64,000 bases of DNA from positions 54,746,001 to 54,810,000 of the forward strand of contig OZ360230.1 in the NCBI GenBank assembly GCA_977017645.1, written 5' to 3'. Below are positions 1 to 64,000 of this stretch, piece after piece. Source of the stretch: Torpedo marmorata. Lineage: Eukaryota. Made by a program: the position numbers and the translations under genes. The notes beneath the pieces were generated by a model, which saw nothing but the letters and a program-made list of their open reading frames with translations, was not told the DNA's origin and did not search any database. Each line of letters opens with the position of its first letter. Within the stretch, counting starts at the first letter, position 1.

Positions 1-305
1 GGATGGGTGGGGAGGGGGGAGATGGGGGGAAGGGGACAAAAAAGGGTGGAAGGGAAAGAGCAGGAGGGGGATAGAAAAAGGAGAGGGGACTCAATACCTG
101 AAATTAGAAAATTCTATGCTCTTACCACTGGGCTGTGGACTGCCCAGGCAGAATATGAGTTGTTGTGCCACCCTTCCCACCCTTTACACTGGCTTCTCTA
201 TGACATTTAAACAGTCCCAATAAAGGGTTTTGGCTCTAAATGTTGACTGTTCTTTTTCTCCCACTGATGCTGCTCGACCCGCTGAATTCCTCCAGCAGGT
301 TGTGT
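1..305. mobile_element. Degenerate Penelope-like element (PLE) terminal remnant
   Basis: Purine-rich tract followed by 'gatgctgctcgacccgctgaattcctccagca', similar to the PLE terminal repeats elsewhere in the window. Confidence 0.45.
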
Positions 306-937
306 TTATCATCAGCATTGAGGTTGCTTGGAAACTAAAGGAAATGGATTGGATCGACCTTGAACGGAGGTTGCTTTAGAGATTCAGAACATGAGGGACG
401 AGAGATGCTTCAACATTCAAAAGAGGTCCCCCCCTGTTGGGAGAACAACCGCTGAGAATGCTTGTCTACTTCAGCCGGAGTAATTGTTTACTCCGAACAA
501 ACGCCTCAGAATATTTCAGTCACGACTCGGTCTTGAAATGCATGAGATTCGAGATTAGATGCGGGCAGAAGAGCACGTTCAAAGTATGACTGTGGCACTT
601 GACAGAATTTGAATGAGGTAGAGATGAGATTGAATGTTTGGTAACCATGGCGACAGACAGGAGAAGCCAGCAGCAGGTGCTGCTAACCAGGTCGCTATGG
701 AAAGATGTGGAGACAGGGATTCTCTGGCTGAATAATTAACTGTTTGTACAGACAGTTGAATTTGGAGTGCTCAGTGATTTCAGTGACTAATTAGCCTTCT
801 ATAGACCATTGCAGGGAAGGTTAATTTGAACCTGCAAAATAGAGCAACGAGAATTATCAGCAGATTGATTTCCTGTTACAATTCATCTCATTCTTTTCTA
901 TTTTATTTGTTGATTGACAATCAATGGGGTAATTGGT

Positions 938-2045
938 CAGATTCATCAGATTTCAGATTTATTGTCAGAGTACATACATGACATCACATACAACCCTGCG
1001 ATTCTTTTTCTGGGGGTCACACAGAATTACCACTTATTGGTAGTTAAAAAAAAAACTGTACACAATGTACACGTGTAAACAAACAAACAAATGTAAACAA
1101 CTGACTGTGCAATACAGAGAGGAGAAAAAATACAAACAATTAAGTGCAAAAGAGTCCTTAAATGAGTCCCTGATTGAGTTTGTTGTTGAGGAGTCTGATG
1201 GTGGAGGGGTAGCAGCTGTTCCTGAACCTGGTGGTGCGAGTCTTGTGGCACCTATACCTCTCTCCTGATGGTAGCAACAAGAACAGAGCGTGTGCTGGGT
1301 GGTGTGGATCCTTGATGATTGCTGCTGCCCTCCGACGGCAGCATTCCCTGTCGATGTTCTCGATGGTGGGGAGGGTTTTGCCTGTGATGTCTTGGGCTGT
1401 GTCCACTACCTTTTGCAGGGCTGTACACTCAGGGGTATTGGTGTTCCCATACCAGACCGTGATGCAACCGGTCAGCACATTTTCCACCACACATCTGTAG
1501 ACATTTGCCAGGGTTTATGATGTCATACCAAACCTCCGTAAACTCCTGAGGAAGTAGAGGCACTGACATGCTTTCTTCACGATGCCATTAGTTTGTTGGG
1601 TCCAGGAAATATCCTCCGAGATAGCGACTCCCAAGAACTTACATTTGCTCACCCTCTCCACCTTTGATCCCCCAATGATCACTGGATTGTACATCTCTGG
1701 TTTTTCACATCCTGAAGTCAACAATCAGCTCCTTGGTTTTGGTGACAATTAAGTTGTTGTTGGTGCACCATTCAGACAAGTTTTCAATCTCTCTCCTGTA
1801 TGCTGACTCATCGCCCCTTTTTATACAATCCACTACTGTGGTATTGTCAGTGAATTTATAAATGCTGTTGTTCTCACACCGAGCCACGCAGTCATAGGTA
1901 TATTGCGAGTAGAGCAGGGAGCTAAGAAAGCAGCCCTGTGATACTCCGGTACTCATTGAGATTGTGGAGGAGATGTTTTTACCTATCCTCACTGATTGTG
2001 GTCTGGAGGTGAGGAAATCCAGGATCCAATTGCACAGTGGGGTTC
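938..2045 (-). mobile_element. Rex1/Babar-type LINE, 5'-truncated (subfamily A)
   Basis: Broken RT ORFs ([59 protein letters not shown]); 3' tail GACAATAAATCTGAAATCTGA on the minus strand. Confidence 0.9.
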
Positions 2046-2299
2046 ATGTAATCAACCTTACCGCCAGTGTACATCATGATGCATAGGAGCCTGAGGTTCT
2101 TGGCTACATCAACTCAACCGAATCAGAATACACGAAATACAAATCAATCTTACTGTGTTGATGCAGAGATGGATTGTGTGAGGCATTCCAGAGAAGAATT
2201 GTTAAGCATTTCGACTGTTGGTTGGACCACACACTCCCAGACACATAACCTCTCCTACTTCAAAGGACTAGCAGCAGGTAACCCCCTAACTCACACAGT

Positions 2300-2835
2300 A
2301 CATTGACCTCTTGAACCTGCTCTGCCATTCAGTAAGATCATGTATGATCTGGCTGGGTTTAGCTTCACTAAACCCACCTGTTCCCATAACCCTTGATTTC
2401 CCTGTTCTTCAAAAATCGACCTTGTCTACTGCTTGATTGGGCAGTAAATACTTCAGATTCAACCCTTTCTGGGAGAAACAGTTTCCCCACAGCTCTGTCT
2501 TAAACCTATTTCTCTGAATCTCGAGGCTCTGTTCCCTAGTTCTCGTCTCACCTCCCAGTGGAAACAACCTCCTTGCTTCTACCTTATCTATACCTTTCGT
2601 AATTGTATATCTTTCTAAGATCCACATTCATCCTTCGAAACTCCAATGAGTATAGACTTATCGCAATCTCTCCTCATAATCTAATCCCCTACAATCAACC
2701 TGGTGAACCTCCTCTGCACCACCTCCAAATCCAGTCTATCCTTTCTCAAGTAAGGAGACCAGAACTGCACGCAGTACTCCAGGTGTGGCCTCACCAGTAC
2801 CCTGTACACTAGCAGCAGAACCTCCCTGCTCTTAA
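2300..2835 (-). mobile_element. CR1 LINE 3' fragment
   Basis: ORF 2409-2627 KGIDKVEARRLFPLGGETRTR..FKTEL..FSQ is the CR1 ORF2 C-terminus. Confidence 0.8.
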
Positions 2836-2844
2836 ATTAAAACA

Positions 2845-3290
2845 AAGATGGTGGTGCTATCGGAGCTGCTGTAATGGCAGAGCTGTCGCTGGTACGGACC
2901 AGGAGAGTGGGGAGTGGAGACATAGTGGTGTTCCGCAGTGTCCTATTGCCTGGTTGTGATGCTGACAGTTCCGTACAGGCTTTAAACAGCCTGTTAAATG
3001 AGCCGACGGTGTTTTTCTTTTAAATCCTGCAACCAAGGAGGACTGTGCTTAAGATGATGGTGCCTGTGCTGGACAGCCGACCATGAGGGGTTGCAGAATC
3101 CAGAGGAGCAGTGGAACGGCGCAGGGCACCAGAAACAAGCAGAACACCCCCTGTTGAGAAGGAGAAGCATGAGAGACGACCCTACAGGATGGTGAGCACT
3201 GCAGTGGATCAGTGATGGGCTCAACGGCTGAAGGACCCACACTGCGGGTGGTTGGAGACTTGCAGTCGAAGGACTCACACAGGCTGCGTG
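2845..3290 (+). mobile_element. 5' part of an unclassified ~800-bp interspersed repeat (family X)
   Basis: Collinear with 56690-57150 and 22193-22620. Confidence 0.7.
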
Positions 3291-3590
3291 AGGGCACAAC
3301 TCCAGGATTGAAGGGCGTCCGCTTAGAACAGAGATATGGAGTAATTTCTTCAGCCAGAGGGTAGTAAATCTGTGGAACCTGATGCCACAGACGGTTGCGG
3401 AGGCCAGGTCATTGGGTGTATTTAAGGCAGAGATTAATAGGTTCTTGATTAGCCAGGGCATCAAAGGTTATGGGGAGAAGGCTGGGCAATGGGGCTGAGT
3501 AGGAAAATGGATCAGCTCATGAATAAATGGCGGGACAGACTCGATGGGCTGAATAGCCTTGTTCTGCTCCTATATCTTATGGTCTTATCT
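3290..3590 (+). mobile_element. CR1 LINE 3' end
   Basis: 'ttcttcagccagagggtagtaaatctgtggaa...' and a CR1-type 3' tail ending ttatggtcttat. Confidence 0.8.
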
Positions 3591-3627
3591 CTGGGAGGAG
3601 ATGAGTTGAGATAGCTGTGGGAGGCTT

Positions 3628-4030
3628 TTTTTCAATCATTGAAGGGATATCTGCTTTGCAGGCTGAGCCCACATTTAATGGGCCATCCTGAATTGCTCTT
3701 GGGAAGATGGTGGGGAGCTACCTTCTTGAACAATTGCCATCCATGAGGCATGGGTTATTCGAGAGGGAGTTCCAGGATTTTGACAGAGCCACAGTGAAGG
3801 AATGCCCCGTCCCTTGTCTTTCTAGTTGGTCGAGATGCTGGGTTAGGAATGTGGTGTCTCAGGAGTCTTGGTGAGTTGCTACAGTGCATCCTGTGGATGG
3901 TACACACTGCGTGGGTGGTGGAGTGAGTGAATGGGTCTGGATGGGATGTCTTATCAAGTGAGCTGCTGTGTCCTGTACGGTGTTGAGTTTCTCAAATGTT
4001 ATTGAAGCAGCCCTCATCCAGGCAAGTGCT
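3628..4030 (-). mobile_element. Old CR1/L2-group LINE 3' remnant
   Basis: LNTVQDTAAHLI..HSL motif in ORF 3859-4149; 3' region homologous to the + strand copy at 39700-40070. Confidence 0.55.
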
Positions 4031-4322
4031 CTGAAGCGTTCCTGATCGTGTTGGAGGTTCGGATCTGGAGCTTGGGCTACTGATGGCTTGGACTGAACTC
4101 TGTGTGACTGCGGGGGCTGCGGAAGCGCTGGAGGTGAATCAACGGACACTCGATGACTCTGAGGGGACTCTCTTTTGCTTCTCTTTCTCTGACAGTAAGA
4201 GGCGCTTCATGTAATTTTTGCCGATGGCAAATCTGTCTGCCTTACGGCAGACAAAAACAAATTCCGTGTAATATTGCACTGTCTTTATCACATGACAATA
4301 AATGGAATCTTGAATCTTGAAT
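4030..4322 (+). mobile_element. 3' part of family X repeat
   Basis: Matches 57240-57505; ends GACAATAAATGGAATCTTGAATCTTGA. Confidence 0.7.
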
Positions 4323-5038
4323 TTTGAAAATATTGATATATACCGTATATTTTGGCGTATAAGTTGAGTCCTGAAACCCTCAAAAATCTCTCAAAAAACA
4401 GGGGTCGACTTATACGCCAGATATACTTTTGAGGCCTTAAAATCAGCTCAAAAACTACTCCACGCCGATTCGGCGTATAAGTCGACCCTTGAAAACCCGA
4501 TTCGGCGTATAAGTCGACCCATGAAAAACCGATTCGGCGTATAGGTCGACCCTGGAAGCGCCTCCCCACTGCCGGTGCCGCTGCTCCCCGACACCTCCCC
4601 ACCGCCGGGCGCCGCCATAAACCACCCAGACATTCTACAATTGTAGAGCCCAAGGTCCCCGCTCCTGCCCGGGAGAATGAGGTCGCCGCTCCTGCCCGGG
4701 AGAACGAGGTCGCCGCTCCTGCCCGGGAGAACGAGTCCCCGCACCTGCTCGGGAGAACGAGGTCGCCACACCTGCTCGGGAGAATGACGTCGCCGCTCCT
4801 GCCCGGGAGAACGAGTCGCCACACCTGCTCGGGAGCCGACACTTACCGTGGTTCCTGCACTGAGCACACTTGGGCAGCGAGGTGACTTCTTCGATGCGGA
4901 CAGCACCGCACCCGATGTGGAGAATGGAGTCGCCCATCGCCGACTCTGGCTGCAGCTGAAGCTGAAGACTTGGACCCAGCTCCGTTTGGCATCTTCCCGG
5001 CCAGAAGCAAAGGTTTTTTTTACTGTTTTTTTTACTTA

Positions 5039-6313
5039 CCGTATATTTCGGCGTATAAGTCGACCCTTGAAACCCTCAAAAATGTCTCAAAAAACGGGGG
5101 TCGACTTATACGCCAGATATACTTTTGAGACCTTAAAATCAGCTCAAAATCGAGATCACGCCGATTCGGCGTATAAGTCGACCCCTGAAAACACGATTCG
5201 GCGTATAAGTCGATCCCTGAAAACACAATTCGGCGTATAGGTCGATCTTGGAAGCGCCTCCCCACCGCCGGCGCCGCCGCTCCACGACACCTCCCCTCCG
5301 CCGGGCGCCGCCATAAACCACCCAGACATTCTACAATTGTAGAGCCCGAGGTCCCCGCTCCTACCCGGTAGAACGAGTTCCCCGCTCCTGCCTGGGAGAA
5401 CGAGCTCCCCGCTCCTTCCCGGGAGAACGAGCTCCCCGCTCCTGCTCGGGAGAACGAGCTCCCCGCTCCTTCTCGGGAGAACGAGCTCCCCGCTCCTACC
5501 CGGGAGAAAGACGTCCCCGCTCCTACCCGGGAGAACGAGCTCCCCGCTACTGCCTGGGAGAACGACGTCCCCGCTCCTGCTCGGGAGAAAGACGTCCCCG
5601 CTCCTGCTCGGGAGAAAGACGTCCCCGCTCCTGCTCGGGAGAACGAGCTCCCCGCTCCTGCTCGGGAGAACGAGCTCCCCGCTGCTGCTCGGGAGAACGA
5701 GCTCTCCGCTCCTTCTCGGGAGAACGAGCTCCCCGCTCCTTCTCGGGAGAACGAGCTCCCCGCTCCTACCCGGGAGAAAGACGTCCCCGCTCCTAGTCGG
5801 GAGAATGAGCTCCCCGCTCCTGCTTGGGAGAAAGACGTCCCCGCTCCTGCTCGGGAGAAAGACGTCCCCGCTCCTGCTCGGGAGAACGAGCTCCCCGCTC
5901 CTGCTCGGGAGAACGAGCTCCCCGCTCCTGCCTGGGAGAACGAGCTCCCCGCTCCTGCTCGGGAGAACGAGCTCCCCGCTACTGCTCAGGAGAAAGACGT
6001 CGCCGCACCTGCATTTTCCCGGCCAGAAGCAAAGGTTTTTTTTACTGTTTTTTTTAACTTACTGGTACTTGCTTAATTTACAGCTTTGTTACTTGGCGAT
6101 TGGGATGTTGTAACAAATTTTGGGTTGTTGCTGGGAGGCCCGGACAGCCTGAAAATTGGGGGTCGACTTATACGCCGGTCAATGGCAACATCTCAGGCAT
6201 CGCGATTTTTGGGGGTCGACTTATACGCCGGATATACCATAAAACCATTAAAATGAGGCTGAAAAAGGGGGATCGACTTATCTGCCGGTCGACTTATACG
6301 CCGAAATATACGG
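5039..6313. mobile_element. TcMar-Tc2-like MITE (inner copy, same family)
   Basis: Perfect 27-bp TIR CCGTATATTTCGGCGTATAAGTCGACC; TA at 5037-5038 and 6314-6315. Confidence 0.9.
5350..6005. repeat. 27-bp GC-rich minisatellite (about 24 units) inside the MITE
   Basis: Unit CTCCCCGCTCCTGCTCGGGAGAACGAG; a shorter array of about 7 units lies at 4655-4835. Confidence 0.95.
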
Positions 6314-6812
6314 TACTTACTTAATTTACAGCTTTGTTACTTGGCGATTGGGGTGTTGTAACAAATTTTGGGTTGTTGCTGGGAGGCCCGGACAGCCTGA
6401 AAATTGGGGGTCGACTTATACGCCGGATATACAATAAAACCATTAAAATTAGGCTGAAAAAGGGGGGTCAACTTATCCGCGAGTTGACTTATACACTGAA
6501 ATATATGGTATATTTATTCAAAATTATATCTTTATGTATATATGTGATTATTATGTACTGTGCATTGTGTGTGCACCGTGGTCTGGAGAAACGCTGTTTC
6601 TTCGGGTTGGATACTGTATGTACAGTCAGATGATCGTAAACTTGAACTTGAACACACCCCTGACTTGAGCCTTGGAGATGGTGGACAGGGTGTGGAGAGA
6701 TAGGAGGTGAGTTGGTCACCGCAGGATTCCCAGCCCCCGACTTTTAACCCACTGACACAGTGGCTTATCAAGGGCAGAGATGTCAGGGAAGGGAAGAATC
6801 AGATATGGACCA

Positions 6813-7110
6813 TGTTCAAATTTGTTGTCAGAGTACATACATTGCATCACATAAAACCCTGAGATTCTTTTTCTTGTGGGCCAGGCAGAATTTTTACTTA
6901 TCGCTAGTGTAAACTCAAGAACAAGAAATGCATACAAAAGGGAGAAATGTAAACAAATAAAGAAATGTAAACAAGCTGACTTTGCAAATACAGAAAAAAT
7001 AAATATTCAGTCATGAATAATGTGCAAAGTAAGTCATTAAATTAGACTCCGATTGAGTCTGTTGTTTAGGAGTCTGAGGGGTAGCAACTGTTCCTGAACC
7101 TGGTGGTATG
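6813..7110 (-). mobile_element. Rex1/Babar 3' UTR fragment
   Basis: Homologous to 950-1240. Confidence 0.75.
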
Positions 7111-7835
7111 AGGGAATGTGCCCATAATGTACTGGAGTCCACTGCTGATTAACAATGACACGTGGTGTTTTCTTATTGTTCTGCAAAATCCTTTCGACCT
7201 GATAGCGCAGCAGCATCAAGGGCAAGAGACTGAGCAAGCTCTCATTACTGGTATAATAGAATGAATAGGAGCTAGTGGGACTGGAATGACTGCATCGCAC
7301 GCAGAATGGTGATCAAACAGGAAACAATTTGCTCCAGCAATCCACAGCAAAACGCAACAAATGGTGCGATTCTGAAATAAAAAAAGCTGGAAAACCTGAG
7401 CAAATCAGGGAGCCTCTTTTTTTAAGAGGGTCTATTACTGCTTCAGTTTGATGACCTTTCTTCAGAAATTTGATTTGGTCTGATATGATAAAATATTTAA
7501 GACAAAGAAAGCATTTCCAATTGATGAAGTGGCTCGACGAATCACTTGGGAAGCTCCATTTAGCATTCAGTGATTGATCTTATGTTTTCAAATACAACAA
7601 ATATGCAGCTCACAGGAAAACCCCACAGGTATTTTTTTTTCCTTTTTGATTCTGGTATTGGCTGAGGAAAGAATTTAGTGCCGGTGTGTTTGAAGCTTGT
7701 CAGTTCATATTAAACAGCATGTGTTAAAGAACACGCATGAATTTTCTCTACCCACTCATAGTGTCATAGGATCTTGCAGTGAAGAAATAGGCCATTCAGC
7801 CCATCATGTCTGTGCTGACCATCAAGTATCTATAC

Positions 7836-8578
7836 CAGCCATTCTCAGCCATTATAATTACTGCTATACCTTTGATTCTTGCTGTATGGAATTTAAATAA
7901 AAAAGATTAATTTGCCAAATAAATTGAAGCAAATTGGTCTACATTTGTCTCTGTGCTGTTTTTGTTTCATTAATAAGAAAATTAAGATTGCATAGCAAGA
8001 GAGTGAGCAGGGTGTCAGAAACACCTGAGTGGTTCTCTCGGACAGCCATTCTCAACGTGAAACCTAGCCCCACCCCTGGAGGCCACAGCTCATTTAAGTA
8101 AAAGCCTTGTTTTCTTTTCACCTGGCGTAACATAAATATTTTAAATGTTTTTTTTTATGTAGTCGGTAGGAGAGAAGTACAGAAGAAACCAAAACGACTG
8201 CTTCACAGGGAAGGGGTCCCATTAATGTTGAGCAGAGTCTTCAGTTGGGGGGGGAGGGGCATAGACGAAAAAAGGTTAAGAATGGCTGCTCCAAGGAGTC
8301 AGTGGTCATGCATTTAAAACCAGGATCAATCCATGTACATTCTTATAGTGTTTCTCTTTGAGATCTTTGCTTCTCAATGCCCTGAAAATTAGCTAATGCT
8401 ATTCAAGTTTTCTTTTCACCTCACGTTGCATTAATATTTTTAATGATTTTTTTATGCAGTTGGTATGAGACCAGTATGGAAGAAACCAAAACATGACTGC
8501 TTCACAGGAAAGGGGGCCCATAAACTTTGAGCAGAGTCCTAGAGGGGGCCATGTCCAAAAAAAGGTTGAGAATTGCTG
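7836..8578. mobile_element. hAT (Charlie-like) MITE, outer copy
   Basis: Ends CAGCCATTCTCA... and ...GTTGAGAATTGCTG; 8-bp TSD ATCTATAC/ATCTACAC; interrupts a CR1-like tail. Confidence 0.7.
8043..8288. mobile_element. hAT MITE, inner copy of the same family
   Basis: TIRs CAGCCATTCTCAAC / GTTAAGAATGGCTG; 8107-8288 is homologous to 8407-8578. Confidence 0.7.
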
Positions 8579-8869
8579 ATCTACACTAATCTAATTTGCC
8601 AGCAATTGGTCTATAGCCTTCATGCCTTGGGGATTTAAGGTTCTCACTGAGACACTTCTCGAATATGTTTACCTATCTTCGTCACCCACTCAGAAATCGT
8701 GTTCCAAATTCCAAGTGCTCTCTGAAGTGGATATATCTGCACCCCAATATTGGGGCAAGACATCCAGTCAAAGGATTGATCCAAAACTCAACTATAGGAT
8801 GGTGGATTCAAAGTTTGGATGGATAAAGCCATTGGTTCTGTGCAGGGGTGAGCTGGGGAAGGGGTGGGT

Positions 8870-9400
8870 TGTAAAAACACAGAAATGCGGGAGGATCTCA
8901 GCAGGTCTCGCAGCGTCCATAGGAGGTAAAGATATATTACCGACATTTCGGGTCGGAGCCCTTCTTCAAGGTATGAGTAAAAAGCAGGCAGGCATCTGAA
9001 TTAAAAGAAAGGGCAGGGGGAGGAGAACAGACCAACAGACAAAAGGTGTTAATTGGATATATGGAGGAGGCCGGGAGAGAGGAAAGGTGAGAGTTGATTG
9101 GGGGGGGGAGGAATTGGCTCTGGGAATGCAGAGCTGGGTTAAAGGAGACAGTGGGAAAAGGGAAGAGAGAGAAACAGGGCGAGAGGAAAGAAGACATGGG
9201 GAAAGATGGGGGGGTGGGGGGTGAGGGGGAACATGCTAATGGAAACCGAGGTGCGTTGTGACCTGATGTCGAAATGCAAAATCCCAAGCCTCCAGGGTGT
9301 GTGATCCTATGGGAGATTGGGATGAGGGTGTTTATAGGAAATCTGATGTGAGGAGCTTTAGTGTGTTGCAATATTGGGCCATGTACTGATGTGAAGACCA
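8870..9400 (-). mobile_element. Penelope-like 3' terminal fragment
   Basis: pLTR with ACATTTCGGGTCGGAGCCCTTCTTCAAG and a purine tract; homologous to 19331-19800. Confidence 0.75.
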
Positions 9401-9829
9401 CCAGCTTTACCCAAATCTGTCATCTTTCAGCTCAGGGGTTCCTTTGTCGCGGTCATGTACTTACCTTCTTCGGGAGTGGTGCCGGCTGCCGCTGATGACG
9501 TAAGCGATGCGACGCACGGGGTAATAGAGCGCGTGCACGGGTGTGTTAAGCATCAGTATATGGGTGATGAATCTCAGATGCAGGAGGAGGAGAGTAAGAG
9601 TGTCAGGATCACCCGTGTGGCAGTGAGCCAATGAGAAGGTCAGAGGGGTTTAGCTGGGTGGTGTTTGGGGAGTTGAAGAAAGCAATGTTGTGTCTAGGGA
9701 ATAATAAAAAAAGAAAGTCAACTTCATGGTGTGCTGAAAGAAACAAGTGAGTGTATTCTTTATTTGTTTGTAAGCTGTGGTAAATCAGTGCTGTTACACC
9801 TTAACCCTTGGTTCTCAGTTCTCACAATG

Positions 9830-10020
9830 CAGGTAGGATAGCACAGTAATACAGGTGTTTTCTCACAACTCCTCGGACCCGGGTTAGATCCTGACCTCAG
9901 GTGCTCTCTCTGTGGAGTTACCACATTCTTCCTGTGGCGGCATGGGATTCCCCTCCAGATGCTCCAGTTTCTTCCCCCTTTCCCAAAGACGTGCACATTG
10001 GTAAATTGCCTCTTATGTGG
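9830..10020 (+). mobile_element. Degenerate tRNA-derived V-SINE
   Basis: Decayed V-domain 'ctccagatgctccagtttcttcccc' behind a tRNA-like head. Confidence 0.5.
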
Positions 10021-10059
10021 GTGGAGTGCTGAGACGATTTACAAGGTTGTTGCTGGGAC

Positions 10060-10490
10060 CACAAGAGCTGAGTTACAAGGAAAGGATGAATAGGTTAGGA
10101 CTTTATTCCGGGAGTGTCGCAGAATGAGGGGAGATTTGATAAGAGGCATACAAATTTATGAGGGGTAGAGATAGGGAAAATGCAAATAGCCTTTTTCCAC
10201 TGAGGTTGGGTGAGGCAAGTACGAGAGGACATCGGCTAAGGGTGAAAGGTGAAATGTTCAAGGGGAGCATTAGGGGAAACGCAGAGTGTGGAATGAACTT
10301 TCAGCATGGGTGGTGAATGCGGGCACAATTTTGACATTTATGAGAAGATTGGATAGGTACATGGATGAGAGGGGTATCAAGGGCAATGGTCTGGGTGCAG
10401 GTTGATGGACTTGGTGGAATAAATAGTTCATCATGGACTGGAGGGGCTGAATGGCCTGTTTCTGTGCTATAATGTTTCATGGTTCTAATC
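10060..10490 (+). mobile_element. CR1 LINE 3' fragment
   Basis: 'agaatgaggggagatttgataag...' and a CR1 3' tail. Confidence 0.75.
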
Positions 10491-10589
10491 TAAGGGGTTT
10501 AATGGGAATGTGGGTAATACAAGATATAATTAGCATAGGTTGATGCTCAGCATGGGCTTGGTGGGAGCGATGGCTCCATGACCGTAAAG

Positions 10590-11042
10590 GAATCTTCAGG
10601 ACGATGATCACGGCAGCAGACCAGTGAGGGGCTCAGCAGCTGAGGGACCCACACAGGCTGCGGGCTGCTGGAGATGGCTCATGGGAACCAGGTATCGGAG
10701 CCGAGATTCAAGAGGGTGCTGAGGGCAAGAAGGGCTCGTGAAGGGCCTTGGGCGCTGAAGGCTTCCTGATCGTGTCGGAGGTTTAGATCTGGAGTTCAGG
10801 TTGCCGATGAACGGAACAGGAGTTGTGCGGCTGCAGAGGCTGCAGGAGTACTGGAGGCAAATCCACGGAGACTCAGTTACTCTGAAGGGACTCTCTTTTG
10901 CTTGTCTTTCTCTCGTACTGTAAGGGGCGCCGGGCGACACTAATGGCAACCCTTTGCCTGCCTTACAGCAGGCAGAGGCAATTTTGTGTAACATTACATT
11001 TTCTATGCTATTACATGACACTAAAAAATCTTGAATCTTGAT
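10590..11042 (+). mobile_element. Family X repeat, 5'-truncated
   Basis: Matches 57030-57505; tail TCTTGAATCTTGA. Confidence 0.75.
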
Positions 11043-11585
11043 TATAAACCAATACCCTTTGCCCCAAAGACACTTTTCAAAAGCCAGTCCTCGAGCGAGT
11101 TCCCACTTTGAACTACCTCAAATGTAAAGCACAGAATCTGGAGTTCAATGCCTCCTTCAAAATCACAGAAAGATTTGATTTTGTACTGGAAGTTTATCAT
11201 GGGATTGGAGACACGTGCAGTTATTCACCAGCAGGAAGTCACTGCATCTGCAGGATTGTGCAGTCCCTGTATCTACAGTAGACACAAAATCAGAAAATGC
11301 TGAAAGCTGTCAGCAGGTCACTTCTGAATTGCTCTCAGAGTCACTGTATCTTTAGAAGGCATCAAAATGGAGCAAGCAGCAGGCAACTCTGCTTAGCTTG
11401 TCATGTTGACTCAAGTTTATTCTCATGTACCAAGGTACAATGAGAAACTTCTTTTTGACAGCCATCCAGCTAGTCATCCCATTAGTACAACAGTATAAAC
11501 ACTTTGCAGAGTTATAGAAAGCGATCAGATCGTACAGGGCACAGGCAACATTATTTCACCTGTGTGAGGTTTGTTCAGGAGTCTG

Positions 11586-12117
11586 TTTGAGGAGGTTGAG
11601 GAGATTTGATATGTCACCAAAGACTCACTGAAGACTCTCGAAAACTTCTACAGGTGTACTGTGGAGAGCATTCTGGCTGGTTGCATCACTGTCTGGTACG
11701 GAGGTGCCAATGCTCAGGACAAGAAAAAACTCCAGAGGGTTGTTAACTCAGCCTGCGACATCACAGGCACCAGACTTCACTCCATCGAGGACATCTACAT
11801 GAGGCGGTGTCTTAAGAAAGCAGCCTCTATCCTCAAGGACTCCCACCACCCAGGCCATGCCCTCTTCACTCTGCTACCATCGGGAAAAAGGTACAGGAGC
11901 CTGAAGACGAGCATTCAGCGGCACAAGGACAGCTTCTTCCCCGCTGCCATCAGATTCCTGAATGATCAATGAACCAAAGACACTGCCTTACTTTGACTTT
12001 TCGTGCACTATTTTTATTTATTGTTGTAATGTGGTTTATATAAATGTTTGCACTGTGATGCTGCTGCAAAACAACAAAATTTGTGGCTTTTTCATGACGA
12101 TAAATTCTGATTCTGAT
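11586..12117 (+). mobile_element. Rex1/Babar LINE 3' fragment (subfamily B)
   Basis: [22 protein letters not shown]...[13 protein letters not shown]; tail ATAAATTCTGATTCTGA. Confidence 0.9.
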
Positions 12118-12379
12118 CTAATAAGGGTATGAAAGACACTGCCCTTGGATCTGGTGGTGTGTGACCTCACACTCGTGAATCTCCTTCCTGATGGGAAGTG
12201 GGAGGAGAGAGTGTGGCCGGAGTGGGATGAGTGTTTTAAGTATGTTGGCGACTTTACCAAGACAGCGGGAAGTGTAGCTGGAGTCGATGGTGGGAAGGGT
12301 GTGATGGCCTGAGCTGCTTCAATAACTCTCTGTCGTTTCTTGAGGTCTTGGATGGAGCAGCATCATCACATTGAAATAG

Positions 12380-12745
12380 AACATAGAATATTCCAGCACA
12401 GTGCCGGCCCTTCAGCCCACGATGTTGAGCCGCCCCATGAAAACCCACTCCACAGCAATCTAATTTTTCCCTCCCTCATTCCCACAACCCTCTATTTTGC
12501 TTACATCCATGTGCCTATATCAGAGACTTTTGAATGTCCCTATTATACCAGCCTCCAGCACCACCCCTGGCAATGCATTCCAGGCACCTACCACTCTCTG
12601 TATAAAAAAAAAACCTACCTCTGACATCTCCCCTAAACTTTCCTCTACTCACCTTCAGCAGATGTCCTCTCGTATTGGCTATTGTCGCCCCAAGAAAAAG
12701 GTGCTGGATTTCAACCCTTTCTATGCCCCTCATAATCTTATACAC
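12380..12745 (-). mobile_element. CR1 LINE 3' fragment
   Basis: ORF YKIMRGIERV..NTRGHLLKVSRGKFRGDVRGRFF. Confidence 0.85.
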
Positions 12746-13019
12746 CTCTCATTCTACATCATAATGGAGAGCTGAAAATGGAGCTACCACACCAGTGTGT
12801 CATGAACTGCTTTAAGTTCATTTATAACCTGAGGATGACATTGGAAATCCAACATTGTTTTGCCCAGACAAATTGCTCTGGAACCCAATGTTTTACTGGG
12901 CTATTTCAGAGGCCAACCACAATGTATTGTGTCTGAGGTCAGATTTCGGTCAGTTTTGATAATATCTCCTCAAATCCATCACTGAACCTGGTCTAATCCT
13001 CAGATTAGACCAGGTTCAT

Positions 13020-15148
13020 CTTACCTTAATGAAGGGCTCAAGCCCAAAACGTCGATTATGTATCTTTATCTTTGCTATATAAAGTACACTGTTTGATCAG
13101 CTGAGTTTCTCCTGCTACAAAACCAAATCCGGTGAAGCAGCAGACGGCAAAGCTTCGCTCCCAGAGGAACTCAATGCCTTCTACGCCAGATTTGATGACA
13201 GTAACAGCAAAGAACTACCCCTCCACACCCCCACATCCCCCGATGATCCCATCCTGTCCTTATCTGAGGATGACGTGCGTGCTGCCTTCAGGAGAGTGAA
13301 TCCGAGGAAAGCATTCGGCCCGGATTGAGTACCTGGCCGAGTATTAAGAATCTTTGCTGACCAACTTACCAAGGTATTCACGGATATCTTCAATATCTCA
13401 CTCCAGCAGGGCGTGGTACCCACCTGTTTCAAACAGGCGTCAATCATACCCCAAGAAGAGTGTAGTAACCTGCCTCAATGACTATCGACCAGTAACACTT
13501 ACATCAACAGTGATGAAGTGTTTTGAAAGGCTGCTGATGAAGCATATCAGCTCCTGTCTAAGTGATGACATGGATACATTCCAGTTCGCCTATCATAGGA
13601 ACATGTCTACGGCGGATGCCATGTCACTGGCTCTACGCAAAGCCCTGGAACACCTGGACAGCAAAGATGCATACATCAGGATGTTTTTTATCGACTACAG
13701 TTCGGCATTTAACACCATCATCCACTCAAAACTGATCAGCAAACTCCAAGACCTGGGAGTTAACACCCCACTGGGTAATTGGATCATGGATTTCCTCACC
13801 TTCAGACCACAATCAGTGAAGATTTGTAAGAACATCTCCTCCACAATCTCCATCAGTACCGGAGCACCACAGGGCTGTGTTCTTAGCCCCCTGCTCTACT
13901 CACTTTACACCTACGACTGTGTGGCTCGGTACGACAATAATGCCATCTACAAATTTGCTGATACCACGGTAGTAGGTTGTATAAAGGAAGGGGATGAGTC
14001 AGCATACAGGATGGAGATTGAAAACGTGGCTGAATGGTGCACCAACAACAATCTTGCACTCAATGTCATCAAAACTAAGTAGCTGATTGTTGACTTCAGG
14101 AAAGGAAAGCCAGAGGTATACAATCCAGTGATCATTGGGGGATCAGAGGTGGAGAGGGTGAGCAAATTTAAGTTCTTGGGAGGCATTATCTCGGAGGATC
14201 TTTCCTGGACCCAACACACCAATGGCATCGTGAAGAAAACATGTCAGCGCCTCCACTTCCTCATGAGTTTGCGGAGGTTTGGTATGACACCAGAAACCCT
14301 GGAAAATTTCTACAGATGTGTGGTGGAAAGTGTGCTGACTGGCTGCATCACGGTCTGGTATGGAGACACCAATACCCCTGAGCGTAAATCCCTCCAAAAG
14401 GTAGTGGACACAGCCCGGGACATCACAGGGAACACTATTGTGTACATCTACAGGGAATGCTGTAGCAATCATCAAAGACCCACACCACCCAGCACATGCT
14501 CTGTTCTCGCTGCTGCCATCAGGAAAGAGGTATAGGTGCCACAAGACTCACACCACCAGGTTCAGGAACAGCTGCTACCCCTCTACCATCAGAATCCTCA
14601 ACAACAAACTCAATCAGAGACTCATTTAAGGACTCTTACTTGTGCACTTTATTGATTACCGGTATTTTTTTATTCCCTCTGTATTGCACAGTCGGTTTGT
14701 TTACATTCGTTATCTGTTTACAGTTCTTTGTTTGTTTACATGTTTCTGCTGTGTACAGTTTTTTTTTGCACTACCAATTAGTCGTAATTCTGCCGCGCCT
14801 GCAGGAAAAAGAATCTCAGGGTTGTATGTGATGTCATGTATGTACTCTGACAATAAATCTGAAATCTGAAATCATTGTGTTTTTACTTCAACCATGGTGT
14901 CTGCAGACTTTCGTGTTTTACTAATCACAGATGTGCTAGAGAAACTCAACAGGTCACGCAGCATCCATGGGAAGTAAAGGGTAACCAACATTTCGGGCCT
15001 GAGCTCTCCTGATTCCTGATGAAGGGCTCAAACCGAAAGCATTGATTACCTTTCACTTCCTATGGATGCTGCGTGACCTACTGAGGTTCTCCAGTATGTT
15101 TGTGTATTACTCTCAACCCCAGCATCTGCAGACTTTCTTGTTTAACTT
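13020..15148 (+). mobile_element. Composite Penelope pLTR insertion, split by Rex1
   Basis: pLTR 13020-13115 resumes at 14873; inverted pLTR pair 14925-15110; 14-bp direct repeat CACTGAACCTGGTC at 12980 and 15149. Confidence 0.7.
13117..14872 (+). mobile_element. Rex1/Babar LINE, 5'-truncated (subfamily A), RT pseudogene
   Basis: [54 protein letters not shown]; stops and frameshifts; (TCTGAAA)n tail. Confidence 0.93.
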
Positions 15149-15469
15149 CACTGAACCTGGTCAAACATGAGGATGAAATATTTAATATTAAGAAAGTATG
15201 TCCATTGGATGTGACATCTTTGATATTCATGAGCCTTCAAAATCACTCCTAAGGAAATGTAAGGAGGCTAGCAGAGAACCTAGTAGAAATTTATAACATC
15301 ATGAGGGCCTTAGATAAATAGTCATAGTCTTTTCCTGGGTAGGGGAGTCTAAAGCTAGAGGGAATAAAGTTGAGATGAGAGGGGAAGATTGAGGGGCACC
15401 TTCTTCACATGGTAAATATTTGGGATGAGTTACCAGAGGAAGTGGTAGATCAGATACTATTTATTCAGA

Positions 15470-16826
15470 ATAAGAATCAGAATCAGAATTTATTATCATG
15501 AACAAGTCATGAAATTCGGTGTTTTGCGGCAGCATCATAGTGCAATTAACATTCATATTAACCATTCTAACGACATTACTATAAAAAATTATAAACAATA
15601 GTGCACGAAAAGTAAGGCAGTGTCTTTGGTTCATTGATTATTCAGGAATCTGATGGCAGCGGGGAAGAAGCTGTCCTTGTGCCGTTGAATGCTCGTCTTT
15701 AGGCTCCTGTACCTTTTCCCTGATGGAAGCAGAGTGAAGAGGGCATGGCCTGGGTGGTGGGGGTCCTTGAGGATAGAGGCTGCTTTTTTAAGACACCGCC
15801 TCATGTAGATATCCTCGATGGAGTGAAGTTTGGTGCCTGTGATGTCACAGGCCGAGTTAACAAACTTCTGGAGTTTACTCTTGTCCTGGGAGTTGGCGCC
15901 ACCATACCAGGCAGTGATGCAACCAGCCAGAATGCTCTCCACGGTACACCTGTAGAAGTTTACGAGAGTCTTTGGTGACATACCGAATCTCCGCAAACAC
16001 CTCACAAAGTATAGCCGCTGACGAGCCTTCTTTGTGATTGCATCTACGTGGATGCTCCAGGACAGATCCTCGGAGATGTTGACACCCAGGAATTTGAAGT
16101 TCTTGACCCTCTCCACGACTGAGCCCTCGATGAGGACTGGGTCGTGTTCCCCTGACTTCCTCCGGAAGTCCACAATCATCTCCTTGGTTTTGCTGACGTT
16201 GAGCTCAAGGTTGTTGTCATTACACCATTCAACGAGCTGATCTATCTCCTTCCTGTACGCTTCCTCATTGCCGTTTGTGATTCTGCCGACAACTGTGGTG
16301 TCATCGGCAAACTTGTAGATGGCATTGGAATTGTGCCTGGCCACACAGTCATGAGTGTATAACGAGTAGAGCAGTGGACTAAGCACGCAACCTTGGGGTG
16401 CGCTTGTGTTGATAATCAGTGAGGAAGAGACGTTGTTTCCAATTTGTACTGACTGTGGTCTTCCGATGAGAAAGTCAAGGATCCAGTTGCAGAGTGGGGT
16501 ACAGAGGCCTAGAGTTTGTAGCTTCTCGACCAGCACTGAGGGAATAATGGTAATGAAGGCTGAGCTGTAGTCGATGAAGAGCAACCGTATGTATGAATTG
16601 CTGTTTTCGAGGTGATCCAGAGCTGAGTGGAGAGACAGCGATATTGCATCTGCTGTGGAGCGATTGTGGCGATAGGCGAATTGCAGTGGGTCCAGATCTT
16701 AGCTTAGGTATGTGTTAATTCTGGCCATGACCAGCCTCTCAAAGCATTTCATCACAGTAGAAGTTAGTGCTACTGGGCGGTAGTCGTTGAGGCAGCTCAC
16801 ACTACTCTTCTTGGGTACCGGGATTG
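15470..16826 (-). mobile_element. Rex1/Babar LINE (subfamily B) with a 317-aa open RT C-terminal half
   Basis: ORF 15631-16584 [40 protein letters not shown]; (TTCTGA)n tail. Confidence 0.93.
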
Positions 16827-17525
16827 TCATGTAATAAAACAGAAATGTAATATTGCACAAAATTGCCTTCTGCCTGCAGTCAGGCAGACAAAGCTTCGCC
16901 ATTAGCATTGCCTGACGCCCCTTACAGTCAGAGAAAGAGAAGCAAAAAAGAGTCTCCTCAGAGTCACTGAGTGTCCATGGTTTTGCCTCCGGTGCTCCTG
17001 CAGCCTCTGCAGCTGCACAGACTCCAGTTCAGTTCAAACCATGGGTAACCTAAGCCCAGATCCAAACCTCTGACACGATCAGGAAGCCTTCAGCACCTCG
17101 GGCCCTTCGGGAGCCCTCCTTGCCTTCAGCACTCTCTTGAATCCCGGTTCCAATACCTGATTCTCATGAGCCAGCCCCCAGCAGCCCACAGCCTGGCGCG
17201 AGTCCTTCAACCTCAAGTCGCCAACAACTCACTGTCTGTGTGTGTCCTTCAGCCACAGAGCCCCTCACTAGTCCGCCGCCGTGGTCACTGTCCTTAGGGT
17301 TGTCTCCTCTGCTTTTCCTTCTCAATGTGGGGGGTGGGGGAGGGGGGGTGTTCTCCCTATTACTGGTGCCCTGCCCCAGTCAACTGATCCCCCGGAGTCT
17401 GCAACCCCTCGTGTCTGCTGCCGAACACAGCGTCACCATCTTGGGCACAGACCACGCGGTCGCAGGATTTTAAATAAAACACCATCGGCTCCTTTAACAG
17501 GCTATTTAAAGCCTGTACAATGTTT
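16826..17525 (-). mobile_element. Family X repeat
   Basis: Reverse complement of 56800-57480. Confidence 0.75.
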
Positions 17526-17798
17526 TTTTTTAAGGCAGGCTGAAGTCAAGTTAATTGGTTAACTAGAATGAATCATAGTGGGCTCAAAGCTTCAGTTAAA
17601 CTCGTTTCTCTTGTAGGCATTGTCATAAAGGGCCCCCACCACCCTGCTCACAACCTCTTCTGAAGTAAAACATGAAAGTCTGCAGACACCGTGATTGAAG
17701 TAAAAACACAATGCTGGAGAAACTCAGCTGGTCAAACAGTGTACTTTATGTTGCAAAGATAACCAATATTTCGGGCTTGAGGCCTTCATCGAGCTAAC

Positions 17799-18132
17799 TG
17801 ATAGGCCTATCAATAAACACTCGAAGGCTATGAGCGTGAGTGAACCATAGGCTTTTATTACCTTAGAACTAAAGAGTACTTTCCAGCAGATCTGACCCGG
17901 ACTGGAGGAGTGGCCGTGATACAGTGGCCTTTATTCAGGTGAGGAAAGGGGAGGGATTACCTGGACACCCAAGGGAGGGGAGGGAGTAGACATCGGGACA
18001 GCCTGCAGTACATACCTACACCACAATACACAAACAGTGGTTTACCACATTCCAAGGGAGGGGAGGGAGTAGACATCGGGACAGCCTGCAGTACATACCT
18101 ACACCACAATACACAAACAGTGGTTTACCACA
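17799..18132 (-). mobile_element. Gypsy LTR remnant (one full plus one partial LTR)
   Basis: Same LTR family as 49680-49932; CTAAC TSD at 17794-17798 and 18133-18137. Confidence 0.88.
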
Positions 18133-18749
18133 CTAACAACCTTTTCTCACTGCTACCTTCGGGCAGAAGGTACAGAAGCTTGAAGACCAGCACCTTTCAG
18201 TTTATCTCCAACACCTATCAGGCTTATGAACCTCCCCTTGGTACACTAAACATGGACTGCTCCAACACCACAAAAGGTCTGTCTGCACTGTTGGATCAGT
18301 TTTCTTTTCCACTCGCATCACTCTGAATAGTTATATCTATCTTATTTATTTATTGCCTCTTTTAATTTAATTCAATTAGTTTACAATTATAGTTTTTATT
18401 TTCATGTACTTGTTCAGCTGCAGCAAGTAGGAATGTTAGTGGATATGTACATTGTACAATATGTATGACAATATACTCATCATCATGTGCCTGATCAGCA
18501 GGAAAAAGAATCTCAGGGTTATACGTGATGTCATGTACATTCTCTGACAATAAATCTGAAATCTGAATCTAAAATCTGAATTATCATCAATTAATTGTTG
18601 ACTTACGGATTTTGTCAATTGGCATTTTCTTATCTGGTGCCAGTCTTTCATTTGCTTTAGTATGCCTGACCACACTGCAAGGTTAAGAGAAGATCCCGAG
18701 GTACTCAGCAAGTCAGGCAGCATCCTTTGCAAAGGGTAACATGGAGTTA

Positions 18750-18940
18750 AACAGGAAAGTCTGCAGACGCTATGATTGTAGTGCAATACACAAATGTGCT
18801 GGTGAAACTCAGCAAGTCATGCAGCGTATGTAGGAAGTAAAGGGTAACCAACATTTTGGGCCTGAGCCCAGGGTTTGCTTATACCTTGACGAAGGGCCCA
18901 GCCCGAAACGGTGAACACCCTTTGCTTCCTATCGATGTGT
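18750..18940. mobile_element. Inverted Penelope pLTR pair
   Basis: TTTTGGGCCTGAGCCC...CCTTGACGAAGGGCCCAGCCCGAAAC arms. Confidence 0.7.
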
Positions 18941-19330
18941 GGTAAAATCTATGGAGCAGGGTGCTGCTGAGAATTTGGGGAGAATTTAAAAAAAGGGATG
19001 TGCCGAATTAGTATAAATGTGTGGTTGATGGTCAGGGAGAACTCAGTGCCTGGAAGGTTTGTTTCCATGCAATGTCTCTCAGTAACTCCCAAGTGCATGT
19101 GCCTGAAGGATGTGGTAAGATGATGTTAAAATGCAGCTCTTTGGTTTGCTTCCGAATGGAGGTTTCTTCCTTTTAGCTCTCTGTGTTTATTGAGGGCCAT
19201 AACATTTACTAGGCTATTACTGGAGCTTCCTGGAAACCAGCCTGACAATCTGAGCACTTTGCGTTTATTGGACTGCACAGACACTGACAGTCTTGAAGGA
19301 TTCTTGGTCAGCAGTGCCATTTGAAAAAGA

Positions 19331-20913
19331 GTAAAACACGAAAATCTGTAGACACCGTGGTTGAAGTAAAAAACACAAATGCTGGAGAAACTCAGCAGGT
19401 CAAACAGTGTCTTTTATGTAGCAAAGGTAGAAATACATAACCGACGTTTCGGGCTTGAGCCCTTCATCAAAGTATGAGAAAATGCCGGCAGGAGTCCGAG
19501 CAAAAGAGTGAGGGGGGAAGGGGGGGGTGGCAAAGGCAGGAGATGATAGGTGGAGAAAGGAGGGAGGGGACAGCAGCAAAGAGGGGGAGGAGGGATGGCT
19601 GGGTGGGTGGAAAAAAACAGGAAGGACAGGTGAGGGGGGAGGGGAAGGAAGCGACAAGCAGGTTGAGTGGAAAGCAGAAAAGTCAATGTTAATGCCATCT
19701 GGCTGGAGAGTGCCGAGACGGAAAATGAGATGTTGTTCCTCCAATTTGCGGGTAGTCTGGGTGGGATAGTACATAAGGCCACGGACAGAAATGTGAGTGT
19801 GGGAGTGTGACCTGGAATTGAAATGGTTGGCTACTGGGAGGTCGCTGTTGTTGCGGACGGAGAGGAGGTGCTCAGCAAAGCGATCTCCCAATCTACGACC
19901 GGTCTCTCCGATGTAGAGAAAGCCACAAAGGGAGCACCGGATGCAGTAAATAAGTTCTCTGGATGTACAAGTGAAGTGTAGTTTCACTTGGAAGGCCTGT
20001 TTGGGGCCCCGGACCGTGGTAAGGGGGGAGGTGTGGGCGCAGATGTTGCACCTCCTGCGGGTACAGGGGAAGGTGCCGGGGGTGTGATGGGTGGGGAGGG
20101 ATGAGTGCACGAGCGAATCGCGGAGGGAGCGGTCTCTATGGAAGGCCGAGAGGGGAGGAGAAGGAAAAATGTGTCTGGCGGTGGGATCCTGTAGTAAGTG
20201 CCGGAAATTCCGGCGGATAATTTGTTGGATGCGGAGGCTGGTGGGGTGGTAGGTGAGGATGAGGGGAATTCTATGTTTGTTGCGTCTGAGGGCAGAGGGG
20301 GCCAGGGCAGATGAGCAGGAAATGGAGGAGATCCGGGTGAGGGCTGAGTTGATGGTGGTGGAGGGGAAGCCACGTTTGTGGAAAAAGGCAGACATTTCAG
20401 AAGATCTGGACTGGAAGACCTCATCTTAGGAACAGATGCGGCGGAGACAGAGAAATTGAGAGAAAGGGATGGAATCCTTGCAGGGGACAGGGTGTGAGGA
20501 AGTGTAGTCAAGATAGTTGTGGGAGTTGGAGGGTTTGTAGTAAATGTCGGTGGAAAGCTTGTCCCCTGAGATGGAGACAGAGAGATCCAGGAAGGGGAGA
20601 GTGTTATCGGAGATGGACCAGGTAAGTTTGAGATCATGGTGGAAGTTGGATGCGAAGTGGATGAAGTTGACAAGCTCATCGCGGGTGCATGAGGCAGCCC
20701 CGATGTAGTCGTCGATATAACGGAGGAAGAGATGAGGGGTCTTGCCTGTGTAGGCTTGCAGCATGGATTGCTCCACAAAGCCCACAAACGGGCAGGCGTA
20801 ACTGAGACCCATACGGGTACCCCTGGCTACTCCTTTGATTTGGAGGAAGTGGGATGAGTTGAAGGAGAAGTTATTGGGAGTGAGGACAAGTTCTGCCAGG
20901 CGGAGGAGGGTGG
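19331..20913 (-). mobile_element. Penelope-like element (Neptune-type), 5'-truncated
   Basis: RT and GIY-YIG coding remnants plus 3' pLTR; near-TSD ATTTGAAAAAGA/ATTTGAAAAGGA. Confidence 0.92.
19400..20812 (-). pseudogene. PLE reverse transcriptase C-terminal half plus GIY-YIG endonuclease (stop at 20426)
   Basis: FLRYIDDYIG, LPFLDLSV, DIYYKP; linker CTRRRCNIC; LIYCIRCSLCGFLYIGETGRRLGDRFAEH. Confidence 0.9.
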
Positions 20914-21659
20914 ATTTGAAAAGGATCTTGGTTCCACAAAACTACAGGGCAGCTGCTTCACTAAGGCAAAATCCATTACATTGACTTACATTTTCACTAA
21001 AGCAAGAATTTTATCGGAAGTATGAAGAATGTTACCGGGTGCAACCCTATCACAGGCTAATGGGAGATGACAAACGATAACCTCTGACGGAACATGTGAT
21101 CTATTTATAAAATATGCCTTCCATCGACTTCACACTACCAAATTTCAGAGGCACAGAGCAACCTTCAAAGCAAAATACCACAGATGTTGGAAATCTAAGA
21201 TAAAGGAGAAACCTTTGGAAACACTCAGCAGCATCTGTTACTCTTTGCTCAATACACAAACGTGCTGGAGAAACTCAGCAGGTCACGCATAGAAAGTCAA
21301 GGGTAACCAACGTTTTGGGAGTGAGCTGCATTTTTTAAATAGATACTTGGTGGACATGGGCATGGTATCCTGTTTCTGTAACTCTCCAAGACTTATATCC
21401 CTGTAGTTCAAGCCTTGAGATTGCCCCTGAATTTAATAATTTCACCAACTCATGCATCTTTTTAACTCTCAAATCATTACTCTGTGGAATTCCCTCCCAA
21501 AACTCCTCCATCTTGTTTTTCTTCTTTAAGATGCACTTTAAAATCTTTTTATTTAGCATCCAGCCACTCACTGATATCACCTTCAGTGGATACCATCAAT
21601 TATTTGGGAATATCCTGTGTACATGTTTTGGGACTTGCGCTACGTTTGAGCATAGCAGA

Positions 21660-21900
21660 TTTGCTATATAAAACTTGGGTTAGGCCGCACTTGGAACAGT
21701 GTGCGCAATTCTGGTCGCCCCGTTACAGGAAGGACGTGGAAGCTTTGGAACGGGGACAGAAGAGATTTAATCAGGATGTTTCCTGGTTTAGAGGGTATGA
21801 GATATGGGGAGAGGTTGGAAAAATTTGGGTTTGAGGTTAAAGGGCAACCTGATAGAAGTTTATAAAATGATGAGAGGCATTGATAGGGTGGACAGTCAGA
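21660..21900 (+). mobile_element. CR1 LINE fragment
   Basis: LYKTWVRPHLEQCAQFWSPRYRKDVEALER. Confidence 0.85.
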
Positions 21901-21927
21901 GTAAAATCATCACACATTCAATTCAAA

Positions 21928-22175
21928 GGACGGCACGGTTGGCGTAGCGGTTAGCTCAACACCTTTACAGCACCAGTGATCGGGACTGGGGTTAAAATCC
22001 TGCGCTCTCTGTAAGGAGTTTGTACGTTCTCCCCGTGTCTGCGTGGGTTTTCCCCAGGGGGCTCCGCTTTCCTCCCACCATTCGAAACGTATCGGGGGTG
22101 TAGGTTAATTGGGTGTAAATTAGGCGACACACTCGTTGGCCAAAATGCCTGTTACCGTGCTGTATGTCTAAATTT
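21928..22175 (+). mobile_element. tRNA-derived V-SINE (HE1-like)
   Basis: A-box TGGCGTAGCGG, B-box-like GGTTAAAATCC, V-domain GTTCTCCCCGTGTCTGCGTGGGTTT. Confidence 0.85.
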
Positions 22176-22192
22176 TTTTTTAAATAAAAACA

Positions 22193-22965
22193 AAATGGCG
22201 GCACTGCCAGAGCTGCTGTAACGGCAGCGCTGATGCTGGTGCGGACCCACGAAGGGAGGATAGCAGAGATGCAGTGCTCCCCCGCATGGTTCAACCACCC
22301 AGTCCGACTGCCGTTGGCTCCGTTCAGGCTTTAAATGGCCTGTTAAAGGAGCTGACAGTGGTTTATTTAAAAACGTGTGACTGTGGGGTCTGGGCCCAAA
22401 ATGTCAGTGCCTATGTAGCGCAGCAGCCACGAGGGGTTGGAGACTCCGGGGAAGCAGCAGGCTGATGCAGGGCACTAGAAAACAGGGATACTACCCCCCA
22501 TTTGAGGAGAAGCAGAGGAGATGACCCATGGGACAGTTACCACGGCGGTGGATCAGCGAGGGGCTCTGAGGCTGAAGAACACACAGGCGGCGAGCTGTTG
22601 GTGTCTCGAGACGAGAAACCCACACAGGCTGCGGACTGCTGATGACTGGCTCGAGACTGGCTGAAGGGGTACCAGGTATCGGAACCGGGATGCGAGAGGG
22701 TTCTGAGGGTGCTGAGGGATTCCTGATTGTGTCAGAGGTTTGGATCTGGAGATTGGGTTGCCGATGGTTTGGACTGAAGGCTGTGTGGCTGCAGAGGCTG
22801 CAGGAGGGATGGAGACACTCAGTAACTCTGGGGGGGACTCTCATTTGCTTCTCTTTCTCTGACTGTAAGGGGCACTGTGCATGAATCTTTGCCTGCCTTA
22901 TCGTAGACTGCAGGAAATTTTGTGTAATATCACATTTTCTGTTTTATTACTGACAATAAAAGAAT
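22193..22965 (+). mobile_element. Family X repeat, near full length
   Basis: Starts AAATGGCGGC and ends GACAATAAA; collinear with 56690-57505. Confidence 0.8.
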
Positions 22966-22979
22966 TACGAATGTTGAAC

Positions 22980-25125
22980 CACATTTGAGATGAAGGCGTG
23001 GGGGTGGGGGGGGGTAGTTTAAGGGAGATGTGAGAGGCAAATGTTTCACACAGAGAGTGGTGGGTGCGTGAAACAGACTGTCAGGAACAGTGGTACAACA
23101 ATGGCATTTAAATTGATACATGCCTATGAAGGGAATGGAGGAATATTTCTCATGTGCGGTTTTGGTTTGATTTGGACATCATGTTCAGTACAGGCACATG
23201 GGACGAAGGGCTTGTTCCTGCAACTGTACTGTTCTATGTCCTGTGTAAGGAGTGGGATAAATTGCAGTTGTAATTGCAAACAGTTGTGCAAAAATATGAA
23301 CTGGAGCAGGAATAGGCTACTTGGACTATTGAGCCTGTTCCACTATTGAATATGATTGTGGCTGCTCTGAGTATAGTCTCAATTCTATGTTCCTGTTCAC
23401 CTGCATGGAGTAACCCGTTATCTTATTATTTAGCAAGAATCTTCCTACATCTGCCTTAGAAACGTTCAAAGACTTGGCTTCTATTACCCTTTGGGGAAGA
23501 GAGTTGCAAAGGCCCAATGCTCTCAAGATAAAAAGAAAAGAAAACAAAAAAAAAATCACCTCATCTCTGTTTTAAAAGGATAGCCCCTTAATTAAAAATA
23601 AAGACCTCTCATTCCAGATCCTCATCACTTTCCCCTTACTTCCCCTTTCCCCCCCCCCCCCTCCCCAACCTCAGGATCATACATATTTCAGTCATCTCCT
23701 CTCACTCCTCTCCGGTCCAGTGAATTCATGCCTGTCAGATGTTTCCTCATGAAGCAACAGGCCCATTTCACATGTAATAGAACAGTACAGCACTGGAACA
23801 GGCCCTTTGGCCCACATGTCTGTGCTGAGCATGTTGCCCAAATTAAAATCAAACTCTACTGCTTGTGGGTGATCCATATCCCTCTGTCCCCTGTCTATTC
23901 ATGTGTTTATCTAGAAGCCTCTTAAACGCCAGTGTTGTGTCTGCTTCCAACATTAGCCCTGACAGGTCCTTCCAGGCACCTATTTCTGTGTAAAAAAAAA
24001 TGTCCCCAAGTAAAGTTAACCTTCTTTGATGAGCGGAGTCTTGTTAGAGGTCTACAAGATTATGAGAGGCATAGATAGAGTGGACAGCCAGCACCTGTTT
24101 CCCAGGGCAGGATCAGCAAACACCAGAGGACATCTGTACAAAGTGAAGGGAGGGAAGTTTAGGGGAGACATCAGGGGTAAGTTTTTTACGCAGAGAGTTG
24201 TGGGTGCCTGGAATGCCTTGCCGGGGATTGTGGTGGAGGCTGAAACATTAGGGGCATTTAAGAGACTCTTAGACAGGCACATTGGATGAAATAAAAATAG
24301 AGGGTTACTGGGTAGGGTGGGTTTAGTACTTTTTTTTAAGGAATATATGGGTCGGCACAACATCGAGGGCCGAAGAGCCTGTACTGTGCTGTAGTGTTCT
24401 ATGTTCTATGTTCTCTGAACTGCTTTCAATGTTCGAACATCATGCTGTGACCTCACTTCATTGACTGCATCTCCTGAGGTCACAGAATGCAATTTTCTTA
24501 TTTTTAAAGAACTTCAAAAGACGAAGAGGTTGGATTAGTGCCACACTGATCCTGTTAGAATATAGAAATCTACAGCACAGTACAGGCCTTTCGGCCAACA
24601 GTGTTGTGCCAACATACTGACCTACTCTGCCTAGAATTTCCCGACTGCATAACCCTCCATTTTTCTCAGTTCCATGTACCTGTCTAATGGTCTCTTAAAA
24701 GTTCCTATTGTACCTGCCTCCACCACCGTTGCTGGCAACGCATTCCACACAACCTTCACTCTCTGTGCGAAGAACTTACCTCTTACATTCCACCCCCCTG
24801 CACTTACTCCCAAGCACCTTAAATCCACACCCCCTTGTGTTAGTCATTTCAGTGAAACATGAAAGTCTGCAGATGCTGTGATTGTCGTCAAAACACAGAA
24901 ACACTGGAGGAACTCAGCCGGTCTCGCAACGTCCATAGGAGGTAAAGATATCTTACCGACGTTTTGGGCCTGAGCCCTTCCTCATTTCGCCCTTAGTCAC
25001 TTCAGCCCTGGGAATAAAAAAGCCTCTGGCATGATCAAAGTCTCTCATCATCTTGTACATCTCTATCAGGTCATCCCTCATCCTCCGTCACTCCAAGGAG
25101 AAAAGACCAAGTTCACTCCACCAAT
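22980..25125. mobile_element. Cluster of CR1 3' fragments in both orientations, with a PLE pLTR at about 24850-24985
   Basis: ORFs 24026-24289 (EVYKIMRGIDRVD..GKFFTQRVVGAWNALP), 24631-24828 and 23326-23559. Confidence 0.8.
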
Positions 25126-26774
25126 GTCCTTTTCACCAGCTTCCAGCAGGGCACAGCTAAATCTGACACCTGGAAATGTAAATCCTCCTCTTTTTGGATC
25201 ACGATGAAGGCACGGACCTTTAAATTGGGAATTCCCTCACGTTTCCCAAATGATCCTCATGACTCAGTCAACGAACATGAGGAAAAGCCAAATGATCTGA
25301 TGAGCTGAAGGTACGAAGCAAAAACAGTTTACGTTATTTGTTGAACTGGAAAAATATGCAAATACTTACTAAAATGAGACATGCTTCAACCCCAGACTTT
25401 TACAAATCCTTTGGAAGTCAAAATGGAATTTAACATTCATTTATCCACTATCTATTACTGAAGTACATACCATTGACATAAACATAAAGGTTGGCAAATT
25501 GAAAATAAAATTTGGAATAATAAAATTCATTGAAAGGCAGATGTGAACTCTGTTTGATATCAATGATATCAACATTATGACATAATTCATTCACTCATCT
25601 TGAAAGCTCCTAAATTTTTCACAGAAGTTGGCTTCCGAACCTCAAATAACACAATCCTTGGATCATTAAACTGCCCATAATTTCATCAGAGAAAGAAGAG
25701 CGTTTGAATGAAGATACTACAGTTAGTGGAATGGAAAGCATACTGAAAGCATGCTCCAAGCCTGGGGAGGGGTTTCCATTGGATTTCATGAATTCTCTGG
25801 CCAGCCTACTACACCTACATGGTGGGTGGGGGGGGTTATTTCATTCCAGATACCTGAACTTTCCCTGAGTCATAACTTTCGCTGAGTTCTGTGGTCCTAG
25901 TAGCCAAACAATTTTGACATTCAAAAGAAATTTGGGTACATAGAGCATAGATAGGAAGGGCTTAGAAAGACCTAAAGCAGGCAAATGGGACTAGCCCAGA
26001 ATGACAACTTGGTCAGCATGAACGAGTTGGGCCTAAGGGCCTTTTCTCTGCTGTAGGACTCCTTGACTTCAAGGTGAGATAGAGAGATTTAAGAGGGACC
26101 TGAGAGGGGTAATATTTTCACTTTGAGGGGAGTCCAGCTGGGTACACTGGGCAAGTTTCCCTCCCCTTTCTTGAAAGTTTCCTTGGATATCTGACATCAT
26201 TCTACGAGGGCCAAAGTTTTGTAATAATCCGTGAAATACGAAAGTCTGCAGACGCTGTGATTGTAGTAAAAACACACCAAAACGCTGGAGGAGCAAGCAC
26301 AGGAGAAGGAAGATACATGCCACACTCCTTCTACCATGACGGTAGCTCAACTCAAAATATTTGCTTGCTTTAAATTACTTTTAGGGTGTCGTTTAAATGC
26401 GAAAGGTGCTATATAAATCCAAGTTCTTTAGTTACAAGGTCTGCTGCAAAATCTGTAGGGCTCTGGGGAGAGGTTGAAAGAGTGGGGCAAATTGCTCTTG
26501 CATCGAGCCAGCACAGACTTAATGGCCTCTTGGCATGCTGAAAACCATTCTGCAGCCTGTGATTTTATAAATCACTAAAACTAACGACTGAGGATGCCAG
26601 AAGCACTGGGCAGATCAGGCAGATGTTGTGGAGAGGGTAACAAAAGATTGAAGACTTCAACCACCACCCCCCCCCCCACCTTCTCTCTCCCAGGAGAAGT
26701 TAAGACCATCAGCTTTTCTTGCCGATTCCCAGCATCCTTGGTATTTTGCTCTTGTTTATAAAGATTCATCTGAG

Positions 26775-27110
26775 TCTGGCTCTGAGCATGGAATTCTCAG
26801 CACTGAGTCACAAGGAAAAATGCTGGAGCTCATTTCCCTGATTTCAGTTTACAATCTGGGTTTATATTTCAGAGCAGTGGAGAGCGTTGCTTTTGGAAAG
26901 AGTCTCCTTTGGAGGAGACATCAAACCAATATTTTGCCTCTTTGCTGGAACAACATAGAAAAATAGAAACAGAAATAAGCCAGGCATCACAGTAAACCAG
27001 CCAACATCACACTCAGCACTGATCACCAAAATAAACTATGTAATCAGTCATTCAGGAGCGATTTCTGAGATCTTGCTCTGCTCAAATCATTGCCAATACT
27101 TCCAACCCCC
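26775..27110 (+). mobile_element. Degenerate DeuSINE (SacSINE1/AmnSINE1-like)
   Basis: 'ctttggaggagacatcaaacc' and 'gagatcttgctctgctcaaat' resemble the recalled Deu domain. Confidence 0.45.
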
Positions 27111-27579
27111 ATCCACCAACTTAATGCAATCCCCACCCAGTTTTAGTGTCCTAGCATTGAAACAGGCACTTCACTGCCCATGGGAAGAAGCTGTTCCTCA
27201 GCCTGGTGGTTCTGGCTCTGATATTCCTGTATCTCTTTCCCCATGGGAGTAGCTGGAAGATGCTACGTGCGGGGTGTTAGGGGTCCTCAATGATTTTGTG
27301 TTCCCACGCTGTAGGAGTCTTTGACTAAGAAAGATGGCATCTATCCAAGTCAGAATGCTAAGCAGCTTGTGGGGTGTCCTGAAGATGATGGGGTCGTGGA
27401 ACTGTGGTAATAACTCCCTGAGGTGTGGCGATCTTTAACGGATCATAAGGGGGCGTGGTCTGATGGCGTAGGTTGGAGACGTGGAAATACACCTCTCCCT
27501 ACAGAACTAATTAAAAACTGTTTAAAAAAAACTTTATTTAGTTAAAAAAAAGTTAAGAGCATTTAGTAAAGATTTAACA

Positions 27580-28950
27580 ATGACTACAAGAAAAATGAAG
27601 GAACAAAAGGTAAAGAAAGTAGTGCTTCAGCAAAGTTTACTTCAAGAGGAAGATCGGCCTACCTGCTTGATGGAGCCTCGGGCTCAAGTTTCCCTCCCTC
27701 CCAGGAAGATGCGAACGAGGACATCTAAAATAATTGAAACGCTGGCGCTGCTGTCCCGGGGAGCTGGGGAAGATGGCGCTGGTGCTCAAAAGAAGACTAC
27801 AAGACCACAAATCGAAAGTGAGCAACTGCGCATGAGCGAAACAATGTGCATGCGCGATAGAGATTGGGAGCTGTCAGCTAAGGCTGACGGCAAAAGAGAG
27901 GTCCCACAATCATTACAGTATGATGTGGGACAGGAAATTTCATCTTCAACAGATTCAGATGATAAAAAGAGAGAGAAGGAAGAAGAAATGGAGGAAGAAA
28001 TAGAAGAAATGGAGGGAGAGGATGAAGAACTAAGTGGAGAAGAGACTGAAGTATCTTTGGTTCAACAACAAATACTTAAGGCTATTGACAATTTAACAAA
28101 GCAAGTGTCAAAGCTGAATCAACGTATGGAATATAGATTTAATGGAATTGAAGAAGAAATAAAAACCATGAAGCAAGATATGAGAAAACAGACAAATACT
28201 GTGAATACAGTAAAATCGAAAGTTCAAGAAATTGAAAAGGATGTTAAAGAGCATTATGAAGAAATGGTGGATTATAAAGATAGAGTTGATAAAGTGGAAG
28301 ATCCATTTACAGGTTGGGAGCAGCAAAGAAATGAACTTTTACAAAAATTGGATGTATTGGAAAATCAGAGTCGGAGAAATAATGTTAAAATTGTGGGACT
28401 GCCTGAAAATTTTGAAGAGGGGAACATGACTGAATTTTTTCAAAAATGGATTCCAGAGGCTTTGGGTATTGATAATTTTAAGTGTGGACTGGTTTTAGAG
28501 AGAGCTCATAGAGATAGTAGAAAGAAACCATATCCTGGACAAAGGCCACGTTCAGTGTTAATTAGATGTTTGCCATACCAGGATAGAGAGAAGGTATTAC
28601 AACTGGCTGTTCAAAATGCTAGGATGAACAAGAGTCCATTGATAATTGGGAATAATAAGATCTTTTTTTATCCTGATTTAAGTTCATTAATAGTTAAAAA
28701 ATGAAAAGAATTTAATCCAGCAAAAGCAATTTTTTGGAGTAAGGGATATAAATTTTCATTTAGATATCCTGCGGTTTTGAAGGTTCAATCTATAGAGAAT
28801 CAATCAATCTTTTTTGCTGATTATCAACAAGCTCTGCAGCATGCAAATTCCCTTCCGAATTTAAGGAAAGACCAAGATTTGATGGAACAACATCAAGCTC
28901 AAGATATTTTACCGACTCAGGACTTGCTTCCACCAAGTGTTTTAGGATGA
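27580..28950 (+). pseudogene. L1 ORF1 (coiled coil plus RRM/CTD); one premature stop at 28702-28704
   Basis: LDVLENQSRRNNVKIVGLPE, LERAHR, PRSVLIR, IFFYPDLS; the frame continues KEFNPAK..FRYPA after a TGA (probably from CGA). Confidence 0.88.
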
Positions 28951-29390
28951 GAAGATAAGGTCGAGATCGATGATAGAGAGCTCGAAGAAATTGGATGAAG
29001 AAATGATAATAAATGTTGTGTAAAATCTGTTGGGGGGGTGGACTTTTTGTCTTCTCCGTGCCTAGTCACAGATCACCTTAGTGGCGAGGGCCACTTCCCG
29101 AACAATGGAGAGGGGTAATACTGGTAATTAGGCCAGTATTGAATATAGTGGGGTTTTTAGTTTTTTTCTTTTTTTGTATCTTTTTTTTTTTCTTTTTTTT
29201 TCCTCTAAGGAGATGTCAGATAGATTACAATTGTGGAAGGGGGTGCCGGTGGATCTGATGGAGAGAGAGTTAGTAAATATTAAATGGTGGATAGTAAAGT
29301 AATAAATGTAGTAAGTATCAATATAAATGGGCTAAATAATCTGATTAAAAGGAAGAAAACTTTAGCATATATTAAAAAGTTAAAGGTAGA

Positions 29391-30012
29391 TGTAAGAGCC
29401 GTAGGCTCGTTTAACTTACTGTTGTTGCGGCGCTCCGATGTCTAGTCGGGCCTTGGAGCGCTCGCGTTGTTCACCAGGCCGTCCTCGGAGCGCTCCGAGG
29501 CTACGTCGGGCCTTGGAGCGCTTGCGTTGTTCTGTGGGCCGTCGTCGGCCCGTTCTTTGATATGCGCATGCGCGGGAGTGCCGACGGGCGCATGCGCAGT
29601 ATGGAGTGACGTCATTGTGCGCGTGGGAGGCTGGGAGTTGTAGTATGCGCGGGGTAGGATGCACAGAGCCATTAGAGAGAGAGAGAAGGAAAGGAAAAGA
29701 TGTATGGAGGGTGAGTCTGGTCTCCACATCTTTATTGACCGTTTTATACCGTTTTATAACTTTTACATCGTTCTACAGTGTTTTCATATCGTTTTGGAAT
29801 TGTTTAAAGAACTATTTAAAGGAACTCATCATACATCGTTTACAAGAACTGTTTATATTAAAGTCATTGAAGATTACTGCAAGTTATGTGTGAAAATAAA
29901 GGTTTTTGAACATATTGGACTTTGTTAGTAAATTAATTAAAACGCGTCAAAAGCAAGGACCACACTTAGCCTCCAGGTGACTATTGGTGGATCGAAGTCA
30001 CCGTTACTTATA
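29391..30012 (+). repeat. BEL 5' LTR (622 bp, TG...TATA)
   Basis: Identical to 34654-35275 except A29663 versus G34926. Confidence 0.95.
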
Positions 30013-30398
30013 GTCAATAAAGTGCTGGCTGTTTGGAACAGAAGTTTGAAGGAAAGAAGATAGAAAAAAAAACTCTCTGTGCTTTGGACTGATATAAATT
30101 GGTGGCCATTTTGGAGATGCCTCGAGTTGGGGGCAGTTTGTAATCTACATCCATCTGCCATGAATAACAGCCAGAGAGTGATTTAAAGCTTCAAATCTTA
30201 TAATAAAGTGTCCTATAAATACGTTGGAGAAACTATTTTTGGAAAATCAGTGATATTAGTGACGGATGTTGTGGTTGAAACTCGTTTAAAGATTGCAGCA
30301 CATTACAGTCATTAGAAGTGGTAGGCATAAGTCTGTGGACTCCTTCTGTGTATCTTTAGCAAGTAAGAACACAGATTGGAATTGCTGCCGCTGGTCCA

Positions 30399-33300
30399 TT
30401 GGGGACTGTTGTTTGGCTAGTGTTGTGTATGCTTGAAGGAAAGAGGAACAAGACGAGTAAAATGGCCGCAGCAGCCACTGATACAGCAGCTACTGATTTA
30501 TCAGCAGCTGACGCAGCAACCGCTGATGTTGCTGTTGAGGACCAACGTATTGAAGACATGAAGGTTGCGGAAATTAAAGAAGAATTGAAGCGACTGAAAA
30601 GGGACATAAGTGGAAATAAAAAGGTTCTTATTGAAAGATTGAAGCAGGCAAAGGATGAAGAGGCAGCTTTATTATTTGAACAAGAAGATAACTTGGAAAT
30701 GGCTGAAATTGTGTCAACAAATGATGAACAATTTGAATTGGATAAAGAGGTAAGTATGAAGACAACATATGAACTGCAGGACGAAATACAAGCAAGTGAC
30801 AGTGTCTCAAATGCTGAAAGCAGGAGAAGCAAAAGAAGTTCTGGTTCGAGCTCCAGAGTTTCTCGTACTTCAAGTTCTGCATCGTCACGTACAAGGATTG
30901 ATGTTAAATTGGCCGCTCTCATTGCACAACAAAAAACGCTTAAGGATAAATATATTTTGGAAGAAGAGGAGGAGCAGCTAAGACAAAAGGAGGAGCAGCT
31001 AAAGGAGCAGCTAAGACAAAAGGAGGAGCAGCTAAAGGAGCAGCTAAGACAAAAGGAGGAGCAGCTAAAGGAGCAGCTAAGACAAAAGGAGGAGCAGCTA
31101 AAGGAGCAGCTAAGACAAGAGGAGGAGCAGCTAAGACAAAATGAGAAACAGCTAAAGGAGCAGCTAAGACAAGAGAAGGAGCAGCTAAGGAAGAGAAAAG
31201 AACAGCATGAGCTGGAAGCAAACATTGCTATTGCCAAGGCAGAAAAGAAAGCAATAGAAGGCTCAATGGTATCTGGTGCTAGCAGTAAATTATCTAAATT
31301 ATCTGATAATAAAAGGTCATATTTAAAAAAGGAGTCACAGGAAAAGAAACCAACCAAAAGGATAGATATTTTAGAACCAAGGATACAAAACTTACATATA
31401 CAAAGACAAACCTTTCAAGAGCATTTTGGTATCGAGTCACATGTACCAATGGTAACATCTGAAAGCAAAGCTGCAGATTGGGTTCGGTCGAACGAAGTAG
31501 CTTCTTTGTTATGTGAGTCAAGCATCAGAAATATGGAAGAAACTACACCAGTAAGGTTTCCAGATACATTGCATGCAACAAGAAACAGTGAGCAGAGCAA
31601 TGTATTGTTATCCAAGGAAAGACAAAATGAAATTGCTGCATCATTGTTTCAGTTACAGTCTCTCTCTTCTTTACCCAAGAAAGAGATACAAACTTTTGAT
31701 GGTGATCCACTTCAATATCAATCATTTATGAGATCTTTCAAACGCAATATTGAAGATAAATGCCAAGATCGTGATGAATGTCTTTATTATTTGGAAATGT
31801 TTACAAAGGGACATCCAAAAGAACTGGTTAAAAGTTGTAAACAAATGTCTTCAGGAAGAGGATTAGACAAAGCTAAGGATTTATTGGAACAATATTTTGG
31901 CAACAAGCATCGAATTGCTTTAGCTTATATGGATAAAGCTCTTAAATGGACATCAATAAAACAAAATGATGTAAGGGCTTTGCAAGAATATACTTTGTTT
32001 TTAAGAGGATGTTGTAATGCTATGGAAGAAATCGATGGTATTCGTGAGCTTGATGTGCATAGTAATATGCGAATCATTTTAGAAAAATTACCTTACAAGG
32101 TATGGGATAGATGGAGAAATTTGGCTTGTGATTTACAAGTAAATTATGGTCGAAGAATTACTTTAAAGGATTTGGTAAATTTTCTTGAACGACAAGTGTA
32201 TGTTGAAACAGATCCACTATATGGAAATACCAGAGATAATTCAATGGGCAAAGATGTAAGAAAGTCTAATTCACAGTCTAGTCCGAAAGTGAAAAGGAGT
32301 ACTTTTGCTACTAATGTGCAAGTTATAAGTAAAGAAAAGGACAAAATAAATAAGGAAAAGGAAAGTTTGCCTAATGAAAAGAGTTGTTTGTTCTGTAAAG
32401 GTGGACATGCTTTGGAAATGTGTTTACAATTGGAAAGGAAGGAACATAAAGAAAGGATCGCTTTCTTAAAGGAAAATGGAATATGTTTTAGCTGTCTGTG
32501 TAAAGGGCACATCAGTAAAAACTGCGAGAAGCGAATTAATTGTAAAATATGCAATTTGAAACATCCTAGAATTTTGCATGTCCATAACAGAAACAAGGAA
32601 TTGGAAAAGGAGCAAACAGAAACAAAGGAAACAACAGAAAATAATGTTATTACCTCGGTTCAGACAAGTGGTCTTACTGGGGCCGGGGTGAATAACTGCA
32701 AACTTTCAATAGTGCCTGTACAAGTTAAGGCCAAGAAAGGGGATGCAATAGTAAAAACATATGCATTTCTAGACCCAGGTAGCACTGCATCTTTTTGCAC
32801 GGAAGGACTAATGAATAAACTTAATATTCAAGGAAGAAAATCAAGAATTATGTTAAAAACCATGGGACAAGAAAAGGTTGTTGAAACTAACATTGTTTCA
32901 GGCTTAGAGGTTGCTGGATTGGATGACAAAAAATTTTGTGATCTTCCAAGTGTATATACTCAGAAGACTATGCCTGTGAACGAAGGAAATATTCCTCATC
33001 AAAGTGATATCCATCATTTAGCTTATCTGTGGAAGGTTTATTTACCTGAAATTAATTCTGAGATAGAAATGCTGATTGGTTCAGATGTGCCAAAGGTTTT
33101 GGTACCAAAAGAAGTAATAGAAAGTAAAAGGAATGGACCTTACGCTATTAGAACCATACTTGGTTGGGCAATCAATGGACCAATGGAAAGAAATAATGAT
33201 ATTGCTCAGGAACAGGTAGCGATAAATGTTAATAAAATTTCAGTTGAGAAATTTGAAGAGTTAAGAGAAGAGCAAAAAACCGTGAATAAGAAAATCACTT

Positions 33301-34319
33301 ATGAAGAAAAGAAAACAGATCAATGTAAAAATAAATCAGTGGTATTTAAAACAACATTAAAGAAATTAATTTCGTCAGAAATGGATGAAAGTGAAGTATT
33401 AGAAGATGTTGCAAATAATACTGTTGATCATTCATGTGTAATTGAATCAAATACAGGAATAAAACAAGTGACTGAAAACAAATCTGAATGTAGATTTTGT
33501 AGTTCAGAGATTACAATTGACAAAGCTAATGAAGAATTATTGCAATGTGATGTAAAAATGGAGAACACAGAAAATTGTGCTGATGGAATAAAGAATAATG
33601 ATTCAGAGAACAAAATGTTGAAAGGAGAATTGGAAATATTAAATAAGCAAGAAAACAGTAAACAGAAAGATTTAATTGTAAGTAAAACTCGCAAAGTCAG
33701 AAAGCGGAAGAAAAGAATAACTGCTGAAGAAATGAATACAGTTATTGAGGAAAGAGATTCAGCATTATCAAAATGTAAAAGGTTGGAGGAAGAGATTAAT
33801 GTTTTGAAAGAGATCAAGTTATTGGTTAATAACACAAAACAGTTAACTTTTAAAACCAATCAAGAATGTAAATTGAATGTTCAACAATTAACAATGCAGA
33901 AAGAATGTGAAATTGCATTGCAGAAATGTAACAAGCAAGATGAAGAAATTAAAAAATTTCAAGTATGCCGCAACAGGATTGACAATGGAACTATCAATGT
34001 ATCGCATGATATTTTGACTTCAGATCAAATTATTAATTTCTCGGAAGGAGCTGAGACTGAATTTAAAGTTGCGAAATTGGATTTAGAATTGCAGGAAAGA
34101 GCAATAGAAACCAGAGTGGTTAAACAGACCTGTTTAAAATCGAAAGGATCAAATAAATATTCAAATTCTAATTCTGAGAGTTTAAATTCTTCACATGAGA
34201 AGTGGAATACTGAAGAAAGGAATAAAGTGAAACGACATGCTGAAGAAGTGCCTCATGTTAAATTCAAAAGGAAAACTGTATCTATTTTGTCTGAAGAAGA
34301 TTTGAGGTTTACTGATTGA
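30399..34319 (+). CDS. SAP domain - BEL Gag (three Cys/His knuckles) - aspartic protease - coiled-coil fusion with a MIPOL1-like segment; likely ATG at 30462
   Basis: 1306-aa open frame: SAP DMKVAEIKEELKRL..SGNKKVLIERL; Gag IQTFDGDPLQYQSF; CLFCKGGH..C, CFSCLCKGH..C, CKIC..HPRILH; protease AFLDPGS..LIGSD..ILGWAING; no RT, RNase H or integrase motifs. Confidence 0.9.
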   Translation: MGTVVWLVLCMLEGKRNKTSKMAAAATDTAATDLSAADAATADVAVEDQRIEDMKVAEIKEELKRLKRDISGNKKVLIERLKQAKDEEAALLFEQEDNLEMAEIVSTNDEQFELDKEVSMKTTYELQDEIQASDSVSNAESRRSKRSSGSSSRVSRTSSSASSRTRIDVKLAALIAQQKTLKDKYILEEEEEQLRQKEEQLKEQLRQKEEQLKEQLRQKEEQLKEQLRQKEEQLKEQLRQEEEQLRQNEKQLKEQLRQEKEQLRKRKEQHELEANIAIAKAEKKAIEGSMVSGASSKLSKLSDNKRSYLKKESQEKKPTKRIDILEPRIQNLHIQRQTFQEHFGIESHVPMVTSESKAADWVRSNEVASLLCESSIRNMEETTPVRFPDTLHATRNSEQSNVLLSKERQNEIAASLFQLQSLSSLPKKEIQTFDGDPLQYQSFMRSFKRNIEDKCQDRDECLYYLEMFTKGHPKELVKSCKQMSSGRGLDKAKDLLEQYFGNKHRIALAYMDKALKWTSIKQNDVRALQEYTLFLRGCCNAMEEIDGIRELDVHSNMRIILEKLPYKVWDRWRNLACDLQVNYGRRITLKDLVNFLERQVYVETDPLYGNTRDNSMGKDVRKSNSQSSPKVKRSTFATNVQVISKEKDKINKEKESLPNEKSCLFCKGGHALEMCLQLERKEHKERIAFLKENGICFSCLCKGHISKNCEKRINCKICNLKHPRILHVHNRNKELEKEQTETKETTENNVITSVQTSGLTGAGVNNCKLSIVPVQVKAKKGDAIVKTYAFLDPGSTASFCTEGLMNKLNIQGRKSRIMLKTMGQEKVVETNIVSGLEVAGLDDKKFCDLPSVYTQKTMPVNEGNIPHQSDIHHLAYLWKVYLPEINSEIEMLIGSDVPKVLVPKEVIESKRNGPYAIRTILGWAINGPMERNNDIAQEQVAINVNKISVEKFEELREEQKTVNKKITYEEKKTDQCKNKSVVFKTTLKKLISSEMDESEVLEDVANNTVDHSCVIESNTGIKQVTENKSECRFCSSEITIDKANEELLQCDVKMENTENCADGIKNNDSENKMLKGELEILNKQENSKQKDLIVSKTRKVRKRKKRITAEEMNTVIEERDSALSKCKRLEEEINVLKEIKLLVNNTKQLTFKTNQECKLNVQQLTMQKECEIALQKCNKQDEEIKKFQVCRNRIDNGTINVSHDILTSDQIINFSEGAETEFKVAKLDLELQERAIETRVVKQTCLKSKGSNKYSNSNSESLNSSHEKWNTEERNKVKRHAEEVPHVKFKRKTVSILSEEDLRFTD
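30968..31190 (+). repeat. 33-bp in-frame tandem repeat encoding (EQLRQKEEQLK)n
   Basis: GAGCAGCTAAGACAAAAGGAGGAGCAGCTAAAG repeated about 6 times. Confidence 0.95.
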
Positions 34320-34354
34320 CATTTTAACTCAGATTTGAAGATAAAAGAACTTTA

Positions 34355-34445
34355 AAGAGACATTGTTATTATTATGGATAATTCAACTTCAAGAAACTCC
34401 TGGTTATTTGGAGAAATTATTGAGACTTTTCGAGACAGAGGAACT
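34355..34445 (+). pseudogene. Remnant of the BEL integrase C-terminal tail (DUF5641-like)
   Basis: Translates RDIVIIMDNSTSRNSWLFGEIIETFRDRG; copy 2 reads GDIVISMDDSTPRNSWLLGKIIETIQDKRGLVRQVRIKT. Confidence 0.75.
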
Positions 34446-34653
34446 TTTATAAATGTGAACTGACTTTATTTGTTGTTGTATATTTCACAGGTTACAGACT
34501 TTTGATGAATCAGAGTTATGGTAAACTCTAGATTTATGAAGAAGGAAGCAAGAAGATTTGTATTGTTTTGAATATTATGGTTATTGTTATTTATAATTTA
34601 TAGTGTAATTATTATTCAAGACATTACGTCTAATTATAATAATTAGGGGCCGG

Positions 34654-35275
34654 TGTAAGAGCCGTAGGCTCGTTTAACTTACTGTTGTTGCGGCGCTCCG
34701 ATGTCTAGTCGGGCCTTGGAGCGCTCGCGTTGTTCACCAGGCCGTCCTCGGAGCGCTCCGAGGCTACGTCGGGCCTTGGAGCGCTTGCGTTGTTCTGTGG
34801 GCCGTCGTCGGCCCGTTCTTTGATATGCGCATGCGCGGGAGTGCCGACGGGCGCATGCGCAGTATGGAGTGACGTCATTGTGCGCGTGGGAGGCTGGGAG
34901 TTGTAGTATGCGCGGGGTAGGATGCGCAGAGCCATTAGAGAGAGAGAGAAGGAAAGGAAAAGATGTATGGAGGGTGAGTCTGGTCTCCACATCTTTATTG
35001 ACCGTTTTATACCGTTTTATAACTTTTACATCGTTCTACAGTGTTTTCATATCGTTTTGGAATTGTTTAAAGAACTATTTAAAGGAACTCATCATACATC
35101 GTTTACAAGAACTGTTTATATTAAAGTCATTGAAGATTACTGCAAGTTATGTGTGAAAATAAAGGTTTTTGAACATATTGGACTTTGTTAGTAAATTAAT
35201 TAAAACGCGTCAAAAGCAAGGACCACACTTAGCCTCCAGGTGACTATTGGTGGATCGAAGTCACCGTTACTTATA
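34654..35275 (+). repeat. BEL 3' LTR
   Basis: Direct repeat of 29391-30012. Confidence 0.95.
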
Positions 35276-35640
35276 GTAGATATAGCTTTTTTTTTACAAG
35301 AGATATACTTGACAGATAATTTACATAATAAATATAATTTCTTTTTGAAAATATGGAGCCCATATATAAAAACGGTTGGTTTAAGGATTTGAAGTTCTCT
35401 GGATATCGGATCTGACTGGCGAACCTATCTTCCACAATAAAATTAGCTTATAGTTGTTCTTTTTTAGATTGACATTCTCCTTACTTTATCTTTTTCTTTC
35501 TTTCTTTCTTTCTTTTCTATTTTAGTAGATTAGTAGGGGTGGGAGGGTTAGGGAGGGGAGGGAGGGAGGGGGGTGAAAATGTATCACATGTATTTTGATA
35601 AGTTTGCATTTTAGACTTTGTATTGTGTGATTTAAAAAGT

Positions 35641-35890
35641 CACCAGTAGTGTCGCCCGGCGCCCCTTACAGTAAGAGAGAAAGGGAAGCAAAAGAGAGTC
35701 CCTTCAGAAACACTGAGTGTCCGTGAATTCTCCTCCAGCGCTTCTGCGGCCTCTGCAGCCGCACAGAGACCCGAGCCTCAGATCCAAACCTCTGACACAA
35801 TCAGGAAGCCTTCAGCATCCAAGGCCCTTTGGGAGCCCTTCTTGCCCTCAGCACCCTCTCGAATCCCTTCTCTGATACCTGGTTCCCACG
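35641..35890 (-). mobile_element. Family X fragment
   Basis: Reverse complement of 10680-10945. Confidence 0.75.
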
Positions 35891-36149
35891 TTCAGTAAAA
35901 CAGATGCAGGAGTTTTCTTTAAGGTACACCTAATATTGATCAGAACTTACAAACATTTGTACTACAAGGAAATCCCCCTCCCCTATAAGTAAATCGGAAG
36001 AGTATTTAGGAAAGGTAAATGACAAAGAAAGGGAATTGGATATATTGCAGAGAAAATTCTTTGGCTCTTGCGTCTCAGTGTTCATGTTGGCTCAAATGGT
36101 TACTGTTCTTGCCTCTGAACCAGTCTGTCTGGAGCATCTCCCCGGAGTC

Positions 36150-37210
36150 AGACAGCATCTGTGAAGGGAATTGGAGCCTTGATATTTCCAGTCAAGATCT
36201 TTCATTGAGAATGAACATGGAGACCAAAGGTAACCAGTACAGAGGGGGAGAGTGAGACAGGGTCCAGTAGGTGATTGGTGGGCTGCAGAAGGATGACAGA
36301 GTCAGCCAGGTGGAGGAGGGGGAGTGAGGCAGAGACAGATGCTGTTGTGATGAACAGCAGACAGAGAGAGAGATAAAAAAAGGTGGAGAGAGAGGAAAGA
36401 GGGCAGACATTGTCAAGTGTGGTGAGGGGAGGGAGAAGGTGGAGATAGAGGCTGCAAGGCAGGAACACCGAGGCTACCAGTACTGTATCTGATAAGTTGG
36501 GAAGGCGATAATGGGAATCATTAGGGGAGAGGTGAAGGGTAGATGGAACCAGATGAGGAAAGGGTTGTAGCTGAATGGAAACAGAAGAAGGAGGGAGATG
36601 AAAATGGGTGAAGGGGAACAAAGGATCTGGATGGGGGTAGATCTGAAGGCAGGAGGAGGAGAGAAAGAGACATTGGTGTGGGTTTGGGGAAGAGAGCTGA
36701 GATGGCAAGCAACCAGGAGCTAAGGATGGGTATTACAGACAGATCATAGATGCTCTACAAACAGGTCGTCCAGTCTGCATGGTCTCACTGATATAGAGGA
36801 GGCCATATTAGGATCATTGAATGAGGTCTGGAGGAGGTGCATGTGAATCTTGGCCTCAAGTGGAAGGACTGTGTAGGCCCTTGGATGGTCGTGAGGGAGG
36901 AGGTATGAGAAAGTACAGCACCTGCTACCATTGAAAAGTGCCTAGGGTCATGGGGGGGACGGGACTGGGGGGGTTGGGGAGTGAAAGGATCAGGGAGGCA
37001 TGGGGGGAATGGTCCCTGTAGAAGGCAGAAAGGGGCGGAGAGGGGAAGATGTTGCCAGTGCTGGCATCCCGTGGCAGTTGGCGAAAGTGATGAAGGGGAA
37101 TGTGTTGGATGCGAAGGCTGGTAGTGTGACACGTCTGTTCTGTTAAGAGGGAGGGGTGAGAGGAAATGTAAGAAAGTGCTTCATCACCACAGCCAAGGGA
37201 GATCCACATT
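36150..37210 (-). mobile_element. Old Penelope-like remnant
   Basis: TSLRIQHI..FRQL..D....IFPSPPLSAFYRD, homologous to the 19400-20395 ORF. Confidence 0.7.
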
Positions 37211-37639
37211 CCCCAATGGAGGACAACATTTCAGATCTGAAGTTCTCCTTCTGGGACCTGAGAACAAAAATCTAGACACTGCTGGAGGTGTCAACCTTCA
37301 CCTGAAATGTCAAACTGAGGCTTATTCATTCTCACAGCTGCTGTCTGAAGGAGGTAATCCCTGCCATTGGGTGGAAAATTGATCCTTCAAGTTTGCTGAT
37401 TATGTGATTTTGCTGGATGCATCTTAACTTAAACATTTCTCACATTACTTCAAAGAGGACCTGACTCTTTGTGCAGTGTTATCCAATACCCTGAGATTGT
37501 AAGTGCTAATATGATTTCAAGATGGCACTGGCAAAGCTTCGCAAACTTTTGCAACGTCCAACAGATCCTCACGTTCAACAAAGTACCACCGTTGTACTCT
37601 GCTCTTCCTGCACGCTAACACTTTCCATATGAAGTTTGT

Positions 37640-38480
37640 TCATTTCAATTCCCCATCCCATTCCCTTGACAACATGTCTGTCCATGGTCTCGTGCACTGC
37701 CAGACTGAAACCACCCACAAATTGGAGGAATAACACCTCATTTTCCATCTAGGCACCATCCAACCGGATGGCATTAACATCAACTTCTCCGGTTTCCGTT
37801 AACCACCTCCCCCCAATCTTCTTCCCCCTGTCTCCTTTCCTCTAGTTCTGTCTCTCTCTCTCTCTCGCTCTCTTCCCCTTTCCCTCTGTTTTATTTCACA
37901 GAGTCAAAATCAATTCTCATCTTTCTTCTTATCATATCCAATGAATACCTTTTGTTTGTTGGTCTGGACTCCTCTCCCTCCCATACTTCCCCCTTTCTCT
38001 CCCCAGTCTTTAATTCAGACGCCTGCCTGCTTTTTGCTTATACAGGTTGTACCTCTCTTATCCGGCGCTCTGTGGTCCGGCAACTCCCGTGGTCCGGCAT
38101 GTATGAATCTGCCGCCGTTAGTACAAACTCCTTACAGACAGCGCGGGACTCGAACCCCGGTCCCGATCACTGGCGCTGTAAAGGCATTGCACTAACCACT
38201 ACGCTAACCGTGCTGCCCCACAGTATTATTTCTTGTTTTAAGCTTTGTTCTACCTTTAATATGTTTACATAGGGGGTTCTCTTAAGGGTCAATTTCTGTT
38301 TTACGGCATTTTCTGTGGTCCGGCAATGGCCAGGTCCCAACGTTGCCGGATTAAAGAGGTACAACCTGTACCTTGAAGAAGGGCTCAGGCCCGAAACATC
38401 GGTAATATATATATTTACCTCCTATGTACGCTGCGAGACCGGCTGAGTTGCTCCTGCATCTGCAGACTTTGTGTTTCAAT
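37640..38480 (+). mobile_element. Penelope-like 3' end with pLTR, split by a MITE
   Basis: Encodes an HFNS..KLEE.HLIFHLGTIQPDGINI-like stretch; pLTR resumes CCTTGAAGAAGGGCTCAGGCCCGAAAC at 38371. Confidence 0.8.
38043..38368. mobile_element. TcMar (Tigger-like) MITE containing an antisense V-SINE head
   Basis: TA|CAGGTTGTACCTCT ... AGAGGTACAACCTG|TA; SINE head reverse complement at about 38120-38220. Confidence 0.85.
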
Positions 38481-39119
38481 CCTTTCTCACATAATACCTG
38501 GTGCAGTGAAAAGAGTTCTTCTGCTGACAGACAAATAGGTCATCTCTAACATTCACACAGCTGTGTAAAGAGCATAATTTGCAGTGTAGGATTGCAATGA
38601 AAAGGAAGATTACTCATTTCTCTTTTACTTTTTATGCAGCTGTATGAATGCGAGAGATAACCTATTAGACTGCTTGCAGAAGAACCTTTCTCAATCTAGT
38701 AGGTGTAATGTGAAAAATAAAGTTATATAAATCCTGGCTCTGTGCTTGGGGAGAGTTGAAGAATGTACTTCATTCAATTGCACTGCAGATCGAAATTTAA
38801 AGAAAGTTCCAATACTCTTGACATTTCAAGGATGTTTTCTTTAATTCTCGAGTTTTGGATGTTACTTTTATTGTCTATTACTTGTTTCCCTGACAACCAA
38901 CAAAGATGTTCCCCTGTGTGAAGTATATTAGGAAACCAGTTGGATTCACGAGACAATCCAGCAGTTTGAATGTGTTTTTAAACTCGAGGCCACAAAACAC
39001 AGGCTTTCAAACCTTGCCATCAAATCCAACAACAGTGAATTAGGTGGACATCATCCAGGACTAAGAAGCGCCAATATCTGTCACCCATCCATCACACCAA
39101 ATATTATTTTCCTTGCATA

Positions 39120-39690
39120 GAGTTGCAGCTCTATAAATCTCTGGTGAGACCACACTTAGAATATTGTGTTCAGTTCTGGTCACCTCATTATAGGAAGGAT
39201 GTGGAAGCTATGGAGAGGATGCAGAGGAGATTTACCAAGATGTTGCCTGGATTGGAAAATAAGTCTTATGAGGCAAGGTTAGCAGAGCTCGGTCTTTTCT
39301 CTTTGGAGCGAAGAAGAATGAGAGGAGACTTAATAGAGGTCTACAATATTCTGAGAGCCATAGATAAAGTAGACAGCGCCTTTTCCCCAGAGCAGGAATA
39401 GCAAACACCAGGGGACATCTCTACAAAGTGAAGGGAAGAAATTTTAGGGGAGACATCAGGGGTAAGTTTTTTATGGAAAGAGTTGTGGGTGCCTGGAATG
39501 TATTGCCAGGGGCGGTGATGGAGGCTGGAGCAATTGGGGCATTGAAGAGACTCTTAGGTGCATGGATGGAAAAATAAATAGAGGGTTATGAGGCAGGGAG
39601 GGTTTAGTTTTTTTTTTAGGTATATATAGGTCAGCACAACATTGTGGGCCGAAGAGCCTGTACTGTGCTGTAATGTTCTGTGTTCTATGT
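39120..39690 (+). mobile_element. CR1 LINE 3' end
   Basis: [48 protein letters not shown]. Confidence 0.92.
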
Positions 39691-39699
39691 ACTTTACTG

Positions 39700-40070
39700 G
39701 TGCACAGTGGCCGCAGAACATCTACAAAATGCCCTCCAGTTCCACACCTAGGCTGTTGGAACCACACCTCCCAAACCCAAGATCTCTTCCAGCAGGAAAT
39801 ATTCGGTTAGCTGGTAGATGGGAGACCTCCTCCCATGGCAGGTTCCCCACCACATTGCTCATCATCCTGATATGGGAAAATATCAAAGCTCCTTAATTAT
39901 GGCTGGGTCTAAGTGCTGGAATTCTCTGCCCAAGAGCACCGCGACAGCAACTTCTCCAAAAGATCTGTAGTCATTCAAGATGGTGGCTCCACCAGCGCCT
40001 TCAGAAGTAGAAATTAGGAATGGACAATAAATGCTGGCCTCCTCAGCAATGGCCATATCCCCCAAAAACG
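39700..40070 (+). mobile_element. Old CR1/L2-group LINE 3' remnant
   Basis: Tail CAATAAATGCTGGCCT..CCATATCCC; related to 3628-4030. Confidence 0.55.
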
Positions 40071-40269
40071 GAAAGCAAATTGAGGTCATCCAAGATTCTG
40101 ATGCCTGCATCCTAACTCACACCATGTTTGGCCCCTCCTCTCTCTGTAATCCCCTCCATTCCTCAGTCCTTCACCATGCCTAGACTCTTGCTTTATCCAA
40201 CTTTAATAATTTCACCTTTGATGGCTATACCATTAGCTGCCAAAGTCTGTTTTGAAATTACTTTGCTGA

Positions 40270-40500
40270 TCTCTCTCTCTCCCCCTCTTTCTCTCTTCCT
40301 TCTCTTCTCCCTCTCTTCCCCCTCTCTCTCTCTCTCACTCTCTCTCTCTCACTCTATCTCTCTGTCTCACATACTTTCTATCTCCCTCCCTCACTCTCTT
40401 TCTCCTATCCCCCGCTCTCTCTCTCCTCCTGTCTCACCTTTTCTTTCCTCTCTCTCTCTCTCTCTTTCTCTCTCCCCCTCTCTAACACTTTCTCCTCCTT
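40270..40500. repeat. (CT)n-rich low-complexity tract
   Basis: Imperfect CT dinucleotide run. Confidence 0.9.
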
Positions 40501-40955
40501 TAAGTCATTTGAAACATAAACCTTGACCAGCATCCCCTTCTACAGATCACAGCCAAATTTTATTCGCCAATTCTCCTGAGAAATACCTTGAGCTGTTTCA
40601 CCACATTAATGGAAGTCATTGTCCTCAATTTTTGGCCATACATGTCACATTGCAAATTTGTTTCAGACTTCATCCTTTTACTTTTCATTTCAGTTTTGAG
40701 CCTTAACATTCTTAAATCCAAGGAGATCTGGACGATTGATCAGAGGCATGCGGGCAAACCCCACTGTGGCAGAAGATGAATTTAAATAGAAATAATGGTG
40801 AATCCATGGAGGAGAGAAGAAAGGGGGTTTCCGAGCCAAGAACTTCACAGTGCCCTCAGACTAACCTGTGCACTTCTAGTAATGTAAAGCTAGGTGGCAA
40901 TCATGGATGGCTTTTTTGTTGTCTTGAGACCTTGCAGGAATATGGATTATAGTGT

Positions 40956-41259
40956 AAAAACACAATGCTGGAGTAACTCAGCTGGTCAAACCGTGTACTT
41001 TATATAGCAAAGATAAAGATACATTACCGACGTTTCGGGCTGGAGCCCTTCATCAAGGTATCAAGGATTCGATCTTTGATGACGATATGGTTAGCTGCCA
41101 AAGTCTGTTTTGAAATCACTGCTGATCTCTCTCTCTCCCCCTCTCTCTCTTCTCCCTCTCTTCCCTCTCTCTCACTTTCTATCTGCCTCCCTCACTCTCT
41201 GTCTCCCACCCTCCTGTTCTCTCTCTCTCTCCTGTCTCCTGGCTTGAGCCCTTCATCAA
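40956..41259 (-). mobile_element. Penelope pLTR insertion carrying a copy of nearby DNA
   Basis: 12-bp TSD GGATTATAGTGT at 40944-40955 and 41260-41271. Confidence 0.75.
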
Positions 41260-41639
41260 GGATTATAGTGTGCCTGATAGACCAGGATGTGTGTCACTAT
41301 CAAAGAGTTACGATTAAAAGGTAGTTGCCTTTTTGATTCAGGTTGAATGAATCTGACAGAGTAACACCCTTTACTCTCAGTCTCGTAATCCAGAGAGAAG
41401 AATACAAGTTTTGAAGACAAAGATTGAAATCTTTCCCATTGTAACTGGGGGATATAATCCATTTACTTAAATAAAGCAGTGGCATTGAGGATGAAAGTGC
41501 CATGTTGTAATTTTCAGAGCTCAATTGATTCATACGTTGTGTTTAAGGAAGGTCGTCTGCTTGTTCTGTAACCAGGCCCACAGCTCTCTGGTTGACACAC
41601 GCCTGCCCCTTCAAACACCCTTGTGTCACCAACACTTCA

Positions 41640-41915
41640 GAGAACCATAGGCCCTTCTACTCTGTGCCAAATTATTTTTCCGCCTAGTCGCACTGACCTG
41701 CAACCGGACCATATCCCTCCATACCCCTCCCGTCCATGTACCTGTCCATATTTTTCTTAAATGTCAAAATTAAGCCTGCGTTTACCACTTCAGCTGGCAG
41801 ATCGTTCCACAATCCCACCGCTCTCTGCATGAATAAGTTCCCCCTAATGTTCCCTTTCAACTTTTCCTCTTTCATCCTTAACCCAAGTCCTCCAATTTTT
41901 ATCTCACTTAACCTC
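41640..41915 (-). mobile_element. CR1 3' end
   Basis: KGNIRGNLFMQRAVGLWNDLPAEVV. Confidence 0.8.
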
Positions 41916-43019
41916 TGTACTCTGTCAGATCTGGGGTTAAACAGGAAAGTATGTAGATGCTGGGGTCGAGTGCAACACACAAACGTGCTGGTAGAACTCA
42001 GTGGGTCCATAGGGAGTGAAGGATAACCAACATTTCGGGCCTGGGACCTTCATCATAGCTGTTTCCTTGCTGTATCTCTCCATGACTCTGCCTGATATTT
42101 TGCTTTCTTCTGAAGAAGTACGTTAATTTAAATTAATTGCAGTCTTCTACAGAACAAAAGGCCATTTCACCAGGCTCTGCTTATTGATCAAGCTCTTTGG
42201 TTTAACACACTTCTCCTCTGCAGATCCACAAGACTTTGATGTTCATGTACTTATCAAATTCTCATTTAGAAGTTCCTGTTGGATCAGTGCCTTTTGGGGC
42301 TATAGGTTCTTTGCATAAAAAGTCATACAAATTCTCACGAGCCTTTAACTACTCTAAATCTATGTCCATTGATTACTGACCTTGGTGCAAGACAAAGTAG
42401 TTTAATGTTTTTGAGATATGGTAAAGCAATCTCAGGGTTGTATGTGATGTCATGAAGGTGAATCTCAGGGTTGCATGTGATGTCATGTATGTACTCTAAC
42501 AATAAATCTGAAATCTGAATCTGAAATCTGAATCATTTGGGCTTCAAAGTAGCGGCAGGAATTCTGGCCCATTGTTCAAGGTACGTATAGTGACTTCAAT
42601 CCAACAAATAGTCACTTGGGTCAAGGTGAGATATTTGTTCTTGACGCGTTTCAATTAATTTACTAACAAGTCCAATATGTTCAAAAAACTTTAGCAATCT
42701 TCAATGACTTAAATTTCTTCTTTAAACGAAATATAAACAATTCTTTTTTTTTAATATTTTATTTAAAAATTTTAAATCACAGAATACATAATATAAAATG
42801 CAAAATTATCAAAATACATGTGATACATTTTCACCCCCTCCCTCCTCTCCCCTCCCTAACCCTCCCACCCTTACTAATCTACTAAAATAGAAAAGAAAAA
42901 AAAGAAAGAAAGAAAGAAAAAGATAGAGTAAGGAGAATGTCAATCTAAAAAAGAACAACTATAAGCTGATTTTATTGTGGAAGATAGGTTCGCCAGTCAA
43001 ATCTGATATCCAGAGATCT

Positions 43020-46000
43020 TCAAATCCTTAAACCAACAGTTTTTATATATGGGCTCCATATTTTCAAAAAGAAATGATATTTGTTACGTAAATTATAAGT
43101 AATTTTTTCAAGTGGTATACATGAACGAAGTTCTGCATGCCATCTTTCTAACCCTAAATCTACATCAGATTTCCAAGTAAGAACAATGTTAGAAACAGCT
43201 AAAGCAATTTGCAAAAATTCTATTTGATACATATTTAATTTCATCTTAATACTAATTCTTTTAATATCTCCAAACAAAAATATCATAGATAGATAGATAG
43301 ATCAGCTCATTGAATGGTGTAATGACAACAACCTTGAGCTCAACGTCAGCAAAACCAAGGAGATGATTGTGGACTTCAGGAGGAAGTCAGGGGAACACAA
43401 CCCAGTCCTCATCGAGGGCTCAGTCGTGGAGAGAGTCAAGAACTTCAAATTCCTGGGTGTCAACATCTCCGAGGATCTGTCCTGGAGCATCCACGTGGAT
43501 GCAATCACAAAGAAGGCTCGTCAGCGGCTATACTTTGTGAGGCGATTGCGGAGATTCGGTATGTCGCCAAAGACTCTCGTGAACTTCTACAGGTGTACCG
43601 TGGAGAGCATTCTAGCTGGTTGCATCACTGCCTGGTATGGTGGCGCCAACTCCCAGGACAAGAGCAAACTCCAGAAGGTTGTTAACTCGGCCTGTGACAT
43701 CACGGGCACCAAACTTCACTCCATCGAGGACATCTACATGAGGCGATGTCTTAATAAAGCAGCCTCTATCCTCAAGGACCCCCACCACCCAGGCCATGCC
43801 CTCTTCACGCTGCTTCCATCGGGGAAAAGGTACAGGAGCCTAAAGACGAGCACTCAACGGCACAAGGTCAGCTTCTTCCCCGTTGCCATCAGATTCCTGA
43901 ACAATCAATGAACCAAAGACACTAGTGCACTATTGTTTATAATTTTTTTATATAGTAATGTCGTTAGAATGGTTAATATGAATGTTAATTGCACTGTGAT
44001 GCTGCCGCAAAGCACCGAATTTCATGACTTGTTCATGACAATAAATTCTGATTCTGATTCTGATTCTGATTCTGATTGGAAGTGTAATACTTAATACTTT
44101 GTCTAAAAATTTTTTAACTTTCAATCAAAAATCATATACCTTTGGACAGAACCATGTAGAATATACAAAAGAACCTTCCTCTCTATTACATCTGAAACAT
44201 AGACCTGATAATGTCGGATTAAATTTCTTTAATTTCTTAGGTGTTAGATATAATTGATGAAAAAATGATATTGCACTAACCTATATCTAACGTTAATAAT
44301 CTTCGTCATACTTTGTTTACATAGTTCTTTCCAATGTTCTTCACCTATTGTTACATTGAGATCTGATTCCCATTTTACTCTTGATTTATGAACTCCTAAT
44401 TTGGGCATTTTTCTCTGTAACAATCTATACATTTGAGAAATAAATTTATTTACACCTCCATTAGTAACTAATAATTCCAGTTCACTTTGTCTTGGTAAAG
44501 TCAAATTATAACCCAACCTTTCAACTAAAAATGCTCTAATTTGATAATAAGCAAAAAGTGTATTATTTAATATATTAAACTTTTCTTTCATTCTTTGAAA
44601 AGTAATAAATTTACTAGCTTCAAAACAATCATTTATTTTCTTAATTCCCTTTTGGAACCAAATTTTAAATAATTGATTATCAACAATAAATGGAATAAAT
44701 TTATTTTGATATAAAGGCATTTTTCGAGAAATTAACCCTTTCCCTCCTATCTCCCTATCCACTCTATTCCATTTTTCTAACAAATGTTTAAAAATAGGAG
44801 AATTTTTCCCTCTTGTTAATAATAATTTAGAATTCCATTTATAAATAACTTCTTCTTTCAAATCTTCTTCTATATTATTTAATTCTATTCTAATCCAAGC
44901 AGAAGATTTTCCAAAATCAAACATTTCACTATTAAATTTTAATTGAGCTGCTTTATAATAATTTTGAAAATTGGAAAGTTGTAAACAACCCATTTCATAA
45001 TTCCAAGTTAATTTCTCCATACCTACTCTAGCCAACTTTCCTTTCCACAAAAACTTCCTAATAATTAAATTTAAATCTTTAAAGAATTTTTGAGGAATTT
45101 CATAAGGAATTGATTGAAAAAGATATTGAATTCTTGGAAAAACATTCATTTTAATACAGTGTACCCTTCCTATTAAAGTTATAGGTAAATCCTTCCAACT
45201 TTCTAGATCTTTTTTAATATACATAAATAATGGTAAATAATTTAATTTATATAAATTGGCTAATTTTGTATCAATCTTTATTCACAAATATTTAATACCT
45301 TCCTTTGACCATTTAAATTGTGTAATTTCTTTACATTTAGTATAATCCCCTTGTGTCAATGCCATAATTTCACTTTTATCAGAATTCATCTTATAACCAG
45401 ATATTTCCCCGTATTCTCTCAATAAAACATTCAATTGTATTAAAGAAGTAATAGGTTTTGTCATATAAATCAATACATCATCTGCAAATAAACTAATTTT
45501 ATGCTCTTCTCTTCCAACTTTAATACCTGAAATCTTAATATCTTGTCTAATTAATTCTGCCAAAGGTTCTATTGCTAAAATAAACAATGCTGGTGACAAA
45601 GGACATCCTTGTCTGGTTGACCTAGTCAAAGAAAATTTTGAAGAAATTTGTCCATTTGTGACCACTCTAGCAGAAGGTTCTTTATATATAGTTTTAATCC
45701 AATTAATAAATGTAGTTCCAAAACCAAATTTTCCCAATACTTTAAATAAATAATTCCACTCTAATCTGTCGAAAGCCTTTTCAGCATCTAATGTTAATAC
45801 TAATGCTAATTCCTTTTTTTTTGTGCCACATTTATTAAACTAATTAATCTAGCTATATTATCTTTTGAGTATCTATTCTTAATAAAACCAGCTTGATCTA
45901 CATGGATTAAATCTGGTAAATATTTAGCCACTCTATTTGCTAAAATTTTTGCCATTATCTTATAATCCACATTTAACAATGAAATTGGTCTAAATGATTC

Positions 46001-47569
46001 TGTTTTCAATACATCTCTATGTTTTTTAGGTATAACTGTAATTATTGCATTTGAAAATGTTTCCGGTAGCGAATGAGTTTCCGTTATTTGTTTCAACACC
46101 TCCATATATGGAGGTATCAATAAATCCTTAAACTCCTTATAAATTTCTGATGGGAAACCATCCTCCCCTGGAGATTTTCCACTCGTTAGAGAACTAAGAA
46201 CATCATTAACTTCCCTCATCGAAAACGACAAATCTAAAAGTTCTTTACTTTGAGTATTTAATCTAGGTATCTTAATTTTAGATAGAAATTCATTAATTTT
46301 AGAATCATCTTTATCAGTTTGAGATTTATATAAATTTAAATAAAATTCCTTAATGGAATCATTTATTTCTCAAGGTTCATATGTTATTTTCTTTGAATTC
46401 TTTTTTATGGCATTTATAGTTCTAGAAGTTTGTTCTTTCTTTAATTGCCATGCCAACACTTTATGTGCTCTTTCTCTCAATTCATAATATCTTTGCTTAG
46501 TTCTTTCAATTAATTTTAACATTTTATATTTTTTTAACGTATTATAATGCAATTTATTTTCGATTAAGTTTTTCCTGATCTCTTTTTTTGCAAATCCTTC
46601 TCCAAAAATTCAATCTCCCTCTCCAAATTATCCACTTCCCGAACATATTCCTTCTTAACTTTTGCTGAATAACTTATTATTTGGCCTCTTAAATAAGCCT
46701 TTAAAGCTTCCCAAATAATAAATTTATTATCAATCGAGTTAGAATTCATCTGTAAAAATTCTTGAATTTCTCCTCTTATATAATTACAAAAATCCATTCT
46801 TTTTAATAAAGAGGAATTAAATCTCCACCTATACATAGTTTTTTCTTTTTCTGGAATTATACATGACATTAATAGAGGAAAGTGATCAGAAATTATTCTT
46901 GCTTTGTATTGTGCTTGAGTCACCCTATCTTCTACTTGTGAGGACAATAAAAACATATCTATTCTAGAGTATGAGTCATGCCTAAAAGAATAGAAAGAAT
47001 AATCTTTTTCTCTTGGATTCAACTTTCTCCAAATATCTATTAAATTTAAATCTTTCATCAAAATAAGAATTATTTTAGCAATTTTAGTTCTAATAATTGA
47101 TATCGATGTTTTATCCATTATTGGATCTAAACAACAATTAAAATCCCCACCAGTTAAAATATTATCATTTGCTTCTGACAAATACATAAAAGAATTTTGA
47201 ATAAATTGTTCATCTTCCATATTTGGTACATATATATTCATGAGTGTCCACATTTCTGAATATATCTGACAATGTATTAAAACATATCTACCTGCCACAT
47301 CTACAACCACAGATTGTATTTTAAAAGGTAACTTTTTATTAACTAATATAGCAACTCCTTTTGCTTTAGAATTAAATGAAGACGCAACCACATGACCAAC
47401 CCATTCTCTTTTCAACTTCTGATGTTCTATATCTGTCAAATGTGTCTCTTGTAAAAAAGCTGTGTCTACATTTAACTTTTTAATATATGCTAGTTTTCTT
47501 CCTTTTAATTGGATTATTTAGCCCAATTATATTAATACTTACTACATTTATTGATTTACTATCCGCCAT
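43020..47569 (-). pseudogene. L1 ORF2 (APE endonuclease, RT, C-terminal domain), frameshifted
   Basis: GGDFN, YSRIDMF, ISDH; KSPGEDGF, FRPISLLNVDYKI; TRQGCPLSPALF, LFADD; IKMNVFPRIQYLFQ. Confidence 0.92.
43295..44077 (+). mobile_element. Rex1/Babar (subfamily B) inserted in L1 ORF2
   Basis: ORF 43363-43911 nearly identical to the C-terminus of 15631-16584; (TTCTGA)n tail. Confidence 0.93.
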
Positions 47570-50031
47570 TTCTAGTTTTTAATAACTCTCTCCATCAGAT
47601 CCACCAGCACCCTCTTCCACATTTGTAATCTATTTGACATCTCCTTAGAAAAAAAAAGAAAAAGATAAAAAAGAAACAAAAGTCTTAGTTTTAATTCGAA
47701 CTTGACGCACAAGTCCCCTTTTGTCCTGAATAGTCTCAATAATTTTTCCAAGTAACCAGGAGTTTCTTGGAGTTGAATCGTCCATACTAATTACAATGTC
47801 TCCTCAAAGTTCTTTTATCTCCAGAATCTTTGAGTTAAAATGTCGAACAGTAAACCTCAAATCTTCCTCAGACAAAATAGATACAGTTTTTCTTTTGAAT
47901 TTAACACGAGGCACTTCTTCCGCATGTCGTTTCACTTTATTTCTTTCTTCAGTATTCCACTTCTCATGTGAAGAATTTTAAACTCTTAGAACTAAAATTT
48001 GAATATTTATCTGATCCTCTCGATTTTAATAAACGAGTCTCTTTCACCACTCTGGTTTCCATTGCCTTTTCCTGCAATTCCAAATCCAATTTTGCAACTT
48101 TCAATTCAGTCTCAGTTCCTCCCAAGAAATTAATAACTTGATCTGAAGTGAAAATATCATGTGATACTTTGGTACTTCTATTGTCAACCCTGCTGAGGTA
48201 AACTTGAAATTTTTGAATTTCTTCATCTTCCTTGTTACATTTCTGCAATGCAATATCACTTTCTTTCTGCATTGTTAATAGCTGAACATTCAATTTACAT
48301 TCTTGAATGTTTTTAAAGTCAACTGTTTGGTATTATTAACCAATAACTTGTTCTCTTTCAAAATATTAATCTCTTCCTCCAACCTTTTACATTTTGATAA
48401 TGCTGAATCTCTTTCCTCAATAACTGTATTCATTTCTTCAGCAGTTATTCTTTTCTTCTGCTTTCTGACTTTGCGAATTTTACTTACAATTAAATCTTTC
48501 TGTTTACTGTTTTCATGATTATCTAATATTTCCAATTCCCCTTTCAACATTTTGTTCTCTGAATTCAATTGCATTAAATTATCATTCACATTCTTCTTTA
48601 TTCCATCAGCACAATTTCCTGCGTTCTCCAGTTTTACATCACATTGTAACATTTCTTCATTGACTTTGTCTGTTGTAATCTCTGAACTACAAAATCTACA
48701 TTCTAATTTGTTCTCATTCACTTGTTTTATTCCTGTATCTGATTCAATTACACAGGAATAATCAATAATATATGCAACATCTTCTAATACTTCATTTTCA
48801 TTCATTTCTGATGAACATAATTCCTTCAATGTTGTTTTAAATACCTTTGATTTATTTTCACATTGATCTATTTTCTTTTCTTCAAAAGTGATTTTCTTAT
48901 TCACAGTCTTTTGCTATTCCCTTAACTCATCAATTTTCACAACCAAAATCCCATTAATATTTATCGCTAACTGTTCCTGAGCAATATCATTATTTCTTTC
49001 CAATGGTCCATTGATTGTCCAACCAAGCTTGGTTCTAACAGCGTAAGGACAATTCCTTCTATTCCGTATTACATCTAGTGGTTCCAAAACCTTTGGCACA
49101 TCTGAACCAATCAACATTTCTATTTCAAAATTAACTTCAGGTAGACAAACATTTTTCAGATAAGACCACCATTTAATATCATTTTGATGAGGAATGTTTC
49201 CTTCATGCACAGGCATAGTCTTCTGAGTATATAAACTTGGAAGATCACAAAATTTTTCGTCATATAATCCACCAACCTCTAAGCCTGAAACAATGCTAGT
49301 TTCAACAATCTTTTCTTGTCCCATGGTTTTCAACATAATTCTTGACCTTCTTCCTTGAATATTAAGTTTGTTCATTAGTCCTTCCGTGCAAAATGATGCA
49401 GTACTGCCTGGGTCGAGAAATGCATATGTATGTACTATTGCATCCCCTTTTTGGTCTTGATTTGTACAGGCACTATTGAAAGTTTGCAGTAATCCACACC
49501 GGCCCCGGTAAGACCACTTGTCTGAACCGAGGTTATAACATTGTTTTCGGTTGTTTCCTTTGTTTCTGTCTGCTCCTTTTCCAATTCCTTGTTTCTTTGA
49601 TGGATATGCAACATTCTCGGATGTTTCAACTTACATATGTTACAATTAATTCGCTTCTCGCAGTTTTTACTGATGTGCCTGATAGGCGTATCAATAACAA
49701 CTCGAAGACTGTGAGAGCGAGTGAATCATAGGCTTTTATTGGCTAAGAATGGAGCTGAGCTTCCTCCTCGATCAGGTCCGGACTGAAGGGGGATGGCCGA
49801 GATACAGTGGCCTTTATTCAGGTGAGGAAAGGGGAGGGATTACCTGGACACCCAAGGGAGGGGAGGGAGTAGCATCAGTCCGGCCCGCAGTACCTATACG
49901 TACCACCAATACAAGCACAGTGGTTTACCACATTCACCCCTCCTTTTTTTTTAAAAAGAGTCCAGCGGGGTGACGTGACCACTCCATGTACACAAAAAAA
50001 ATATATACATATATACATACAGACCCTCCTT

Positions 50032-51270
50032 TCACAGATCGAGGCGATCCGGCGGCCGAATTTTTCGCTGTGACCTGCGTAATGGCGGGTCGGGCTGTGG
50101 TGCTGGGGAAGATATGAGTGACTGGGGAGGTGGTAGGGTTGTCTGTGCCGTCGCCTCCTGCCTGGCCTCTCGGAACGACTGCGATGCCGTTGAGGGGGCG
50201 GGGTCTAGCACATCGGGTGGGGCGTTAGGAAGAGGTTGCTGCGTGTTCTGTGGTACGTGGACTTGCCCGTCGGAATGCCCAACTGGCGCCCCATCAGGCG
50301 CCAGGTCTCTGATGGAGACGGTGTCTTCTCGTCCATCCGGGAAGACCACGTACGCATACTGCGGGTTGGCGTGCGCCAACTGCACCCTCTGAACCGTCGG
50401 TTCATATTTGCTGCTCCGAAGGTGGTTCCGGAGCAGCACTGGTCCCGGGGACATCAGCCAGGCAGGAAGGGAGGTCCCGGTGGTCGATTTCCTAGGGAAA
50501 GAAAGAAATCGTTCATGAGGAGTTGCGTTGGTGGAAGTGCACAAAAGGGATCGGATAGAGTGGAGGGCTTCGGGGAGAACATCCTGCCAGCGGGAGACCG
50601 GCCAGCCCTTTGACTTAAGGGCTAGGAGCGCGGCCTTCCACACCGTGGCGTTCTCCCTTTCCACCTGACCGTTTCCTCGGGGGTTGTATGCTGTTGTCCT
50701 GCTAGTGGCGATGCCTCGGTCCTGCAGGTACCGGCGCAGCTCCTCACTCATAAAAGCTGCTCCCCGGTCGCTATGTATGTAGTTTGGGAACCCAAACAGC
50801 GTGAATACCTGGTGGAGAGCTTTTATGGTTGAGGTAACTGAGGTGTCGGGGCAGGGGATGGCAAAAGGGAACCGCGAGTACTCGTCAACAATGTTTAGGA
50901 AGTACACGTTGCGGTTTGTGGAGGGGAGGGGCCCCTTGAAGTCAATACTAAGACGTTCAAAGGGGCGTGTGGCTTTGATCAGCTGTGCCCTGTCCGGGCG
51001 GTAGAACTGAGGTTTGCACTCTGCGCAAACACGACAGTCTCTGGTCAAAGCCCTGACCTCTTCCAGGGAGTATGGCAGGTTCTGTGCCTTCACGAAGTGA
51101 AAAAGCCTGGTAACTCCTGGGTGACAGAGGAGGTCATGTAGGGCAGTTAATCGGTCGATCTGCGCGCTGGCGCACGATCCCCGGGATAGAGCGTCTGAGG
51201 GCTCATTGAGCTTCCCGGGCCGGTAGAGGATGTCGTAGTTGTAGGTGGAGAGTTCTATTCTCCACCTCAT
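50032..51270 (-). CDS. RNase H C-terminal tail plus integrase
   Basis: RWRIELSTYNYDILYRPGK..DALSR; H..CHPG..CRVC; SIDFKGPLP, VDEYSRFPFA, SDRG, GNGQVER. Confidence 0.9.
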   Translation of the reverse strand: MRWRIELSTYNYDILYRPGKLNEPSDALSRGSCASAQIDRLTALHDLLCHPGVTRLFHFVKAQNLPYSLEEVRALTRDCRVCAECKPQFYRPDRAQLIKATRPFERLSIDFKGPLPSTNRNVYFLNIVDEYSRFPFAIPCPDTSVTSTIKALHQVFTLFGFPNYIHSDRGAAFMSEELRRYLQDRGIATSRTTAYNPRGNGQVERENATVWKAALLALKSKGWPVSRWQDVLPEALHSIRSLLCTSTNATPHERFLSFPRKSTTGTSLPAWLMSPGPVLLRNHLRSSKYEPTVQRVQLAHANPQYAYVVFPDGREDTVSIRDLAPDGAPVGHSDGQVHVPQNTQQPLPNAPPDVLDPAPSTASQSFREARQEATAQTTLPPPQSLISSPAPQPDPPLRRSQRKIRPPDRLDL

Positions 51271-51309
51271 GATCTTATCGTTTTTGATCTTCTTCTTCTT
51301 CTTCCACCT

Positions 51310-51625
51310 CCGACAAAGATGGCCGCCCCCGCGGCTCGCACGTGTCGCTGCTGTAAAATGGCGGCGGTAGGATCGCTGGAAGTACAGATGCGGGAGGTGC
51401 AGGAAGTGCCAGCATCAAAGATGGCCGCCTCCGCGGCTCACACGAGGCCGGTTCCGGAAGTGCCAGCATCAAAGATGGCCGCCCCGCGGTTTACACGAGG
51501 CCGGTTCCGGAAGTGCCAGCGTCAAAGATGGCCGCCCCCGCGGCTCGCACGAGGTCGGCGCTGGAAGCTGCTGCAGGTTCAGGTAGGATGGCTGCCCCCG
51601 CAGCTCGCACGCGGCGCTACTCGGG
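51310..51625. repeat. GC-rich tandem repeat of about 55-60 bp at the Gag 3' end
   Basis: GATGGCCGCCCCCGCGGCTCGCACG unit about 5 times; encodes CEPRGRPS motifs. Confidence 0.8.
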
Positions 51626-52437
51626 CCCGGGCGCGACTTGGAGCGGCAGGCCTTCACGTAATGGCCTTTCCTGCCGCATCCGGAACAATTCGCGTCGCGG
51701 GCCGGGCAGCGCTTCCGCGGGTGTTTTTCAAGCCCGCAGAAGTAACACTTCTCGGGCTCGCGGCTGGCGGCAGCGGCGGTGAGGATCGCGGTCGCGATGG
51801 GGTCGGCACAGATGGCGGCGGTCGCGATCGGGTCGGCACGGATGGCGGCGGCGGTCAGTTCGTTCACCGGGCTAGGGGATGGGGCCGACCACGCTGCGGG
51901 CTGGGCCTGCATGGCACCAGCGTTCTGCTGCGCGGTCTCCAGCGTGTTGACCATCGCTACCGCCCCCGCAAAGTCCAGGTCGGCGTGCTCTAATAGTCTC
52001 TGGCGCACGTCTACCGACCTGAGCCCCATGATGAACGCATCTCGCTCCACCACTCGCAAGTGTTCCTCCGCAGTCTGGGCTTTACAGTCGCACGCCCGTG
52101 CAAGTGACTGGATGGCCCTGACATATTCCACAGTCGATTCCCCGGTTCGCTGCCTCCGTGAGTAGAGCCGGTATCGCGCGTAGACCGCGTTGACGGGCGC
52201 TAGGTAGATTCCTTTCAGGGCCCCGATGGCTCCCGTGTAGGTTCGGTGTTCTCTTACCGTCGTGTACACCCGATGGCTCACCCTGGAGGTCAGGACTCTC
52301 AGTTGTTCCTCTTCACTTTCGGCTTTCACTGTGAACATGAACGATTCGAGGCAGGCCAGCCAGTGTTCAAAGATGTTACCAGCCTCGGGGGCTAGGTGGT
52401 CGAGGTCTAGGATAGCTGGTCGTAGTGCTCCTTCCAT
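51469..52437 (-). CDS. Gypsy Gag with two CCHC knuckles
   Basis: ARYRLYSRRQ..GES, RDAFIMGL, CYFCGLEKHPRKRC, CSGCGRKGHYVKAC. Confidence 0.88.
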   Translation of the reverse strand: MEGALRPAILDLDHLAPEAGNIFEHWLACLESFMFTVKAESEEEQLRVLTSRVSHRVYTTVREHRTYTGAIGALKGIYLAPVNAVYARYRLYSRRQRTGESTVEYVRAIQSLARACDCKAQTAEEHLRVVERDAFIMGLRSVDVRQRLLEHADLDFAGAVAMVNTLETAQQNAGAMQAQPAAWSAPSPSPVNELTAAAIRADPIATAAICADPIATAILTAAAASREPEKCYFCGLEKHPRKRCPARDANCSGCGRKGHYVKACRSKSRPGPSSAACELRGQPSYLNLQQLPAPTSCEPRGRPSLTLALPEPASCKPRGGHL

Positions 52438-54280
52438 CAGAAGTTCTTTAGCCAATAAAATTGATAGGCCTATCAATAACAACTCGAAGACTGTGAGAGC
52501 GAGTGAATCATAGGCTTTTATTGGCTAAGAATGGAGCTGAGCTTCCTCCTCGATCAGGTCCGGACTGAAGGGGGATGGCCGAGATACAGTGGCCTTTATT
52601 CAGGTGAGGAAAGGGGAGGGATTACCTGGACACCCAAGGGAGGGGAGGGAGTAGCATCAGTCCGGCCCGCAGTACCTATACGTACCACCAATACAAGCAC
52701 AGTGGTTTACCACAGTGCCCTTTACACAGACAGCTAAAACATATTCCATTTTCCTTTAAGAAAGCAATCTTCTCATTATGTTCCTTCTTTTCCAACCGTA
52801 AACACATTTCCAAAGCATGTCCACCTTTACAGAACAAACAGCTCTTCTCATCAGGCAAACTTTCCTTTTCCTTATTTACTTTGTCCTTTTCTTTATTTAT
52901 AATTGACACATTAGTAGCAAAAGTACTCCTTTTCAATTTCAGACGAGTCTGTGAGTTGGACCTCCTTACATCTTTGTTCCCCATTGAATTGTCTCTAATA
53001 TTTCCATATATTGGATCTGTTTCAATGTACACCTGTCGTTCAAGAAAATTTACCAAGTCCTTTAAGGTAGCTCTTCGACTGTAATTTTCTTGTAAATCAC
53101 AAGCCAACTTTCTCCATCTATCCCACAACTTGTAAGGTAATTTTTCTAAGATGATTTGCATACTACCAGGCGCTTCAAGCACACGAATATTATCGATATC
53201 TTCCATGGCATTACAACATCCTCTTAAAAATAGAGTATACTCTTGTAGAGCCTTTACATCATTCTGTTTTATTGATGTCCATTTAAGAGCTTTATCCATA
53301 TAAGCAAAAGCAATTCGATGCTTGTTGCCAAAATGTTGTTCTAATAAAGCCTTAGCTCTGTCTAATCCTCTTTCTGAAGACATATGTTGACAACTCTTTA
53401 CAAGTTCTTTTGGATGTCGCTTTGTGAACATTTCCAAATAATAAAGACATTCATCACGATCTTGGCATTTATTTTCAATATTGCGTTTGAAAGATCTCAT
53501 AAATGATTGGTACTGAAGTGGATCACCATCAAAAGTTTGTATCTCTTTCTTGGGCAAAGAAGAGAGAGACTGTAACTGAATCAATGATGCAGCAATTTCA
53601 TTTTGTCTTTCCTTGTATGACAATACATTGCTCTGTTCACCACCTCTTGTTACAGGTAATGTATCTGGAAACCTCACTGGTGTAGTTTCTTCCATATTTT
53701 TGATGCTTGACTCAAATAACAAGGGAGCTGCATCGTTTGACCGAACCCAAGCCACAGCTTTGTCTTCAGATGTTACCATTGGTACATGTGACTTAATACC
53801 AATATGCTCTTGAAGGTTTTGTCCTTGTATTTGCAAGTCTTGTACCCCTGGTGCTAAAATATCTATCCTTTTGGTTGGTTTATTTTCCTGTGACTCTTTT
53901 TTGAAATATGACCTTTTATTATCAGACATTTTGGATAATTTACTTTAAGCACCAGATACCATTGAGCCTTCTATTGCTTTCTTTCTGGCTCTGCAATAGC
54001 AATATCTGTTTTTAGCTCATGCTGCTCTTTTTTCTTTCTTAGCTGCTCTTGTCTCTTCCTTAGCTGTTGTCTCTGCCTTAGCTGTTCCTCCTGTTGGCTC
54101 TGCTTTAGCTGTTCCTCCTGTTCTCTTAGTTCCTCCTCCTGTTCTTCTAAAACATGTTTATCCTTAAGAGAATTTTGTCATGCAATAAGAGCGGCCAAGT
54201 CAACTTCAATCTTTGTATGTGACGATGCAGAACTTGAAGTACAAGAAACTCTGGAGCTCAAACCAGAACTTCGTTTGCTT

Positions 54281-54385
54281 TGATGAAGGGCTCAAGCTGA
54301 AACATCGGTTATGTATTTCTACCTTTGCTACATAAAAGACACTGTTTGACCTGCTGAGTTTCTCCAGCATTTGTGTTTTTTACTT
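54281..54385 (+). mobile_element. Short Penelope pLTR inserted in BEL gag
   Basis: TGATGAAGGGCTCAAGCTGAAAC...; flanking repeat TT(C/T)GTTTGCTT. Confidence 0.85.
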
Positions 54386-55265
54386 TGTTTGCTTCTCCTG
54401 CTTTCAGCATTTGAGACACTGTCACTTGCTTGTATTTCGTCCTGCAGGTCATATGTTAGCTTCTTACTTACCTCTTTCTCCAACTCAAATTGTACATCCT
54501 TTGCATCTTCACCCTCTTCATCCTCTTCATTTTCTTCATCCTCTTCATTTTCTTCATCCTCTTCATTTGGTGACACAATTTCAGCCATTTCATCTGACGA
54601 AGCTGCCTGTTCTTCCTTTGCCAGCTTCAATATTGCGATGAGAACCTTTTTATTTCCACTTATATCTAGTTCCAGTCGCTTCAATTCTTTTTTAATATCC
54701 ACAATCTTCATGTCTTTAATACGTTGGCCCTTAACAGCAACATCAGCGGTTGCTGCGTCAGCTGCTGATACATCAGTGGCTTCTACATCAGAGGCTGCTG
54801 CGGCCATTTTACTCGTCTTGTTCCACTGTCCTTCAAGCATACACAACACTAGCCAAATCAACAGTCCCCAATGGACTAGCGGCAGCAAATCCAATCTGTG
54901 TTCTAATTTGCCAAAGATACACAGAAGGAGTCCACAGACTTATGCCTACCACTTCAGAACACTGTAATGTGCTGCTATTCACAAACGAGTTTAAACCACA
55001 ACATCTGTCAATAATATCGCTGATTTTCCAGAAATGGTTTCTCCAACGTATTTATAGTACACTTTAATATAAGATTTGAAGCTTTAAATCCCTCTCTGGC
55101 TGTTACACATGGCAGATGGATGTGGATTACAAACTGCCCCCAACTCGAGGCATCTCCAAGATGGCCACCATTTTATTTTAAATATCAGTCCAAAGCACAG
55201 AGAGATTATTCTATCTTCTTTCCTTCAATTTTCTGTTCCAAACAACCACTTTCATTGACTAATTA

Positions 55266-55842
55266 TATAGTGACTTCAATCCAACAAATAGTGACTTGGA
55301 AGCTAGGTGAGATACTTGTTCTTGACGCATTTCAATTAATTTACTAACGTCCAATATGTTCAAAAAACTTTATTTACACACGTGACTTGCAGCAATCTTC
55401 AATGACTTAAATATCTTCTTTAAATTAAATATAAACAATTCTTGATAACGATGTTTAATATATTCCTTTAAACTATTCTTTTGACTGTATTTAAACGTTC
55501 AATGTAACGGCTTCAAACAAATTCAAACGATCAATGAAACGGTCAATGAAAGATTTGGCGATCTCACTCACCCTCCTCCATCGCCATTTTTTTCTATTCT
55601 TTTTATTCCGATTCGCGCATGCTCAATGCGCATATTCCACCGCGCACACTCCACCGCGCACACTCCACCGCGCACACTGCCGTCAATTCCCAACTGCACA
55701 TGCGCCTGTTGGCACTCCCGCGCATGCGCAGAGTACTAAATAGACCTAGCACAGCCTACCATACACCGCGACTCCTCCGTAACCCGCCGAGACCATCGGA
55801 GCGCCGCGACCAAGGTAAGTAATTAAGCATATAGCTCTTACA
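55266..55842 (-). repeat. BEL copy 2 5' LTR
   Basis: Starts TGTAAGAGC on the minus strand; shares blocks with the copy 1 LTR. Confidence 0.88.
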
Positions 55843-55904
55843 GTACGAGTTCAATTTCCTGTCATAGCAGCTGGTAAATTTACATCCAGTGATTTAAATA
55901 AACC

Positions 55905-56220
55905 ATCACCTTCTTCTCCTGAGTCAGTTCATGGGATTGAGGGGAACTTGCTTTCAGTTCAGTTCTGTGAGTTCTGAGGTGGCTGACGAGCTATGAGAGG
56001 GGACCTCAGATTATTCCATCGATGGGCAGGAGGGGCAGGGCGTGGCTAGTTTATGAGAGGGGACCTCAGCCTCTTCCACCGAGGGGCAGGGGGGCAAGGG
56101 AGTGGCTAGTTATGAGAGGGGACCTCAGACTCTTCCACCAATGGACAGGGGGGCAGGGAGTGCTTAGTTTGTGAGATGGTGCATCCCGCCTGCTGCTTAT
56201 TCAGGGCCTCCTCGTACTTC
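55905..56220 (-). mobile_element. Probable RTE LINE 3' remnant with a three-copy ~60-bp tandem repeat
   Basis: ATGAGAGGGGACCTCAG unit near 55993, 56053 and 56112; flank resembles recalled RTE 3' ends. Confidence 0.45.
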
Positions 56221-56625
56221 CGTTACAATGCACAAGGAGGCCTTTTGGCCCAGTGAGTCCATGCTAGCTCCTTCAGCAAACATGTCCCAATAGTTCCAGT
56301 ACCATTCTCCCTCTTCTTCATCACCTACACATGCTCTCTCTTCCATGGTGATGAAGTTAGAATCAGAGAGCAGAAAGCAAACAGGCCCTATGCCCTATTT
56401 ATCTATGTAACATATGTAAATCTACTCCACAACAATTTCCCTGCCTCATACCCATAGCTCTCTATGCCTATCTAAGTCTTTTGAATGTCCTCCATCACCA
56501 TCCCCAGCAATGCATTCCAGGCACCCACCACTATCTGTGTAAAAAAAAATTACCCCTGACGTCTAACCTAAACTTTCCTCCACTCACCTTAAACAGATGC
56601 CCTCTGGTGTTTGCTATTGACATCC
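56220..56625 (-). mobile_element. CR1 3' fragments
   Basis: 'gcaatgcattccaggcacccaccact..tgtgtaaaaaa', as at 12570. Confidence 0.7.
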
Positions 56626-56689
56626 CAGACATCTGAATAAAACCAGAAAAAAGTACTCAGCAGGTCAGGCAGCTCAGGTCAGGTCAGGA

Positions 56690-57505
56690 AATGGCGGCGT
56701 TGCTGGAGCCGCTGTAGCGGCAGCGCTGCCGCTGGTGCGGACCCGCAGGGAGCGGAGATGCAGTGCTCCCGCGGGGTCCAGCCGCCCAGTCGACCGCCGT
56801 TGGCTCCGCACGGGATTTGAACGGCCCATTGAGGGAGCCAACGGTGGTTTTGTTTGAGATCCCGCGACCGCGGGGTCTGCGCCCAAGATGGCAGCGCCTA
56901 TTAATCGGCAGCAGCTACGAGGGGCTGCAGACTCCGGGGAAGTGGAGGACTGGAGCAGGGCACCAGAGGACGGGAAGATCATCCCCGTCTGAGAAGGAGA
57001 AGCGGAGGAGGAGACCCGCCGGACAGTGAACACGGCGGCGGACCAGTGAGGGGCTCTGAGGTTGAAGGACCAGTGCATGCGGCGGGCTGCTGACGACTCG
57101 AGGCAAGGAACCCGTGGAGGCTGTGGGCTGCTGGAGACTGCTGTCGGGAGACTCGCGCCGGGCTGCGGACTGCTGGAGACTGGCTCGAACTACCAGGTAT
57201 CGGAACCGGGATGTGAGGGGGTGCCGAGGGCGCCGAAGGGTTCCTGACCGTGTCGGAGGTTCGGATCTGGAGCTCGGGTTGCCGATGGTTTGGACTGGAC
57301 TCTGTGTGGCTGCTGAGGCTGCGGAAGCGCTGGAGGCGAATCTACGGACACTCAGTGACTCTGGGGGACTCTCTTTTGCTTCTCTTTCTCTGACTTAGGC
57401 AGTTTCTGCCGGTGGTGAATCTGCCTGCCTTGCATCAGGCAAAAAGAAATTTCATGTAATATGACACTGTTTTATTACTTTGACAATAAATTTAATCTTG
57501 AATCC
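56690..57505 (+). mobile_element. Family X repeat, most complete and CpG-rich copy
   Basis: AAATGGCGGCG start; GACAATAAATTTAATCTTGAATC tail; no long ORF. Confidence 0.82.
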
Positions 57506-57896
57506 TTCAGAGAGAGAATAACAAAGTAACCTTCGTCACTGCAGTACTCAGGTGACCTGAACACTTTTTTTTGTCAAAGTAAATGCTCCAGACCATCCCC
57601 CCCGCCCCCCCCCCCCCCACCCACAGACCCTCAGCTAAGAGCATCAGTGGAGCACCAGAAGGAAGCAGTTGAGTTCCACAGCAGAGTTAATGCTTCAGGT
57701 TGAAGCATCTTTGTCAGAACTTGGGAGAAACAAGAGTTAGCATTTGACATTGAAAGCCCTTTGTCATATCTGGATGGAGAGATTTTTGACTTGAAACGTC
57801 ATCCATGGTCTCTCTCCACAGATGCTACCTGACATGCTGAATGTTTCCAACCTGTTCCGTTTTTGTTTGTGTTCACTTAGCTGGCAAAAGCCCCAT

Positions 57897-58375
57897 CCAG
57901 AATCAGAATCAGAATTTATTTTTATGAACATGTCACAAAATTCGTTATTTTGCGCAGCATTACAGGTGCAATATTGCAAGGTTACATTTAAAAAATAAAT
58001 AAATTAGTGTAAAAGAAGAGAAAGTAAGTTTGTGTCTGTGGCTGCCCGCTGAAGTGGTGAATGCGTGCTCAATTTTAACATTTAAGAAGAATTTGGACAG
58101 GTACATGGATGGGAGAGGTATGGAGGGCTATGGACTGGGTGCAGGTCAGTGGGACTAGGCAGAAAAATGGTTCAGCACAGACTAGAAGGGCCAAAGGGGC
58201 CTGTTTCTGTGCTGTAATGTTCTATGGTTCTATGGTTCATTGTCCATTCAGGAATCTGATGGCAGAGGGGAAGAAGCTGTCCTTCTGCCACTGGGTGTTC
58301 GTCTTCAGGTTCCTGTACCTCCTTCCCAATGGTAGCAGTGTGAAGAGGGCATGGCCTGGGTGGTGGGGGTCCTAG
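57897..58375 (-). mobile_element. Rex1 3' end with a CR1 tail (58045-58235, +) inserted
   Basis: (AGAATC)n tail; 'cattcaggaatctgatggcagaggggaagaagctgtcc'. Confidence 0.75.
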
Positions 58376-58862
58376 CACACTATTGGTATGTCTAGGTTTG
58401 TTTCATAAAAGTCTGACGTGATGACAATTTCTCTACGATGAGAAATATTGCATTGGGAATGTGGGACACATCAGGAATGTGTGACGCGTTGAGAATGACG
58501 TCATCCTGTTGCGAAGGGAAATCAAATCAATGTCTGGGACATGAAAACATTGAATGACACCAGAAATTAAACAGCCTGGTTAAAATTAAATTTTCAGAGT
58601 GATGCGAAACAACTTGTCATGTCACACAAAGGAGAAAGGAAATGTTTTTCCATTGTGTAATACTGAAAAAATGAGTTATGTAACTGAATTTCCAGACAAA
58701 TATATTTTGTTTCTGGGTCATGATTTACAAATATATTGTTACAGGCACAGAGCAGATTACAATTAGATTCATTTGACTTGAATTGAATTGTTTATTTTCA
58801 CATGTACCAACATACAGCGAAAAAAATGTTTTGCCTACTATCCAGGCAAGTCAACCTGAACT

Positions 58863-59378
58863 TAGTAAAAACGCAATGCTGGAGAAACTCAGCAGGTCGA
58901 ACAGTGTACTTTATGTTGCAAAGATACATAACCAATGTTTCGGGCTTGAGCCCTTCATCAAGGTATGGAAAAATGTCGGCAGGCATCTGAACAAAACTTT
59001 TGCGGCTTCTGCGAACCTACTCTCCATTCTCCCTCCCTTCCCTTCTACTTGACTGCTTTCCCTCAGATCTCCACCCCCTTCTCCCTCTATTCACCCAGCC
59101 ATCCCTCCTCCCCCAGCTTGCTGCTGTGCCCTCCCTCCCTTCCCCACCTATTACCACCTGCCTTTGGGACTGTGCACCTCCTCCCACCCCTCCCCCCTTA
59201 CTTTTTTGTTCGGGCACCTGCTGTCATTTTTCCATACCTTGATGACGGGCTCAAGCCCGAAACGTTGGTTATGTATCTTTATCTTTGCTATATAAAGGAC
59301 ACTGTTTGACCTGCTGAGTTTCTCTAGCATTGTGTTTTTACTTCAACCACGGTGTCTGCAGACTTTCATGTTTTACTT
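58863..59378. mobile_element. Penelope 3' end with an inverted 5' pLTR
   Basis: 58865-58990 is the reverse complement of 59213-59342. Confidence 0.88.
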
Positions 59379-59611
59379 TCAACCTGTACTTAGTTGTGTA
59401 ATAATAAAACAAATAGCAAGCTGTAGCGTTACAGGGTGCAGGGTATGGTTTACAAAGAAAAAATGCAGGATATGGAGAAAAGTGCAGTTAACATACTTTT
59501 ACCAATGAGAGGTCCCTTTAAGGGTCTGGTAACAGCAGGAATCTGTCCTTTAATCTACACCAGCCATTTTCAGATTGAACATAGACGTACAGTGGACTAA
59601 ATAGGTGCTGA

Positions 59612-59840
59612 AGTGACAGCACGGTTAGCGTAACGCTGTACAGCGCCAGCGACCTGGGTTCAAATCGGGAGCTGTCTGTAAGAAATTTGTACGTTCTCCC
59701 CGTGTCTGCGTGGGTTTCCTCCAGGTGCTCCTGTTTCCTCCCACCCTTCAAAAACATACGGGGGTTGTAGGTTAATTGGGGTATTCGAGTGGCACGGACT
59801 CGGGGGCCAGAAGGGCCTGTTTCTGTGCTTGTCTAAATTT
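59612..59840 (+). mobile_element. V-SINE
   Basis: B-box GGTTCAAATC; V-domain GTTCTCCCCGTGTCTGCGTGGGTTTCCTCC. Confidence 0.85.
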
Positions 59841-60024
59841 AATAAATTTTATAAGGTGTGACTCACCCTTCAAAGGCTGCATCGTGGCTTGGCTTGTCCA
59901 GTATTCATTCCACTCTAGTTCTATCATCAGTTCTTGGAGCAAACCCAGGAATCTAACAAAAACAGCTTTACTCAGGCAGCGCATGAACAGAGCAGGTTGT
60001 GTTGCAGGTGTTGAGAGTTGTCTG

Positions 60025-60232
60025 CACTATTACAGCGCCAGCGATCCGGCTTCAAATCCATCACTGTCTGTAAGAGTTGGTATGTTCTCCCCGTGTCTGC
60101 GTGGGTTTCCACCGGTGCTCCGGTTTCTTCCCACCCTTCATAATGTATGGCGGTTGTACGTTAATTGGAGAATTTAGGCGGCACGGGCTCGTGGACTGGA
60201 AGGGCCTGTTACCATGCTGGATGTCTAAATTG
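60025..60232 (+). mobile_element. V-SINE
   Basis: V-domain and tail as at 59612. Confidence 0.82.
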
Positions 60233-60431
60233 TCGTCAACCAGCACAAAGGCCTTTCAGCCCACCCTGTCCATGTGTCTATCTACAATACTGTCATTTAC
60301 CAGCACTTGATGCATTGTCTACAATGCTCTGATGATCAAGTGCTCATCCAGCTGCTTCTGTGCTTATGTTAAATAGGATAGAGGTATAATCATGACAATT
60401 CAATGGTGGAACAGGTTCGATTAGTTAATTA

Positions 60432-60550
60432 AAAAACACAAATGCTGGAGAACTCAGCAGGTCAAACAGTGTCTTTTATGTAGCAAAGGTAGAAATACAT
60501 AACCGACGTTTCGGGCTTGAGCCCTTCATCAAAGTATGAGAAAATGCCGG
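60432..60550 (-). mobile_element. Short Penelope pLTR insertion
   Basis: TSD TTAGTTAATTA at 60421 and 60551; near-identical to 19370-19487. Confidence 0.88.
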
Positions 60551-60564
60551 TTAGTTAATTAGTC

Positions 60565-61035
60565 TCCCGAGAGGGTGAGGCCTAGGGGAGACATTACAGA
60601 GCAGAAAACCACAGCAGGGGACGAGGTTCCAGCACGGAGCTCAGCGACCAAAGGCCTCACACCAAGCTGCTGGCAAGCAGCCCTCGGAAACCAGGTACCA
60701 GGTCCTCGATCCGCATGTGTGCTGATGTCGAGCAGGGCTCCCAAAGGGGCTCAGGTGCTGACAGCTTCCTGATGCTCAGGGGGTCGGATCAGGAGGGTGA
60801 CTTGGCCGCTGCTGGAACGGACAGGAGGATGTGTGACTATGGAGGTTACGGGGGCGCAGAAGGTGGTGGCATCGAAGGAGGTCCACGGACACTCGTTATC
60901 TCTGAAGGAACTCTCTTTTGCTTCTCTTTCTCCTCGATGGTGGCACCAATTTAATACCACCTCTTTGCGAACTTTTGAAGGCAAACAAAGGAAAGATTTT
61001 TGTCTGTTTTGTGTACATGAATCTTGAAATCTTGT
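60565..61035 (+). mobile_element. Diverged family X relative
   Basis: 'ctctcttttgcttctctttctc' block and TCTTGAAATCTTG tail. Confidence 0.55.
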
Positions 61036-61397
61036 CCCTTTTCCTTACTTTTCTCTGTTTCTACATTTAGTAATGCTGTGTCGCTGTTCCTATAGGCCCC
61101 TACTGCTGAGGTCAGACATCCAATGTTACAATGCACCAACCTCTTTGAAGGAAAGGAAAGAGATGAAAGATGTGAGCAGAGGGATAAAAGGGGACTTGAA
61201 CGAGATTCACACTTTCCCCTCAGGCACTGTATCAGAAAGATAAGACAACCGCTCAAACTTTGGCAGTGGGTGAGTGGCGGGGGTGGGGCGGGGTGTGGTG
61301 TGGGAATAGCATTTTATAGCTGCAAAGAAATCACCAGGATAATCTCCAGCCACACACATTGCAAAGACTTTATAAAAAAGTTGAACTGGTAATACCT

Positions 61398-61720
61398 AGA
61401 ACATAGAACAGCACAGTTCAGGCCCTTCAGCCTACGATGTTGTGCTGACCATTAGAAACCTACTCAACAAACTAAATCTTCCCCACCACACCCATAACCC
61501 TCTATTTTTCTTGCATCCATGTGCCTCTCCAAGAGTCTTTCAAATGTCCCTGTTGTACCAGCCTCCAACACCACCCCTAGCAATGCATTCCAGACACCCA
61601 CTGCTCTCTGTGTAAAAAAGCTTACCCTGATGTCTCCCCTAAACTTCCCCCCCCACCCTTACCTTGTCCTCTGGTGTTTGCTACTCTAGCCCCAGGAAAA
61701 GGTGCTTGCTGTCTACCCTG
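61398..61720 (-). mobile_element. CR1 3' end
   Basis: Homologous to 12380-12745. Confidence 0.78.
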
Positions 61721-61827
61721 TTGTAGATCAAAGGGAAGGATTATATTTCACACTTTTCAAAATAGAAGTTTATTTTTTCTACCCTCTCGTCATTAATCAC
61801 TGCTGACCCTACAAAGTAACAAAGAAT

Positions 61828-62060
61828 GCACAAAATGCTGGAGGAACTCAGCAGATCTTGGAGCGCCCATAATAGGTAAAGATATATAACCGACGATTCG
61901 GGCCTGAGCTCTTCTTCAAGGTACCTTGAGGAAGGGCTCAGGCCCGAAATGTCGGTAATATATCTTTCCCTCCTATGGATGCTGCGAGACCGGCTGAGTT
62001 CCTCCAGCATTTCTGTGTTTTCTCTACAATCACAGTGTCTGCAGACTTTCGTGTTTCACT
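61828..62060. mobile_element. Palindromic head-to-head Penelope pLTR pair
   Basis: Arms of about 95 bp centred on TCAAGGTACCTTGA at about 61922. Confidence 0.85.
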
Positions 62061-62379
62061 CTAACAAACAATGTAGCCCAGTCGGTGGGGATCAATCACT
62101 AGTTTTTGGATAAGAAAAAGTGACTTGCAGTGTGTAAACCCTCTCCAAAAATACTCTTTTGGATGCAAGAAAGATTCCTGTGCAACAGATCAGTCTCCAT
62201 ACAAACATTGTGATGGTTTTACTCGAAGATTCCAGAAAAGCAACACTTGGCTTGTTGGCCTGAATGGACACAAGCCAGAAAAACTGGGCCAGAAAACTAA
62301 ATGGCCAATGTGACCCCACAGGTGGAATGGAAGCTTCTATTCCTATCACCACCGAGGCAGAATAACTCACCATCAGCAG

Positions 62380-62720
62380 AGAATGGGGTTAGCTCCATCT
62401 CCAGACAGTCGAACAGAAAGACTTGACTTCCTCTCCAGTGCACTGTTGATGCACCAGAGGTGCCATCATTCAGATGAGAGGTTGAGCTGAGGGCCCGTGT
62501 ACCCTCTCTAGTGGTAGAAGATGCCCCAATGGTAAATTGAAGATCAGGGGAGTTATCCCCAGGCTCCTGCCCAACACATATCCTCAATCCAATGAATCCA
62601 ACGCTGGTTGTCTGCTTGTTAACACATTGCTGGGTGTGGGATCTTGCAATGCACAAATTGGTTGCCATGATCTCTGCATTTATTGTACACAATACTTGCT
62701 ATCCGCACTGTTATACTGAC
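62380..62720 (+). mobile_element. DeuSINE (SacSINE1/AmnSINE1-like)
   Basis: GGTGCCATCATTCAGATGAGA..., CAGGGGAGTTATCCCC..., GTGGGATCTTGCAATGCACAAATTGGTTGCC match the recalled Deu domain. Confidence 0.7.
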
Positions 62721-62984
62721 TGCCACAGCAATGAAGGCAAGCATACCAATTGGTTTTTTTTCACTATCTCTTTGTGTTGTCCCTTGCGGGGAGTGATGCA
62801 CTTGAACCAGTGGATCTCTCTGTGCATTAACATGCCTAAGGTTTCTGCCATTTGCTCTATGTATTCTAACAAAATTTGACCTCCCAAATCATTACCTCGC
62901 ACTTGTCTGTATTAAATTCCATATGCAGTCACCCTGCCTAACTTTCCAGTTGATCTATCCTGCTGTACCCTTACACCATCCTCG

Positions 62985-63462
62985 GATTCAGATTCAGATT
63001 TCTGCTCTCAGATTTATTGTCAGAGTACATACATGACATCACATACAACCCTAAGATTCTTTTTCCTTCAGGCCAGGCAGAATTCCCACTTATTGGCAGT
63101 GCAAAAAAAAAACTGACTCAACATACACATGTAAACAAATAAAGGAATGTAAAGAAACTGACTGTGCAATACAGAGATAGAGAAAAAAATTCAATAAAGT
63201 GCAAAAGAGTCCTTAAATGAGTCCCTGATTGAGTTTGTCGTTGAAGAGTCTGATGGTGGAGGGGTAGCAGCTGTTCCTGAACGTGGTGGTGCGAGTCTTG
63301 TGGCACCTATACCTCTTTCGTGATGGCAGCAGCGAGAACAGAGCGTGTGCTGGGTGGTGTGGATCCTTGATGATTGCTGCTGCTCTCCGACGGCAGCGTT
63401 CCCTGTAGATGTTCTCGATAATGGGGAGGGTTTTACCTGTGATGTCCTGGGCTGTGTCCACT
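62985..63462 (-). mobile_element. Rex1/Babar 3' end (subfamily A)
   Basis: VDTAQDITGKTLP..FRNSCYPSTIRL; homologous to 950-1410. Confidence 0.9.
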
Positions 63463-63479
63463 TCTTCGCTACTTAAGAC

Positions 63480-63910
63480 TCCATCATTTTGTTGTGTCAC
63501 CTGCAGACTGACCAATCAGACCATATACAACCTCATGCAAGTTATTTATAAACTTTGTTACAAAGATCTCAGCATTGATCCCTGTGTTAGACCAATTGGT
63601 AGAGTTCCAGTCATCCCCTTATCGCCAAGTCTCTGCTACCATCTCTCAGATGCCTTGTGCCTTTTGGACCTGCCTACCATGTGGGACCTTATCAAAAGCC
63701 ATGTAAACCACGTCGATTGCTCTGCCTTCATCAATTCGCTTAAATGCTTCCTCAAAAAACTCAGTCAGATTTGTGAGGTTATCTCCTCTGTACACAACCT
63801 GCTGGCTCTTCCTAATCAGACATTTCCTCTCGGTAAACATAAATCCTGTCTCTCAAAGTCTTCTCCAACAACATCCTAACCCCTGATGCAAGGTTCATTA
63901 ACCTATAGTT
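63480..63910 (-). mobile_element. Old CR1 RT fragment
   Basis: LTNLTEFFEE..KRIDEGRAIDVVYMAFDKVPH. Confidence 0.75.
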
Positions 63911-63917
63911 TTCAGCT

Positions 63918-64000
63918 AAAAAACACAAATGCTGGAGAAGCTCAGCAGGTCAAACAGTGTCTTTTATGTAGCAAAGGTAGAAATACATAACCGACGTTTC
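63918..64000 (-). mobile_element. Penelope pLTR, runs off the window end
   Basis: Near-identical to 60432-60512. Confidence 0.85.

Follow-up and report, generated by a model that had tools for sequence, protein, structure and literature searches.

The window analysed here, a stretch of 64,000 nucleotides of Torpedo marmorata DNA, holds a BEL/Pao LTR retrotransposon of 5.9 kb with a single frame, in which pieces of host genes occupy the place of the reverse transcriptase (RT), RNase H and integrase core. By sequence comparison, three host genes, BRCA1, MIPOL1 and Elongin A, contributed the intronless pieces of this cassette (intron loss was observed for BRCA1 and MIPOL1). Its MIPOL1 part contains an exact back-splice junction, which most likely goes back to a circular RNA of 780 nt, copied by template switching. 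The family that carries the cassette is young and abundant, and selection seems to act on its open frame, not on the host functions of the pieces.

Structure of the element

29386..29390, + strand: target-site duplication GTAGA, left copy, from the sequence
29391..30012, + strand: 5' LTR, 622 bp, TG...TA ends, one mismatch to the 3' LTR
30429..34319, + strand: single ORF of 1,296 aa, with SAP, Gag, Cys/His motifs, protease, BRCA1, MIPOL1 and Elongin A stubs in this order
30549..30650, + strand: SAP domain, close to the Gag N-terminus (Pfam PF02037, E 3.2e-9)
32481..33275, + strand: Cys/His motifs, protease and linker, 95% identical to L138, a full-length gag-pol BEL
34429..34653, + strand: BEL 3' end, with the final integrase codons, untranslated region and purine-rich tract, 91.5% to L139 of the full-length copy
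34654..35275, + strand: 3' LTR, 622 bp; the LTR pair differs at 1 of 622 bases
35276..35280, + strand: target-site duplication GTAGA, right copy, from the sequence

BEL/Pao elements (Belpaoviridae) have LTRs, a 5-bp target duplication and one ORF, which encodes a Gag with Cys/His motifs and a protease. The window copy resembles them in its LTRs, its 5-bp duplication and its single ORF, and shares 92-95% identity with a copy bearing Peptidase_A17, but it departs from autonomous BEL/Pao elements in having host sequence instead of RT, RNase H and integrase core. When it is aligned with a full-length copy, BEL sequence breaks off at 33275 and is back by 34429; the purine-rich tract was seen by reading the sequence directly. 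Judged on these sequence features, the element is a non-autonomous BEL/Pao derivative, and would work like an LTR-mediated retrocopy.

The ORF measures 1,296 aa when counted from its ATG and 1,306 aa if the in-frame TTG at 30399 is taken as its start. The latter start fits the preliminary description, which reported a 1306-aa ORF devoid of RT, RNase H and integrase core, and a Pfam search of the 1,296-aa ORF indeed found no RT, RNase H (PF05380) or integrase. The aspartyl protease gave a weak Pfam match (E 0.047), under the cut-off. ORF length varies among young copies of the family, around 1,250-1,370 aa.

The SAP region was considered as a fourth captured host gene, on an apparent likeness to SLTM/SAFB that was not borne out, and was rejected: comparisons gave no specific host donor. 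Its best match among solved structures was the SAP of MKL1 (E 3e-5), and Atlas scores were 0.80 or lower. Further along the N-terminal region of Gag, a 33-bp tandem repeat (11 aa, Glu/Gln/Lys-rich) spans 30964-31193. LTRs usually have TG...CA termini; TA rather than CA terminates those of the window copy (30005-30012) and of several young copies (among L118-L125).

A second, damaged copy lies further along the window.

47722..55730, - strand: copy 2, internal part 79-88% identical, by alignment

It is broken by a stop near 48915, by 1-nt gaps and by an inserted element, and a search for its 3' LTR found none. DUF1759 is at the Pfam cut-off in copy 2 and without a match in copy 1. Both window copies adjoin the same part of a sequence that we take to be L1-like, near the start of its ORF2 (29172-29390 and 47492-47684); the insertion target of the window copy is presumably that ORF2 start, its peptide having been recognised by eye.

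Three host genes in the cassette

33270..33667, + strand: BRCA1-derived piece, two spliced host exons with in-frame deletions (skate BRCA1, 44% aa, E 1.6e-25)
33668..33973, + strand: MIPOL1 piece 1, the 3' part of exon Ee, Ef and Eg, 79-90% nt to host exons
33974..34117, + strand: MIPOL1 piece 2, the start of Ea and part of Eb with an 81-nt deletion between, by alignment to host exons
34110..34316, + strand: Elongin A stubs, about aa 420-470 and 508-525 of electric-ray P0062 (pairwise E 7e-10)

The preliminary description held that a MIPOL1-like host segment had been captured, and quoted a peptide that we located in the ORF at 33660-33968. The MIPOL1 segment is real, but the account was incomplete: BRCA1, Elongin A and a second MIPOL1 piece are also present. 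The segment matched coelacanth MIPOL1 (E 1.6e-19, 48% identity), the sole match among 229 candidates, and scored 113 bits to shark MIPOL1 versus 33.1 for the best of 500 shuffles. In the Atlas, MIPOL1 came top at 0.95, yet unrelated coiled-coil clusters reached 0.92-0.95, and this result is weak on its own. A chance coiled-coil likeness was ruled out by the shuffles together with the nucleotide identity to host exons. Pfam assigned no family to the segment, nor to shark MIPOL1 itself, so that the blank is uninformative. The alignment to MIPOL1, described earlier as gap-free, contains a one-codon gap, and the corresponding block of copy 2, on the minus strand as stated, lies at about 48497-48193 and is interrupted near 48300 by a gap of 1 nt.

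A search with the 359-aa tail of the ORF returned 35 proteins, all partial matches. Nine were looked up: eight are MIPOL1 by name or unnamed MIPOL1-like proteins, and the ninth, skate BRCA1, matches directly upstream of the MIPOL1 block. A genome search with MIPOL1 then revealed an older subfamily, with an identity of 51-67% in almost every row. Every old copy fetched carries BRCA1 and then MIPOL1 (20/20), followed by Elongin A in 19 of the 20, and the window copy has kept eroded forms of all three. Four BRCA1 exons are matched by old copies at 91-100% nt with three introns skipped (host exons on G000:C61), and five MIPOL1 exons at 94-98% (host gene on G000:C40); for MIPOL1 piece 1, the old copies L031 and L036 reach 95-98% nt. 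Colinear MIPOL1 introns are absent on either side of the back-splice, and the segment crosses host introns of 29 kb and 78 kb; therefore a spliced RNA was captured. Neither RING nor BRCT was found in the BRCA1-derived piece (33270..33667). Elongin A in old copies shows 83-90% aa identity, with matches to PDB 8oev_M (E 1e-54) and to Pfam Elongin_A (E 1.4e-14). Its closest named relative is that of the electric ray (92%), the host locus was located on G000:C41, near 39.0 Mb, and the capture is colinear at the protein level. The Elongin A region that old copies have and the window copy lacks is presumably the BC-box region.

Of 12 loci sampled among those found with the pol linker, nine run on into RT-type sequence and not into BRCA1, and so reveal where the original switch took place. 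The young BEL-BRCA1 joint has a CAGCAA-like match of about 6 nt, and no clear microhomology was found at this joint in old copies. Two nt of microhomology are found at the BRCA1-MIPOL1 switch point, and at the MIPOL1-Elongin A joint about 10-30 nt between the pieces are assigned to neither.

Could the pieces have been L1-made processed pseudogenes first, which BEL took up later from DNA or by read-through? Elements that appear L1-like are common in the window. However, every piece is an internal coding fragment in sense orientation, neither poly(A) nor a duplication flanks the pieces in L090, the old copies remain near the host exons (MIPOL1 dS versus host 0.06) and the fusions are in frame, which makes this origin very improbable.

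Two variants concern Elongin A. In the variant old copy L102 (5376-5597), a piece corresponding to Elongin A aa 95-168 (77%) sits in frame between BEL and a shorter BRCA1 piece, and may reflect either another switch to Elongin A RNA or a recombinant origin. At G000:C25:175318116-175318244, an Elongin A match (70%, one stop) just beyond the usual captured end may be a longer capture or a retrocopy.

The MIPOL1 back-splice junction and its template

33973..33974, + strand: back-splice junction, end of Eg to first base of the upstream exon Ea, by host exon alignment
48192..48193, - strand: the same junction in copy 2, by host exon alignment

Host MIPOL1 exons run in the order Ea to Eh, whereas the element shows, in this order, Ee (3' part only), Ef, Eg, Ea, Eb and Ec (start only). 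In 20/20 old, 30/30 young and 2/2 window copies, Eg ends directly before the first base of Ea; these 52 copies were selected by score, not sampled at random, and their common origin makes them one event. Over the 40 bases after the junction, Ea matches 36-39 in old copies and 25-30 in young and window copies, versus 7-11 for Eh. All seven exons Ea-Eg have AG/GT borders and together they total 780 nt, a multiple of 3. A pair of shark isoforms, differing by one residue, marks the same acceptor as that of Ea.

No MIPOL1 exon outside Ea-Eg was found in L031 and L036, where the only MIPOL1 sequence is that of Ee to Eg, then of Ea, Eb and the beginning of Ec; the copying stopped short of a complete turn. 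The next linear MIPOL1 exon gave one single match in the genome, and each of Ea, Eb, Ef and Eg occurs only once with flanking introns in the 400 kb host locus. The exact junction, the lack of any outside exon, the copying of less than one turn and the lack of a duplicate block in the locus make a circular RNA the simplest template. The earlier proposal that a host mRNA fragment was captured by template switching thus holds for a spliced host RNA, although the MIPOL1 template was probably circular and not an ordinary mRNA. MIPOL1 circRNAs are listed in mouse (PMC9888537) and in human (PMC8783515), without exons in the portions of these sources at hand; our search for literature on circMIPOL1 found none.

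An identical splice junction would arise if the same three-gene capture had used a linear MIPOL1 RNA with scrambled exons, produced by an ancestral tandem duplication of Ea-Eg or by trans-splicing, and the available part of Dong et al. (PMC4897178) allows for other routes to non-colinear junctions. This is quite unlikely, in view of the single intron-flanked set of Ea, Eb, Ef and Eg in the host locus, of captured exons that all fall within Ea-Eg and of the MIPOL1 circRNAs listed, exons not given, in the two mammals. A jump of the reverse transcriptase between two sites of the linear MIPOL1 mRNA is also conceivable: the enzyme evidently switched template several times, and the Eg and Ea sites share 3 nt of microhomology (AG|C) in the linear mRNA. 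Nevertheless, among backward junctions with at least 3 nt of microhomology, exon borders are hit by only 3 of 7,238 in-frame ones (9 of 19,079 when all frames are counted), and such a chance hit is extremely improbable. A circular RNA remains the preferred template.

The proposed circle (G000:C40:64385712-64591881) would consist of 780 nt of coding exons with matching phases, and would give an endless frame, if translated. In L104 (5836-6945), a 405-bp unit across the back-splice junction forms tandem repeats that are 100% identical, and may be a recent duplication or an assembly error.

Family history, likely helper and abundance

LTR pairs are 4.8-11.9% apart in seven old copies and 0-3 bases apart in eight young ones, and all 150 scored matches were identical over 103 aa. 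Amplification with the element, as claimed earlier, is borne out by first-look candidates numbering 32,698 and 38,741, figures that do not equal copy numbers. Four cassette-bearing copies lay within the 520 kb fetched around host genes, from which we estimate about 48,000 copies in the genome (Poisson range roughly 13,000-120,000). Four cassette-bearing copies sit inside introns of host MIPOL1 itself (G000:C40:64340035-64499835). No run recorded as RNA was listed as containing the stretch. Contigs of four sequence runs, which bear three organism labels and one of which was only guessed to be RNA, cover the element and cassette, with depth in 30, 30, 29 and 27 of 30 bins. A chimeric protein was sought in public protein sets, and none was present among 5,469 candidates of 712-2,268 aa.

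PF05380 matches lay in frames longer than 2,000 aa in 11 of 150 scored. In one such long-frame copy, of which 2.1 kb were sampled, identity to the window copy reaches 95% for Gag-protease and 92% for the 3' end plus LTR, versus 76-80% identity to two old copies. A helper search seeded by the RNase H of an old copy gave no frame above 853 aa among the 150 scored of 6,963 candidates. A full-length gag-pol BEL is the likely helper of the cassette family, which it would mobilise. The young-to-old synonymous distance is 0.54-0.81 in Gag/protease and 0.24-0.39 in the cassette. This lower distance in the cassette, together with the pattern of identity to the helper, suggests a transfer of the cassette to the backbone of the present helper.

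Selection on the cassette

As the preliminary description had proposed, dN/dS was computed across copies, by a method that takes no account of strong A+T drift and with an alignment of exon Ea that is spurious past about 67 nt. The value for the window cassette against host exons was 0.90 (0.63-1.29), with 0.83 for BRCA1 and 0.97 for MIPOL1, and those for Gag/protease against five old copies were 0.28-0.50. The GC content falls from 37% to 29%.

The frame was analysed, as were the deletions, with trimmed Ea and B4. All 279 aligned host codons share the frame of the ORF, in agreement with the fusion to Gag-protease described earlier as in frame, and they contain no stop, versus a mean of 10.1 in a neutral simulation (P(0) 5e-5). 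All seven shared deletions, whose size agrees in comparisons with two or more of three old copies, are multiples of three (24, 24, 120, 81, 195, 3 and 3 nt); two further deletions measure 285 and 111 nt against L095 and have other sizes against L090 and L093. The position of the stop codon is shared by 29 of the 30 young copies. It appears to matter that translation runs to near the 3' LTR, probably because this protects the RNA from decay, as a long untranslated tail on an RNA can cause decay.

The cassette dN/dS between the two window copies is 0.44-0.62, with intervals spanning 1, and that of old versus young MIPOL1 is 0.53 (0.31-0.93) in one of five comparisons; given these values, some amino-acid constraint on the cassette may exist. 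The main rival of selection on the frame alone is that the tail of host origin functions as a protein module (a spacer for Gag assembly, coiled-coil or charged, a competitor of the helper, or a decoy for host factors), and that the frame is conserved for a protein function under fast or adaptive change. It would explain why the frame stays intact through every junction and deletion up to a shared stop codon, and accords with the low values within the young clade and with the conservation of MIPOL1 exon Ee, the best-conserved piece of the cassette (90% nt). The near-neutral values against the host argue otherwise, as does the deletion of about half of the cassette in the window copy, the best-conserved Elongin A region included, and we hold a working module to be rather unlikely.

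Proposed mechanism

We consider it probable that the element is a non-autonomous BEL/Pao derivative which arose by capture of three RNAs, a circular MIPOL1 RNA among them, is copied by a helper, and is selected for its frame. In the ancestral element, the reverse transcriptase would have left the element RNA just past the protease linker, copied three co-packaged host RNAs and rejoined the element near the integrase end. A MIPOL1 circular RNA (Ea-Eg) would have been copied once across its back-splice junction. The chimera would have retained its LTRs and Gag-protease, and a full-length BEL relative would copy it in trans. Later, the Gag-protease and 3' end of that relative would have been acquired and about half of the cassette lost, with amplification to an estimated tens of thousands of copies. 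Selection would keep a frame unbroken almost to the 3' LTR and not the host functions of the pieces; the open frame may keep the RNA translated, stable and available for packaging, a last step that might hold or fail about equally.

A bolder extension is that circRNAs enter LTR particles and are copied there by template switching, and that the translated tail of the Gag-protease-BRCA1-MIPOL1-Elongin A chimera outcompetes the helper. We find it speculative and improbable. If true, it would supply the missing route to circRNA-derived pseudogenes, and a host-derived tail would drive one of the largest repeat families of the genome.

Comparison with known systems

Tan et al. 2016 (PMC5131818), in its accessible main text, describes LTR-mediated retrocopies in animals, among them a two-gene case in the Pao element BATUMI and a four-gene 'Super' retrocopy. 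Those retrocopies show short microhomologies, sometimes combine several genes and often keep the parental frame. The present element is like them in carrying partial, intronless host RNA in a discontinuous LTR element, and microhomology at its own switch points varies from joint to joint. Their cases are young, occupy few loci and have colinear exons, and the term 'circ' is absent from that main text; here, in contrast, a back-splice junction is present, the host pieces are fused to Gag-protease, both old and young subfamilies exist and candidates number in the tens of thousands.

CircRNA-derived pseudogenes were first described by Dong et al. 2016 (PMC4897178), with 33 circRFWD2 copies in mouse and LTR-enriched flanks; the portion of that paper at hand calls the mechanism mysterious and reports the flanking enrichment alone. 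A non-colinear exon junction in genomic DNA is common to their cases and ours, but ours lies inside a complete LTR element, between template-switch points and in an open frame.

In maize Bs1, according to the part available of a review (PMC13317346), an LTR retrotransposon contains a chimeric ORF built from segments of three host genes, which is reported to be transcribed, translated and possibly useful to the host. The two elements are alike in the three host genes of their chimeric ORF, and ours differs in being a vertebrate BEL/Pao, a probable parasite of a helper, with a back-spliced piece and near-neutral decay of its cassette.

Multi-gene capture by LTR elements and genomic copies of circRNAs were already known; the novelty lies in the back-splice junction, in the scale and in what seems to be selection on the frame alone. 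Within the accessible literature, our search found no prior report of the family, or of a back-splice junction within the ORF of an LTR element; the supplements of Tan et al. and Dong et al. may hold cases. A back-splice junction between switch points in an LTR element makes the packaging of circRNA into particles a testable route, and the family would be an example of a non-autonomous element in which selection favours an open frame and not the particular sequence that is read in it. One genome offers the old, young and helper lineages for comparison. In this animal, fragments that resemble BRCA1, MIPOL1 and Elongin A, in their tens of thousands, would disturb annotation, the mapping of reads and the calling of circRNAs, and could feed small RNAs against the three host genes.

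Other repeats in the window

49680..52714, - strand: unrelated LTR element inside copy 2, with 253-bp identical repeats and an integrase core

This inserted element is young. Elsewhere in the window, a 27-bp tandem array occupies 5207-6127, and a shorter block lies at 4619-4847.
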